Below are positions 1 to 64,000 of a stretch of DNA of 64,000 nucleotides, piece by piece; positions within the stretch are counted from its first letter, which is position 1, and every line of letters begins with the position of its first letter. Source of the DNA: Pelomyxa schiedti (lineage: Eukaryota; Protista; Evosea); assembly GCA_020536535.1 (NCBI GenBank), contig JAHLWZ010000796.1, positions 91,120 through 155,119 on the forward strand, given 5' to 3'. The notes under the pieces are model-generated. The model saw only the letters and a list, made by a program, of their open reading frames with translations, was not told the DNA's origin and searched no databases. The position numbers were made by a program, and so were the translations under genes.

Positions 1-104
1 GGATGACGAAAAGGACAAGGAGTAGAGGCAAAAAAAAACAACAATTGGCTCGCGAGGCACGTGGTACTCTGGGGGCTGGAGCCAACCACTTTGCCTTGTG
101 TTAT

Positions 105-1027
105 TTATTATGTGTAGATAGCCAATCAAAATATTTCTTACTAGTTTTTCTTCTTTTGGGCAAAGCCAAAATAAATAAATTTAGAAGCAGCTGGCAACAA
201 GGCCACGCCTATAAGTCGGGATTAGAAGAAGCAATTTATTTTGTTGTGGTACTTACACGGCATTTATGGAAGCTGTATCGGATGTCCATATTGAGGTGTA
301 TGTGCTAATTTTCACTTCACCAGCATACTTCATTCCACTGAAGGTGCAAGTCTTCTTGATTATGTCTATTGCTGGATCACATGTAGTTGTGTCAGTGTCC
401 CCACAGGTTGCAATTACACCTATTTTCTTGGCCTTCATCCTACGGTTGTATTTTTGGGGCAAGAAGAAGCTCCAGTTTCCATACCTTTCTGCAATTTCAT
501 CGTGCCATGCCCAACTTTCATTGTAGAACGCAGTCCAGCGATCCATATAAGATTTCATCTATATATGTCCAAGACATAAAACATAAGTAAAAAGAATTTT
601 GCATACAATAACCAACCTGAGCAGTCATTGACCAGAAGTAGACCGGTGTGGCGTGAATGATGATATCCGCCTCCACAATTTTTGGATAAATGGCATTCAT
701 GTCGTCATTAAGAACGCATTTCATGGCGCGCCCAGTAGCACGACAGCCGTGGCAGTCCGTGCAGCTGCCAGTGAAGATGATGAGATAAAGGAGGTTTACA
801 GCAAACCCAAAAAGGGCAGACAGGAGACACACCCGCCAATGTGCTTTCCGTGCAAATACACCTTTTCGACCTCGGCACCTCGTTCTGTTGCTGCGGCAAT
901 GGCGCAGTCGGCAAAGAAGTCCCTTTTGAGTGTCTTAATGACTGAAACGAAATGAATCGCCGTAGTTTCCTCATACGTACGTGCTCTTTCCAACTCGAGG
1001 GCTCCCCACAACAACGAGAACTTTCAT
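105..1027 (-). CDS. Iron-sulfur flavoprotein / NADPH-dependent FMN reductase family (multi-exon; 3' end approximate)
   Basis: Manual splice gives MKVLVVVGSPRVGKSTDFFADCAIAAATERGAEVEKVYLHGKHIGGCTDCHGCRATGRAMKCVLNDDMNAIYPKIVEADIIIHATPVYFWSMTAQMKSYMDRW. It has the GSPR FMN loop, a CX2CX2CX8C cluster motif and the TPVY...K...DR signature. Confidence 0.85.
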
Positions 1028-1142
1028 TTGTTTTTTAATAGTGAAAATATGAGGGGGTTTTCTTTTATTTACGTTAAATTAGGGTTTCTCTTCAAACGGC
1101 GCCATCATAATTACTGCGAAGTAGCTGATTTCTGTTCTGAAA

Positions 1143-4100
1143 TTATTCGTGCAGTGAATTCCTTGTGGGTTTCGCCACGGAAATTTGGGCAGCAAGGGCC
1201 AATAGGGCATCTTGGTACATCTTTTCAGGTACCTCCACCACTTTTTCAGTGACAACAGTGGCTAACTCCTGGGTCTATGTGTTTGGTTGTTGTAGGTGGT
1301 AGAATTATAATGAGTTGGTACACAAAAACCAAACCTTAAGAATTGCTTCATAGAACTTGTTCACTGTTGGGATATTGGAGTGGATAAACGGGTTGAGGTC
1401 CACCATGAACTGCTCCTTGTTGCCAAATTCCATTTGGTTTGCAAGGGCTTGTAGTACTTTGCATACAAGGGTAAGTTCTCGCCTAAAGGAAGAATCTGGG
1501 GGCTCTAAATAGCTGTGAATTTGGTGCTATTTTGTTTTTGTTGTTAACAAAAAAAAACTGAAAAGCAGAACCTTTGAGAAGGCCGTACTGCTCTGGAATC
1601 GCGATAGCTGTGCAGTAAAATCGTAGGAACATGAAAGCACCTATGGCTATGTTTTCACTGCCAGGGAACCTTGCTTTTACTTCTTTGTGAATATGGCAGC
1701 AAATCCTCTGAAGCTCTCTAAAAATACCATTGAGAAAGAAAGGTGCTAAACGAAAGGAAGTATACTCAGGGAGGTGTTGCGCCGAACGAGTAATCTGTGT
1801 TATAAATTTCTGGCTCATAAGTTCAAGCAAGATCGTGTTCAACATTCCATCAGACTCCGCGGCCATTTTTGATGGGTCAACTTCCAATTGTGACTCAAAT
1901 AGTTGGACTGAATCTCCACTCTGAAAAAATATTATTACTTGACTGTCATTCAAATGTACCTGGTCAGAGTCCGTGTTGCTTTCTCTGTGCTTTTTAAGTT
2001 CTGGAGGATCGATGATTCAAATTGAAAATTTTCAAGTTGACCAATAAACCTGCAAATAGAACGGCTAAACTTCTAAAGAGATATTCGATGCCAACAATTT
2101 TAGAATAAAATTTGAATGCCTAGCCTATGTATGAGTATGGAGTAGACGGGAAAAAGTACCTTAGATGAAGGGCTATTGTTGCGGAAAAGGGTTGTTTCTG
2201 AAGAGGTGTGTCGAATATCTTCAGAGATTAAGTGAAGCATAAGTTCAAGGCCTGTCGCGTATCAGCTGATAGGGAAAAAATCGAGTTTTTTCCATACCTC
2301 TTCCATGATTGATATATGCATACACCAATGCTTTGCACATATTGTCAGCCATTGTTATATCCATTGTATCAATAATGATATCTACCCTCGCAAAAGAAGT
2401 CTCCATTTTAACCATCTTCTTTAATTTTAGTATTAGCTTTGGGAAACTTTTCCACCTCTTCTATTTCTGGAATATGCCTCTCAGCTTCAGCTCTCTCAGA
2501 ATCCGAAATGCAGGGTAAAGTCACTTTAAGAAGTGAACGTTACAGTTTGACTGGTAAAATGTACCAGGAGTAAATATCAGAGACTGAAAGTTGGGGATCT
2601 CAAATTGACGCCTGCGTTTCCTTAGAAATACAAGTCCTAAAACAAGAATTCCAAGTATAGCACCTAAACATAAAATAGCAACACCAACTCCAACTCCAAT
2701 TGCAACCCCGTGGTTGTCTTGGATGAGCTCAGTGAGACAATTTACTGTTGTTTAAGGCTCACCCTTGGTATCCTCTTCACTGCTTCCAACAAAAATATTA
2801 CATGTTGTGCCGTTCCAGCCTGGGAAGCAACGGCAGAATATGAGCGGCTCCTCACATACAGCATGGCTACAGTTAAGAGAAGCGCAATCATGCGGACGTG
2901 TAGTAAAGGCAAACACTGCAGACGTGGCAGAATCATAACCATTGCTTAATAGAACACGCCAATAATATGTTGTGTTCAAAGTCAACTCTGGATTTTTCTG
3001 TTGGATTCTCCTGATATTGGAGGCTACCTTCTATTATAGTGTAGTCAATGCCCGTCGTGAAGGCGGAAAACACAGCAGAGACAGGTGAAGTCCAGTTATT
3101 TAGGAGGAGTTCTTCCTCAGTATTCATGAAAACGGTGATAGAGGCAAGAGAAAGGGTCTCGGCGCATGGTGCCCCAACCATATCTGATGTAATTGGCATC
3201 CACTGGAGGGTGAGTTCTGAACAAGAGTTATAAATTTTATCACGCAAAAGCAAAAACCTAGATTGGTTATATTTGTCGAGTTATTGGAAGGATAAAGCAG
3301 AGTTGTAGCTGTGGGTAATTTACATATCTTAAAGAACTAGGCGAGTTAGGACCATAGCTACAAAAGGATACAATCTTACTATTTTTTCGCTAGGTGTTGA
3401 TTGCCTCTCTCTATTCACAGAAAAAACTTGCCAAAACCATTGCTGCCTCCCAAAGGTTAAATTCCACACCTTTGAAGTAAATTGTTAAATACAATCGGCT
3501 ACTCAATGAATAGTACCGGAATATTGATTAGACCTGTTAAATCTCCACTTAAGCGAACTGTTTCATTGAAATCTTTTTGTCCATATATGACCTTGTGCAA
3601 AGTTAAAAGTTATCTATTTTAGGGTCCCTCGAATACATTATAGTAATTTTCTGGTTCAGGAGACAAGCAAACGTTTCCCCAATCACCAGATGAATAAAAA
3701 CTCATATTAAATGAGCTTTCAGAAATAAAGTCCCCTCGTAAAGGGTATTGGATAGCAACAACACTTGGAAAAGTAGAAATACACATCTGTAGTTGTTAGG
3801 AAAGAAAACAAAACAGAGACAGACTTACCCAAAAGCTGCTGGTTCTTCCATGTGCTTCCAGGCCTCGCGCATTACGGACTTTGATATCCCAATACCAATA
3901 TCCCTGAGACAAACCAGGTACAGAAATGGAGGTTTCTGAGGTTTCAGAGAAAAAGTCGGGAGGCTCGTGTTGGGATAGAGAAATCCGATAAACCAAATCT
4001 GAGGATAGCCCACAAACATTACCAATGTCAGTGGGGGCATTCCAGGAAAGCGTAACAGAAGAGAGTGGGGTATTAAGATCATCTTTTGGGGTCATTTCTG

Positions 4101-7100
4101 TTACATTACTTGGACCGCTGGGAATACACTTCGTGAAACTGCAACTACTAAGAAAATGTAATAGAAGTTGTTCCTCCAAACCTGCTGGTAAGGGAAGATG
4201 AATTTTCTGCTCCGTTGAAAACCACCACTCTCCAGTACCACAAGCCCTCAGATAAGGTATCTGGCACTAGCCAAGATGTGGAAGTAGGTTGCAATATTTT
4301 CATCAAAGATGCATCACTGAAGAGAATGCCGAGGTTTGAGGCCATAAATATAAATATTGAGGGTGATCCCTGTTGAGGGCCGCAAGGAGTTCCCAGAACG
4401 GGATCAGCTGTGCGCCATGTAAGAGTAATTGGAGCCACGGCAATAGAGGAAGCGTTTGGCAAAATTAAAACGGGTGTACTTGTTTGTTTGAGGAATAATT
4501 AAGGAAATTACGCAAAGGAACCTTGGAGAGACGGCAATGCACACTTCAAAGGCTCCATTAGTTCTATTGTTTGCATAACTGCCTAGTATTCCGTTATCTG
4601 CTCGTACATTCCAGTTGTATTTCCCAGCTTGGAGTAGTGCAGTATATCTGAAAAATATTTATTGGAGAACAACGCTAGAATAAGGTGCCTGGTTTCAGGT
4701 ACAGTGAACCAATATTCAGTCCGGGGAGACAATAGTAAAATATAAATGAAGTAGGAGGAAGACTCCCCACAGGCGTTTCCATTTGCGGTGGTCCATTGGA
4801 AGAAGACTGTACCATTGTAGGAGGTTACATCTACAAAATTGGTTAATTCTCATAGGGAAGTTCAGGAAGTTAATGCTACCAGGGAAATTGATGGAAAGCT
4901 GTTCAGCACTAGGAAGGCAGACCGAAAAATTGCTCTTGGCAAAAGCTGATTTATCATCCTTTTTAAGCAGAAGGTACCAAGAATATGTTTCTCCATCCAG
5001 AAAAGAGTAATCTTGAGAGCGCATCACAAAAGTTGATTGCGTTGAAGGCAGGTGTTGCACCAAGTTGAACGACTTCCCTGTGACATTTAGCACAAATTCC
5101 AATTCTTCATTACAGGATTTTCCCCCTTTGCAAGATTGAGAAGGATTAAAAGTTTCTGTGACGTACAAGTTGCATTCCACCAAAGGGAGACATTCGAGAC
5201 AAATATTTGAAATGGGGATAGTATTGGTGTAACTGGTGATTCTGGATAACAAAGTGCAAAAGTTCGGCTACTCGATAGAGTAGTTGCATTTCCATTGAAA
5301 GATTCAACCCACCAGGTCCAATTTCCTTCAGCTTCATAGGGAGTTGTGACCTCGGCAGCTTCGTTTCCAAGAACTGAGATAAACAGTGTGCCGTTGAGGT
5401 ACACTTGATAGACACCAGGGAAGGAGGAGTTCTTACAGTATGTACCAAAACTATTTATGTTGTAAATGTCTAGCCAATGTGCTACTTGGAAGAGCGATGG
5501 AAAGTTCTACCTTGCTGGCTCCCATTGAAGCAGTGTATTATTACCTCTTATAAGAGCTCCGGGAAGAGGATAAAGAAGAGAAACGGGCTACATTTCACTC
5601 AGAATTGCTTATAAAATTACCAAGAGCTCACCTCAGGAGGACTATTTGTGCAGTCATTACTTACAAATTGTCTAACAGAAGAACTTGCACGCAGATTTCC
5701 ATTAAAAGCCTCTACTTTCCATGATAGAGTTCCAGAGAGTGATGTGAGATTATAAGAGTAATAAAGGGCTCCCGTTGTTTGCCCTATTGGGGCCATGGTT
5801 GTGGAGCTGTTTCCTTGGAGAAGGTGAAACATAGGCAGATAGAAAATATGTACCAAGATATATCGTAAAATTAGATACTAAAGTGGTGCAAGGAATTCCC
5901 CAATCACTGATTGTCCACTCAAATGTCACTTCAGGTGTGACAACAGTCGCATGGTTTGCTGGAGTTGAAAGCTCTATCCCGGAAGGAGCTTCTGGAACGC
6001 ATACCTCCCAGGAAATATTAACAGTTGTTGCACCTCCGTCTATCAGAAAACTAAGTATGTAGAAAGAGGAAACAAACTTGAAAGCCCATTGCTTGTGGTT
6101 ATCCACCAAGAGTATAAACCCGCTTCATTCAAGTTCACTAGGAGAGAAGTAGACGGATGATTCACTGTCGAAGAAACAATAATTTTCCCAGATGAACTTG
6201 CGACAAATACAGTGTATGTTTTCACTGTGCTAATTGAGGTTAGTATTGTTGATTCTGGGAAATGTGTAAACCTCTCGCATGCTTGGCCCCAATCCTCAAC
6301 TGAGTCCCAGAGAAACAGTCTGAATGAATCAGAAGTTGGTTACAAGATATTGTTACCTTGATGATGACGAATTGGAATCATTCGAGCATGGAATCATTGA
6401 AGATATATTTGGAGTAGATGGCACTGTGCTTTCACATACGAAAAATGTGGCACTTGAAGAGGAACTTGTATAGAATCCATTGAACGACTATTTTGCATGT
6501 GGACAACATGTTGTCATTTGTACAATTACCCCTCCCTCCCCAATGTGGTTGTTTCCTTGGATAAATACTTTGACAAGCCAAGTGTGATAGCCAGGAGAGA
6601 CTGTAGTGGTTATCTCTGTTTCAGTACTATTACTGATATTCGTGTCATTTACAAAAAGCTCGAAAAGTTGAGTAGTCACTCCCGCACACTGAGTACCCCA
6701 AGTATTTTGGTATGACCAATCCTTACCCCAAGGTCAACGAACAAGTTTCATAAGAATCGTCCTACCCAGGAAAAAGTGATTACAAGTCCAAGATTCAAAA
6801 ATCTTTGTGTATCTGCTGGCGATACAATGGCGGCGGATGACGGGGCTGCTGCAGTGCATACTATTTTTATTAGAAATAAGAATGTAAATTATTAGGCACA
6901 TACTTGTAAATGTACTGCTCTCTGAAGAAGAAGTGCCCCCGGCGGCAATGGCATCTACATACCATGTATATGTGCCATCACTTAGACCTCCTGGTATAAT
7001 CCAGAAATTCTCGTCTATTGGGTCTGATAAAGTAAGAAGCAGTTATTTTATGAGAAAGTACTTGTGTTCTGTTTATCTGATGTTGATGGGTACCGCCCCA

Positions 7101-9025
7101 AAGCAAAGAAAATGTTATATTTCCTATTTGATATTCCGCACTCTGACCCCCATGAGACAGGGGCAGTCCAGTTCAGGTATACTGGATTTTCACTCCCTAT
7201 ACAGTTGTTGGAATTGTTTAACCATGGAAACTTTACCACAGGGAGTTAAAGACGGTTTCATTGGGGCCGTCACGGTGCAGGTTGAAAAAGAATACGAAAG
7301 GGAACAATTAGTTGTGTCGGATGCCTGAGGAGTAAATCATGCACACAGCAATAAAACTTCACCCCCAATACATACTCCACGGCGTTTCAAAGCAGTTACA
7401 GTCCATGTGTAGTCGGTATTTTCCAGTAAGGATTGTGTGGTTGGTGTCCATGTAAGTGTCGAGCTTTGTGGTTCCGATACAGTCTTTAGTTAACCATAAG
7501 AATATCATTATTTGGGTCTCTTTGGATATACTATGAGTTGATCAACAACACTTGCGCCACCAATAATCTTAATATAATAATACTCAATAGCATCATCACA
7601 TGTAACACCGAAGCTTGCAGAACTCCAAGAAAAAGTAGGCTTCAGTGTGGTGGTGATGACTTCTCCCTTCTATGAAACGTTTAAAAAAATATAATTAAGA
7701 AAAGTAATGGAAAACCTCAGGAGAAATAAGGGATGGAGCTAGAGGGTACTCCTGAACACACACTTTGCATGTGTCAGATGCAGAAAAGTTCGATGAATCT
7801 CCTTCATAAGGTTACACTACAGATGTGAAGAAAGGGTCTTGCTAGTATTTTGCATGGTCACATTCAAATAATATAGGCCGGGTTTCACAGTGAAATTACT
7901 AGATAGTGTTCTGACCCATTCCCACCAATTACCGCAGCCCGCAGTCTCGAGGGTAGGTTTGGAGATTTACAAATACATTAGGAGTGACATACAAAATGGA
8001 GAGAGGATGTTTGTGAGCCAGTCAAAGTAGTATTGAAAGTAACATCAAAGATAGAACATGAACACTGGGTGTCAACTGTAAAAATCCACTGGTAGAGAAA
8101 ACTCTTGGACACAATGACTGGGTAACGGGCAGATACCTGGGTAGGGACTGTGGCACTATGCCCCATTACTACATTGTAAACTGCCATGGTATTTGGAGCT
8201 GGAACACTGATCCTCAATGTTGCTGTTGTGGTGGGTGCACATAACCATGTTGCTTTATCTTTTTCAGAGGTGAGTTTTAATGAGGGAAAAAAATGAGACA
8301 ACAGTAAAAGCCATAATTTTTCTTCGTGCCTCCTGAATCAGCAGAAACAGAGCAGGTTTCTAATGAAAGGACATGAGTACAAATTCCAGGTGGGGAGGAA
8401 GAAAAAACAAAAAAGCATAAGTGTACTTTGAGTATTGTATGCAAGTGACCCAGCATCAACTGCCCAGCCATTATCCCATACAGTGTAAGGTACACTATTG
8501 TCATCTCTAAACAAAAAGGAAAATCAGAAAGCTGGAAAACGTGAGGAAAACGCAACCTGGCCTGGTTGCTCCACCACATCCATCCCAAACAGTCCCCACT
8601 GGGTGTAAATTTAACGGAAAAATTTGGTTGGCCAGTAAACGACGCGTTCAGATTATACGTGTGGGTCCTTTTGGAGATGATGAATTTTCGTATAGGATTG
8701 TTAGATTTGGGTTGGTGATCTGGGTGGTGGGACAATTTATGAACAACAAATACATCAATGGTAGTGTAGTTGAACAAACCTTTCGGCCACGTTGAACGTG
8801 GGCATCGTGGAGCTGTCAGTAACGGCATTGGAAGATGGACATGATACCACAGTCCAATCACTGACATTGAGTGAATTTGGCGGTTGGTTTCTTTTTAAGG
8901 ATGGGGGTTGAAACTGACCAGAAAGTGAGTTTTGTGATGGGATTTGCTGCCCGTGCTAGTGCTCCGAGACAAAGCAGTATTATACAGCTGAGAAATGCAC
9001 ACCGTTTTTCGTTGCGTTCTTTCAT
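1143..9025 (-). CDS. Large type I membrane protein: signal peptide, many FnIII-like repeats, EGF module, one TM helix, cytoplasmic RasGAP domain
   Basis: N-terminus MKERNEKRCAFLSCIILLCLGALARA (ATG 9025). Repeated ~100-aa modules with W...Y...WxWxVxxxNG (e.g. ORFs 4148-4462, 3796-4179, 5087-5404). EGF-like CRCFPGWNGTTC near 2800. TM GVAIGVGVGVAILCLGAILGILVLGLVFL followed by RKRRR at ~2610-2710. RasGAP motifs LFRNNS (~2170-2190), FMFLRFYCTAI, and LTLVCKVLQALANQMEFGNKEQFMVDLNPFI. Confidence 0.85.
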
Positions 9026-9499
9026 TTTTTTGTTTTATGGGTTTTTTTTCAAATCACATACATCTACCATAGGGTAAGGTGCCTATCTTTTTATCTTTTG
9101 GGGAGGTGCGTTACTTTCCATCGATTTTTCTGACTTTCTCCGGCGTCACCCGTACACACCCTGCCTTTAACGGGACTTACTGAAGATTGTTTCCTGGAAA
9201 CGTCGAGTTGAAATGGATCTTATGCAGCCCGCAATTGCAGGTAGTTGATACTGATGGTTGAGGTCTGAGGAATGCATCATCATGCTGGGGAGCGTGACAC
9301 AACTCACCGCACACAACATGAATATGTTTATGCCTTAACAATACAGCAAAAGAGTCCAGACCACGAAATTAGAGCAAGTTTTCCCAAGTCTACACGAGTT
9401 CCAATTTTCACGGAGTGATTTTTTGCTTTTTTTTTTCTTTTAGTAGTTTTCACCACTACAAGACGGCGAGGGTAACACCAAAACCAAACCTGTCCCACA

Positions 9500-12400
9500 A
9501 TGTCTGCTAAGTACGGGGCCGTCTCCAACGTGCCGGCCTCGCAGTATCAGGCCCGTCAGCCCCCTTCTCAGGTGCCTCCCTCGCCCCCGTCCCATAATCC
9601 AGCCACATCAATTTCACTGACCTCATACGCGTATTCCTCTCCATCTGGAGTTGCAATGGCGACTGCGTCAGCCGCCGCAATGACGAGCATTAACCAGCGG
9701 GAGCCGAAAAAGCACATTAAGCTAAACACCAAAGTAACCAAGAAACAACAACCGCAAGACCTACAGAACCAACAACAGCAGTATTTCCAGCAAATGAATT
9801 TTCAGCAGCAGCAATATGCCATGTCACAACAACAACAACAACAACAACAAATTCAATCACTGGGCAGAGGAGGAAGGGCCAGCAGCCCTGATCAACAGAT
9901 GGTCGCCGTTTCTCCATACGGGGTGTATCCCACAATGACGCCAATGGTGGCACCGCAGGTGGGCTCGGCAATAATGGTGCCTACCGCGTACTACACACCA
10001 CAGCCGCAGCCGCAGCAACAGCAACAGATTATGGGATACGGGGGAGTCCCGCAGAGGGTCATTTCTCCACCACGAGGCAGTTCGCCATTGACCAGGCCTG
10101 AGTCTCCCAACCCTTTGGTCATGGCCCAGCCAACAGCTTCTTCTTCCCCACTGCTGCCAATTGTGGATTCCGCGAACCGGGCCACCTCTCCGTCCTTCAT
10201 GTATTCTCAGTTATCTTCCTATGGTGCCGTGCCCTCCGTGCCTCCATCGCAGCCGCAGCAGCTATCGGCGTCGTCGCCGACGTCATTAGCAGTTCAAGGA
10301 GGCACCAGTTCCGCCCCTTCGTCGCCTGTGCAGAGGGTGGACGAGGCTAGGCAGCCACTGCATCAGTTGTACAATGTTCACAGCGGATTCAGGGGCGTTA
10401 TTGTGGAGTTGAACTTAAGCCCTCATGTGCACTCTCCTCTTGGTGGGAATGCTCCCAATCCAGAACAGATGCAACTGCGGGACCCTCGCGGCACGGTGCT
10501 TCTGAGATCGCCATTTGAGGGTGAAAAAACTGCTTGTTTCAAACCTGAGTATGTGGAGAGTGGAGGAATGCGCGTTTTCTATGGAGATGAACTTATTTTT
10601 GACTTGAAGCGAGGACGGAGTTCTAGACTCCATGCCCTCAGTGTCGCGGTTTTGCGCTTCACAGATACACCATGCCACCGAACATGGGGTGACATACCAC
10701 CTGGTGGCGACCAATTTCATGGATTTCTCCAAAAACTGGAAAGCCTTGACCCAACTACTCTGCAGCTCGCACGAAGTTGCCCAGCTGTTTTGCAACTGGT
10801 GTCTTCACAATGTACCTCCACAACAGTAATTTTCCTGTGTGGCTTTGTGTGCAGTATCCTTGGGCTGTCACATCATGATACAGAATTCTGGAGTCCCATT
10901 GTTTGTAGCAATATTTTACCGTCACTCCTGTCCACCACAGGTCCCCTTCTACGTGAGGGGGACACCATTACGATGAACAATCTTCCTAAAATCAAAACAA
11001 TGGCAACGTTGATTGCAGGAACTTCTGGGGCTAGGATGCTCAGCTCCCTTCTGGAGGCTATTGTCCGGTGCCACAAAAATGAGAAAGAGAACACTGCAAC
11101 CAATTCAGTGTCTTCCTCTGATGAACCTGTATCGGAATTCCTGTTGGGCCTGTTCCGCTGCTCACACCCCCTTCAGCGCAGTGACCCCATTTCTATGTTC
11201 GATTGGCAGCAACTGCCTCTAGTTCCCACTAACGACGAACTGTTTGCATGTGACCTCTCAGAGCTGAGTAACACACTCAAGTCACTTCCTGAAGTTTGTA
11301 ATTTGTACATTATCCCCTGGTAGAAAACTCTTTTGGCAGGTGCGAACAAATACCCCTTACCCCTCAGTGCACAACTATCTGGAGACCTATTTTCGCCTTT
11401 ATAGAGCAGATTGTTTCATGGTGTGCCCTCTTCCGTCACTAAATTTACACCAATAATTTTTAGAATCTCAGCAAATACATTGAACCACTGATAAATCCCA
11501 CTTCATCACACAAATTTGACCCAAGAGATATTGCTGTGTTTGATACTCTAATACTTCGAGGTGTTGATACAACAGACTCACGGGAATTGGTTTACATTCT
11601 CCGATGTCGTCCTCGCTCCACTTTATGTGTGAGATTTCAAAACCTTTCATTTGGCAACCTTCTTGCACTGTCGTTGGATGGCTCCTTCAGAGATGTTATT
11701 TGGGTTACATTGGCATCTTCTGTGTCAACAACTGTCAGAAAAGATATTCGAAGTGCCAACAAGGATAACCCCCCTTTCCTGGATTTGAAGGTGGTCTTTT
11801 GTACCAAAGCAAATGGTGGAGTGGATGCAGAAATAACAGCTGCGCATTCGCTTGCTTGTGGAAATCACTGTGCCCTTCTTGTGGAGAACCCAGTATTCTT
11901 CCTTGCATATGAACCTGTTCTAAGCTCTATACACAACTTAAATCAACTGCGACCCCTACCTTTTGCAGACGAATTGTGTTTCTGCAAATTACCTGAAGCG
12001 CGGAGTGAGCCCGTAAAGGCTCCAACCACTGCCACACGGCCTCTCGAGCCTCTCCCCACATTGGCTGTTTCTAAGATTACAGATTGTTTCACATTTTCTT
12101 CTACTCCAGCTCAGGCAATAAAACTCGATTTTTGGGGTGTGTCCACAGGTGCCTCTACGACTGGGAACAGCAATAACAAATTATCAGAGATTCCCCCATC
12201 AGCATCAATACTTCCTTCAAAGCTTCAAGTACCCTCACCAACTCTAGTGCCCTCCCTTACAAGAACAGCAACAACATCTTGTGTAGTCTCACCTTCAAGT
12301 TCTGCCACTAATGCCGCTGTTCAAAATGCAGTAGTTCCTCCCTCACACAATACGATCCTCTCTGACACTAAGGCTCTGCAAGACCTCCTTTCTTCAGAGC

Positions 12401-15400
12401 CAGATGTATTTGGTACATTCGATCCACAGCAGAGGGATGCCTTCCTTGATTTTACTGTCAGACGGCTGTCCCTAACACAAGGGCCCCCTGGTAGTAAAAT
12501 TTCTACAAGACATTCAATGCTCAACGCTTTTTAGGTACTGGCAAGTCTTATCTTGGTTCCAGGATTGCCTATGCTTTAGCATGTCTTTCAGAACGATCGA
12601 AGAAGTGGGAAGGCCCTATTTTGGTTATGTCCTACAAGAATCATGCACTGGATGAGCTTCTTGTGGACATAAAGCACTTGCTGGATACAAAGTTCCCCCG
12701 CAGCAAAGAGGGAGCGTACAGTATGATAGCCAGACTTGGACGAAGCCCAAAAATGGATGCTGAGGTTTCAAGATTTACCTTAGAAAATCTCTACGCCACT
12801 GTAAGAGCAAATAGAGAGTTACCCATGCCAATCCGGAGTCAGTTTTCTTTTGCTATAGAGGCAGTGAAAAAGGCACTCAAGGAAGTAGAAGCACTAATGA
12901 ATTTATTGACACAGTCACTGCATGGTATGACCCTGATGGATTTCCCAGAATTTGACAAAGCCATACCACCGGAGGAAGAATGGAATGCCCAAATATGGCT
13001 GAATAATACACTTAATTCAATTGAAGCAGATCTGACTCAACGTGAGAGTAACATAAAAGGGGTTAGTGGGGTTGAATTGGAGGCCGAAACAAGAGGTACA
13101 GACCTTGAAGATGAAGAAGATGAAGAACGTAAAGCCGAGGATGAAGAGAGGATGGCAGCTGTAGGCTTAAGTAGCAAGAGGAAAAAACGGCTAAATCAGC
13201 AGCAAACTGGGACAATTTTCAACTTAGCCAACCTGGCTTACCACTATCAAAATATGTTCCCTGACTTCAAGGACACTGAGATCCCTTCACGTCTGCCTCT
13301 GTATGACCCAGTTCCTTTCCTCATAAAGATTCTCCTGATAAGACATGACTACTGTGTTAGTAAAATAAAGGTTGCCTTAAAGGAATATACCTCCTGCCTG
13401 AATAGGGTCCATACCAGTAGTGTGCTTGTTAATGCCTATACTCTGCGCCACAATGACAATGTGGATAAACGAGTTTCAGTAGTTGGTTGCACCATAGTAG
13501 GAGCAGCCATCCACCATGACACAATTGCGGCAATTTCACCATCTGCTCTTATTATTGAAGAAGCTGCTGAAATTGCTGAACCAGCTTTATTGGGCACTCT
13601 ATTCCCTTCTCTGAAGAGGATTATAATGATTGGAGGTGATTTCTTTTCTTAGTAGTCTCAAACCAATTGTTAAAGAATTCTTACCGTAGACCACAAGCAG
13701 CTCAGAGCTACTGTAGAGTGCCATAGTTTGGAAACTTTGAAACACCTCGATGTGAGTGCATTTGAGCGTTTGATAAACAACAATTACCCTGTGGTCACTT
13801 TGCTGACTCAGAATAGAATGCTAGAATCCTTACTCACACCCGTGTTGTTGCATTATAGCAGATTAGAATCCAACTTGGAGAGAGTTTCAAAACTAAAACC
13901 TGAGCCATGGTTGCAAAAACCACTTTTTTGGTGGACACACTCTGAGTTTGAAGACTCGCATAACACCCTTGGTAGAAGTAGGTTAAATTCCTATGAAGCC
14001 AACCGTGCCATAACTTTGATATCTTTCCTGCTGCTACAAGGGACCCCACCCCAGGATATTACATTTCTTACCCCATATGTTGGCCAGGTATCATTCCTCC
14101 TCAAATGAGCATACTGACCACACAAAGCTCATGGAAATGAAAGCTTTGCAAAAGAGGTTTCATGCACTAAACCCCTTGCTCGGATTGAAGGAAGTACAAG
14201 CTCATACAGTTGACGAGTTCCAAGGCACTTTTTCCGTTCCTTGTTTTTTTGGTCTTACACCCCTGAAGGTGACGAGAATAACATCATTATTCTGTCACAA
14301 GTTCGCAGTGCCCCACCTAATTCACCCCCGTCCATAGGATTCTTGCGCCAGGTGAACAGACAAATTGTGGCAACAAGCAGACAAAAGATTGCACTGATAA
14401 TAATTGGAAACCACTCCACGTTCTCCTTTTCACCTGAATGGAAAAGATTAATTGAGTTACTGCAAGCAACTAGCCAGGCAGAAGGTGGCTGTGTATTAAA
14501 AGAGCTTCCCTTGATATGCCCCCGCCACAAGAAAGTCATTCGGCTTGATCAACCACTTCAATCCGTGGGGAACCTGACAGGTTGTGGAGAAGTATGTGGT
14601 GCTAAACTGCCCTGTGGACATTTTTGCAAAGGTAAATGCCATGGTCCTGAAACAAATCATTTCAAGTGCAAGGAGCTTGTGACAGCACAGTTTGAATGTG
14701 GTCATACACGCTCTGTTATGTGTGGAGCGCAACTTAAACAAAAGTGCTATGAAAAAGTACCAGTGTGCCCACCATGTGGGCACAAAACAGTGTGTCTATG
14801 CTACAAAAAAGACAAATACGTATGCTTTTTCCCTTGCACAAAAAAAAACCCCTCCTGTAAGCATCAGTGTTTATTGCGTTGTGGGGTACCATGCAACTCT
14901 CGCTCTTGCAAAATATGTGTCACTACATTGATGGAAAGACTCCTTCCAACAATGCGAAGAAAGATGAACAGGCGCATCAAAAAGGGAAAAGTACCACCCC
15001 AAAAAGAAGGTTCCCTTAATGAAAAAGAGCGGGCAATGCTTCTTGCTTCAATTCATTCCCTGCAACTCGGAACTCCACATTCTCTTACTGATGAGGAATG
15101 GTACTCTCTTCTCGATTCTCTTTCCCCCTCTGATTTCTTTGAACCCCTGGGTCAAGACCATTTCCTTTCCAATGGTGATGGACTCAATGAACTTGAGGCC
15201 TATGAAAAAGTTTGGAAAATAATCACTACACAAATGAATATCCGTATCCCAAGTGCATGGTCAATAACACCCTTATGTCAAGGCTATCTAGCCTTACGTG
15301 AAGCACTTGTGCCTGATGCACTAAAGGAACTAAGAGAAGTATTTAACACCCTCTTACACGTCTCTGAAGACACTGAGGAAGAGGAGTTTGTTGATGACAA

Positions 15401-16808
15401 TTCAAATAAGCCTGAAAGAATATATAAGAAAATTCCACACATTTTGAGCTCCGCCATACGACGCACACATGACGTACTGTTGGATTATATTACTGGCCAA
15501 AACAACATTGCCTCCAAAAGGTATTCACATTACCAAGACTTTGTAACAGAAGACCTTCCCACGCTTGCCCACAAGCTTACATCAAGCCTCCATGCAGACA
15601 ATTTATCATTTCTATCAAAAGAAGCCCTATCCATTGCGCGGAAATGGGGACTTCCTGTGGGGTCTCTAAAGCAAGAGTTTATTCTTCATCCGGAGTTGTG
15701 CCCTCCCCATCTCGAGTTGGAAAAGCGCAGCTTATACATCCCTGAAAACCATGATATGGCGTTCATCACCATAGATATCCGTAGGGCAGGTTTTACCGTA
15801 CTTTCTTTGACTACACCCTCTGTTGTTGCCTACTCTGAAAAGTGGGAGGACTTTGTGGAAAATGTAATTGCACAGCACCAGCAATCGACCCGCGAGACTC
15901 TACTACCAGATGTCATACAACACTTCAAAGCCATGAGGACAGCTCTTCTTGGAAAGCTATGCCATAAAAAAAATGCAATGCTTCAAAGTCACATACTGCG
16001 TTTAATAGCCCGAGCTATTTTGAATTATTGTTCTGCACGAGATTTCCCAGAAGAGGATGTGAAGCACATTAAAACTATCTTCCGCTTCTCTTGTGACGAG
16101 CTGATTATAGTCTGCCAAAAACCAAAAAATAGTTGGAAGACTCTAGAAATTGTGAAAGATAGTATTGCTGAATTCTTCCCTAAAGTCTCAAACATCATTA
16201 AAGTGGAATCAATGAGACTTGCGTGCATTCTCTTCACAGAACACATGGAACAAACACCCCCACCAGAAGAACATGAGCCCGACGAAGATGTGATAAGACC
16301 GGGCCACATTCTTTTGAAAAATAAGTATATTGAGCCCGAGTCAGTTATTGACGAATCGTGGGAGGAACCGCAAGCTGATTGTGTACCAGTTAATCCTGGG
16401 GCGTCATTATCCCAAACTGCACCTGATGAAAAAGTCTCTTTTGTTGACACCCCCACAGGGGATCCCCCTGAGATGCAGCCCATCAATAATGCTGAACCAC
16501 CAAAAAGAAATATTTTCTTTGTCCGTGTTGGCTCCACCAAGGTATTTGATATCAAACAAATACCACAGTGGAATCTCGTTGAAGGACTGTCCATTGTTTA
16601 CCACTTGCGTGAAAATCTTCAAAAAGAAGATTGGCCAAAGAATTGGTTTAATCCAGACACCTCTCTTGAGGTTGAGCTACAAGATAACCTAGAGGAACTC
16701 CCAGACACTCCACCTCCAACAGTTGAGAGCCCTCCAGTAAACTCACCAGTGATAGTTAAAAGCACAAAAGCTCGTCATTTTTTTACTCATAAAACGGCAG
16801 GTACTTGA
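9500..16808 (+). CDS. ZNFX1-like UPF1-family SF1 helicase with NF-X1 zinc fingers, Q/P/S-rich N-terminus and an extra C-terminal domain
   Basis: LSLTQGPPG(T)GKSY Walker A across the intron at ~12490-12535. Further motifs MSYKNHALDELL, IIEEAAEIAEP, IMIGDHKQLR, SAFERL, LLTQNRM, SRLNSYEA, ITFLTPYVGQ, TVDEFQGDENNIIILSQVRS and RQIVATSR. Cys/His-rich CGEVCGAKLPCGHFCKGKCH repeats at 14510-14915. Confidence 0.88.
9826..9850 (+). repeat. (CAA)n microsatellite encoding poly-Gln
   Basis: caacaacaacaacaacaacaacaa in the helicase N-terminal exon. Confidence 0.9.
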
Positions 16809-16888
16809 GAACTTCCTCATAAAAGTAAATCAACCTCATTACAGATGCTAGGACTTTGGTTGCAAGTCTGAAATCAAAAAACGGAAGT

Positions 16889-18337
16889 ATGAGTATTCAA
16901 AAGGACATTGAGTCAAGAACAGATAAACAAGAATATTGTTCTAACATTCTCTCCCAAGTGCTTCCCTTCTCATCGGAGTTGATGCAGAGTATGCCCGACA
17001 AAAAGAAATCAGCCTAACACAAATTAGATCAATTTGCAAATCATGCCTTTCAATTGATTCTCAAAGAGGTTCCGGAAACCTTAATCACGCAAGCCCTCCA
17101 ACAGATCAACGGACACCTAGCAGATATAGCCACCCATACATACGGACATTACTCTTTTAAAACAATTCTTGGGTTAGTTAAGACTTCTGAACAGGTACCT
17201 TCTTCCCCGCAAAAAAGAGGCCAACTACCATTTATCATAGATGCAAGTTATAGCTAGCTCACTGAAAACGCACGTGTCCACCATTTTGTTTTCCACTTGG
17301 GGGTCTGATACCATTTCCTCAATACTCCAAGTCTTCTCTCCTTTCCCTTCTCACTGTCAGTTTATTTTTGATGCACTTAGTTCTCCCATTGTTTGCAAGG
17401 TTGGGACTGCTTTGACTTTCCTTGATTAATTCCACACAGTGTGCTGAAACACTTTCCGGTTGTAACAGCCTTATTGCATGTCTACAATATGGAAATGCTG
17501 AGCAGAAGGTAAATCAATCCAAGAAGTATTTGGCGCTGTACTCAGTGAAATCACCCCAGGAATATCTGTGTACTTCAATTCTGAAGGATTCAGATACAAT
17601 AAAACAATGCCGGAACGGCAAAGAACTTCTTCAGGCCGCCGGCAAATACTCAACATGTTGACATTACTCGTTTTTCCAACAACGTTCTCACAAAAAAACA
17701 AACAGTATATAAATTTACAGACGCAACTGTGCCGCTTCCCACAACTTCAAACTCCCCCCCTATCCTCCCCATATTGGACAAAACAAGCCCAGAAAGACCT
17801 TCTGCCCAGGAATCCCACTCACCACCGCCATCAACCTCAACCTCTCCGACTTCGATTCTACATTCCGCGAGTGAAAACTCATCCTCATCCACATCCTCAT
17901 CATCAACATCCCAGCCGAGCCCACCCCCTACTCCCTTACTGGTACAACCATGTCCGATTCCAATTCCCACAGGCAAACCGGGATTCTCGGAATTGCCCTG
18001 CTCCCCTGCACCAACACCGGCGGCACCCTCGCCCTCATTGCCGCCCACAACAACGCCAATCACTCCCATAATACAAACCAGTGCGCCCCAGCCACTCCAG
18101 ACCACTACTCCCCTCTCTTGTGGGTCAGTTCCCCTCCCATCATCAACATTTAGCACAGTTGCGCCACTCACCTCGACACCAGTGTCGCAATCACCCCCAC
18201 TCCTTCAGTCCTCAAATCTGGCAGTAACACCCTCCAATGTCAACATGCCTTACACATGCCCAAACCCAAATACTACAAACAAAATTGCCATACCTGCACT
18301 ACCAAGAGTCCAAGGGATCCCTCACAAAGGGGAATGA
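16889..18337 (+). CDS. Divergent Pumilio/PUF-repeat protein with Pro/Ser/Thr-rich tail
   Basis: Spliced repeats ELMQNQFANHAFQLILK, DIATHTYGHYSFKTILG, ILFSTWGSDTISSILQ and TLSGCNSLIACLQYG resemble the PUF consensus L..d.fGNyviQkll. They are followed by the low-complexity ORF 17729-18337. Confidence 0.6.
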
Positions 18338-18571
18338 GAAAAAAAATGATAATTGAGGAGCCTAATGTGCCTTTTATCATTGTTTCAATACAGAAACAAG
18401 AAACAATTTTTGGGTTGGTTTTTACTGGGTGTGAACTTGCTAAAGAACGTACGATAGGTTCTGTTATTCTCCTAACTTTACTTTATTCCTTGGGCCTGGG
18501 TGATGGTGGCTTGGTAGATATCCTCCCCAGGATCCTCTCACAGCTCTTGAGGGATATAACATGGGCTAGTT

Positions 18572-20504
18572 TCAGACATCAACTACAATAAGGCCTATCC
18601 AAACGAGCTTGTGGGGGTCTAGGCCATTGCCAAAAGCCAGTATTTGGTGCTTTGGGTGCTGGGCCTTGACCTTTGCTATGGTGTTCATGATGCTTTTTTT
18701 ATCAAACTCGGAGCCAAAGCTAGTTGCACACCTGTGGATTATCAGAAGTTGCTGAAAACCACATGTTCTTTTACCGGTCTAATACAGTGACTGGATCACC
18801 TCTGACACAGTGCATGACCTTAAAGTCTTCCCGGCCAACATTGCATACAAGATGCAATAAATTGGATGTTGTGATCTTTGTATAAAGGTAAACGACAGAA
18901 ATAATCAATACAGTATTACCTCCGAATACCGGGTCATTTCCACTCTATAATCTGGAATTTTCATTTTTTCTGCATATAGAAGTAAGGCAATATCAACAGG
19001 GGAGCCAATGACTGTATCTCCCAGTGTTTCAGCATTATTACATAGCACTGAGAGCTAACAAGTGGGGAATTAGAAACAAGGAGTAGGAAGTGTGAAAACC
19101 TGGTTCAAGGTGAACAAGACTGGATACTGATCATCTGTCACCACTGTATTGCCATCCAATAAGGCGACTTTATTATTGCTTCTCTTTAAAAGTTATGATT
19201 GCCGACACCATAATAAATTTACATGGACAACGGAGAGCACATCTGTGTGTGCACAAAGCTTGGATACAGCACTCGAAAGAATTTCATCAGTGGATTTGAC
19301 ATGCACAACATCAGTTTGGAACCGGTCCAGTATAACATCTTTTGGGGTGCCTTGGCCAAAGGAAAGCCATTTGTACATGCAAAAAACTTCAAATATACTT
19401 AATAGACCTACAAACAGTCAAATTTTGGCTTCATAACAAAGAGAAAAATTTGGTACCTGAGAAAAAGAGGTTGCGAAAGGCATACATCACGATGGTTAGC
19501 TTTGTAAAAAAGACTGACAGTATGAGCGCAGCACCAAGGAAAACATGGTATCCCTTGGAGACAGTGGAAATCTTGTTCTGGTTGTTTTTTCGGGTTTTAG
19601 GAGAAAGATTTCTCGATTGGGGTATGAACTTCAAATCTTCTTCGGCTTTGTTGCTTATAGCGGCCTGAAACCTGTAGAACTGTTGCTGAAGCAACATGTA
19701 CTGCAATTCCGCTGCCTGTACCCTCCAGGATGAGAGAGCCTTTCAATATCATGTTGCTCATTACGGGGGTATTTGGGACCGCTGTCAATTTATCTGCACT
19801 TTTTACAACACTGGTCGAGTCACCTGTAAAACAATAAGCAGTCGAAGTGACTTCCAACACTTACCTGTAAAAAGTCCCTCATTTACACGCAAATTTTCGC
19901 AGTCTACAATACGAAAGTCTGCTGGGGCAACAGTTCCAGCCGTGAATTGAACTATGTCACCAACAACAATCTGCTGTTCATTAAGCATGACAATCTTGTC
20001 GTTTCTCTTAACATGGTACCTTTTTGACATTTCGTTATAATTAGGGTGGACATCGTTTGGTTTTAAAGGGCGGATAGTTACAAATCTCGGGATTCGTTGT
20101 GGGGCTTGGGTTGTGACTTGTGGGAAATGAATCGCCATGTCAGTCCGCGTAGTGCAATGTAGGAAAAAAACCCCAACAGCAAGAGCACGTCGAAACCATA
20201 GACAGATATCCCATAAGTCCACGACGTGGAGAGCGCGACCGTGCTCCACCAGGCATCTTCTGCAACCAATTTCTTTTCAAAACTGCCAAGTGCAGGCTCA
20301 TCAAGTGGCTTTCTCCTTTCTTCCTGCAAAAAAAAAAAAGAGTCTCAGATGTCAGCCCAGTTAACATCAGGGAAAAATCGAATAGACCTCAGAGTCAGCC
20401 AATCCCGCGAGGGATGAGTCCAACAGTCTGACTACATCCGGGATCTCCATTGTGGAGAATCTAGCGTGTCGTCGTGACAACAACAGTCCAGTGGCGCTTT
20501 TCAT
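18572..20504 (-). CDS. Truncated, degenerate P-type II ATPase-like protein (N-terminus, M1-2, actuator, M3-4, N domain; no intact P domain or M5-M10)
   Basis: Cation-ATPase N-terminus MEIPDVVRLLDSSLAGLADSEV. Actuator IVVGDIVQFTAGTVAPADFRIVDCENLRVNEGLFTGDSTSVVKS and NMILKGSLILEGTGSGIAVHVASAT. N domain LCNNAE...GSPVDIALL and VRGDPVTVLDRC. Ends KLVWIGLIVVDV* at 18572. Confidence 0.7.
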
Positions 20505-20771
20505 TTTCCAAACAGTGTCGGTTGTTTTTTTTTTAATTTAATTTACTCGGTTCACGGTAGGCTTTTTGATTGATTGGATCTACTGTCTTTCCAACTAATT
20601 TCCCAATTCCTGCTCGGGGAGGTTTGTGACACGTGGCTCCCCTGCCAGTAAAAACCTCCGAGCCCAAGTCCATACTTCAGGTGGTCACTGATCCAGACCC
20701 AAAACATGCAGGCAATATCTGCCATCAAACGAAATTAGAGAAATAAAAGAAGAAAGAAGAGCTTCATAAAC

Positions 20772-23400
20772 ATGACTACGGGTGTGGACGGCGGATCTGC
20801 GTATAACGTGCAATCACGCCCCGCGGTATGGATCTCGTACTTTGTTGCTGTGGGTTTTTCCTGACCTTTGTCAGGCTCAGCTATCACCTGAGGCCGCGGA
20901 ATATGAAAGCGAACTTGAAGGATTGACGATCAACTCAAAACCGATTATCAATAGTCTGACCATAATTGCTGGTGAGAATATGGATGCCGCACCAGATATT
21001 GTAGCCACAATTGAAAGGCGCATAGAGACCGTATGTCCTTGGTTTTCCATTCCTTTTTTTTTTTTCTTCCACTGACACTTTGCGAAGGCTCCAAGCAACC
21101 AGAAATTGCCTGCGTTGTATTTGTTGGATTCTATCATTAAGAACATTGGAGGAGCATATGTCAACCTATTTGCACGAAACATAGTGAACACGTTCATACG
21201 GACTTTTGTTGGTGTTGATGACAGTACACGAGAGGCCTTGCTTCGTTTACTACGTACTTGGCAACAACAACCAATTTTTCCAATGGCGGCTGTAAGGGCG
21301 ATCGAAGTTGCCTTGCGACTGCCGTCACCTACAGCAGCCCCCGTACCACCTCTCCCTCCAATAGTTCCGGCTGTATCTTCTAGTGGATTTCTTGGTGAGC
21401 ATGGAGGTAAGGCTTTTCTGCAATGGGTTCTTCTAAAAGTCCAACAGGAGTACAGCCAACAAACCCGTCCTTCCAGGTAAATAGTCTAAATATAAATATA
21501 TTTTCTCTTCCTTTAACTTTCTCTTAGTACCTGCCAAGACCAGATCCTCTACCACCCCCAATGCCTCTTCAACAACCCACCCTACTTCCAGCTAATGATG
21601 TACCAATACAATCACAACCGCATTTCACCCCAGACCGATGGCATTATCCTGGGAGGATGGATCAGATTCCACCTCCACAATCACAATTGCAACCACCAAT
21701 GCAGTCCCACTTACTTGCTCGTGTAAGCACCGTCACAAACAGGTTTGAGTGTGTTCATCAGCTCACCGTCATCTTACATCTCCACCACAGGGAAGCACTT
21801 GTCAATGAACTTGCTTTCGATGAGGAATCTTATTCCCGCCAGTCCATGTACCCTGTAATGCAACAACCCCCACCCCAACAACCACCTCCACCTCAGCCAC
21901 AATTCCAAGCACCCCCACCAAATATCGACCCTTATTTGTCCACCCCCCAGCCATTATATTCCCAACCAGCACCTCAATTCGCACCCCAACACCAAGAAAG
22001 ACACCGACCATTCAGACGGCATCCACACGAATATGGCCCTCCAAAGATGCCTCAAAATAGGTCACATGGACCACAGATGTATACACCACCACCACCTAAT
22101 ACACCAGAATGGGCAAACTCTGAGTACACAGACTATCCCCCGCAAACCCACCAGCCGGGTCGAAATGGTCCTCACTTTCCTCAGCAACAACCGTCACGAT
22201 TTCCCCACCCACAGCAGCACCACCCTCCACCTCACCATAGGCCACACCAAAACTACCCTCCTCCATCACAAAATGTGCCTGCACACACGCAGTATGTACA
22301 ATGCATAAAGTGAGTCCATTAGTAATTATTCTGCAGACAACACAGTGCAGTTGTAGAGGCATTGTATAGGGGAATAGGTTATGGGGGATTTGCAGCACAA
22401 TGCACAGTATAGCCTTCATTCTCCCTTTTCATTCTGACTCTACTGCAGACTTGTGGGCTCCGGTTCACAACGGCAGAGATTTTAAATCAACACATGGACT
22501 GGCACTTTGCGTGGAATAAACGGGACAAGCAAAGGGCTCATCATGCACTATCTCGCTCTTGGTTTCCGTCTGCCTTTGATTGGGCTCGCTCTCGTGCTGA
22601 ATGTATTGCCTTGGTTTGTTTAACCTCAGTCACCATAATCTAGCCCCTCTGTGCCCTGACACCAGTCCAGCCGACCAGAGGGTAGTATCAACAAGCACTG
22701 GTGTTAGTACTGTCATTCCAAGTGGAGAGGCTGTGAATTTAACGGTTAGACTGCCCCAACAGAATTGCAAGACTGGCGGCACAATTGCCCCACTAGCAGA
22801 AGTGGAACCAGCCGAGCCAATTTTTGAAGTGGTCGCAGATGACCGCCAACCGAACTGTAGTTACTGCAATGAACTATTTGTAACAAAGTATAATCATGAA
22901 AAGGAAGAATGGATGTTGCAGTGTGTGCTGAAACCCCCTCCCTTCTTGGTTAACTTGCTCTAGAAACGCTGTCATTGACCCAAGTACCAATAAAATTGTA
23001 CACGTGAAGTGCTTGAATGCTGCAATGTCTGGTGAGCCCTTTTGTTAACTTCACTTTCCTCACATAGTTCCCAGGCAACATCAATAAATACATTTCTGCT
23101 GATATTTCTTCCGCTTTGAATGCCGATACAAATAATGTAAACCACGTTAACATTAAACTCAGGGTTTTCCCTTCAACAATTAAATGTTATAAAACAACCC
23201 ACACTTTGCAAAGACATCGTTAGATTCATATGCCTTATCTTAAAAAAAACTACAAAACAAAAAAAGGGTGAACTACATTATTCTGAGCCTGACCCCAAGA
23301 GACCACGTACTGCTTATGATTTTATGAACCAAGCAATACTTGAAACACCCATAACCAACAAAGCAATGGATGCAAATATAACTTGCCCTCAAATCACACC
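20772..23400 (+). CDS. PCF11: Pre-mRNA 3'-end processing factor PCF11 (3' end approximate)
   Basis: CID: YESELEGLTINSKPIINSLTIIA...KLPALYLLDSIIKNIG. P/Q-rich middle. C2H2 finger CQTCGLRF...QHMDWHF...SRSWF at ~22445-22580. Second zinc site CSYCNELF...EEWML...HVKC. Confidence 0.92.
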
Positions 23401-23880
23401 AACACTAGCAAACTCACACTGAGTTCCCCTTCTATGTGGAGGTGGTATGGTTCCGAGCCATGACCGTAGCAGCTCTTGGTTCGTTTCTTTTTTGTTTTAT
23501 TTCGTGTTTCTTCACTTCTTGGCAAAAAATGGAGCCAAAATAAAACAAACTATTTTTTTTTCCGTTTTCTTTTAGAAAATAAGTGAAATGGTTGGGGAGA
23601 TGTATTCTCGTAGTTCCAATACTCCCATTATCTTCTGTGGGTTTGGTTGGTTGCTGGAGATTCAATTATACCTTGCTGCGTTTGTGAAATGCAATCCTTG
23701 TGTCCAAGTAAGTACGGTACTGCCGAACCGTGTATTTCTGATGCACGATAACGAACCCGGGAGCCTGAGCTCTGTGGTTTGATGTGGTTGACTTTCTAAA
23801 ACCCGGCGGCAACGCAGTTGTTGCAACAAAGAAAATTTTTTGAAATGGAATTAGCATAGGAGCTATGGGTCAGTGCGTTT

Positions 23881-26877
23881 TTAGAGTTTGTGGGGTCTTG
23901 TTGAACTCGGAGACAGTAGGCAGAGAATGCCTATGAGAAGGTCCTTGTGAAGGTGCCCTATGGTATAGGAACAGGGAGAGGAAGTTTGTATTGCAGAGAA
24001 TTTCCAGCACAGTAGGACCTGAATAACTACTTTTCGTAGCCACGGAGCACAATCCCGGTGTGATGCTGGGGTCCAGTAGCATTCTGCCGAGAATTTCGCA
24101 ATCGCGGGAAGCTGGGCCCATTTTCCAAGGGAGTCCAGGTGCTGCCGGCTTGTGAGCTGTGCTCCCCAGCGCCACAGAATGTCCGCGATGTCAATGGACT
24201 TCCGGCGAATGGCTAGGTAAAGGTGGTCCGAGTGCGGTACGGCCCCATAATCTAGCAGCAGCTTCACGACGTGTACGTTGGTGCTCTTGATGGAGTACCT
24301 GAGTGGAGTGCGTGGCTCGGGGGTGTTTGGGTCCGCGCCGGCTTTGAGGAGCATCTCTGTTTGGTCGGGGGAGTATCTGACTGCTGTAATCAGTGTATCC
24401 GCACTTGGCTCGGCTCCGCGCTGCAGAAGAAGTGAAGTCATTTGGGAACTTGACTTGTATGAGCACACAATGGAGTGCCGGAGGTGTTCTGTATTTGGAT
24501 GTGTTAGGAACTTTTGTACAAGCGGTAGCGAGCCCGCCTTAATTGATTCTATCAACGCAGACGAAGCTGCCGAAGAACATTGGGATGATAGGGTACGAGT
24601 GAAAGCTTGGGAAAAAAGTGAACAGAGGTCATCAATCCAACTTAATGGCTTGAAACCTGAAATTGAGGACTGAAGTTGATTGGCTTTCTTTACCAAAGCA
24701 GACAACAAACGAATAGTTGGTGTACTGGTAATTTTTGTGCGTATCAGCTCAAGGAAAGGGGGTCTTTGGTCTTCTTGGAGAAGAATAAGTATATTGGCGG
24801 CGGCTTTTGCAGTCTTTGTATTAGATACTGCTTTAATTGAGCAGGTGAGAAATGCGCGTAGCAACTGAAAACCCACAAGAGAAAGATGACTTCCAGACAA
24901 ACTAGAAAGGATCTCCAGTGCTGTGACAGTGTGTGGGGACTGAGATTCACAGCATGATGTTATTACCTTCTTAATATTCTCAGGAATCTTCAGCAAGGAA
25001 AACAGTTTGGTAAAATGTTGGGCATCAATATGTACTACTCTCTTTCCGTCATTGATAGTCTTTAGAATGACATCAACTAACAGGGTTTCTTGTTCTGGTG
25101 TTGGTATGAGGATTGTATTTGCAAGAACGCAAACAGCTGCTGGCAGAGTAACAGATTGACTTCCTGCTTGCAAACTTGACACTACACATTCATAAATTTC
25201 ATTTCTTTGTGAGCTTGTATAAGTGGTTGGATTTGTACGCTTCAATAGAGTACATATACAGCCTACAGTTAAACATTTATATATTGTGCATGTGGTTGTA
25301 TGCTTCATAAGAGCTGGAATGAGCACTGAACTTAATTCAGCTGAGATTGACCCAAATCGTTCCTGTTTCGCAATAATTCCCCATTTTTCTTGGCGTGCAT
25401 GAGCTTGCCTCGACGAAGTTAGAGATGCACATGAACTGGAGATGATGTCTGCATCGTGAACAGCCGAGTTCTGAATAAGTGTTATGCCTAACAGTGGTGT
25501 GCTGCGTTCTATGAACTTCCTCACATCTGGAATACGCAGCAATATTGACTCCTCCATCAAAGTCAACAGGTTTGATGGTTGTGGTACCGTATTTTGGTAT
25601 TTGAAAATCTTTTGGAGAGCACAAGAGAGGGCATTGCAAGAGATTGACGAGAAGGTGCCCTCACAGAGACCTTTTAAAGATGTAAAAAGTAGTTCTTTAA
25701 TAGGTTGTTTCAAAAGTGTTATCGCGCTCTCATTGGTAGCGAATTTGGAAAAGATGTGAGGGATAAAGTGAAAAATTAGTGGATCACTGGTTTCTATCAG
25801 GTGATTGAGGCACAAAAGGTTCCAATTCCTATCTATGCATACAGTGAACACAAGAAACTTCGCCAGGTGGCCGGCGACATAGTTTTGATGAACAACACTC
25901 TCTTTGCCCATCCAGTTCAGCATGTGCATAGCCGCCGCCTGCAGTCCTTCCCTTATGGGATGTTCCAAATCCAGCCACAACGCCGGGCAGTTCCTTGCCC
26001 TTCTCGCAAACGATGCAAGCAGCATGGAAGCACCCACCACGTGCCCCTCATCAGCACCAACGTCCATGGTGTCATTAATCTCATCAGACTCACTGCTCGT
26101 CGAATAGCTATCGAACGGTTCCCCGCCATTTTCGCCATCTTCCTCATCCTCATCATCACCGTCACCATTGTCAGAGTCACCATCGGCGTTAGCATCGGCA
26201 TCGGAATCACCACTTGTGCCTGGTGAGGTTTCCCTGAGCTTCTTGTGGTACCTGACAATGTGGCGGCGGATTGTCAGCATCAAGGTCAGCAGTGACATCT
26301 CAGGCATCGCGGCCAGCATGAACCTGGCCTCCCTGCCCGACGCAGTGCGGCACAGGAACACCCGCTCCATCACTCTCCTCCCAATGACCCCCCCACTGCG
26401 GCTGGTTTTCCCCACTCGCGAGGGAGGCGCCGGGACGAGGGCCTCGTAGCGGGCCAGGTGAGGAGCCAAAGCGGCCGGCCAGTCCCAGTCCTTGTCCCTG
26501 TACAAAGGCAACCACCGCGACGCCGAGTCCGAGTCCGCGCCGCCTCGGGAGGAGCAGGAGGAGCAGCAGCTGGCGCTGGCGGGCAGGCCGGCGCCGCCGC
26601 GCCCCACTGGCTCCGCTGCGTCCCCGCTCGCGGCAGACTCTGCAAGGGAAGGAGCGGGACCCTGCGCGGGCGGAAGCCGCGCGGAATCGGGGGCGCGAGA
26701 GCGGGCCAGGGACACGGCGGACGCGGCGTCGGCGCGCTGGCGGAGGCGCGTCTGCTGGGCGCGGGAGGACACCACGGTCGCGGCGTCGTTCCACTTGGGT
26801 TCGTTGGTGCGCCTGTCCGGCAACTGATGACTGCCGTTGCTGTTGTCCTGCGTCTCTCTGGCTTCTGTTGTTTTCAT
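23881..26877 (-). CDS. Intronless ~1000-aa protein: low-complexity/acidic N-terminus, helical-repeat middle, ankyrin repeats, C-terminal F-box-like tail
   Basis: Single ORF whose first ATG is at 26877. Ankyrin repeats MLLKAGADPN, TPLRYSIKSTNVHVVKLLLDYGA and HLYLAIRRKSIDIADILWRWGA. Tail YWTPASH...LRKVVIQVLLCW...HLHKDLLIGILCLL. Confidence 0.8.
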   Translation of the reverse strand: MKTTEARETQDNSNGSHQLPDRRTNEPKWNDAATVVSSRAQQTRLRQRADAASAVSLARSRAPDSARLPPAQGPAPSLAESAASGDAAEPVGRGGAGLPASASCCSSCSSRGGADSDSASRWLPLYRDKDWDWPAALAPHLARYEALVPAPPSRVGKTSRSGGVIGRRVMERVFLCRTASGREARFMLAAMPEMSLLTLMLTIRRHIVRYHKKLRETSPGTSGDSDADANADGDSDNGDGDDEDEEDGENGGEPFDSYSTSSESDEINDTMDVGADEGHVVGASMLLASFARRARNCPALWLDLEHPIREGLQAAAMHMLNWMGKESVVHQNYVAGHLAKFLVFTVCIDRNWNLLCLNHLIETSDPLIFHFIPHIFSKFATNESAITLLKQPIKELLFTSLKGLCEGTFSSISCNALSCALQKIFKYQNTVPQPSNLLTLMEESILLRIPDVRKFIERSTPLLGITLIQNSAVHDADIISSSCASLTSSRQAHARQEKWGIIAKQERFGSISAELSSVLIPALMKHTTTCTIYKCLTVGCICTLLKRTNPTTYTSSQRNEIYECVVSSLQAGSQSVTLPAAVCVLANTILIPTPEQETLLVDVILKTINDGKRVVHIDAQHFTKLFSLLKIPENIKKVITSCCESQSPHTVTALEILSSLSGSHLSLVGFQLLRAFLTCSIKAVSNTKTAKAAANILILLQEDQRPPFLELIRTKITSTPTIRLLSALVKKANQLQSSISGFKPLSWIDDLCSLFSQAFTRTLSSQCSSAASSALIESIKAGSLPLVQKFLTHPNTEHLRHSIVCSYKSSSQMTSLLLQRGAEPSADTLITAVRYSPDQTEMLLKAGADPNTPEPRTPLRYSIKSTNVHVVKLLLDYGAVPHSDHLYLAIRRKSIDIADILWRWGAQLTSRQHLDSLGKWAQLPAIAKFSAECYWTPASHRDCAPWLRKVVIQVLLCWKFSAIQTSSPCSYTIGHLHKDLLIGILCLLSPSSTRPHKL

Positions 26878-26939
26878 CGCATTTCTCTGAACTTGACGTT
26901 TCGTCTGCACCGAATTTTTTCGTGCTCCTTCTTAGCACC
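26878..26939. promoter_or_regulatory. Putative ~62-bp bidirectional promoter
   Basis: Divergent ATGs at 26877 (minus strand) and 26940 (plus strand). Confidence 0.55.
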
Positions 26940-29847
26940 ATGCCGGCTGTGAGGTTGTGGCTGTTGCTGCTGTGTGTTTTGGGTCTGCAGTTTGTCGTTA
27001 TGGGACGACCCGCTGCTGGGAGTGGTGGGGGGTGTGAGTTTAGAAACGCTTCAGAAATAGAGCGACTCTACGTGGTCTGGTCTAATCACTTTGATGCTGG
27101 GTAGAATTCTTTCTATCTTTCTATTTGTTTCGTCTTAGGGACCAATTTTAAGGTTCACTGATTACTTGGTCAAAGTTCTTGACAAGTAAAACTTCTTTTT
27201 TTTTTTTTGCCCATAGGAAACACATGATTAAGGTACTTTAACCATTTCTTTCCCTTGGCTGTTCGGACTGTTAATGAACTGGACAATCGAGATACAGAAG
27301 ATTATTACATTTGGACTTGTGAAGCCCCTTGGGGAATGTCCATATATTTGGATGATAACTGTGACCAGTTACTGGTACCACAACAGATGGGGGAGCTCAA
27401 CTGCCCCACTGCATTGGACCGAAAGTCTGTTATTGATACTATCAATGTTCATTCCCCCGATTCTCCTGCCACCCAACCTGCTTGACAGAGTGGAAACATC
27501 ACTTGGGGAGCTCTTCCTTTTACTCCAGAAACAGAACTATTTGATGCCTCGCTATTGGCAGAAGCACTTGACTTGAACCAGCGAATTGATAGAATGCTTG
27601 GTAGGAATTCGTCCATAGTGATGAATCAAAGAGACGTTCCCATGCTCACTCGCGCAGGTTTGCATTTCCTCCTTTCTGCGAGCTCACAAAGCACATTCTC
27701 GCAGCAATCCCGGTTCTAAATTCGAAGGGAATAAGAGCTATATCTATTGGAGTAAATGGAGCAACACCACCAGCTGGTACCTCCAGTCCTTTCGTATGGC
27801 GTGACCCCATTAGGTGTGCAGTGAATGGAATCTAGTTTCTTTTCTCAGTTCATTCAACCAGTGGTGGCGAAGTAATCGTATTTGTGCACGCAGGAGGCTA
27901 TGGTGGAATTATGCCAGAAGATTTAGTGTGTGTTGACGGTTGGACAACAGCACTTGCCACCTACTGGCATGGGGATAATGACGGCCCCCAGTATGCCGCT
28001 GAGGTTCAAAGCATATATGCAGGATTACGAGACATGTACAAAAACGCTCAAATAATCACCGGGTCTCTGGACGACTATGTCAGAGAGTTGGAGACAATAA
28101 AGGTGAAACATTTGGCAGTTCCAGTTCCATAATCTAACAATCCACAGAGCCAACTCCCTGTTGTCACTACAGAGTTTGGAGACAGTTGGATTTATGGTGT
28201 ACCTTCTGATCCATATAAGAATGCTAAATATTCTACAATCTCTCGATTAAGAAAGCAATGCGTTCTGAATGGTGAAAGTGAATGCAACTCTGACACAAAC
28301 CCTGCTTTTGCTGCTTTCAACTTATTGCTTGTGAAGTCAACCGAGCACACTTGGGGATTGAGTGTATTTGCATTTTGTTTTGTACTTTTTCCCACCTTAC
28401 CCAGGTCAATGACTATCTGGCTGATTATACAAACTGGTCAAATGAAAATTTCAATTCTGTTAGGAACCAGTCCAATTTCGTTTCAATGGAAGATTCATGG
28501 AGAGAACAGCGTGAATACCTTGACAATGCGGTGCTCTCCCTTGGTTCAGCTTCCCCTCTGGCAGATGCTATTGAGGACGCACTAACAGAAGTACGACTAT
28601 CCCTTTTAATTGTGCTGAGCTGCTATAGTTACTTCCTACTATTCCAAATCCATCAGCCAGTGGCTATATCTCAGTTCCTTTGAATTCAGTATTCGAGTGC
28701 AATAACTTGGTGTACGAATTTGACACACAAAGTGGAGGAATAGCTTCTCTCAAAAATTCCCTATCTGGAACCAGCTGGGCAAGCTCTGATCATCAGATCG
28801 CTTCTTTGGTCTACCAGGTGATACATCGGGTGTTTTCAATCAATTCTTATGTAAGCAGACATTTGATGAAGATGATTACAACAATTACTTCAACGATTAC
28901 TTTTACCAGCAGGTCATCTTCCCAATTTTAGGAAAAAACTCTTAATCATCATGATAGCCTCCTCCCGATTGGATGAAAAATGGTTCTTCGATCCCTCAAT
29001 GTTTATTGTTAATGCTACAACAGATTTTGGAAAGACCGGAGTTGAAGTTGGCAATCCAGAGCATGGCACATGGTACCCTTCTTTGGCAGCTCTATGGCAA
29101 CGCAACAATGACGGTTGCGACGTAATTGCTGAATTGTCATTCCCACTTGAAGCTGCAACAAATTATGGTGCCCCTATTCATGCTTGGCTTGCAGTCGAGT
29201 CAACTACTGACTCTGACTCCTCTACACTGTCACTCACCCTCACTATCTCTAACAAGACAGCTTCCCGCCTTCCAGAATCCTGCTTCTTCTCATTCAATCC
29301 TGATACTACATCCCAACCCGGTTCGTGGTGGATTGTGAAGGTAAACACACAAATAAACAATCTCCACTCGAACACACAATTCTTTCCCTTTCCCCACAAA
29401 ACAGCTCCCAATTGACAAAACATGCAGGTTGGTGAACCCGTGGACCCGCTTGACGTCGGGGTGAATGGCTCTAGCCACCTTCACGCCATTGACACCTCTG
29501 ATGCATGGCCGGGCCAAAGCGGTGGATGGAATTCTGCATATGGAGAAGCCAATTCCCACACACCCTTGTTTGCTGTTGCCTCTGTGGATGTGCCCCTTAT
29601 CACTGTTGACATCCTTAGCCCCTTCCCAACCCCTCTTACTCCTCTGAATTCCGTTGGTAATGGTGTTGCCTACAATATTTGGAACAACATTTGGTGTGTC
29701 CCCAAATTGATCCTGAACTAGTTATTTCCTCCCTTTTCTCACTAACGCCTCGTTTATCTCAGGGGAACAAACTATGTACAGTGGTTTCCTTTCATGATGG
29801 AAGGCGAGGGGGCCTATGCTTTCCGTTTTAATGTTCTTGCTTCTTAA
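26940..29847 (+). CDS. Secreted DUF5054 / GH38-like glycoside hydrolase superfamily protein
   Basis: Signal peptide MPAVRLWLLLLCVLGLQFVVMG. Motifs LYVVWSNHFDAG, GNITWGALPFTPETELFDASLL...MNQRDVPMLTR, WHGDNDGP, LLVKSTEHTWG, TASRLPESCFFSFNP and YNIWNNIWGTNYVQWFP. Confidence 0.78.
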
Positions 29848-29903
29848 ACAAAAACCCAAAAAAAAGTTGAAACTTTTTCTCTTTTCCCACAGCAATAGGG
29901 GCT

Positions 29904-32761
29904 TTAGAAAACATATTGTTCATCACATATTTCCTGCAAGTCAACAACAGCCATATCAGCCTCGTAATGTAATGCTTTCTGAACAATGAAGGTGGTATTT
30001 GGAGATAATAGTATCTCGTCCTCACATCTGACATAAGATAGAGGGCACAAATCCCTTCCTGTAAGTATTGACAATCTAAATACTACACCCCCTTCAGTAG
30101 TGCCTGTTCCAGCAAAGTTGTATTTAGCCACATTGAGAGATGTAGTGGAAGATGAGAACCCAGTCCATCTCACTAGTCTTCCAAGGCGGTATTCTGACCG
30201 AATGCTATCGAATATAGACGGTCCAGATGATGACCTCAGTCCTGAATCTACTGAAGGCTGACGCACACCGCGATAAACAGTTGTTACAACTGCAGGAAGC
30301 TTAGCTAACGCGGAAAGCAAGTGGAATAGATAGCCACGCCAGGCTGCCATTTTCTGTGCCTAAAGAGATAGAATTCCATTAGTTTTGTTGGACTACATGG
30401 AATAAGCAACCAAGTGGCTGTTTACCTTTCTTTGACGGAGGTCATCATTGAGTGCAAAATACAAGTTGTCTTTTGGGGACTCGGCGGCCATTCCAAGATC
30501 AAAAGTATACAATGTGATTGCAAGCAGGTCATCTTCTGTAAGGTTTGCAGATCGCAAGGATACCTTCAAGGTGTGAGACAACTTGAAGTTGTCTGAGGTT
30601 TTCACCCAACTGGAAGACCGGAACTCAGGTCACGGACAAATAGCTTGCATGTCTTCACCATGTACTGGAGCATTGGTAGCTGCAGTTGACTCTCATGGCT
30701 TAATAACTCAGTCTCAACAGAGGATGGCGTAAAGCCCGGTGGGAATCGTAAGTAATCCCGCAGAGATAAAACTTCATCCACAGAGTCCAAAATCCTGGAA
30801 GATGATGGGGTTTTTGTTTCAGCTGCTGTGAGTATTCCGGGAGGAGGCCGGGCGGCAGCAGAAGAAGCTGCAGAATCTCGCTGATTCAGGTCAGAAGCAT
30901 CTCTTCTATTTAGATCTTCTCCTTGTGCTGTTGCCGTATCAGTGCGGGTAGAGGTGCTAGTAGTCGGTGTTGTAAAAGTAGTTGAACTTGTCCTCAGCGG
31001 TGTAGGGAAAGAGGGCAAGGGGGTGGTGGTCGGGCATTCACATGACGTTTTATCACAAGTGGCATCACATATGGTGGCAATACTTGTGATACTTTTCTTG
31101 CATAAAGGACACAGAGGTTCTCTTTTTGAGACTCCTTTTCCACACGAGCCACATATTTGATGCATGCACTCAAGAAGCAGAAGAGTAATCGGTGCAGCAT
31201 AGCACACCTGCGCGGGTAATCAAACAGAATAGTTGAGACATGGTTTTACCTTGCACATTATTGAAGCTTCATCTGGCATTATTGGAAGGTGGGCAAGTGG
31301 TGTGAGACTGTGTTGATAGGTGACAAACGTAGGTGTGCAGTGTACTAGAGGAGGATGCTCAATTAAACTGGGATCCGCATGGCACCAGAATTGCCAGTTC
31401 CACTTATTATATTCACCACAATGAAGTTCACAAAGAGTATTCTTCTTTGATCTAAAGGTAACATTAAATATGCATATTCCTAGTGATTAGGAAACCTGTA
31501 GAAGATGTGCTTTGTGGTGGAAAGGCAAAGTCCTGATGTATCTTTGAAAACGAAGAGGATAAAGAGTCAGTGCCATTAGAAGTCAGGCTACATGAATACC
31601 CAATGCAGGCTCGCCTTGAATGTGAACAAAATCCATCAACTCCCACTTCCAAGCGTTATAGGAGCCTCTATGAAACTCTAATACTATGCCGCTTGTGCTA
31701 CATGTAACAAGAGACTGCTGGAACTCCGACATGAAAACCTTAGGGCACACAGTTATTGGGGGAACAGGGCGGCCAGAAGACTGAATAATGGTAATGATTT
31801 TATTCACTACCCAGTGCCCAAATTCCCAGTGAATATTATAACTGGAGAGAGATTAGACCAGCTCAAAAACCGATTTCACTAAGTATGATTAGGACTTACA
31901 TTTCATTGTCATGAATAAACACAAGTGTCTTATATCCCTGTGCATAGGAAATCTGGCCATTTTTAACAGCAGGCAAGTTTAGGTCTTGTCCAATACTGTA
32001 ACCCTGCCAATTCCAATTATTGTATGTGCCTGGGATATCAGTCTAGCAAAACGGTTATCAATATGGACAAACCTTGATGCAATTCTTGTAGATTTCCAGA
32101 GCCATCGAAGTAAAAGATATGTGTTGAATCTTTCAATCCAATAGCAGCAAGACAGCTTCCAGGTAATACACCAACAATATGGCCAGCCATCTTATCAACT
32201 CTGCTGGTGCTCCAAATATCATTTGAAAAGTTTAGTTCCCAAACTCCATTGTCTTCTGCTGTCTGAAATGATAAGCAAGAATATTTCCATCTTGGAATTT
32301 ACGAAGAAGAGCCGTTTTCCTCTGTCATTTACTATCAAAGCTGGGTCACATGTTGCCTTTGGGTGCCTCATTCCAATTCTAACGCATTCAGAGATTCCAC
32401 ATGAGTCAGGTGTCCATCCATTGTATTCACCAGTGTGATACTCATACAACAAGCCGTTTTCTTCTTGTATTAATGGGGGGGGAAAAAAAAGGCAATGTGT
32501 CATAATTACCTCCACGAAAGAACACATGATAAGAAGAATTAGAAACATACACAGCACAAGAATTCTGAATAACGGTAAGTAACGAAGGGGAAAGGGAAAA
32601 AAAAAAAAAAAAAAAGAGGAAGGAACAACGAAAGGGGCAGCGGGGCAAGGAGGCCTGGTTTTTGCCATGGCATCGAAACAACACCATCTCCACTGCCACC
32701 CTCCTTCTGCATTCTTATGCGTAGCGCACACGCGACCACCGCTTACCCACACCCCCAACAT
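29904..32761 (-). CDS. Lectin-like beta-propeller repeats + RING finger + R-S-E type mono-ADP-ribosyltransferase
   Basis: Repeats LLYEYHTGEYNGW, VLEFHRGSYNAWKW and LCELHCGEYNKWNW, with HVFFRGG, HIFYFDGSGNLQEL and PALIV. RING CKVC...LLLECMHQICGSC...CPLCK. ART motifs AITLYT, LNDDLR, VYRG, FSSSTT and EDEILLSP. Confidence 0.75.
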
Positions 32762-32922
32762 GTCCGAGATCTAGATCTCTTGTACCGTTTCAAAAACCAA
32801 CCGTGCGCTTTTCCAGGTGCAGGAGAATTTCTCAGGTCATCAAAGATCAACAACAAGAGATCTAAAATTCCGGAGGAAGCAGAGAAAAAGTTTTGATAGG
32901 AGGAGGTGGTGTTGAGATCTCC

Positions 32923-35197
32923 TCAATTAGACACATCTGTGAGTTCATTGTGGAGATAGCGTTGTTGTTTGACTAGGATGTGGCGTATGGGCTTGTACAG
33001 ATCCCTGTGGTGTTCCTCTGTGTACTCTGACAAGAAGGAACCAACACCAAATCCAGCAACTCCCCCAGAAGATTGGTCAGGCTCAGAGCTCACGGCTGGC
33101 TTGTCAACGCTGAAGTAGCAGTTGGCCTGGCACACATTGGCACAGAACTTGACTGGAATCAGAATCCGGGTGTAGTGTCCTTTCCTTATCTGTCAATCGT
33201 GATGAATTATTCGTTTGTAGTAGTACATTGTATGTGTATTTTTATGTGTGGTGCCAATGTAGTGTTGTAATGGAGTGCAAAATAGTAAGAGCGGAGATAC
33301 CCCTTCATATTCGTCAAGTCCAATTAGGGTTTCATCATCTATTTCCCATAATTCACCTTTAATTCTATGTCCTTGTCCTGAAGCCTTGTTATAATTTTCA
33401 AGTAAGGAGGGACAACCACAACCTGGAAGATTGCCAATCAAGTATGGAACTCCACATTCACCAATAACAAGAGGATAGGGTTTCACTGTGGAAGCAAGAG
33501 AAATATACTTGGATCGACTTAAAAACTTTTTGTTCCAGTGAAATCCCGTTTTGAGTGTGCCATAGACAAATAGCTTGTGTTTTGTTTCTTCTGGCTTTTT
33601 GGGGGTACTTTTCTTGTAGAAGACCATAATTAGCATAATTGCAAATACTGCTACAGACAAAATAGAAACGGTTGTGTGTCCCGATAATACCTGAAGGAGG
33701 GATGAGAATGGAAAGAGAAATGGAACTGATACCCCAAATAATATCACAAGAGCCCCCAAACCTACGGGGATAAAATACTTGACTGAGTTGAGGCCATCAC
33801 TCTTTGGAGATGGAGTTGGAGCTTTGCCTTTCACATGGCAACTGGTGATGGGAGGAGAATTTGGTCCAATATGTGAACTTGTATAAGCTCGGGAATCTTC
33901 AGGTGTCGCCTCTCTTGCACGCTGGTAAAATTCATAATATGGTTCATGCTTAGTTCTCCATCTATCTTCCCAGCAATCAACGAGTTGCTGGAGTCCCGGG
34001 TACTCGGTGCTTCTGAGTCTGAACTCCATTGGCCCATTTTCAAGGACTTCGGAGTCTTTCTAACACATGATGAGCGATACGGGAAGTGAAATGTCACTAC
34101 CTCCCAACGAAACATTGCAGGCCCGGTACACCTCAAGAAAGGTGACAGCTCTACCAAGACAACAGTACCATTGTCCTGAAGATAGCCAAGATCCATAATA
34201 TAGGAGGTCTCTCCTACATGCGTATGAATTTGAGCCCAAAAGTCAAGAAGAGCTTTTTGAATTGTATCACGCATGGCATGCAGGTGAGGGTAAACAGCAT
34301 AGTGATCATATTGAGATATAGCTGTAACCTTCCCATGACGCACAAACAATCGAAATTCGTAATCATATCTGAGGCGAGGTTCCCATCTTCTGAGTGCTAC
34401 CTGCTCAGGCTCGCCAAATTCCAACCAGTCACGTAAATCAACAAACACTCTTTCACTGCTCAATATGAGACTGAGAGCTTCAGCACCAGAAGTGACGCGC
34501 AGCAAGTGTACTCGCGACAGCGCTCCAGCTCGAGTGTTGGCATTATCTGGAAGTTTATCCTTTTCCAGCATTTCCGTGAGAATTGCATTATACTCTGGCA
34601 GAACTCGTTCTCTGTGAAGAGGCTCTGCATCTTTACTATCTTGATACAGTGAATATGCATAAAATTTTTTATGCAAACAAATAAAACCCAAGACTTATCC
34701 CAAAAAAAAAAAAAAAAAAAAAAAAACCATTAGATGGCAAAGTGGTGGACATACACAGAACGCCCACACAAACGCAAAAAAGCTCCGTCTGCCTCGAAGT
34801 TTTCGCGAACTATCTTATCCAAATCCACTTCCAGATTCTTCAGGATGCCAACATCCCTGTCAGTCAGAGGCGGGCCCGGCCTTTGCAAGTACCGCGTCTG
34901 ATAAAAGTGCAGAATGGCAATGGCCTCGCCCCTAGAGAGCGGGTGGAACACCGTATCGAAAGTGAAAGCCCGGAGCGCCGGGTACCACACGTCGATGTCG
35001 AACGCCAAATTTTCCTGCCGCAGGCGGTGCTCGCTGCCGATCATAAGCATTCTGCGGGCTCTCTCGTCTCGCCCCATCGTGTCCCAGTCCGTGCGTTCGT
35101 TAGGCGGATTCCCTTCTGCCTGTTGAATGGCAGACGACATAGAGGCAGTGGCTGGTTGACAAGTTTGTTGTTGGGCCGCTGGTGCGTTGTCTGTCAT
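32923..35197 (-). CDS. Cdc123/R2K-type ATP-grasp ligase fused via hydrophobic helices to a gamma-glutamylamine cyclotransferase (AIG2/GGACT) domain
   Basis: ATP-grasp motifs FLRLCGRS(V)KDA, LSSERVFVDL, LRRW, YEFRLFV...VTAISQY, YIMD, VELSPF and TGPAMFRWE. The intron at ~34045-34086 joins in frame to KDSEVLENGPMEFRLR. Then a hydrophobic segment and LFVYGTLKTG...YPLV...GELWEIDDETLIGLDEYEG. Confidence 0.85.
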
Positions 35198-35446
35198 CTT
35201 GAAGTCTTTCCGTTGAAGTGCACTTTGATCGATTTGGAAGAACGTTTACTGTTCTCTCAAGGTACACTACGCGTGTTGGAAGGGAGCCGGGGTTTTTTCG
35301 AGGTCTCTTTCTCTTCTTCGTTCCGTTGTTATTGCCTTTTAGTTTCCGACTCAAAACGCTTTGAGGCGATGACGCGGCATTTACTCAAACCGCCAAGTAC
35401 CCACGGTTCACGGAACTGTTGATACTGCTTTCACCCAACAGCGACA

Positions 35447-36817
35447 ATGTTACGTGGATTTCTTGTTCCTGAGCACGAGCCGAATGCAACTGTGGGCACA
35501 GAAGCTCCCAGACCCTCGCGCAGTTGCTTTGACGCGCGAGGTCAGTGTCTCGCTCTGGCAATGGCCCTGCACAGGCGGTGTGGAGCCAACAGCCCCGCCA
35601 GGCTCTTATCTGACGTGTCCAGCACTTTGATCAGGCTATTGTGGGACGACTGGATCGCAGGCACTGAGAAGAAGTTTCTGGTGAACGCGTGGGAGAAGAT
35701 GATCAGCCTCAAAGGCGACCGCCCCCTGCCGGCTAGGGCATTCTCGCTGGGAATATCGCGTCTGACTTGTGGGATTGTCACGCCGGTGGCTTCTGTCTTC
35801 TGCGACCCCGAGGTCAAGTGGCTTGACTGGAACATTCACGTGGCGAAAGAGGTGGACGACAAGTTGGTGCTTGGCGACTTCTCTGGGAAGACGCCAAAGG
35901 TCATTACTCTCTCTGACAGGAAGGCTGTGATTGAGCCGCGTTGCGTTTCAGTCAGTCCCCCCAACTTGGTTGCCTTTGCGGGGAAGGGTGCCACTGGCGG
36001 CCTCGCGGGAAGGAATGTGATTGGGATTGTGGATATCCTGGGAATTGGAATTCCGCATGATCTCGAAGGTGGTGAAGTGTTTCGCGGTAGTGTGGATCCA
36101 ACTGTGATTCCGGTTCCTAGTGAGGTCGAAAGGATTGACTTCCTCCCGGGTGACAAGTTATGTGTCACACTCGAGGAGGATACTCCCAAGCAATTTTTCC
36201 GCTTCCTGATGATGTCTACGCATGGAAGACTATGGGAGAAGATGCTTGCTGATGCAGTGGAAACAAGGGTCACTTTTGGTTCCGGTCTGACTTCAATTGA
36301 ATCGGTTCTTAGGATGAGGAAGAAAGGTGGAGAATATGTATTGATAGTGGGTGCTGAGCTCCATCTCGAGCCACAAATCCTTGAAATACCAGAAGGAAAG
36401 GAAGTCAAGCCCGGCGACATCAGGTGGCTTCGCACCAAAGGCAAGAGTGGCACCAATTTGTCACATATCAGTGACTCTCTGTTCTGTTGCTCTTCGCAAT
36501 TCAGTCACTTCTGTGAAATATGGGATATCAACAACACCTCCCAACCACTCAAGGTAGTTGACTTGCACTCCTCCCACGATTGGTCTCCCTTTGCCGCCAT
36601 GGACCACGCCAAGTGTGCAGTTGCTGGTAATTCTGGGCTTATCTTCCACTTTGTGAACGAGGAGCTGAATATCATTGATCCCAGCTCCGGACTGACTGTT
36701 TTCAGAGAGAGCATCCCAAGGTGCTTCCCATCACAATCCTTTTTTGCTCACATTAAACAATGCAGGAGGTTCCCCCCCGGACATTCAAAATTGAATGTGT
36801 GGGCACCAATAACCTAA
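35447..36817 (+). CDS. Intronless lineage-expanded family protein with N-terminal 'ALAMALHRRCGANSPARLL' motif and probable beta-rich body
   Basis: 456-aa ORF with motif FDARGQCLALAMALHRRCGANSPARLL...LLWDDWI and a WD-like end (FCEIWDINN). Confidence 0.7.
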   Translation: MLRGFLVPEHEPNATVGTEAPRPSRSCFDARGQCLALAMALHRRCGANSPARLLSDVSSTLIRLLWDDWIAGTEKKFLVNAWEKMISLKGDRPLPARAFSLGISRLTCGIVTPVASVFCDPEVKWLDWNIHVAKEVDDKLVLGDFSGKTPKVITLSDRKAVIEPRCVSVSPPNLVAFAGKGATGGLAGRNVIGIVDILGIGIPHDLEGGEVFRGSVDPTVIPVPSEVERIDFLPGDKLCVTLEEDTPKQFFRFLMMSTHGRLWEKMLADAVETRVTFGSGLTSIESVLRMRKKGGEYVLIVGAELHLEPQILEIPEGKEVKPGDIRWLRTKGKSGTNLSHISDSLFCCSSQFSHFCEIWDINNTSQPLKVVDLHSSHDWSPFAAMDHAKCAVAGNSGLIFHFVNEELNIIDPSSGLTVFRESIPRCFPSQSFFAHIKQCRRFPPGHSKLNVWAPIT

Positions 36818-36881
36818 TCCATTCAACCTCTGCACTGTACTGCTTACTTCTTTTTGTGATTGAATCCATCTCAACCAAAAT

Positions 36882-38180
36882 TTATGGCTCATGTTTTTTT
36901 TTCTTTGGGGGAACAAACACAGTCACGTTTGCCAAACGGACTCCAGAAACACCATCCGCCAGGACAAGCACCCTATGTCTTGGTTTCGAGTTTCTTTTTT
37001 TGGGGTCTCTTTCTGGATTCCACACCTTCCATACAGCAACTCCAGCAGTATGTGAGACCTTCACCAGTTGGGTTTCAGGAAAATTGTGGCATCCACAGGG
37101 AGTGGTCAGGTCTCCAATTCCAAACACCTCCATTCTGCCCATTGCTCTCATCACACCAACGTGACCTTTGTCAACTGCATGAACATCCCCTTGAAGGCTG
37201 TGCTGTACCCGTGTGGCAGTATTGTAAACACCACGGGGTAGAACTGAGTACGCTGGTTCTGACGGTATCAGGCCGCTTGGGTAAAGTTCCTCTGGCATAC
37301 TCACCACTTTTGACACAACCAAATTTCTTTGACTAAAGCTTGAAGCCAAGTCGATGTACTGCAGGGAACGTTCCATACGACCGAATGACTGGTAAGTATA
37401 ATGATCACGAATCAGAATGGAGTCATTGTCTCCACAGAAAGCTGTAGCGCTCCCCTCATAATGGTGATCAATTTGGACAGGTGGTAATAGAGGCACACCA
37501 TCAGCAACTTGCCAGAGAAACAGCGTGGTGCCCTCGTCCACCACCACCCAATGCAAGTTGCAAACAACATGGTACAGAAAGCGATCCATGCCGGAGAGGC
37601 GCAAAACGCCGATCACTTGCCCAGCTCCGCTGACAACAGAGGCAGAGGTAGACGCGGGGGTTCTGAGTCCTCTGTCTTGGTGGTGCGTCAGGATGAACCT
37701 ATCCTTCCCGATGCACCCGTTGATTTCGACGAGCAAGGTGTCCACGTTGGTCCACATCCCAGAGCGAACCACGCCCAGCGTGTGCGACAAGGACAGGAAG
37801 ACGTGGAGCCTGGGCCGTGGCAGGTTGAAGTCTTCTGGGGACGGCATAGCATTTGGCAGGGTCAGTCCCACGTCCCTGCACCCACACACAACCCACGACT
37901 TGCCGAACTCGGCGACCAGCGAGGAGCAGCCACACAGCAGCCCAACCGCGCTTCTGTGCCTGTAACAAGTGGACGAACGGTCGCTAAAACCGCTGTAGCA
38001 TCTGGGAATGAGGGCGCCGCAGGCAAACGCGACGAACTGGGCGATGGCCGAAAGGACATGCTCTAGTCTCGGTGGTGACGGTCTGATTGGCGGAAACGAC
38101 TGCGGAGTTGTTATTCGCGGCCTCTTTGGTGGCGTAGGTTGTTGGCACTCAGTCTCCGGTGCTGTGTTATTCTTGCTCAT
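36882..38180 (-). CDS. Intronless divergent member of the same family
   Basis: 432-aa ORF with AIAQFVAFACGALIPRC...SAVGLL...FGKSWV and FLSLSHTLGVV, paralleling FSLGISRLTCGIV in the 35447 gene. Confidence 0.68.
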   Translation of the reverse strand: MSKNNTAPETECQQPTPPKRPRITTPQSFPPIRPSPPRLEHVLSAIAQFVAFACGALIPRCYSGFSDRSSTCYRHRSAVGLLCGCSSLVAEFGKSWVVCGCRDVGLTLPNAMPSPEDFNLPRPRLHVFLSLSHTLGVVRSGMWTNVDTLLVEINGCIGKDRFILTHHQDRGLRTPASTSASVVSGAGQVIGVLRLSGMDRFLYHVVCNLHWVVVDEGTTLFLWQVADGVPLLPPVQIDHHYEGSATAFCGDNDSILIRDHYTYQSFGRMERSLQYIDLASSFSQRNLVVSKVVSMPEELYPSGLIPSEPAYSVLPRGVYNTATRVQHSLQGDVHAVDKGHVGVMRAMGRMEVFGIGDLTTPCGCHNFPETQLVKVSHTAGVAVWKVWNPERDPKKRNSKPRHRVLVLADGVSGVRLANVTVFVPPKKKKHEP

Positions 38181-38537
38181 CCTGACTTCTTCGCCGAATG
38201 TCTACGAAGAAATGCTGGGACTCACACTTTTTGGCATCAACGGGGCAGAAAAGGTCCTGGTTCTCTGTACCCTGTGAAGGGAAAATTCTGAAATGTCTGG
38301 ACCACATCGGGACCAGACACGTTCTACCGTTTCGTGGTCTTTCCAGCGTCTGAGGAGCATCACATGGCAAGATCCAAAGACCCAAAAAATTAAAAGTGTG
38401 AGTCCCAAATGCTGATGACAGCAGGGGGTTCCAAGTGAGACTTGTTCGGTCTCACTGGTACAACAGATTTTTTTGGCATCCCTTAAAAGCTGCCTCGCAA
38501 AAAAAAAAAAAAAAAACATCAACCACAAAAAAGAATC

Positions 38538-39277
38538 ATGGGCAAGTCGTTTGTACTTTGTTTTGCAGTCTGCTGCCTGGGAGCCCTCGTTTTCGGTGCG
38601 CCGTCTGACACGGACCGCGCCCTTATCATCTACTTCTCACAGAGCGGTGTAACCGAGAAGGTTGCCCAGTCGCTTTCCGAAACGTGGCCACTGCCCGTAG
38701 ACACTGCACGCATCGTTCCCGATGAGGGCAATGGCGCAATGGTCACACTCAAGCTGAGCTGGAGGTCAGTTTGGCGGTCCACTGGCACTCCCACAAGCAC
38801 GGTTCCTGATGTGGACTTGTCCAAGGCAAACTTCTTATTGTCTTTTTATTTTTGTGCTATTACAATATATCATCTAAAAAAAATTAAGTAGTAATTCAGT
38901 AGAATGAAGCACACTTCTTTTTTTTTTAAAAAAAAAACAATTTTTCGCAGTACTCCACTGTCATAATTGGGGGACCAGTCTGGTTCTGGACACTCCCGGC
39001 ACCAGTTCGAGGATGGGTCCACAACAACGCCGAACAACTCAAGAAGATACCTCACCTTTACTACTTCTGCACCATGAATGGAGCAGGTGACAGCAAGTTC
39101 TTTGCCGCTATGCAGGACGAATTGCTGCCCATGCCCGAAGGAGTGAAAGGAATCACGGTTCTTGCTGGAAAGCTAGCAGAGTTCAACCCCAGTGCTGCCC
39201 TTTTGGAAGCTGGTTGGACAACACCCAAAAATATCGTCACAGAAACTGAGCCGGGTTTCTTTACCCAAGAACTCTAA
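38538..39277 (+). CDS. Flavodoxin-like protein with signal peptide and C-terminal QEL
   Basis: MGKSFVLCFAVCCLGALVFG signal. FMN loop LIIYFSQSGVTEKVA. After the intron at ~38825-38950: YSTVIIGGPVWFWTLPAPVRGW...YYFCTMNGAG, ending FFTQEL*. Confidence 0.82.
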
Positions 39278-39441
39278 AACCTGTGTTTTTACCTTTCCCT
39301 TGGGTGCTTTGCTTAGGCTGCAGGAAGTCTTGTGATTATTGCGTGCGACAGAGCCCTTTTTGGAGGCCGTTGGTTAGCGTAAACCATAATTAATCAAATC
39401 AACTAAAATCAACCAAACTCGGTTGATTTGAAAAAAAAAAA

Positions 39442-42400
39442 ATGCTCCTACGTCGGAGCGCCAGCCTGAAGAACTCCCCGCCCACAAGGAAAAAAAAGCC
39501 ATCATCTTCAGTTTCGACTTGCGTCGTGTCCACCACCACCACATCGCCATCCCCAGTATCCTCTTCGTCTTCAACAGGTACCGAAGACGCCGTAGTGACC
39601 AATGTTTCCCCCGCGCCCCCGCCTCCTCCTCCTCCTACGGCATTAGAGACAGCAAGCAGCACCAGCAGGAGCGAGAGCGCGGCGCCCGCGTCGTCGAGCG
39701 GCGGGGGCAGCGGCAGCCCGGGGGGGACGTGCTGGGTGTCGTCGAAGGGGCACCGGCCCAGGACGCGGTCGACGTCGATGCCGCTGGCGCAGGCAAACAG
39801 CCTGCTGGCGCGGTCGTGGCCCAGCGGCACCAACGCCCAGCCCGGCGCCTCCGGGGCCCAGGACTCGGCCGCCGCAGGCGCCGGCACCAACGCCACAACC
39901 AGCGGCAGCAGCACCCCCGCGGCCCACGGGGCTGGGAAGGACGGGGGACCGAGCGGCGGGGAGGAGAGCGAGGAAGGAGATTGGGACGAGTCGGGCCTGG
40001 AGGGCGAGGGGGAGGGGGGAGAAGAGGAGGAGGAGGGGAGTGAGGGCGAGGGACTGGGGTTCGTTAATGACGTGGGGGAGGACCGCAGTGTGTTGCACTC
40101 TATTGATGTCACAACTTTCGATGAAGTTCCGGGCACCGCAACTGTGAATTCAACTTCTACTTCTACTGCAAATGCAAATGCAACTGCAGCTGCCAGTGGG
40201 GTGAAAACGGGAGGAGAATCCAAGGGAGACCTGGAAAATATAGATAGGAAGGAGAGGGGGATGGAGGGAGAGGGAAGCGGCGCTATGGCGCCACAGGATA
40301 TTTCCGAGAAAACGAGACCATGTTCTGAAAAGGAATGCCTGTCTTTACCTGGTAGGATGGCGCCATTACCTCCAGCTTCTGTTTCCACCACGCTGGGACC
40401 AAATCACCCGGCTCCTTTGCCTCCATCAACCTCTTTGGGAGATACCCAGAGTCCCACAACAGCTGCACCGTTATCCCCACCATCCACGGCACCTTCTGGG
40501 TCTTCACTAAACACGTCATCACTGCAGGTAAGTTTTACGCCTTCAGAACAAGGAGCGACTAGCGAAGCGTCTCCTGCAGCACCAAGATTATCCAAATTTG
40601 ACTTGAGGTTGGCCCATGACACTATTTTTTTTACATAACGATGTCTTTTTCAAGAATTGCGATGTTCAAAGAGGTCATTGCAGCCCCAACTTGTGATTTA
40701 TCCCAATTACGTTCACTGGCCTTTTCAGGTCCTCATCTTATTTTGTCTACTGATCGTTTCCTTACACCTTGTCAGGAGTACCGGATAGTGTTCCTGGACT
40801 GAGGCCAACCTATTGGAAGGTGTGTGATTTTTCTCCTCATATCCAACAGTTACTCTTTGCAGATACTGTTGAAGTACCTTCCCTTAAAAGCTTCAGAAAG
40901 AGAAGAAACCGTTCATTCATGCCGAACTCAGTATTGGGAATATTTCCATGAATTAATTGTCCACCCGAATACAGCACTTGAATCAGTATGACACCTCGGC
41001 ATTATTCCTCTCTTATTATGTTAAGATACAAAGAAATAAAAGACACCCAGTACGAGTTCCACAGAAAATGACGGTAAATTTCATTATATTACCGATTTTG
41101 GATTGATAAATGAAGGAATCTCCAGTGTTCGAAGGGGGACTGAAGCATCTCACAGATGGACCTGAAGTGCTTCTCCATGTTTATGTTTGTAAAACTCATA
41201 TAATTCACAGCCAAGCCCCACGACTCAAAGCACATGGAATAAACTTTTCATTAACAATGAAACCTGGGAGCAAATTGATAAAGATGTGAAAAGAACTCTT
41301 CCAGACATGAATTTTTTCGACAATGTTCCTATTCATAGCTTGCACTCCAAATTTATGCAGATCTAGGTAGAACAGCATGAATCTCTGCAACACATACTCT
41401 TCATTTATTCAAAATTGAATGCAAGGCTTTCATATGTACAAGGTTTCCTTCCATACATTTGTTGTCTTTACCGAAATCTTATAGGAATGAATGAAATTGC
41501 TGGACGAATTTATTATGTTTTTGCAAGTGATCGTGACCCAGAAACACGAGGTAATTCACAAAACACACATATATCTTCTGTGTCACAATCCTCCAGCAAA
41601 TGCTGAAGCAGATACATTCTTCTGCTTTTTAAATCTCATGTCTGAAATTATGGACCTCTTCCTAAAAACTGTGGATGGTGAGGGCACAGGTGTCGATGAC
41701 TCCCTGACCAAACTCGATGATATGTTACACTCAAGAGATCCAAAACTGTGGAGGGATTTGCAAGATAAGGGAATCGATCCACACTTCTATGCCTTCAGGT
41801 AGTTAACTTTCAGGAGATTGATGATTCACGTTTGACAAACATTAGATGGATGACCCTCTTGCTATGTCAAGAGTTCGAGCTTCCTGAAGTATTACGCTTG
41901 TGGGATTCTTTTTTTGCCGATGAAGGGCGATTCTCCTTTGTAATATATTTTTGCTGTGCAATGTTAATGTACCTCCACCGAACCTATTTCCTCTTTCTTA
42001 TTCTGACAAGATCTCTACGAGACAAATTGCTTTCAGAGCCTTTTGCAGAAAATTTGCAGATGTTACAGGTTTTAATCTTTGTTATTTTTTTCTGTTGCTT
42101 TTCCTTTCATTTGGATGAGGAAGATGTTACCATAGCGTTTTCACGAATGTCAGTTTAGAACTATCCCTCAACGGGCTTAGACAAGCTTTTCGCACTTGCA
42201 GTGTCATTACGTGACACCCCGATAACTTTTTCCACCTGTGAGTACGAGGACACAGAAGTGGATGATCAGCCAGTTGTTAATTGAACCAATGTATTAAATA
42301 TGTGACCACCACACAGAGCAAAAAGAGCAAGAAACCGAAGCACCGGGCAAAATCCAAATCAGAAGATGCAACAACCTTGGCTTCTTCCGGAACAGGAAGT

Positions 42401-42756
42401 CCTCTCCCATCCACAGCCACACCCCCTCAAAAGGCAAAAAATCGAATCAAAAAAACACTGGCCAACATTCACCACAAAACGAGTCACCAGAGCAATTCTA
42501 CTTCAACTCCAATAAGTTCAACTACTACATCAGCTGCCACTTCTGACTCAACAACATCACCCACACACAAGCACGATTCCATTGATGAATCTGACTTCAC
42601 TAGTGGCAGTTCAGAGAAATGTGGTATAGAAATCCTTTCTTTGATTTTAACTCACAGCACAAAGAGTGTGTTGATAATTCCAGAGGTGCAAAAACAACGT
42701 GGTGCAGTGGTGCACGTCCAAGCACAGAGCATGAGAATAAAAAGAGCTTCTTGTAA
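39442..42756 (+). CDS. TBC-domain Rab GTPase-activating protein, TBC1D13-like, with long low-complexity N-terminus (3' end approximate)
   Basis: GVPDSVPGLRPTYWK, EQIDKDVKRTLPD (Arg finger), YVQGMNEI, AEADTFFCF, and GIDPHFYAFRWMTLLLCQEFELPEVLRLWDSFFAD. Confidence 0.9.
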
Positions 42757-42836
42757 CTGGGTGTATCTTTGTATTTTTTTAGCTTTTGTTTTTTGAATTT
42801 AAAGAATTTGTTTTGAGAACAAAAACCTTCTTTTTC

Positions 42837-44107
42837 TCAAGATAACTGCCGTGCAACAAAGGTTGGCAAGCAAAATGAGGCTTTGTGTAGTGCTGGATTG
42901 TAGTAGTTCAGCTGAGCCTGTTCTTGTAGAGTTGGCTCACGCACAGGTTTATCACACAGAGGACCGGTACCTGATGAGTTTAGATGTTGACAATTGACAA
43001 GGCAACATACTGCAAAGCAAGAAACCGATTGTTCCTGAGGGGTATGTCGGGATGGAAATTGTTGCATACCACACATGATCAAACCCTACGTCAGGGTGCT
43101 TGCACATGTCATAAAGAGCCTTGATCAGCTTTGTGTGCAACCACATACTCTTTTTTTGTATTTTCAGTTGGTTTACTGTAGACAGATTACTGGTACAAGT
43201 TACCTCTGCTTGGCTACAGACAATGCCTCCTGGCTTCAATGCCCGTTTGAGGTTGGTGTAGTACTCTTTTTCATAAAGAACCTCTGCAGGACCTGTGATG
43301 AAAAAATGAGAACTGTAATTTTTCTGGATTCACAAGTACCTACGGGATCAGACGAGTCGGTAATGATAATGTCAAACTGGCCAGGGTGTTCGGCAACAAA
43401 TTTGGCCCCATCTTCAAAGACAAGGGTGACTCTGGGATCCCTCACACCACATGCGATTTTTGGGAAGAATTTCTCTGATACTTCTGTGACTTTCTGCAGA
43501 AACCATCAAAAAAATAACTCGGGTTTGAAAAAGCACTAACCCTGTCAATATCACATATGGTTATTGAAGTTATAGAACTGTGCTTGAGTAGTTCTCTGGT
43601 AACACCCCCATCACCACCACCAACAATCAACACTGTCTGTGGGTTTGGATGAGAGAAGGCTGGTATATGTGCCATCATCCTTTGTTTTTGTTTGTGTTTT
43701 TGTTAAAACACACATACGTGTATATAACATAAAGTTACAGCTCATCTCCATCAACAATAGTAACAACAACACATACTCGTGGTAGGCGAGCTCATCCAAG
43801 TCAGTGAACTGAATGACACCATCCAACGTAAGCACGCGGCCAAATGCGCTCTGAGAGTCGAACACACACAGGTCCTGGTACTCCGACCTCTCGCTGTGTA
43901 ACACACTCCCCACCTTCAACGACTGCGCGAGCCCTGCGCGTGTGTGTGTGTCGTGTGAATTTACGTATGATTTTTTTTTTTTGTTTGTTTTGTTTTGGTT
44001 TTTCCAAACACACCAGGCCACATCTGAGGACTGAGTTCATTGAACCACCCATCTGGGCGTATACCCACAGGCAGCGCCCCACTGCAACCAGGCACCGTCG
44101 ACGCCAT
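42837..44107 (-). CDS. SRM: Spermidine synthase (aminopropyltransferase)
   Basis: [20 protein letters not shown]...[14 protein letters not shown]...[44 protein letters not shown] and [11 protein letters not shown]. Confidence 0.95.
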
Positions 44108-44298
44108 TGTAAATCAATTGATCAAATTAGGAGGGATATTGGCCTGGTGGCACGAAGGAGCACCTGGTCCATTTCGAGCTTTCAACTGGGCGCCTTGTGC
44201 TCGTGACCAGTGTATGTGGTGTGCTGGGCACCAGTGGGCACATCTCAAGGTTTCTTAATTGGGCAAAGAACCGGGTTTTAATTTACCGGTGAGTTACG

Positions 44299-45681
44299 AT
44301 GAACAGATACTACACACCCCCACGGGCTCCGGCGAATGTAAGAAAGGCACAACCACGAGCACGGCTTCTAGTGCAACCGTCGTGTGTACTGCGCGCCAAT
44401 CAACGCCCGTCGACTGATGTCAAGTCTGACACCTGGTGGGCAAAGTTGTGCAACGTGCGTAATTCCAATGCATTGGCTGCACGCCATGTACTTTGTTGCG
44501 GCGCAGTTTAAACTAATTTCTACCTTCCTTTTGTTCTTTTTTTTTTTTTTTTTTTTTTTTTGCTGCACCACAGGAGTCACCACGTACAGCGTATGGAGAA
44601 CAACAGAGAATGTGGAAAATACGAGCATTAGTGGTTGGGGTGCCTGAGTTGAGGGAAGGGCTGGACAATGCTTGCCAAATTCTGCATAAATCCTACGTAC
44701 CCACACCAGCACCTAAAATAGCAAAAGGAAATGCACCAGCGACCCCCAATTCCGCAGGGGTAGTACTTTTCCTTACGAATTTGAGGACGGGTCTCGAACA
44801 GTTTTCGACGGAGGTAGGTCAGCTTGCTTCTTCCCTTCCTTTCTTTCATGCGAGTAATTACATACTATGTCTTTTAAGTCTCTTGTGTCGTCCTTACTTT
44901 AACCAACATGACATAGGTTGAACTACTGGGAAAAGTTGTCTATCTCCACAAAAACACCAATAGGCTCTATCCCTGGTTTATGTACACACGGAATTTATTG
45001 CGAGTCGCTGGCCTTATGCCGCCCGTATCGAAGATTGCACTCGGTGTCATGAAAAATGTGTTACCCAACTGCGCGGGAACTCTTCGCGGAGACAACCCCA
45101 GACTACCGTTGATACTAGGCGCACTTCACGCAATCAATATAGCATATTCGACAACAACATTCTTCACATGCACGTGCTACTCTGTGGTCGAAGTCATGAG
45201 CCGACAGTCTTCGCCAACGACCGGATGGACTTCTGTTGCCTTGTGTGCGGTGGCGCGTTTGCATGCATTGGCTGAGTCTGCAACGGCAGCTTTGGCCCGT
45301 GCTTGGCACTTCATTATGGGAGCCTTGAGGTCTTCATGCCTAGGGCAACGCACACCTGCGTTTATGCGAAAATTGCCTCTGACACTGAATCCTTCTGTGT
45401 TTGATTGGCAAGGTACTGAGTATGTCACCTCCCGTCTTGTAACTTATAGTTTGTTTCACCCAGTGGCGATTGACCAACGGCTTTTGCGTTTCTCGATAAT
45501 CTTTACGCACAAACTACTACAGAGAATACAAAAGGAGGGCACCATTTCTTCACCCCACACACAATTGGCGGGTAAAAAGCGTGCAAAACACCAATCCTCT
45601 ATCAACGATCAACAAGGAAATACCAAACAAAAAGTAAAAAAACCTAAGATCGGCACTCAACAAAATGCTTCTAAAAGTTGA
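44299..45681 (+). CDS. Hypothetical protein (multi-exon, no recognised domain)
   Basis: Successive plus-strand ORFs (44299-44511, 44610-44921, 44980-45681) separated by GT-AG segments, with a basic C-terminus. Confidence 0.5.
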
Positions 45682-45717
45682 GCAACCCAACATTTTTTTT
45701 TAAAGTCCTGTGTGACA

Positions 45718-47410
45718 TCACAACGTGATTGTCTTGGAGAGTGTGACAAATACAACGCCAACAGAAGTAACACAGAAAGCGCAAATGAGAAGGATGATGT
45801 GCAGTTTGTGAGTGATCTCCTTGAACACCAGAATCCCCCACACAGAAGCAATTATGGGCGGAACTGTGGCGGAAATTGGGTAGGTAACAACCAGCATGAG
45901 GCTTGCGTTGGCAACAAACATGCAGACTTCAGAGAGCCCAAAAATCTGCAATAAAGTCAATATGAACTGTTAGGTTTATGTGGGTATTTGTTGTGGCGTG
46001 GAAAGGAATAATACTTACACAACCAGATATCACACCTAAACAAAAAAGTTGTAAGAAAAACGGAGATGTGTGCGGAATTGTGAACCTGGAAGAATGGCAT
46101 CTCCAAACACGTTAGGGCGATTTCTCTTTACAATACAATAAATTACCAAATACAGAGTGCTTGTTATATGTATACCCGTGAAGTGGCTAAACACATAATC
46201 AATGCCGGAGGTGCTGTGTTCTCCATTGTTGTTGTGGTCGATGAGATACTGTGTTGGAAGAAAATTGAAACCGTAGAGAATTCCACTGGTAATTGCCAGA
46301 CCGACTCCAAGTATCCTCTAATAGTCCCAGTGAGATTGTTATAGATATAATAGTTCGGATCTGGGAAAAAAATATCAAACCTTTTGAAGAGGTGTCAGTC
46401 TGTAAAGTAGTAGTCTCGGTGGAGGAGTTGGCTCCTTCACATCAAGTTGGTTTGGGGGGGTTTCAAAACCCTTCTCTGCCAAGAGTTGATTGTATTCTGG
46501 GTGCGGGTTGAGGCAAATTCTGGGGTAAATGGAACGAGTTACCGTCACCGGGAGAATGTGGAGAAGTGGGTTGCGATTTTACAGCAGAAAAAAGTACAAT
46601 CGCACATACAGTGAGAGCAGCTCCAATATAGTTGAATGCTGGTGTACTGACTTAAAGAGAGTTAGCACAACAGGGTTGTGTCGATGAAAAGCTACCTTCT
46701 TGTTTCTCAATAACAATCCCAAAGGTTCCACTTGACCAGCCGATTAAAAAGCCTGTCTGCCCCCTTAAGTTCAAATAGAGAGAGGAAGTATACCACTGCC
46801 CAAATGCACATTCCCAGTGCAAGTCCCACCAACTTAATTATTGGTACTGCTAGAACATTCCCTGTGCACCACAAGAAACCTCCAAGCATGGAGAGTGGCT
46901 CAAATTTCGGAAACCCAGCAATGCAATTCGCAACAAAACCACAACACCAAATAGCGGTGCACATGATGAACTGATAGAATAGCCTAGTGGTTCCACTTAG
47001 TCCAGCAAACAAATAAAACAAAAAAGGAAACGAGAAATGCCAAACCCATCTCCTGTTTGGAATTTCTTCACAGGAACTATCCAAAAGAAAAAAAAAAAAA
47101 AAAACAGGATAATTAGAACACTGCCAAACTGGTGCCATAATATTACGCCCCAACCATTTACAATAGACACGCATAACCACACAGACGCTGTAATTTACGC
47201 AAGCTCGACACAACAACTGTGCACAGAAAGCTACTACGCACCCAAGAACGATCCAAATCCACACACAGCAACCGTCAGAGTCACACACCCAACCACTGCC
47301 TCAATCCCCCCAACCCCATCACCACTGCTAAATGACGACGTAGACTCGGAGGACAGTGACTGCGAGAGCGAGTAGTTTGCCAAGCTCGTGACTGTGCTCT
47401 CACCACTCAT
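45718..47410 (-). CDS. TMEM144: TMEM144-like drug/metabolite transporter (DMT) superfamily protein
   Basis: VPVKKFQTGDG, FYQFIMCTAIW, PLSMLGGFLWCTGNVLAVPIIKLVGLALG and ASIVWGILVFKEI-like motif (ASVWGILVFKEI). Multiple TM helices. Confidence 0.85.
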
Positions 47411-47563
47411 CACCCCAACACCAGAATTATCTTCGGGCAGGCTTGCGTAATATTACGGTGCTAGCACACGCCGCGAATTATGAAGAAAAGACAAGTTTTG
47501 GTCCAGATTGCTGGCTAGTACTGGTTGTATTTCCCCATAATTATGAGGAATGATTTCTGAGTG

Positions 47564-48324
47564 TCAGTGTTTGTCGACAAAGTTTTCTAGTTTTGTGCAA
47601 CCTTGTTGAACAGTTTCAGCAAATTTCTGGAATAAGGGTTAGATAGAAAGTAGATGTAATGTCGGAACCTTAAGGGGGTTGGAGGTAACAATAATCTCAT
47701 TCCTGGTATGAACTACCTTAGCTTTTAAGGTACCCTAGAGTTTGTTAGAGTGCTACGATGATTACTAACATGAAAAACCTTTCTTGAGGCAGCATGTATT
47801 CCCACAAGTATGCAACCAAAGGTAACGTATCCAACAAAAGACAATCCTGATGTCGCATAGAGAAATACAAGGGAAACCTTAGTGACTTAGCTAAACTTAT
47901 CTCCAAAGAACGAAGGATACCACTGACAAAACATAGACTACTTGTGGCTTGGTGTAGCTTTTTCCTGCAATTTCCAAAGTAGCAGTCTTTTGCTCAAGAA
48001 TATAAGAGAAGGAAAAAACCCACACTCCAATTGGGAGGAGTGACGCAGGATGCAAGAACCTAACAGTTAGTGAGCACAATTTCGCCATGCTGGAATAACA
48101 TAACATGTTAAAAACACAACAGAAGAATAGTATAGCAATGTAATTGACTTGGTAGTAGTCCAGGTTCCTCTTTTGTTGTGTCAAACAAAGACCAAAAAAA
48201 AATAAAAAAAAACTCAACGCACAAGAACTCTCTCAACGATGTCCGTCGATTTCATTGGGGACTCGAAGGCTTGCATGTCATAAAAGTCTTTCCATGGCCT
48301 CAAGCTACACCACCACGCCCTCAT
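47564..48324 (-). CDS. PRA1 (prenylated Rab acceptor) family membrane protein
   Basis: LRPWKDFY...ERVLRNLDYYQVNYIAIL and ILVGIHAASRK match the PRA1 signatures NL.YYQ.NY and HA..R. Confidence 0.82.
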
Positions 48325-48615
48325 GTCTTCTTTTTTTTTTTATTTCTACCAAGTTGTTTTGAAGTACTTCAAACAACTATCTGTGATCCCTACTCCACCG
48401 AGAGTGCCTGAGAACTTATCTATCTATCGATATTGTTCTGCTTACCCCCGGAGGGGAGGGGACTTAGATCACACTGACAAAGGAGTCATAAGAGGATCAA
48501 AAATTTTATTGTGGAGGGCGGTTGGACCGTTAACACTAAGTGGAAGGAAAAAAACAAAATCACTGTGCTTATCACAATAAGTGCAGCGGAACATAATACT
48601 TATTACCTTGTGAAC

Positions 48616-49512
48616 ATGGGCAACTACAACTCGCTCGACAGCAGCGCGTGCGGCGACTGCGTCGACGACGGCTGCACGTTCTGCCGCGGCAACTCGTTCT
48701 TCGGCAACCCCGACGTGTGCCACTGCGGCCCCTTCAACGGCTTCTACGGCTCGTGCGACGACTACTCGTTCGGCAGCAAGGCCTACGACTCCCACCTGTC
48801 GTGCTACCCGGGGCAGATCGCGGCCATCGTGCTCGCCTCGGTCCTCGTGCCCGCCGCCGCCGTCGCCGCCTTGTTCTGCTGGTACCGCCGCAAGCAGCGC
48901 CGCGCCCGCCTCGAAGCCAACGAGCGCGCCCGCCTTCTGCTAAACGGCGACCCAAACTCCGTCGCCGGGGCCGAATCTGGTATCTCTTCGGCGGATGGGG
49001 ACGGCTCAGGGTATGGTGCCGCGACGCCGTCGGGATCCCACAGGACTGAGGAATCTGCTAACAGCTCCTCGGGACTGGGATTCAGCATCAGCCTGGGACA
49101 CGGTGCCCCTGAAGATAAGCACAAACACAAGCACAAGCATAAACACAAACACAAGCACCACCACGGCCATCACAAGCACAAACACCACCACCATCGCCAC
49201 CACCGCAATCACCACAATGATGACAACGACGGCAAAATCCACTTTGGGTTCGGACTTGCCAAATCATCCTCCTCCTCATCCTCCACCACTTCTTCCTCCT
49301 CGTCCTCGGAATCCTCATCCGCTGAGGAGGAGGTAGTCCACAAGCCTGACCTTGGCGACTCAATATATGACACTAGCACAACTTTGCCTCCTCCTGTCAT
49401 GCCCCCGCCACTTGGTGGCGTGCCTGTGCCACCGCCTATGGACCCTCCCCCTTATATGTATGTACCTACTTACCCGCCAACACTTGTTGAGGTAGCTTCA
49501 ACTGACTGGTAA
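48616..49512 (+). CDS. Small intronless single-pass membrane protein: Cys-rich N-terminal module, TM, His/Lys-rich tract, Ser-rich tract, PPxY tail
   Basis: CGDCVDDGCTFC...CHC...SC...SC, TM IAAIVLASVLVPAAAVAALFCWY followed by RRKQRR, a (HK)n tract and DPPPYMY. Confidence 0.72.
   Translation: MGNYNSLDSSACGDCVDDGCTFCRGNSFFGNPDVCHCGPFNGFYGSCDDYSFGSKAYDSHLSCYPGQIAAIVLASVLVPAAAVAALFCWYRRKQRRARLEANERARLLLNGDPNSVAGAESGISSADGDGSGYGAATPSGSHRTEESANSSSGLGFSISLGHGAPEDKHKHKHKHKHKHKHHHGHHKHKHHHHRHHRNHHNDDNDGKIHFGFGLAKSSSSSSSTTSSSSSSESSSAEEEVVHKPDLGDSIYDTSTTLPPPVMPPPLGGVPVPPPMDPPPYMYVPTYPPTLVEVASTDW
49117..49216 (+). repeat. Imperfect hexamer (CACAAR)n / His-codon repeat encoding KHKHKHKHKHKHHHGHHKHKHHHHRHHRNHH
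   Basis: Direct reading of the sequence. Confidence 0.9.
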
Positions 49513-49816
49513 TAGGACCGCCACTTACCAGCCGGGTCTTCCTTCCTCTGGGGCTGGAAGTGGTTTCCTTGCACCCGCTCCTGCCCCTTATTATGGGATT
49601 TGTGGAACAGATGGCACTAACGCACCACCCCCTTACACCCCTGTTCCCTCTTATCTTCCTTCTGCTCCCGCATTCTCCTCTTTGTAATTCTATACCGGGG
49701 AAAAAAAACACTTGGCTATAGTACAAAACTGAGGTTATTATTTCGAGGGAGGAAAAAACCTTACACCAAAACTTGCTGCCAGCACACTTGAATGGCAGCA
49801 CCAAAAAAAAAGCCTC

Positions 49817-52800
49817 TCAACGGCCAGACTCAGAATCCACGTTTGGTGGTACCACTAGTGTACCAGATAAATTCTGTGGCACCTGAACCAGCCTCTTCTG
49901 TGAAGACGTCGAAGTAACAGAAAGCTGGCGACTGAGACTGAGGCTTGTGTGCAAGTGGATCTGCTGCGGAACGATGGATGACGACGACCTATTGGAGGCA
50001 GCCGAAGTGGGCCTGTTTGTTGCGGGTGTGAGAGCACCCCACCCAATTGCGTTGCTCTTAAGGGAGGTCTGAAGCTCTGTGGCGAACGAGGGCTGGAAGA
50101 GCTGCGAGAGGGCTTGGAGAAGCGGCGCAACTACGAATGATATGAAGGTACTTTGGCACTGTGTGGGAACAAGTTTTAAAAAAAAAGAGGGAGATGGGAA
50201 TATGAAAGGGGAAGAAATGGAGAGAAAAAGGAAGGGTTACCTTGGCAAGGTTGGGAATATTGCGGTCCATGAAAGGTGACTTGGGTAGGTGGAATTTCTC
50301 CTCCTGGTCTCCTTGCCGGTAGCATTCTTCCGTGATAAGTTGGGCCCATTTGTGACATACTTCCCTGGTTTACTTCTTAGATAGATTGTATTCTGTCTTT
50401 TGCTTGTGGTACCAAGGTCTTATTGGGTTGGAAATATCAGCCAGTTTGAGAAGCATTTTCATGGCAAGCAGTACATCCTCCTGTAGGAAATTACACAATA
50501 CTAACGCAGAATAAACTAGCTTTGTTGGTGTAGTCAAGCTTCGCGGTAGAAATTCGGGTTTTGAAGTGGCTTATTAGGTCCACATGCCGAGACATACTAT
50601 TTTTATTAGAAGAGAAGAAGAGGAGAGGGCCTTACTCTGTAGCCAGAATTGTCTGCGTTACCATGTGATGAAATTCCAACATTTGGTCCTTTGAAATATG
50701 AGATTTTTCGAAGAAACTAAAATGAGACTTTGGAAAAGCAAGTCAGCCAGTTGTGATCCCCATTCATTGTTGTTTTGAATGCTTCAGTGCAGTGCATATT
50801 TTCAAGGATCTGGAAACAGTAAGGAGATGCCGCCAACAAACCAGATTACCGATATTCCGTTGTATTGGATAGCCAGAGGGTCCATTATTCGATACAAAAA
50901 GTTATTATTAACTCCTAATGTGGTCAGACTACTAAGAAAGTGGCAATGAAACCTGGATGGCTGAAGTCGTGAATTATAGCTGCACAAAATAAACCCAGCA
51001 CAGCCAAAGGAGGCATGTCATTTTCCAAATTCAATACAAAGACATTAAGTGCCTGGAGAACATCGGCAGCGTGCACACTAACCATATTTTAACTTTACTC
51101 ACCCACTCGGGAATTGAAAAAACCTGTTGTGGTATGGATTATTGAGGTATCTAAGAATGAAAGGTCAGAAGTAACTACTTTCGACTATGAAATACCCTCG
51201 TGCAATGTCCTGAAGCCACAATTTGAAGACCTCTTCATTAATAGCGAATTGTGATAGTAGACCATGTCTTTGAACAATAGCAAGGGCGGAGTTAATAAGA
51301 GCTACATCTGAAGTAGAATCAATAAGCAGGGCAAAAATTGAGGTGATACCGGGGTGGCATTCAAAGATGTTGAACTCCCAGAGATCATAAATACCTGGAT
51401 CCACGACGGGAGCAGAGGCTCTGTTACAGGTTGGAAGTGTAAAATGGGAAAGGTTTTGATTACAAGAGTATTGCGTCAGTCGCATTTCCGAGTTTGCTGC
51501 CAACCAGCTGTTCTACAAGATAAGCATCAACTTCGGAATCAATTGCTGCAGAAACATCAGAAGATGAAGGTAAACGGTGCTAGAGAATACCAACAAGTCC
51601 CGATTTCTTTTGCGAGATGTAGTCAGCTCGGTGAAGCCCATCACTAGCAATGAGCTGAATTATCTTATCAAGAGCGAGCTTGTCTTCACTGTTGATCCCT
51701 GTACACCTATTAAGTGCACATGAACTAGGGAAGGGGAAGGTACTTGACTTCTTCTTCAAGGCAGCAAGTTTTTTTATGACCGCTTCAGCTGGTGTGTTCA
51801 GAAGACTGGGATTTGTCAGTGGCTGGGACAAAACAGTTGCCTTTGAATATTAGTATTCGATTGAGGTGGAGGGCTATGTACTTTTCGCCTGAAGTGTTGC
51901 ATTAAGAACATCAAAGAAACAGCCACTACTAGGAATATAAAACCAAAAGCACCAACTAGGGTGCCAACTAAGATCGTTTTGGATGTTTCAGCTTTTTCGA
52001 AGGTTAGGAATATTATGTTAAGATTCGTTACCTTCTTCTATTGAAATAGGTATATGAAAAGAAGAAGAAAAGCACAAGCTATATTCAGTCACAGTGTCGC
52101 TTACTTGAAATGCAATTGAGGATTTGAGTGGTAAAGGGCCAGAATACGAGAAGTAAAGTGTTGTATTAGTGAGTGGTGCAATGGTGAAGTTGTTCCGGCT
52201 GGTATTGCCTATTTAATATTAGAGTACTTTTTTAGGCACAAGTAACCTAGCAGCTCGATATGAGTACGGTTTTTGTTCATCTTTATGGAAAGAGGGATTC
52301 TTCCCGTATTGGAAAGGTGCAAAGAAAACACTGTCGGGGTTCCTGACACACTCAATAAAACTGATGATGGGGAGATGACAAAGTCACCAGCTGAATATTA
52401 TTATTAGATGATGATGCCTTGGGAAGGAGGAACCAGAAACTATATTTTCCACAGGTGTAGCTAATGATATAGTCCAAGACATGAGGGATACAGGGTCATG
52501 TGTAAAAACCCAGAGATTACCATTTAAGGTGATGTATGTATATCCAGATGTTGTCATTTCTGAAAGAAACTGTCTTTTATAAGAGAAAAAGATATCATGT
52601 TTTGACAGTCTACCGTTGAGAAGTTTGCAACATGGGAATTGGCTAAGCAAAGGCTTGTTCTTTGGGAGAAATTGAAATTCTCAAATAAAGTGGTATAGGC
52701 TTGACTCGAGGCACCAATTAAGCATCCTCTGTCAGATAGCAGCATGCTAAATCCTGACTTGGTTAGAAATATCCAGGTACATTTTTTTTATACCTCCAGG

Positions 52801-54004
52801 AGTCGTAACTAAATTTTCGAAGGTGGCGCAAGTACGGGACATAGCCATAGTTACAAACACACCCCCAAGGAAGATACTATTTTTGCCATAGACTGGAGTA
52901 ATGGCTTGGATCATCATTTCTGAAATAAATTTGCCAGAAGTCTTGTGATAGGAATGAAATACCCCAACCAGGAAAATAAGGGTCTGACCAATAAGTTGTC
53001 TTCAGGGGATCTGCCTCGGGGGTGATATATTGGTAAAAGGCAGGAGTAGCATTTGGAGTGCCCATATATTCCAAAATATTTGTCCCCCATGATTTCCAGG
53101 CATCCCATGGGGTTACTACCATCCTAGGGATATGAGAAAAATAGTGTAGAGAAGTGAAAACTCACCCGAAAGCATCTGGATTTACAAAGGCCCACATCTT
53201 TGTCATGCGGTTTGTGTGTGTAAAGAAGGAATTAGCCAGTGGAGCCATATGTTGCGATAAAGCCAAGATTTTTGACATCCTACAAAAATTCTCACACTCA
53301 ACCCCCATGTCAACGGCATAATGCTTCTGGTTCCACAAAAGCCAATATGGATTGCATGGACAAGGGGCTGACCAATTGACTGGCACGGGTTCGAGGGCTG
53401 AACGTCGAATATAGGTCTACATTCAGTTTATGTTAACAAGTGACTGAGGAAAAAAGGCAAAGCAGCTCACTTCACAAGTTCTATTAGAGCTGCGATCAGA
53501 AGCCGCACCAGCTGCAGTGCCACTGGTGGCCACCGTCATATGATCATACAGAAAAGATATTGTATTTTCATAGTCCATACCAGTAGTATCAATGTAAGAA
53601 AGTAATGCCGCCAAGCTTTCCACCATCTAAATTTACCACTAAGTGAACAAACACCCACAAAAAAAAAAAGGGAAAAAAAAAGTAGTAAAGGATCGGAAGT
53701 CAATAATAACAATACAAACAAACTCAACTGCTTGGATAGTACTGAATACGGGCTCAACTGAGCTCACTGTGTTTGTTGACAGTGCCAAAATTCCCTCAAG
53801 GGTGCAAACAGCCCAATTGCTTGAATTGGTGGTGGAAGTGCCAGTGGCAGTGGCAGTGGCAGTTGCAGTTGCAGTTGCAGTGGCAGCGGTGATTTGTGGC
53901 TCCCACAATTGGTTTTGTAGACGTTGCTGTTCTACAGCCGCCTCAAGACCCACCACACAAGCTAAAAAACACGTGAGGATCACAGACAAGCGCCGTGACT
54001 GCAT
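49817..54004 (-). CDS. Single-pass receptor-like class I cyclic-nucleotide phosphodiesterase
   Basis: Signal MQSRRLSVILTCFLACVVGLEA. Unrecognised ectodomain. TM TILVGTLVGAFGFIFLVVAVSLMFLM followed by QHFRRK at ~51890-51990. PDE motifs WEFNIF, YHN..HAADV, AIIHDFSHPGFNNNFL, LAIQYN, LLKLADISNP, WAQLITEECYRQGDQE and SPFMDR. Confidence 0.82.
53838..53887 (-). repeat. (ACTGCM)n hexamer repeat encoding (Thr-Ala)n after the PDE signal peptide
   Basis: Plus strand reads gtgccagtggcagtggcagtggcagttgcagttgcagttgcagtggcag. Confidence 0.9.
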
Positions 54005-54716
54005 TGTGGGTTTACCCAGTGAGTGGCTTGCGTAGTTGACGAAGAACACAGCCACGCTTAATTTGTTGCGGAAGAAAATGCGAACTGAAGAGTTGATGTT
54101 GAGGTTTTTTTCCCGTTACCCGAATTTCGCATTTGTTACATACTAAGGCACCGAAACACCTCGGTGCTAAAACATCCACCCCAGTTGGGTTCTCCCTCTG
54201 CTCCTACTAGCCCCTGAGGGAACTCGAGGCCTCGGTGCATCGCTGATTCCTTGGAAAACACTGTTGCCTCAGGAACTCCTCTCTCTGATTATATCAACTT
54301 GATCAATTTCTTGCAGACCACCGAAGAGACTCTACCAGGGAGGAGCTTGCGTGCACAAAAAATCATCTGACCGACTCCTCGTGGCGTTCGTCTGTTAACT
54401 CCCGTCTTAGCGACACCTATTACCCGATATTTCACAGACGATCCGTTGGGTATGGGTTGTGGAGGATCTGACACGTCGACTTTTACGGAAGGTGAAGGTC
54501 ACGATGTGTACGATGCCGGAGAACTGCTCATTACTGAAGGCGAAGGTGCCCATGTGGACTATGACTGGGTACTGGCCAGGGTTATCTCTGAATCCGCACA
54601 AGAAGCAGGTTACTCCCTTTTAATCTGCGTGCACCCTTGTTTTTGATTATGGGGTCATTTGTACTCAAAGCCAATCAAAGAGACAAGGAATACCTACTCT
54701 CCTCTTCTTTATTCCA

Positions 54717-55576
54717 TGTGCGAGGATGAGAGTGAAGAGAAGGGGACTGTGATGGAAAGATTCCAGAAGCAACTGCCAACTTCAGTGCCTAACAGCAGGC
54801 TGCTTAAGCTTGTCAATGACCCTGCATTTGACCCCAATGCAAAGATAGGAAAAGAGCCCGTATTTATCCGGGCACTCTCTCACCAACGCAGCACCGTTGC
54901 AGAGGCAATCGCCTCCAAGCCCAGCTTCTCGCCCATGACTAACTTTGAGGCCATGTGTGCCTATGGCCTGCTATCTAAACCCTGGGTGCATCTCATCATG
55001 AAACACGGCGGATTCCGATGCGGATTCCGAACATCGCAAGGCCAGAAACCGTTCGATCTGGTTCTACAGTTCTGCTCACGAGACCTCGCGTTTGCAATGA
55101 TTGGCAAGCCGGACTTTGACGCAAGCAGAGACGTGACTTTCGGAACGGTGTTCGCAGAAGTGGTTAACAACATCGATGGAGACCCGGAACTTTCTAGAAT
55201 TGCACTAAAGGTGGCATCTCACCCCTTGTTCAATCCTCATGACGGCGTGGATCTCAATACATCCCTCACCCTGTTTGAGTGGGCTGTATCCCATTACTGG
55301 TGGGAGGGCGCCTGTGTGATGCTGAAACACCCTCGGTTCAACATCAGGGCCAGGTCCTACTGTGGTTCTTTTGCTGGCAGAGACTTTGCGTACATTGTAG
55401 CCTACTACACAAGGACAGCCGCAGAATACATGCAATGCAGAGTAAGGGTGGCACTTACTTTACTTTGCGGTGCAACACTACCAAGATGTGGTTACGGGAG
55501 TGTGGCAAGGAACTTGTCCCAAAACAATGTCAAGTGTATTGTAAAGCTAGTTTGGCCACTTCTTCCAAAGATGTAA
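54717..55576 (+). CDS. Intronless protein with degenerate ankyrin-like repeats and a C-terminal copy of the lineage-specific PRCG motif
   Basis: Repeats LVNDPAFDPN, IASKPSFSP, MIGKPDFDAS, VASHPLFNPH and MLKHPRFNIR. Tail ALTLLCGATLPRCGYGSVARNLSQNNVKCIVKLVW. Confidence 0.68.
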
Positions 55577-55758
55577 AACTCAAAATTGCCAAACAAAAAA
55601 GAATCCCATCTTTTTTTCCCATTTCTTTTCTTTGGTTGCACTCAGTTATGGTGAACCCAAAGGTGCTGGGTACGTGTGTTTAATTGATGTGATTTGATTG
55701 TTTAGGAAAGCCTTCTTTTGGTTGAACTGTTGGAAAGTGTTAAAGAGGGAAACCTTAA

Positions 55759-57232
55759 TTACAGAAAGTACCTGCCACTATTCACTGTTGTTGGAGCTGT
55801 GAGGGAAAGGTATTTTAGTTTAAGTGCGAAACTGTGTGATGCATACTTGGACCAAAGAAAGAGGGTGCGGTTGCAGAAGGGGTTGCAGAGGGAGTCAGAA
55901 GAAATGATGGTGGTGTTGCCGGTGGTTGAAATGCTCCTGGAGTTGGTTGAACCTGAGGTGCTACAGAGTAGGTTGGTTGTGACTGGGCATATGGCTGTTG
56001 TGGTTGGGAGACAACTCGTTGTTGCAGTGGTTGTTGTGTGTCTGTGGGGTATTAAGAAGGCCAAAAAAAGAAGGAAATCGGAACTGTGCACAGAATTGAA
56101 TGGATCTGCAAGCGTTGGAGAAGTTTTTCTGTAATACTCCAGGAATGCGGCACGCAGTCTCTCTACCTATGAGAAATCATAAAGTAAACGGAAACTTGTA
56201 AAAAAAAATTACTTCTTCGTGGGTAGAAGCCACTTGTTTTCCAATGGCTAGAAGTAATTTATAGTTGTCACTGAGGAGGGTATGCAGGTTTGAAGCTGTA
56301 TTTGCCAAATGATTAGTAACATTCGATACAAAATTAGGTGGGTACCTGTTCCAGTAGCAGCAGCTGAAGCTTTGAAGATGTCGTCAATCTCTTTTAATTG
56401 CAGTTCACACTGGCAGATTCTGGTCTCAAGTTCATTGGCGAGCTGCAGGAAAAATCTTATCAAATGAGGATTATTAACAAGGAGGAATAACATGAGAGCC
56501 TACTTACGGGTCAGGTCGGAGTTCATCAGAATGAAAGGAAGAGGATTGCATTGAATGAATGGTTATGCGAGCTTGGTCAAGAAGTCTTCTTTTCTGGGTT
56601 TCATTATCATAAATGACTAAGGTAGGAGGAACTAACCTCAAGAATTTGATTGCTCAAGTTCGTTACCCTCAGTCTATCTGAATCAATGGCCTCTTTGAGA
56701 GGTTTCGTTCTCTGAAAAAATGGTGGAGAGGAAAAGTTAGGGAAAAGGGAGGAAAACAAAGTGACACACCTCCATTACTGCACGATTTTCTGCTGAAACT
56801 TTATCTAAAGCATTTACAGTGCGCGTATCCCACGTATGAGCTCTGGAAGCAAAAATCTGGTCCCTAAAAACCCAGTCAGCAGGGGAAGGGAACAATAACA
56901 ATAACAAAAAAAAAAAAAAAAAAAAAAAGCATGTCTGATGAGATAGGCCATAACTGTATTTTGACCAGCACATCTGCATATTGAGGGGGAAGGTCGCTGA
57001 ACTTCATGCCCCACGCCAGCCTCGTGGCCGTTGCAGTAGCCGCGGAACCTCCCATAATCGGCGGTGGCTGGTTCTGAACAGCGGGTGTGGTTGAAAACAA
57101 CGCCGAGGACACAGCCGGCGTCGAGGGCGTCGCCGACCACGCCGGTGTAGCAGCCGACGGCGTCGCTGGGGGCCACAACGGTGCAGGAGTCGACGGCGTA
57201 CCAAACCCCGGGAAGCCTCCGAACGTCGCCAT
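55759..57232 (-). CDS. Nup58/Nup49-like FG nucleoporin
   Basis: N-terminal FGGFPGFGTP and LF-S/T/P-rich region, then KFSDLPP. Coiled-coil exons include FFLQLANELETRICQCELQLKEID. S/T-rich tail. Confidence 0.6.
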
Positions 57233-57381
57233 CACCAATTAAGTTGTTGTTCAGATTCGAGATCCCAAGTTAAAGGAAACCCCTTGGGGAGCTCCCCAAC
57301 CCGCTCGGTGTTTCTTCTTTTTTTGTTGTGTCGACAGCTTGCATGTGACCTGGGGGGTTCGCAGCGGAAGGGAAAGAAAAA

Positions 57382-58177
57382 ATGAAAAAGGGAAACAAGA
57401 AGGAGGTTGACAAGGTTTATGGCGAGGCTGATAGGCACATCAAGGACGCGAACAAGACAACAGATAAAATGATTGCCCAGATGAATGATTGTTCCAGGGT
57501 GTCAACATCGACTTCACGCCAGTTGCACCAACAAGGAGGTAGAAAAAAGAAAACCCTCACCGCACAATTGGTGCTAACTAACTATTAATGCTAAAAAGAA
57601 CAACTGGATAGAATAAGCAGTACAGTGTACTCTGTGGAGGACGAATTAAGTGTGGCAGACAGGTTACCAACACCTCTTTATAGCCACAAGTTAACAGTTC
57701 AAACAAAGAACAGCCCGACAAATGATGATCCTTCCACAAATCTCACTGACGCCAGGACAGCACCAGCCCGTTCCCCCAACCACCAAAACTGCCACATCAT
57801 CCGCCAAACCGCGGTCCCGGTCACCATCCCCTATCACTAAACACAACATTCCACTCACGCCCTCCTCTGCCTCCTCAGTGGCCTCATCCACAACAGCGCA
57901 AACAGGGAGTGGCAAAACAGCACCTCCATCACAGCTTCCTGCAACAACTGGAGCTAGGCACCAACGGCAGCTTGAAAATCTGCAGAGGGCAGATGCAGAG
58001 CTGGACGACAAATTGAGTTTGTTGCATAACCTTGTAAGAGACATGCACCAGGTGTCTGAGGACCAGCACAGGGAACTTGTATCTCAGCATAACAAAATAT
58101 CTACAATTGAAAAGCAAGTGGATCACGCCAATGCCCACATCAAGAAAACAACAGACACCACCACGAAACTGCTCTAG
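57382..58177 (+). CDS. Qbc-SNARE (SNAP-25/29-like) with two SNARE motifs
   Basis: Motif 1: STSRQLHQQGEQLDRISSTVYSVEDELSVADR. S/T/P linker. Motif 2: LDDKLSLLHNLVRDMHQVSEDQHRELVSQHNKISTIEKQVDHAN. No TM helix. Confidence 0.82.
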
Positions 58178-58431
58178 AATTATTCTGAATTGCCGGCAGT
58201 TCTAACTTTCAACCCAAACCACCAGAATCAACACGAGTACTTACAATCACACTTCTCTCGCCACGAGGGAACATTCTTGGGAAAAAGGCACTCCTTTTCC
58301 CCACCGCAGGCACTTGTAACTTTTTCCTCCACTTTTTCTCTAGAACCTTTACCGCTAAAAGAGAAAAATGTGCAGCTCTTTTGCCAAAAGGGAAGAAACA
58401 AAAAAACAACAAGATCTGCGCGGCCACGGCA

Positions 58432-61400
58432 ATGAACACCAACGTAACCCCGACGACGCCCACAGGGAGTGTGCCCTCTCATTCCCACTCGGGCAACTCG
58501 CCACGCGACAGGCCCGACGGCGGCGCAGAGCCCCTGCGGCAAAAGATGGAAGGCAGCGCGTTCTCAGTTATGGGTGGGGTGAGTGCCGACGCGGCCGTCG
58601 TGGTGGAGTGCCTCACGGGCGGCGGCTGTGGCGAATTGGACCTGCCAATTGGTGGAATTCGCGATTTGGCAGCAGCGGCGGATAGCAACCTCGACGCTGG
58701 TTCTAATCCAAGTCCCGGCAGCGCCAATCCCAGTACGAACGCAAAACCGAACGTTAAAGCGAACCCAAATGCAACTGCTGCAAATGGGAGTATGGAAATG
58801 GAGCCACCAATTGGTAGAATAGGCAGCACACCAATTCCCATAAGCCCCCATGGATCCGGACACGTTGATAGGCGTGTAGGACCAGGGGGTACTTCGAGTG
58901 GAAGGCGTCATGCTCATGCACACCACCAGGCCCACGGCGAGGGCGCGAGTAGAAGCAAAACTAGGCATCGGAAGAAACTTCACACTCCTCCATCGAGCCC
59001 CCCTACGCCAACAAGCATAAGCAGCCTCACGAAGATACTGCTTGAGGCAGTGTTTGATAGTGACAGTGACTCGCCAACGGTAGCGTCTTCTGAGAAAAGA
59101 GGCCCTGCAAGGATTGTTAAGGAGAGAAGTAGCTGGAGTTTTGGGAGCACTGGGTACAACCACAAGAGTGCACTTGCCACTCCCATGAAATATCCCAAAC
59201 AAATGCACCCTGCACCACAGTCAAATTCAAGGGCATCAGGTGGCATGGCTGGCATGGATAGCAGCAGCAGCAGCGACGATGGCAGCAGCTACGATAGCTC
59301 TGATAGCAGTTTAGACAGTAATGGTGCGTTTAAATACGCTAGCAGCAGCAGTAGCAGCAAGAAGCGAAGACTGGTCAATCGGCGAAGACAAGGACACTCT
59401 GTTCCCGTAACACCCACAAAACCAACTTCTCGAAGAGACATGGGAAGTTTGCACTCACCTACTAAACTGCCTAGTGCTAGCTCCCAAACCCCCATCAAAA
59501 ATACACAAAACCCAGTGCTATTCCCACCTCCACCCCAGCATTCCCCACCTCGACCTACGTTGGATCAGTCTCTAAAAGTCAGCTCGACTGTAGTACAACC
59601 AGTAAAAGCTCCAAATCAAGCAGCTAATTCCACTGCACATTCAACAAATTCTACCACAAGCACTACCGAACATTCTTCGCACTCATCGGAAACTGGTACA
59701 AATTCAAGTCATAGACTTGGCACTGCTTCCAGTACAAGCAACTCTTTTCCCGCTTCTACCAACACGTCGGCGTCAAACACTTCAGGCAACACTGAGGGCA
59801 CCAAACCCAACTCTGACACTTCAAGGCCAGAAACAGCAGCCGTAACTTCTAGTGACAAAGTGCCTTCAACACCATCGAATTCCCAAAAGGCCAGATATTA
59901 CCGGCGAAAATGTCTACTAGATGGTGTGCATGATAACCTTGGGGTAAAATCCAACAATTTACAAAGATTGGGAGTTAAAGTCCAATGTTGTGCTCAATGC
60001 TTTTATCTACAACATCGAAGGACTTCCTTCAGAAGTAATTTGCACGTTCCATTCTGGTTACATAAGGAATGACAAATTTATATGCCGTCAAACATACGAG
60101 AAAGTTTGTGTGCTTGCAAATGATCTTGGTTCGAAAATTTCTTTCGAAATAAACAAAACAAGTAACAGAAGAAACAGGTCTCATAATCAAGAAAAAGGGT
60201 TTCCTATCCTCTTTTCGAACAACCGTTCCTCTTACGGCTCTTTCTCAAATATCGTATTCTTCTAGTAGATAAGGTAGCTCTTAACATTTTTTAAAAAGAA
60301 GTTCAAGGCGAGGAGATAAAGCAGTGGTTGTTTGCCCAGAGGCGGGAAATGCTTACGTCTTCTCAGACATACAACCCATATCCGTTCTTGCATTTATCAC
60401 CAGCATTCAGTCATCAATAATTCAGCCAGGGACGATAACTGATAAGATTATTGACTCTCTTGAACCGTTGAATGGGATTATTATTGGCGATTCTGACATT
60501 AGACCAATATCATTTGTATTTTTACAAACAGGTAACATGGTTCTAATTCCCCTTGTAGGAAGCAAAGGGGGGATATGGGGAAATATGGAAAGGCGAGTAC
60601 AAAGGAAAGCATGTTGCAATGAAAAAGTCTCAATCCAAAACCTGAACAGGTGCTTAGCTCTAACCTTAAACTTAGGCTAATCGGTGATAAAATCCGCGAC
60701 AAGCTAATTCGTCACGACTTCTTGCGGGAAATTATTCTACTAAGGCAATTAGCTGATGAACCGAACGTCATCACATTCTTTGGTCTTTGTACTATCCATG
60801 AGGCAATTTGTGTGCTTTCAGCTGCCCTCTCAATATTTAACGTGAGTGTTCTTGGGTAGGGATGATAACAGAGTGGTGCCCATTTGGGGCTCTGCATAAA
60901 GTGTTATTCAAAGAAGATTACAGTACATTTCCGTTTTCCTCAAAGATGACTATCATGACGAATGTTGGTTTATTCCCATACTGTGATCACTTTTAGTTCC
61001 CTCCAACTTTGGAGTATAGGTGTGTAAGGGAATGGCTTCTATCCACAGCAAAAATGTTATCCACCGTGATTTGAAGCCTGAAAGTTTGTCATTATCTATT
61101 TTTTTTTTTTTTTCAAAACCCACTCTAGATATACTTGTTGTCAATCAGGAAACTTGGCAACTTAAAATTGCCGACCTTGGCCTATCAAGGATATGCGATA
61201 ACCCCGGCCAAACTGTAACTTCTGGAGTACAAGGAACTGAGGGGTTGAATGCACCTTTCTTGATTTTATTTAATGCTTTTTGTATTGCCTTTGTCTTTTG
61301 TGCAGGAAACTTACTGTCCAGCAGGTACAGCGCACCCGAGCAATGGCAGTCACACCATACAAATAAAGTGGATTGCTTTTCTTGGGGGATAATGGCTTGG

Positions 61401-61656
61401 GAGATCATGACCGGAACCCGCCTCAGTTCCAAACTTAACGCAGAGACAAAAGCACACCCGGCAGTTTGGAAATTGCAGCTCAGGTATGTGCCGACCCTCT
61501 AGCAAGTAACTTATTCTTCACAGAACACTTATACAACTACCACCCAACTGGCCGGCTGCATTTCGCTCTATGCTACTGAGATGCTGGTCTGCATCACCAG
61601 ATGATAGACCCACATTCAATGAGTTCTTGTCAGTCCTGCCTTTTTCTTTAGACTGA
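58432..61656 (+). CDS. Tyrosine-kinase-like (TKL) protein kinase with long low-complexity N-terminus
   Basis: AKGGYGEIWKGEYKGKHVAMKK, FLREIILL, IHRDLKPE, LKIADLGLSR, GTEGYSAPE, KVDCFSWGIMAWEIMTG and LLRCWSASPDDRPTF. Confidence 0.9.
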
Positions 61657-62025
61657 CATAGCAGTGCACTGTTGTTGTATTTTCTACCAGAATCAAATAA
61701 CAAAAAACATTCTGCTTTACATGGACACAAGACTGTGTATGACCACCCATTTCAGAAGTTTGTCAAGGTTCGGTTACAACAGGGAATGAAAGAAAGAAAA
61801 ACTAAAGATTCACTCACCTGCAAAACAACGAGTTTTATACAACAAAACTTGCTGAAGAAGGTGGGAATCAAGAGTAGTAGAAACACAACCCTGTGCTAAC
61901 AATTAGACATTCTCTGTGTCACAATTAGGACTACTTCTCCTGTCATCAGAGCATCAAAAGCGGCGACCAAAATCAAATGAAATGAAAAAACTAACGGGGA
62001 AACACCACACCACCTGCCGGGTGAT

Positions 62026-63632
62026 CATGTCGAACACGGACACGTGCTACATATGTGGTGCCTCGGGCATTACGCACACGTTGACCATGCATGCACATTC
62101 AGATCTAAACAAAACTGCACAGGGGCAACAACAGCAACTACGTTCAACAAGCACAGTGGGGACGTGGCAGATTTTCACCATCCGTTTCGTCATACGGCAC
62201 TAGGGGTGCTGGGATCTACAAAGGTGGTGGCGGTGCGGGATCAATTGGGAGTTTCGGGAGAGGAAGGGCGAAGTGGACAAAATCCACACGCGCAACGACG
62301 GATCAGCCGCACGGTGGGTACGTGGGACAAGGAGGAGGAGGTGTCGGCGATGAGGCCACGCAAAGATTGCTGTTGAAGGTGGCTGAGGAAGACAAGGTGG
62401 ATTTGCTGATGGGGTTTCCGAGAATCACATCCGGTGATGCGAGGATTGGAATAAATGTTGACCGTTCACCAAGTGTGTACAAATGCTGCTCCTTGGTGTT
62501 TTTGTTTTTTTTTGTATCTCGAGTGTGTCAAGAAGAGAGACTTCCTCCGTGTTTTCCAACATGCCTGTCATCATCCCCTCAAATTGATATATCCCGATGC
62601 AGACTCTTTTACGAGATGATGAAGCTTTGAAAGATCGAAAAAAATTCTGGAAATCACTTGTCTGGGCTCAGGAAAAAATGCATGAAACTCAATTTTTTGG
62701 CAGTTCCCACCCTTGGGCGCATAAGAAGTGAACTGGACCAAGCAAACACAAACAGAGGACGGAGATCTTTACTCTCTAAGTCTTATGCAGTGCACCTCCC
62801 ACAAACTTTGAATTTCCTGTGTGTTGGGCAATACCAGTGACAGTCTCAGTGGTGCTGTTGGTAATTTCTTTCTTTGACCTTAGGACTGTCCCTTTCCTAT
62901 TCTCCTGCACTAAAGATGAGGAATCTTGGAAACAGTTTGTGATAAGGGATCTATTGGGAATGTGTGAAGTGACAAGAGGAAAAGACAATAAAGCCGTTAA
63001 CGGCAATTGAACGTATGTTGTTGGTTAGTATCCTAGATTTCTGCATGCCCACTGGTAGTTCCCCCAACTCACATCAAGGCATGTTACACCTTGATGAAAA
63101 TAGTTAGAAAATGCGGTTGTATGTAACTGATATTAATTTTCTCCATGGTCATTGTGTTTTAGACACCAATTAAATTTCTTGCTGCTATGGCCAAATCACT
63201 CGGCCAAAAACCTATCTTGCTATACTCAATATTTACATATTCTATTCTGGAAGCCGTGGGCACGTTTCTACTGGAGCCTGTTGGTCAGGCTTTGCACTTC
63301 AAAAAAACCAACAGGACAGTAGGCTGCTCTTACCACATAAGTGAGTGCAGAGAGCAATGTGGATTGTAAACCAAGAAGTCCTCAACTTTATTGCAGCCTT
63401 TATAGAACTCTGGCAGGATCCACAGGTTCTACCACTCATTTCCTGCTTACATTCAAGCTCGCGTTCTAACTCATTGAATAGGTTTTTGTGTATGTTCAAT
63501 TTAGTGCCCTGCTCCCACACTGATGCACGAGATCCTCAAGTGCTGTGTACCTCATGGTTGTTGTCAGTAGATCCCCTTTTGCCACAACCAGGGTTTCAGA
63601 GCACTTGCGGCCTTCTACTTGTGCCTTCCTGA
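62026..63632 (+). CDS. Possible hypothetical multi-exon protein (model uncertain)
   Basis: Chain of short plus-strand ORFs (Gly-rich segment, then RLLLKVAEEDKVDLLMGFPR and WIVNQEVLNFIAAFIELWQ) with intron-like gaps. No domain recognised. Confidence 0.3.
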
Positions 63633-64000
63633 GTACGTGCGGCATCTGGTGATGCAGCTTACGTTGCATTCGTTTGCCTTGTGGCCTTGTGCCACTCATC
63701 TTTGTGCTTGACCACGCTAAGATAGCGGTTTGTTTCTTTTCTGGTTCGTAACAATATTTTTTTCCACGGACTCCATCCATCTTCCGTCTTCAGCAGTGCT
63801 TTGTTTCCTTTCGTTTTTTTTTTAACCCATAACCGGTGCCGGGACCGAAGCCGGAGGGTATAAAATGAGAGAAAATCCATGTACATTCGATGAGAGGCAT
63901 AGATCCGGCCTGCCCGAAATGGACCACCATATCGGGGAACGTGAGTTGGATCTAGCGTTCTCAGTAAGATTCACGGCAGAAAAATAGAGCACGCGATACC

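Follow-up and report, generated by a model that had tools for sequence, protein, structure and literature searches.

The minus strand of the window, the whole 64,000-nucleotide stretch of Pelomyxa schiedti DNA that was analysed, carries a gene that forms a single transcribed and spliced unit over the junction between an ectodomain, a transmembrane (TM) segment and a RasGAP domain. The explanation that we favour, at a probability of roughly 70%, is that the encoded protein is a receptor with an FN3/EGF stalk and an intact RasGAP, which would exert positional control over Ras in the membrane. From the N-terminus, the protein comprises a signal peptide, approximately 125 unclassified residues, 13 repeats, an EGF-like module, a TM helix with RKRRR directly behind it, and a tail of 349 aa. 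On these sequence features it is assigned as a type-I single-pass membrane protein, with the FN3/EGF region outside and the RasGAP inside. The initial annotation had read the same elements from the DNA: the signal peptide, the FnIII-like repeats (13 in our count), the EGF module and the TM segment with RKRRR were all recovered on the minus strand (Table 1), and the RasGAP assignment, arginine finger and FLR motif included, was borne out by a Pfam PF00616 match of 78.9 bits and by alignment to NF1.

Table 1. Features of the gene; positions are those of the window
Feature	Position	Strand	Basis
Whole coding region	1143..9025	-	Exact spliced threading of GenBank protein KAH3757767.1
Predicted signal peptide, aa 1-26, MKERNEKRCAFLSCIILLCLGALARA	8948..9025	-	Rule-based reading of sequence
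N-terminal ectodomain segment, aa 27-151, unclassified	8242..8947	-	Exon model from GenBank alone
13 tandem FN3-like repeats, aa 152-1511	2893..8241	-	Profile A1, AF2 model, Foldseek
Repeat starts	8241, 7760, 7279, 6858, 6436, 6001, 5652, 5251, 4919, 4541, 4128, 3783, 3324	-	
Membrane-proximal EGF-like module, aa 1512-1544	2794..2892	-	Cysteine pattern and CRCFPGWNG signature
Transmembrane helix, aa 1558-1586, GVAIGVGVGVAILCLGAILGILVLGLVFL	2623..2709	-	Hydropathy scan, mean 2.6 over 20 aa
RKRRR stop-transfer (positive-inside) cluster, aa 1587-1591	2608..2622	-	Sequence
Juxtamembrane motif PNFQSLIF, aa 1596-1603	2572..2595	-	Alignment A2
RasGAP catalytic domain, aa 1673-1858, 7 exons	1437..2237	-	Pfam PF00616, phmmer, AF2, Foldseek
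Arginine-finger loop FRNNS, aa 1690-1694, R1691	2172..2186	-	Aligned to NF1
FLR motif, F1817-L1818-R1819	1621..1629	-	Aligned to NF1
K1851 in CKVLQALAN	1458..1460	-	Aligned to NF1
Spliced RNA contig X2 record 6, 1469 nt	1101..3039	-	10 mapped junctions and a 10-letter overhang into exon 33

Gene structure, ectodomain and membrane segment

Spliced threading onto the window resolved the coding region into 44 exons, separated by 43 introns that are each 37-112 nt long, running from the start ATG at 9025 to the stop codon at 1145-1143. The 1935-aa product is identical to GenBank KAH3757767.1 (P0151) of P. schiedti, a record that bears just a generic automatic name. The 5805 spliced coding bases contained no internal stop, and two of the annotated introns were GC-AG. 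Of the 43 introns, 16 were matched by spliced RNA contigs (GT..AG, minus strand), and the 10-letter overhang of RNA contig X2 record 6 (TCTATTATAG, located at 3030-3039) backed a 17th; the RNA check covered the part of the gene that follows exons 1-13 (9025-7024). The same contig, within which the TM exon sits, joins the last FN3/EGF exon to the TM exon and all of the GAP exons. At the critical junction, this contig tells against separate transcripts for the ectodomain and GAP exons, which the initial annotation had named as fatal to its reading. The RNA runs were all derived from one study and one sample, and the contigs were fragmentary. The introns at 2988-3027 and 6488-6568 were retained in some of them; therefore, the libraries contain pre-mRNA or DNA.

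The predicted signal peptide combines a basic n-region with a hydrophobic core of 14 residues and an A-x-A motif (A-R-A) preceding the predicted cut. The following segment (aa 27-151), in which the reading frames were ambiguous, gave zero Pfam and zero Atlas matches and may represent a degenerate repeat or two. In the Pfam and Atlas searches, the N-terminus showed no recognisable head domain for ligand binding. The tandem repeats have a period of approximately 100 aa. Each is opened by Cys-x-Pro, with a second Cys some 38 residues on, and the shared motifs include W...G..C, Y-x-I and G-x-Y-x-W-x-V-x-A-x-N-G...S...F-x-V. The profile A1, built from pieces of the window and then run on P0151, returned 13 matches, 12 of them with E ≤ 1.4e-6 and one marginal. 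In the AF2 prediction for repeat 11 (pLDDT 76), seven strands were modelled with the beta-sandwich topology that serves to define FN3 domains, and the best 50 Foldseek matches to this model in the PDB were all FN3 domains (query-normalised TM-scores 0.51-0.72). The Pfam fn3 family (PF00041) had zero matches in P0151 or its exon pieces. Among the relatives, paralogue P0007 passed the same family with 38.2 bits against a cut-off of 25, and P0067 of Rigifila scored 19.7 bits, which is under the cut-off. N-x-S/T sequons numbered 41 in the mature extracellular part (aa 28-1555) versus a single one in the tail.

The EGF-like module holds six cysteines (1514, 1519, 1524, 1531, 1533 and 1542), the number expected of an EGF fold, spaced C-x4-C-x4-C-x6-C-x-C-x8-C with the CxCxxGWxG signature. 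On the gene, the EGF families of Pfam reached 17-21 bits, all under their cut-offs (EGF_Teneurin, 21.2 and 17.3 versus 24.3). At the equivalent position in Rigifila P0067, EGF_2 passed with 30.2 bits (cut-off 22.1). The TM helix that follows contains several small-xxx-small motifs, and a basic cluster succeeds it in 24 of 24 homologues. The juxtamembrane motif has the family consensus P-D-F-x-x-L-x-F (alignment A2, 21 cytoplasmic tails), with N in place of D in the present gene, and this region was modelled by AF2 in blocks with a mean pLDDT of 86-93.

The cytoplasmic RasGAP and its candidate substrates

The match to PF00616 (E 6.2e-22, cut-off 28.3) is contiguous and covers profile positions 3-207 of 207; one exon piece alone scores 28.5 bits. 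In a phmmer comparison with the NF1 GRD (E 2e-25), the finger, the FLR motif and the lysine all aligned. TLFRNNS corresponds to TLFRGNS of NF1, and its F, R and N are invariant in the 21 family tails of A2. MFLRFY corresponds to MFLRFI (MFLRFINPAI), and FLR is likewise invariant. K1851, also invariant, aligns with the lysine of NF1 MSKILQSIAN, which we take to be K1423. The tail was predicted by AF2 as an all-helical structure (pLDDT 86.6, pTM 0.86). Its Foldseek comparison with the NF1 GRD gave E 3.8e-12 and target-normalised TM-scores of up to 0.89, the top structural matches being NF1-KRAS complexes, SynGAP and p120GAP (E 4e-12 to 1e-9). The 349-aa cytoplasmic part amounts to a complete NF1-type RasGAP and little else, starting at most about 10 residues from the membrane, and no regulatory module beside the GAP was recognised in it by Pfam or in the AF2 model. 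Because R1691, R1819 and K1851 are intact, and given what is established for RasGAPs, the tail should stimulate GTP hydrolysis on a GTPase of the Ras subfamily, be it Ras or Rap. Candidate substrates are offered by 31 exact YDPTIEDSY-coding sites in the genome, compared with 0 for the reversed control.

It is possible, if somewhat unlikely, that the substrate is Rap or another Ras-like GTPase and that the receptor controls adhesion or the cytoskeleton through Rap. SynGAP, which is a dual Ras/Rap GAP, is among the top structural matches, and the YDPTIEDSY effector loop is common to Ras and Rap, so that either class may be present. The nearest matches in sequence and structure, however, are to the NF1 GRD with KRAS, and the Rap-acting plexins are the most distant matches of the GAP fold, neither point being decisive.

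NF1, p120GAP and SynGAP share with the present protein the catalytic domain, in the form of a full-length Pfam match, the FRxNS finger, FLR and the lysine of KxLQxxAN. They are cytosolic multidomain proteins recruited to the membrane via SH2, C2, PH, Sec14 or SPRED interactions. The P. schiedti protein, in contrast, is by prediction integral to the membrane, with the GAP directly below the bilayer and no other cytoplasmic module.

A transmembrane RasGAP family and known receptor systems

At least nine further P. schiedti loci, making at least 10 in total, show the same order of repeats, TM segment with basic cluster and RasGAP. In the nine, the finger lies approximately 450-540 nt past the TM/basic cluster and FLR approximately 530-565 nt beyond the finger. 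Full-length GenBank paralogues are P0007, P0025 and P0070. The TM-RasGAP module, with its juxtamembrane motif conserved, was also found in Mastigamoeba, Balamuthia, Gocevia, Rigifila (CRuMs) and many environmental sequences. The architectures of Mastigamoeba and Rigifila are orthologous to that in Pelomyxa, and Rigifila stands outside Amoebozoa. For Rigifila and Gocevia, the same order was seen in independent transcriptome assemblies. All 24 proteins compared had 109-149 aa between TM and finger (123 aa in the present gene). In other species, the module is fused to ectodomains with an FG-GAP propeller, PSI/TIG or ConA-like domains, the Gocevia member having the PSI-TIG form. A quick, midpoint-rooted tree search, sampled from the best 150 matches, recovered a clade (SH-aLRT 97) of 20 TM, 10 N-truncated and 0 TM-less proteins, and the present gene fell inside a 12-row, all-TM clade with a support of 96. 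It sits on a long branch (1.04 versus a median of 0.67), with an identity of at most 42% to any relative, and the function of this paralogue may have drifted, given that branch. To judge from the sequences, the TM-RasGAP architecture is old and was not invented in Pelomyxa. A literature search found no paper describing such receptor RasGAPs; going by that search, they appear to form an undescribed family in Amoebozoa and CRuMs.

Plexins follow the same logic, being single-pass receptors with a cytoplasmic GAP of the RasGAP fold, and are to our knowledge the sole well-known earlier case of a membrane-spanning protein with such a GAP. They combine a Sema-PSI-IPT ectodomain, a TM segment and a split GAP with a Rho-binding insert, and act as Rap GAPs. 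An identity with plexins was rejected, as P0151 had no Sema, PSI, TIG or IPT match (Pfam, E ≤ 0.01, also in the exon pieces). A split GAP of the plexin type was likewise rejected, the RasGAP match being contiguous with no RBD insert. A phmmer search of the protein against the PDB at E ≤ 0.01 returned no plexin, and in Foldseek plexins appeared at E ≥ 1.6e-3 with 8-10% identity. The description of the gene as independently assembled, made in the initial annotation, therefore stands relative to plexins, the GAP being NF1-like and not plexin-like, but fails for a single gene, given the at least 10 loci and the relatives elsewhere. Plexins have been reported to be confined to choanoflagellates and animals (PMC6374515). 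The TM-RasGAP family is found instead in Amoebozoa and CRuMs.

Two further systems bear comparison. The R3-subtype receptor tyrosine phosphatases (PTPRB, PTPRJ) have an all-FN3 ectodomain, a TM segment and one catalytic domain. By analogy, both designs would join an FN3 array and one TM segment to a single 'off-switch' enzyme, although the activities differ (phosphatase versus GTPase activation), the tails are not homologous and the lineages are distinct. The TMKs of Entamoeba and other amoebozoans, to which the initial annotation likened the gene, are single-pass receptors whose families have expanded in Archamoebae and whose ectodomains are rich in repeats. Their output is a kinase and not a GAP, and their ectodomains are Cys-rich and not FN3.

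Proposed mechanism and alternative explanations

Soluble RasGAPs are governed mainly by membrane recruitment. The receptor RasGAP would reside permanently at the membrane, so its control would have to come from location and density within the membrane. If the ectodomain bound a surface, a particle, a neighbouring membrane or a ligand in solution, the receptor would be concentrated, clustered or excluded, and Ras would then be switched off locally, for example in shaping or ending Ras-dependent cups and pseudopods. We infer gating of the GAP by ligand or adhesion in this sense, as did the initial annotation. Speculatively, coupling could run through the PDFxxLxF motif packed on the GAP or through the TM helix rich in small-xxx-small motifs. 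The proposed mechanism would be formally like that of the R3 phosphatases, whose action presumably hinges on membrane position and clustering, and like plexins in outcome.

An active GAP that is permanently bound to the membrane might require no gating whatever. The protein would then be a constitutive membrane-anchored RasGAP, in which the anchor holds an always-active enzyme and sets the basal rate of Ras inactivation, and the FN3/EGF stalk would not be a sensor but would function as glycocalyx or spacer, or in sorting or turnover. Such a protein would be consistent with a tail made of the GAP domain alone, with the lack of a recognised N-terminal head and with a sequon-rich, repeat-only ectodomain. 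We nevertheless consider it unlikely, since at least 10 paralogues have diversified in the ectodomain, with strict conservation of TM-GAP spacing and of the juxtamembrane motif, and the presence of the module on FG-GAP propeller, PSI/TIG and ConA-like domains is the pattern of a receptor family rather than that of an anchor.

It is very improbable that the tail is a catalytically inert scaffold of the IQGAP type, binding GTP-bound GTPases without stimulating hydrolysis and acting as a transmembrane Ras effector or anchor. The long branch of the gene would allow for it, and IQGAP GRDs are among the structural matches (Foldseek ranks 23-24), but these are four to six orders of magnitude weaker than NF1, and the gene retains the finger Arg, the FLR Arg and the Lys, none of which varies within the family. 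IQGAPs, as far as we know, lack the finger arginine. Least credible of all is an annotation or assembly artefact in which a neighbouring secreted or anchored FN3 gene and a small RasGAP gene were wrongly merged, for although the RNA contigs are fragmentary, some with retained introns, and the RNA check covers the part that follows exons 1-13, one spliced contig links the last FN3/EGF exon, by way of the TM exon, to the 3' end, the spliced coding bases are stop-free, and the order recurs at nine other loci and in the Rigifila and Gocevia transcriptomes.

Beyond the preferred reading of a receptor RasGAP, we tentatively raise a broader and rather doubtful proposal, in which the TM-RasGAP receptors would represent a one-component 'contact-to-Ras-off' mode of sensing that predates the split between Amoebozoa and CRuMs and would supply a recognition repertoire in Pelomyxa. 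If this is true, the PSI-TIG member of Gocevia hints that plexin-like receptors could derive from this older chassis, the alternative being a de novo assembly of plexins in the common ancestor of choanoflagellates and animals. In Pelomyxa itself, the at least 10 FN3-type paralogues would recognise prey, symbionts, substrate or self, and each would extinguish Ras or Rap directly at the point of contact.

Gene model and transcript evidence

All open pieces of the gene (9025..1143) lie on the minus strand. An exhaustive protein search, for which the query was the open frame at 1486-2016, retrieved P0001, a 286-aa spliced fragment whose 90% cluster includes the 1935-aa GenBank protein KAH3757767.1. 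The latter (P0151, whose numbering is followed here) threads exactly on 9025..1143 as 44 exons. Full-length analyses were performed with this database protein, and the window sequence was searched as single exon or ORF pieces. The exact P0151 mapping replaced a fewest-introns gene path, in which several exons were mis-modelled, and a codon/PWM Viterbi model, in which introns were over-called (59-83 exons). The single-cell assembly of Pelomyxa schiedti was reported to comprise 52.4 Mb in 5337 scaffolds, with 7.4 introns per gene and 98.4% GT-AG introns (PMC8887013); the assembly searched here contained 52,367,397 bases in 5337 contigs.

Three single-cell RNA-seq runs, all of one study and one sample, supplied the RNA contigs that were mapped to window 1101-7100. 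Fifteen joints were listed, reading CT..AC on the plus strand, that is, GT..AG on the minus strand, with 37-67 nt skipped, and a sixteenth (6860/6904) was derived from adjacent pieces. None of the RNA-seen joints was found in the DNA run over the same stretch, and the 44-exon model was consistent with all 16 RNA-confirmed introns. The 1469-nt RNA contig X2 record 6 spanned 1101-2989 and crossed ten junctions, and its record positions summed exactly to the intervening exons. As its 10-letter overhang, TCTATTATAG, matches 3030-3039, the intron 2988-3027 was also crossed. This contig runs from the final part of the last repeat through the EGF module and the transmembrane (TM) exon and takes in the complete GAP region. 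It thus answers, for the critical junction, the refutation test set by the initial annotation itself: ectodomain and GAP exons on separate transcripts are contradicted there. An artefact of fused annotation was likewise rejected, given the spliced contig across the junction and the same domain order at other loci of this genome.

Exons 1-13 (9025-7024) are taken from the GenBank model. Of the whole gene, the N-terminal exons are modelled with the least certainty. At window 8280-8894 (minus strand) there is a stop-free frame of 205 codons, from which the GenBank model takes two short stretches only (8667-8557 and 8359-8303); the remainder coincides with apparent introns and with exons that use other frames. 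Of the 43 introns in the GenBank model, two are GC-AG (7842-7802 and 4688-4648, minus strand), neither being among the RNA joints shown, and, set against a genome-wide share of 1.6% (PMC8887013), the exon borders at both may be mis-modelled. The annotated introns 6488-6568 and 2988-3027 were unspliced in some RNA contigs (X2 record 8, X3 record 10 and X1 record 2), reflecting either libraries that include pre-mRNA or genomic DNA, or retained introns; read-through of 6488-6568 would introduce an in-frame stop. A downstream gene on the same strand (window ~974-1078) starts ~65 nt past the stop codon of the receptor gene, which is very tight spacing. Its product begins MKVLVVVGSPRVGKSTY and looks by eye like a flavodoxin or FMN-reductase fold.

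Ectodomain, transmembrane helix and GAP tail

A repeat profile built from 16 window pieces identified 13 tandem repeats in P0151 (aa 152-1511, period ~100 aa). Every repeat starts with C-x-P, carries a second Cys ~38 residues later and ends with G-x-Y-x-W-x-V-x-A-x-N-G...S...F-x-V, which resembles the F-G strands of FN3. The Pfam fn3 model had no match on P0151, nor on twenty ectodomain exon or ORF pieces. The AF2 model of repeat 11 contained seven strands (pLDDT 76), and all 50 best listed PDB matches of this model were FN3 domains; in the Pelomyxa paralogue P0007, one repeat scored above the Pfam fn3 cut-off. The predicted FN3 identity of the repeats rests on the modelled fold. By general FN3 topology, one of the two conserved Cys would fall at the N-terminus and the other between strand B and strand C, and a disulfide between them could tie the N-terminal linker to the BC loop. 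An EGF module with six Cys (aa 1514-1542) is located just before the membrane; its Pfam scores were sub-threshold, and the equivalent membrane-proximal module in Rigifila passes Pfam. The segment aa 27-151 had no Pfam match, and an Atlas search with aa 28-266 gave no usable match. The mature extracellular part (aa 28-1555) carries 41 N-x-S/T sequons versus one in the tail.

The strongly hydrophobic stretch aa 1558-1586 contains several small-xxx-small motifs and is followed by RKRRR. The 349-aa tail was matched end to end by Pfam RasGAP (78.9 bits). Compared with the NF1 GAP-related domain (GRD; E 2e-25), TLFRNNS aligned with TLFRGNS, MFLRFY with MFLRFI and CKVLQALAN with SKILQSIAN. In the alignment of P0151 with 20 homologous tails, F1690, the catalytic arginine finger R1691, N1693, the FLR motif (F1817, L1818, R1819) and K1851 were conserved, as were G-x-K-E and a juxtamembrane P-D-F-x-x-L-x-F motif. 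The AF2 model based on this alignment reached a pLDDT of 86.6 and a pTM of 0.86, and its best structural matches were the NF1 GRD in KRAS complexes (E 4e-12), followed by SynGAP and p120GAP. IQGAP (~1e-6) and plexins (1.6e-3 or worse, 8-10% identity) were weaker. This ranking, with NF1 first and plexins last, indicates that the GAP is NF1-like rather than plexin-like. A plexin relationship of P0151 was rejected on domain content, PDB sequence matches and structural matches. The juxtamembrane stretch was modelled as part of the GAP domain (pLDDT near 90), and the catalytic module would therefore sit directly under the bilayer.

Paralogues and relatives

Pfam RasGAP identified ~45 loci across the genome (80 exon matches). 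The repeat profile matched nine other contigs (C676, C605, C825, C803, C386, C952, C822, C849 and C846; loci L043-L060), and on each of the nine several repeats are followed by the TM and then by RasGAP, all on a single strand. Within the 12 residues following the TM there were 2-7 K/R (4-7 if one locus is set aside), LFR[SANL]NS lay ~450-540 nt past the TM, and GAFxFLR (FLRFYNTAISVPE-like at most loci) followed ~530-565 nt past the finger motif; on C605, the FLR element was not picked up by the motif scan. Judged by TM and finger sequence, the closest paralogue looks like that on C849. Three of the loci are available as full-length GenBank proteins (P0007, P0025 and P0070), with 10-11 repeat matches each. 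One more TM-RasGAP locus, on C802 (L028), had no match to the repeat profile. A TM census on L001-L030, which are short loci scanned with strict motifs, found a TM in three of the four that were evaluable, out of ~45 RasGAP loci genome-wide. Altogether, the family of TM-RasGAP receptors numbers at least 11 loci in the P. schiedti genome.

Relatives were also found outside Pelomyxa. The presence of repeats, TM and RasGAP in the two Rigifila proteins extends the architecture beyond Amoebozoa. A Pfam scan of P0067 revealed FG-GAP (integrin-alpha-like) repeats together with EGF modules, of which one lies close to the membrane.

TM-RasGAP proteins outside Pelomyxa
Source	Protein	Length	Features
Mastigamoeba balamuthi	P0006	1930 aa	TM-GAP; 7 repeat matches, membrane-proximal EGF
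Rigifila ramosa (CRuMs)	P0067, P0106	2568 and 2742 aa	TM-GAP; 12-19 repeat matches
Gocevia fonbrunei (Discosea)	P0040, EukProt EP01089_P001501	1455 aa	PSI, TIG/IPT, TIG_plexin; TM; canonical RasGAP tail
Balamuthia mandrillaris	P0113	1003 aa	TM-GAP; 0 repeat matches (repeat profile)
Metagenomic sequences	many	various lengths	TM-GAP; various ectodomains

A quick maximum-likelihood tree was computed for 45 GAP domains taken from the 150 best matches to the P0151 query and was rooted at the midpoint. One clade (SH-aLRT 97) united 20 TM proteins and 10 N-terminally truncated ones with none of the four TM-less proteins. Within it, P0151, on a long branch, fell inside a 12-member all-TM clade together with Mastigamoeba and the Pelomyxa paralogues, adjoining Rigifila. 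The Gocevia protein, which combines a plexin-like ectodomain lacking Sema with an NF1-like GAP, was also placed in the TM-RasGAP clade. P0114 (JGI metagenome, 4200 aa; its source name lists ConA-like and bacterial Ig-like domains), P0112 and P0136 formed a sub-clade in which the TM-to-finger distance is shorter (109-112 aa) and ~480-500 aa of additional tail follow at the C-terminus. All 24 proteins measured had 109-149 aa between TM and finger.

Predicted function and significance

To our knowledge, all characterised RasGAPs are soluble and recruited to the membrane, and the plexin is the only textbook transmembrane GAP of the RasGAP fold. The substrate of the plexin GAP is Rap. The receptors described here form a sizeable, conserved family of single-pass proteins whose canonical NF1-type GAP would lie immediately beneath the membrane, and they occur in Archamoebae, Discosea, CRuMs and many environmental protists. 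Plexins are reported to be confined to animals and choanoflagellates, and the study of their origin regards PSI, IPT and Ras-GAP as separate parts that already existed, with receptors of the present kind going unmentioned (PMC6374515). The description of the gene as independently assembled, made in the initial annotation, holds with respect to plexins, as the GAP is NF1-like, and fails for a singleton, as the gene belongs to a family of at least 11 loci in its own genome. A literature search, covering few subscription journals, returned no paper on a transmembrane or receptor RasGAP, or on RasGAP and Mastigamoeba. KAH3757767.1 was already in GenBank under a generic automatic name only; what is added here is the FN3/EGF subfamily of at least 10 members with its conserved spacing and motif.

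From RasGAP biochemistry, the tail is predicted to speed up GTP hydrolysis by Ras or Rap. The Ras/Rap effector loop YDPTIEDSY was found at 31 exact coding sites genome-wide (for example, C48:28934-28960 and C803:105914-105940) versus none for the reversed control, and the genome encodes a large Ras/Rap family of candidate substrates beside the ~45 RasGAP loci. Permanent membrane residence would leave regulation to position, clustering or conformation via the ectodomain, and control set by the ectodomain could result in local Ras inactivation at contacts. A receptor role, rather than simple anchoring of the tail, is favoured by the way in which ectodomains have diversified on a TM-juxtamembrane-GAP unit that stays rigidly conserved.

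If the receptor reading is true, the family would be a second, independent route by which a Ras-family GTPase is turned off directly at the cell surface. Outside animals, it enlarges the known range of receptor-enzyme architectures. Through its relatives with PSI/TIG and FG-GAP domains, the family also bears on how plexin- and integrin-like receptors originated, and the Gocevia protein on the ancestry of plexins. For large phagocytic amoebae, the family offers a concrete and testable handle on how they might confine Ras activity in space.

What the first reader, a model, noticed from the sequence alone, without database searches (positions are those of the whole stretch)
32923..35197. Writer-plus-eraser fusion: Cdc123/R2K ATP-grasp ligase, membrane anchor, gamma-glutamylamine cyclotransferase
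Seen: an in-frame splice joins an R2K-type ATP-grasp (RLCGRS.KD, EFRLFV, AISQY, ELSPF) to a two-helix hydrophobic segment and a GGACT domain (FVYGTL, LDEYE). Known: Cdc123/R2K ATP-grasps are predicted peptide ligases. GGACT/BtrG-type enzymes remove gamma-glutamyl groups from amines and isopeptides, and ATP-grasp plus cyclotransferase pairs act together in butirosin biosynthesis. Inference: a membrane-tethered reversible gamma-glutamylation/isopeptide tagging system, or protect-deprotect chemistry, in a single polypeptide. I do not know this architecture from characterised proteins.
Basis: partly seen in the sequence, partly recalled or inferred. Interest (0 to 1): 0.8.

Follow-up and report, generated by a model that had tools for sequence, protein, structure and literature searches.

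The report
Cdc123-like ATP-grasp fused to GGACT
This amoeba gene really does encode one protein that joins a Cdc123-like ATP-using enzyme domain to a gamma-glutamylamine cyclotransferase, and it belongs to a large, unstudied protist family that gives a testable clue to the chemistry of Cdc123-type enzymes.

Summary
Window 35197-32923 (minus strand) is one six-exon gene of Pelomyxa schiedti. Its translation is identical to GenBank KAH3757775.1 (638 aa, misnamed "Ras subfamily protein").

The protein has three parts:
- a Cdc123/D123 ATP-grasp fold (Z 21.5 to human Cdc123);
- a 40-residue uncharged hydrophobic hairpin with lysine-rich flanks on both sides;
- a GGACT fold (Z 17.6-18.1 to mammalian GGACT).

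The architecture is not unique. More than 100 sequence clusters carry it, from Amoebozoa, Heterolobosea, malawimonads, Holozoa, Foraminifera, stramenopiles and Picozoa. Databases name them only "gamma-glutamylcyclotransferase", and I found no paper describing the fusion.

The catalytic positions of both domains are invariant in 81 aligned members. AlphaFold gives pTM 0.81, and 0.90 for a soluble orthologue, which implies packed domains. The membrane hairpin occurs in about 40% of members and is scattered over the tree.

One branch keeps the ATP-grasp residues but has lost the cyclotransferase residues. The make-and-break gamma-glutamyl amide mechanism therefore stays an inference (about 0.4).

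The scan noted a like fusion on another piece of this genome (s1-386767).

The parts
32923..35197 (-). Whole coding region, six exons, 638 aa (start ATG at 35197; the stop codon ends at 32923)
   Evidence: The spliced translation is identical to P0233 = KAH3757775.1.
34755..35197 (-). Exon 1: disordered N-terminus (aa 1-40) and the first part of the Cdc123-like fold, up to RLCGRS
   Evidence: pLDDT is below 50 for residues 1-30.
34636..34754 (-). Intron 1, 119 nt, GT..AG, containing a 25-nt T run (34702-34726)
   Evidence: Splicing yields RLCGRS-VKD, which matches the family motif RLCGRSPKD.
34101..34635 (-). Exon 2: ATP-grasp core, with E241-F-R243, D296 and E310-L-S312
   Evidence: Pfam D123 at 7.9e-19 on this exon alone. 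It aligns to human Cdc123 8phd_A.
34060..34100 (-). Intron 2, 41 nt, GT..AG
   Evidence: Absent from RNA-seq contig L001. Model.
33733..34059 (-). Exon 3: C-terminal part of the D123 domain, low-complexity linker and first half of the hydrophobic hairpin
   Evidence: The family profile aligns the D123 tail to Cdc123 as far as 'W..D..L'.
33691..33732 (-). Intron 3, 42 nt, in frame, inside the first hydrophobic helix
   Evidence: Absent from RNA-seq contig L001 and from KAH3757775.1.
33616..33777 (-). Hydrophobic hairpin, aa 421-460: 40 uncharged residues with an SGHTT turn and lysine-rich flanks on both sides (range includes intron 3)
   Evidence: AlphaFold predicts two helices, 427-437 and 444-459.
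33423..33690 (-). Exon 4: second hairpin helix and the start of GGACT (Y478-G-T-L481)
33378..33422 (-). Intron 4, 45 nt, in frame, inside the GGACT domain
   Evidence: Removed in KAH3757775.1. It coincides with a 15-residue gap against mouse GGACT.
33301..33377 (-). Exon 5: GGACT strand and helix ending in LDEYEG, with catalytic E549 at 33306-33304
   Evidence: E549 aligns with the E of the LDDFE motif of mouse GGACT (1vkb, 2kl2) and, through the family profile, of human GGACT 3jub. That it is the catalytic Glu82 follows from the E82Q entry 3jud. It is invariant in 81 of 81 sequences.
33190..33300 (-). Intron 5, 111 nt, GT..AG
   Evidence: Splicing gives LDEYEG-IRKGHYTR, which matches the family consensus.
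32923..33189 (-). Exon 6: rest of GGACT plus a family-specific C-terminal helix (aa 617-628; conserved H620, K624, Q625, Y628), then the stop

Best explanation
Shown: this is a single Pelomyxa schiedti gene for a 638-aa protein. A Cdc123-like (R2K.1) ATP-grasp domain and a gamma-glutamylamine cyclotransferase (GGACT) domain are joined by a linker that holds a short hydrophobic hairpin. It belongs to a conserved, eukaryote-wide, uncharacterised family with this two-domain core.

Inferred: the two domains pack into one compact unit on the cytosolic face of a membrane and act on the same gamma-glutamyl amide bond. The ATP-grasp domain would use ATP to activate a carboxylate, most simply the gamma-carboxylate of free L-glutamate, and join it to an amine such as a lysine side chain, a polyamine or another small amine. 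The GGACT domain would take the gamma-glutamyl group off again as 5-oxoproline, using E549 as the catalytic base. The protein would thus set the steady-state level of a gamma-glutamyl-amine conjugate, much as trypanothione synthetase-amidase balances synthesis and hydrolysis within one chain. In P. schiedti the hairpin only localises this unit to a membrane.
For: One gene:
- The six-exon model equals KAH3757775.1.
- An RNA-seq contig spans introns 2 and 3.
- Complete transcriptome ORFs from many species carry both domains.

Domain identity:
- Pfam D123 at 1.4e-18 and GGACT at 5.1e-18.
- VIA Z 21.5 to human Cdc123 (248 residues aligned, rmsd 3.7).
- VIA Z 18.1 and 17.6 to mouse and human GGACT (rmsd 2.0-2.4, 28-30% identity).

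Both sites are conserved in 81 members that share about 40% identity with this protein:
- ATP-grasp: E241xR243, D296 and E310 are invariant. R142 and K149 are present in 80 of 81.
- GGACT: Y478GTL481 and E549 are invariant.
- E241xR243, D296 and E310 align to EFR, D233 and D246 of human CDC123 (residue roles from PMC4431377).

Packed domains: pTM is 0.81 for this protein and 0.90 (pLDDT 92.4) for the soluble 513-aa Mastigamoeba orthologue, where only about 13 residues separate the domains.

Same-side topology:
- There is no N-terminal signal peptide.
- The hydrophobic stretch is 40 uncharged residues with K-rich flanks on both sides.
- The same hairpin design recurs in other members.
- Most members are soluble.

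Precedents:
- An ATP-grasp synthetase and an amide-cleaving domain with opposing activities in one chain: trypanothione synthetase-amidase (PMC2427367).
- From my own knowledge, BtrJ and BtrG of butirosin biosynthesis: an ATP-grasp adds a gamma-glutamyl group and a cyclotransferase removes it.
Against: - No R2K.1/Cdc123 protein has a demonstrated ligase product. Canonical CDC123 is shown only to bind and hydrolyse ATP and to chaperone eIF2 assembly (PMC12860950).
- The Asn of the ExN metal-binding motif is Ser in 78 of 81 members. The strand-2 Lys appears to be Arg.
- A branch (P0234, P0235, P0237) keeps every ATP-grasp residue but has lost YGTL and the catalytic Glu of GGACT. The GGACT fold can therefore serve without catalysis.
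- Making and breaking the same bond in one chain is a futile cycle unless it is regulated, and I see no regulatory element.
- I could not inspect model coordinates, so the distance and facing of the two active sites are unknown.
- The substrate is unknown.
Confidence: 0.4

Rival explanations
1. ATP-gated cyclotransferase. The Cdc123-like domain is not a ligase. It is an ATP-binding or ATP-hydrolysing chaperone or switch, as in canonical CDC123, and it holds a client or controls the attached GGACT domain. GGACT alone does chemistry, breaking down gamma-glutamylamines such as the gamma-glutamyl-epsilon-lysine left after proteolysis of cross-linked proteins.
For: - Canonical CDC123 is experimentally an ATPase and assembly chaperone, with no ligase product known (PMC12860950).
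- The Asn-to-Ser change in the ExN motif and the Lys-to-Arg change in strand 2 could fit altered chemistry.
- The domains are tightly packed (pTM 0.81 and 0.90).
Against: - The ATP-grasp catalytic constellation is invariant over very wide divergence, including the ExR arginine typical of amide-forming ligases (PMC4431377).
- The branch with a dead GGACT domain keeps the ATP-grasp residues. The ATP-grasp therefore has a function of its own that does not depend on GGACT catalysis.
Confidence: 0.25
2. Protect-and-deprotect steps of a small-molecule pathway, as in butirosin. The ATP-grasp installs a gamma-glutamyl protecting group on an amine intermediate. Other enzymes then modify the intermediate. 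The GGACT domain removes the group at the end.
For: - The BtrJ and BtrG precedent (my own knowledge; the gene set is listed in PMC13707489).
- Both active sites are conserved.
Against: - The family is spread over nearly all eukaryotic supergroups with no sign of a shared secondary-metabolite pathway.
- No bacterial relatives were found with the family patterns.
- A rigid two-domain unit suits direct hand-over better than steps separated by other enzymes.
Confidence: 0.12
3. The ATP-grasp is the only essential catalyst, a ligase of unknown specificity. The GGACT fold serves mainly as a built-in substrate-binding or scaffolding module, and its catalytic residues are retained in most lineages for a secondary editing role.
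For: - The degenerate-GGACT branch keeps the fold and the family-specific W487, K490, Y606 and Y615, while losing YGTL and the catalytic Glu.
- The GGCT fold is reused non-enzymatically in another protist: Paulinella crTP part 2 (bioRxiv 10.1101/2025.01.15.633182; PDB 9i09 appears).
Against: - YGTL and E549 are invariant in 81 of 81 mainstream members, which argues for real catalysis in most.
- The domain is closest to true GGACT over its full length.
Confidence: 0.1
4. Gene-model artefact: two neighbouring genes, an ATP-grasp and a membrane-anchored GGACT, wrongly joined.
For: - RNA evidence in hand stops at 33616, 28 nt before the GGACT fold begins.
- Introns in this genome are tiny and easy to mis-call.
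Against: - The D123 C-terminal tail, the linker, the hairpin and the GGACT start are one uninterrupted frame.
- The RNA contig already links the ATP-grasp to the hairpin.
- More than 100 orthologous clusters, many from complete transcriptome ORFs, have the same fusion.
Confidence: 0.02

Closest known systems
Canonical CDC123 (D123, PF07065; R2K.1 ATP-grasp; eIF2 assembly factor; PDB 8phd, 4zgn)
   Same: - Same fold over about 250-310 residues (Z 21.5).
- EFR, the Asp of strand 4 and the acidic residue of the last strand align.
- The N-terminal 'WYP...PL' segment is weakly alignable.
   Different: - Only 18-22% identity.
- The family motif is RLCGRSPKD, and ELS replaces DFN.
- Two family-specific, near-invariant cysteines.
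- Several paralogues occur in one genome.
- It is fused to GGACT.
- Nothing suggests a role with eIF2.
Fast-evolving CDC123 homologues of amoeboid eukaryotes, Legionella and giant viruses (Burroughs, Zhang and Aravind 2015, PMC4431377)
   Same: - Non-canonical R2K.1 members present in several copies in amoebae.
- Predicted there to be peptide-tag ligases.
   Different: - That paper reports no cyclotransferase fusion.
- The family motifs GEPEQ, ELSPF and YGTLK are absent from the stored part of its alignment file.
- My viral scan found GGACT-only matches.
- The relationship was not tested by a tree.
Mammalian gamma-glutamylamine cyclotransferase GGACT/A2LD1 (PDB 3jub, 3juc, 1vkb)
   Same: - Full-length match at 28-30% identity and rmsd 2.0-2.4.
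- The YGTL loop, the catalytic Glu and even the C-terminal 'Y..H...Y.P' segment align.
   Different: - Here it is the C-terminal domain of a larger protein.
- It carries family-specific invariant residues W487 and K490.
- It has an extra conserved C-terminal helix.
Trypanothione synthetase-amidase and glutathionylspermidine synthetase/amidase
   Same: One chain holds an ATP-grasp C:N ligase and a domain that cleaves the same amide, with the balance set by domain arrangement (PMC2427367).
   Different: - The cleaving domain there is a papain-like CHAP amidase, not a cyclotransferase.
- The ATP-grasp there is not of the R2K clade.
- This is an analogy, not homology of architecture.
BtrJ and BtrG of butirosin biosynthesis
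   Same: An ATP-grasp adds a gamma-glutamyl group to an amine and a GGCT-fold enzyme removes it as 5-oxoproline (my own knowledge).
   Different: - They are separate bacterial proteins.
- They depend on a carrier protein.
- They belong to a defined antibiotic gene cluster.

Membership tests
D123 / CDC123 (R2K.1 ATP-grasp) | Match to Pfam PF07065 above the gathering score | tested here: met
   67.6 bits against a cut-off of 24, E 1.4e-18. All 31 of 31 family members match.
D123 / CDC123 (R2K.1 ATP-grasp) | Cdc123 three-dimensional fold | tested here: met
   AlphaFold model with pLDDT 84. VIA Z 21.5 to 8phv_C, 248 residues aligned, model residues 54-363.
D123 / CDC123 (R2K.1 ATP-grasp) | [quoted passage not shown] | tested here: met
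   E241-F-R243 and D296 align to EFR and D233 of human CDC123. Both are invariant in 81 of 81 sequences.
D123 / CDC123 (R2K.1 ATP-grasp) | ExN (DxN in CDC123) at the end of the last strand | tested here: inconclusive
   The acidic residue E310 is invariant. The Asn is Ser in 78 of 81 sequences. PMC4431377 notes that the Asn is sometimes replaced by other polar residues. Two relatives without GGACT keep the Asn.
D123 / CDC123 (R2K.1 ATP-grasp) | The two basic residues that name the R2K clade: a Lys at the end of RAGNYA strand 2 and a Lys/Arg in the following loop | tested here: inconclusive
   R142 sits at the end of predicted strand 139-143, and K149 lies seven residues later in the loop. The first position is Arg, not Lys. 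A profile of the N-terminal half did not find Cdc123 in the PDB, so the equivalence rests on motif spacing and predicted structure.
D123 / CDC123 (R2K.1 ATP-grasp) | Orthology with the single-copy eIF2-assembly factor | not tested
   No canonical CDC123 sequences were retrieved, so no tree was built. Low identity and at least three paralogues in P. schiedti (P0233, P0216, P0245) argue against orthology.
GGACT (gamma-glutamylamine cyclotransferase, PF06094) | Match to Pfam PF06094 above the gathering score | tested here: met
   66.2 bits against a cut-off of 22.8, E 5.1e-18.
GGACT (gamma-glutamylamine cyclotransferase, PF06094) | GGACT fold | tested here: met
   Z 18.1 to 1vkb and Z 17.6 to 3jud, rmsd 2.0-2.4, 131-137 residues aligned.
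GGACT (gamma-glutamylamine cyclotransferase, PF06094) | YGTL substrate loop and the catalytic Glu (E82 in the human enzyme) | tested here: met
   Y478-G-T-L481 and E549 align to the mouse motifs, and through the family profile to the human ones. Both are invariant in 81 of 81 sequences.
GGACT (gamma-glutamylamine cyclotransferase, PF06094) | Release of 5-oxoproline from gamma-glutamyl-epsilon-lysine | not testable with these tools
   Needs an enzyme assay.
Bifunctional ATP-grasp synthetase-amidase (TryS / GspSA type) | ATP-grasp ligase and amide-cleaving domain in one chain, acting on the same bond | not testable with these tools
   The one-chain arrangement of the two domain types is met. A shared substrate is not known. 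The cleaving domain is from a different superfamily, so this is an analogy only (PMC2427367).

The most novel reading that the evidence does not exclude
The Cdc123-like domain is a true gamma-glutamyl ligase that puts a single gamma-linked glutamate on lysine side chains of proteins, or on polyamines. The fused GGACT domain erases the mark as 5-oxoproline. That would be a reversible modification system conserved across most protist supergroups and lost in animals, fungi and plants. It would also give the first defined ligase chemistry for any R2K.1/Cdc123 enzyme, with bearing on what canonical CDC123 does to eIF2.
Probability: 0.2. Interest if true: 0.85.

Novelty: new variant of a known kind. 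Interest (0 to 1): 0.6.

Why it matters
CDC123 is essential in eukaryotes and has an ATP-grasp fold, yet no ligation product has ever been found for it or for any R2K.1 relative. A paralogous family in which this fold is almost always welded to a gamma-glutamylamine cyclotransferase acts as a "Rosetta stone" hint. It suggests the clade's chemistry involves gamma-glutamyl amide bonds.

The family also offers soluble orthologues that are modelled with high confidence. The 513-aa Mastigamoeba protein is one example, and the idea could be tested on it directly. If the idea holds, it adds a reversible modification or metabolite-control system to protist biology and a concrete hypothesis for CDC123 itself.

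If it does not hold, the family is still a widespread, mis-annotated two-domain enzyme that deserves a proper name.

Tried and rejected
- **First gene model.** My four-exon, 667-aa model was replaced by the six-exon, 638-aa model once the GenBank protein and the RNA contig revealed two in-frame mini-introns.
- **NCBIfam.** It gave only weak chance hits to the hydrophobic stretch.
- **N-terminal profile against the PDB.** A profile of the N-terminal 165 residues (A4) did not find Cdc123. I could therefore not make a residue-level alignment of RLCGRSPKD to the CDC123 lysine motif.
- **Bacterial and archaeal genomes.** Family-specific patterns confirmed no relative.
- **Viral contigs.** They gave GGACT-only matches, so there is no operon-type support.
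- **Search with the ATP-grasp half.** It retrieved only this subfamily and no canonical CDC123, so I did not build a tree against canonical CDC123.
- **Burroughs 2015.** The text and the stored supplement mention no cyclotransferase fusion and hold none of the family motifs.
- **Literature.** Five searches found no paper on a D123-GGACT fusion.
- **Single-pass topology with GGACT outside the cell.** Considered and rejected because:
  - both flanks are lysine-rich;
  - the 40-residue stretch has a central polar turn;
  - most relatives are soluble;
  - the domains are predicted to pack together.
- **The "Ras subfamily protein" name.** Rejected, since Pfam finds no Ras domain.
- **Model coordinates.** They are not available to scripts, so the geometry of the interface could not be examined.
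Full report
**What is in the sequence**

The region is eukaryotic and the gene lies on the minus strand. Reading the DNA and joining the open frames at GT..AG sites first gave me a four-exon, 667-aa model.

A database search with the third exon then found a 99%-identical fragment, P0001. Its cluster also holds GenBank KAH3757775.1 of Pelomyxa schiedti (P0233, 638 aa). That protein equals my model except for two more very small in-frame introns.

The six-exon model reproduces it exactly:

| Exon | Window coordinates (minus strand) |
|---|---|
| 1 | 35197-34755 |
| 2 | 34635-34101 |
| 3 | 34059-33733 |
| 4 | 33690-33423 |
| 5 | 33377-33301 |
| 6 | 33189-32923 |

The introns are 119, 41, 42, 45 and 111 nt long.

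**Transcript evidence**

P0001 comes from a 926-nt RNA-seq contig (Logan, SRR23919876) with Nextera adapter sequence at both ends. It aligns to window 34576-33616 with no mismatch and two gaps that sum to 83 nt, which are the 41-nt and 42-nt introns.

One mRNA crosses the junction after the ATP-grasp core and the small intron near 33700.

The contig ends 28 nt before the GGACT fold starts. From there the frame stays open into GGACT with no stop. The 45-nt intron falls exactly where mouse GGACT shows a 15-residue gap against the unspliced exon.

**Domain identity**

- *Sequence.* Pfam on the whole protein gives D123 at 1.4e-18 and GGACT at 5.1e-18, plus weaker R2K_2, R2K_3 and AIG2_2 hits. There is no Ras domain, so the public product name is wrong. 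The best solved relatives by sequence are human Cdc123 and mouse and human GGACT.
- *Structure.* An AlphaFold model built on an 81-sequence family alignment has mean pLDDT 84.1 and pTM 0.81. Foldseek and VIA-align match residues 54-363 to Cdc123 (Z 21.5, 248 residues aligned, rmsd 3.7). They match residues 470-626 to GGACT (Z 18.1 and 17.6, rmsd 2.0-2.4, 28-30% identity).

**Family and distribution**

The fusion is not peculiar to this genome. An exhaustive HMMER search with exon 3 gave 260 cluster representatives at E ≤ 0.001. Dozens of them are 500-730 aa long and carry the ATP-grasp motifs near residues 100 and 200 and YGTL near residue 400.

A profile search listed more than 90 clusters with precomputed D123 plus GGACT domains. 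All 31 members I scanned have both.

Named sources:
- Amoebozoa: Mastigamoeba, Pelomyxa, Physarum, Planoprotostelium, Protostelium, Clastostelium, Luapelamoeba and Balamuthia
- Heterolobosea: Acrasis
- Malawimonads: Gefionella
- Holozoa: Syssomonas
- Foraminifera: Nonionella and Bolivina
- Stramenopiles: Epipyxis, Seminavis and Heterosigma
- Picozoa

The nearest relative of the window protein is the Mastigamoeba one, as the species tree predicts.

No bacterial or archaeal relative was confirmed with the family patterns. Viral contigs gave GGACT-only matches. Where a source names these proteins at all, it calls them "gamma-glutamylcyclotransferase", "AIG2-like" or "hypothetical".

I found no paper on the fusion. 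The 2015 paper that defined the R2K clade does not mention it, and the stored part of its alignment file lacks the family motifs.

**Active sites**

In 81 members, about 40% identical to the window protein with a mean column identity of 20%, the following holds:

| Domain | Position | Conservation |
|---|---|---|
| ATP-grasp | S147, D150, E241, R243, D296, E310 | invariant |
| ATP-grasp | R142, K149 | 80 of 81 |
| GGACT | Y478, G479, T480, L481, E549 | invariant |

- E241xR243, D296 and E310 align to EFR, D233 and D246 of human CDC123. These are catalytic positions listed in PMC4431377.
- E549 aligns with the E of the LDDFE motif of mammalian GGACT. That this is the catalytic Glu82 follows from the E82Q mutant entry 3jud.

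There are two departures from the ATP-grasp template:
- The Asn of ExN is Ser in 78 of 81 sequences.
- The strand-2 Lys seems to be Arg. This equivalence rests on motif spacing and the predicted strand, because a profile of the N-terminal half did not reach Cdc123.

Both changes are fixed across the family. That looks like a maintained, modified site rather than decay.

**Inter-domain relation**

The soluble Mastigamoeba orthologue (513 aa) is modelled with pLDDT 92.4 and pTM 0.90. Only about 13 residues separate the last helix of its ATP-grasp domain from the first GGACT strand.

Such pTM values cannot be reached unless the relative placement of the two domains is confident. I therefore infer a fixed interface. 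I could not see the coordinates.

Several family-specific residues of the GGACT domain stay largely conserved even where GGACT catalysis is lost: W487, K490 and the segment around the extra C-terminal helix (Y606, Y615, H620). This fits a role at that interface.

**The membrane segment**

After removal of the 42-nt intron, the hydrophobic part is 40 uncharged residues (aa 421-460) with a central SGHTT turn. AlphaFold predicts two helices there (427-437 and 444-459). Both flanks are lysine-rich, and the N-terminus has no signal peptide.

By the positive-inside rule this is a hairpin with both domains in the cytosol. That also agrees with the predicted packing and with ATP use.

Across the family, 38 of 108 (window test) or 46 (charge-free-run test) members have such a segment. 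Most of these have either one stretch of 36-45 residues or two stretches of about 20 residues with basic flanks.

On a tree the trait needs at least 14 changes on well-supported branches. The sequence of the segment is not conserved. It is a labile anchor, not part of the core mechanism.

**What argues for caution**

- A branch of abundant environmental sequences (P0234, P0235, P0237) keeps all ATP-grasp residues. It has replaced YGTL and the catalytic Glu of GGACT.
- Two relatives without GGACT (P0245 from P. schiedti and P0248) keep the ordinary ExN.
- Canonical CDC123 is so far shown only to be an ATPase (PMC12860950).

The make-and-break model is therefore a reasoned guess. Its logic has a precedent in trypanothione synthetase-amidase (PMC2427367) and in the butirosin enzymes BtrJ and BtrG. 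It is not shown here.

**Verdict**

- One polypeptide: yes.
- Same-side topology: likely.
- Both sites intact: yes.
- Uncommon architecture: no.
- Characterised: no.
- Writer and eraser roles: unproven.

The scan noted a like fusion on another piece of this genome (s1-386767). I found a second P. schiedti fusion protein (P0216, Pelo_9340) that may be that one.

Noticed in passing
window 34060-34100, 33691-33732, 33378-33422: This genome has very small introns of 41-45 nt. Two of them are in frame and have no stop codon, so ORF reading alone misses them and inflates the protein by 29 residues.
   Followed up: yes
window 34702-34726: A run of 25 T (minus strand) sits inside intron 1.
   Followed up: no
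window 32923-35197 (GenBank KAH3757775.1): The public product name 'Ras subfamily protein' is not supported. Pfam finds only D123/R2K and GGACT/AIG2 domains.
   Followed up: yes
P0216 (Pelo_9340, Pelomyxa schiedti; not in this window): This is a second D123-GGACT paralogue in the same species, also with a hydrophobic linker. Its deposited model lacks the EFR strand and the YGTL loop, probably because mini-introns were mis-called.
   Followed up: partly
P0245 (KAH3766039.1, Pelomyxa schiedti; not in this window) and P0248: These members of the same ATP-grasp subfamily have no GGACT domain and keep the ordinary ExN motif. The GGACT-fused forms have ExS. P0245 also has a long N-terminal extension and may be the protein of scan note s1-396651.
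   Followed up: partly
P0234, P0235, P0237 (environmental sequences): This branch of the family has all ATP-grasp catalytic residues intact but has lost YGTL and the catalytic Glu of the GGACT domain. The fold and family-specific residues are kept.
   Followed up: partly
P0233 residues C144 and C317 (window about 34768-34766 and 34130-34128): Two near-invariant, family-specific cysteines (74 of 81 and 79 of 81) flank the ATP-grasp active-site motifs RLCGRS and CTG. Canonical Cdc123 has a Val in place of C317. Its residue at C144 could not be aligned. A redox switch or a catalytic role is possible but untested.
   Followed up: no
L002 (IMGVR_UViG_3300010352_001565, 222,710-bp viral contig), 5001-5366: A stand-alone GGACT-like gene, 38% identical to residues 475-597, sits on a very large viral contig. 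Eighteen other viral contigs also carry GGACT-only matches.
   Followed up: no
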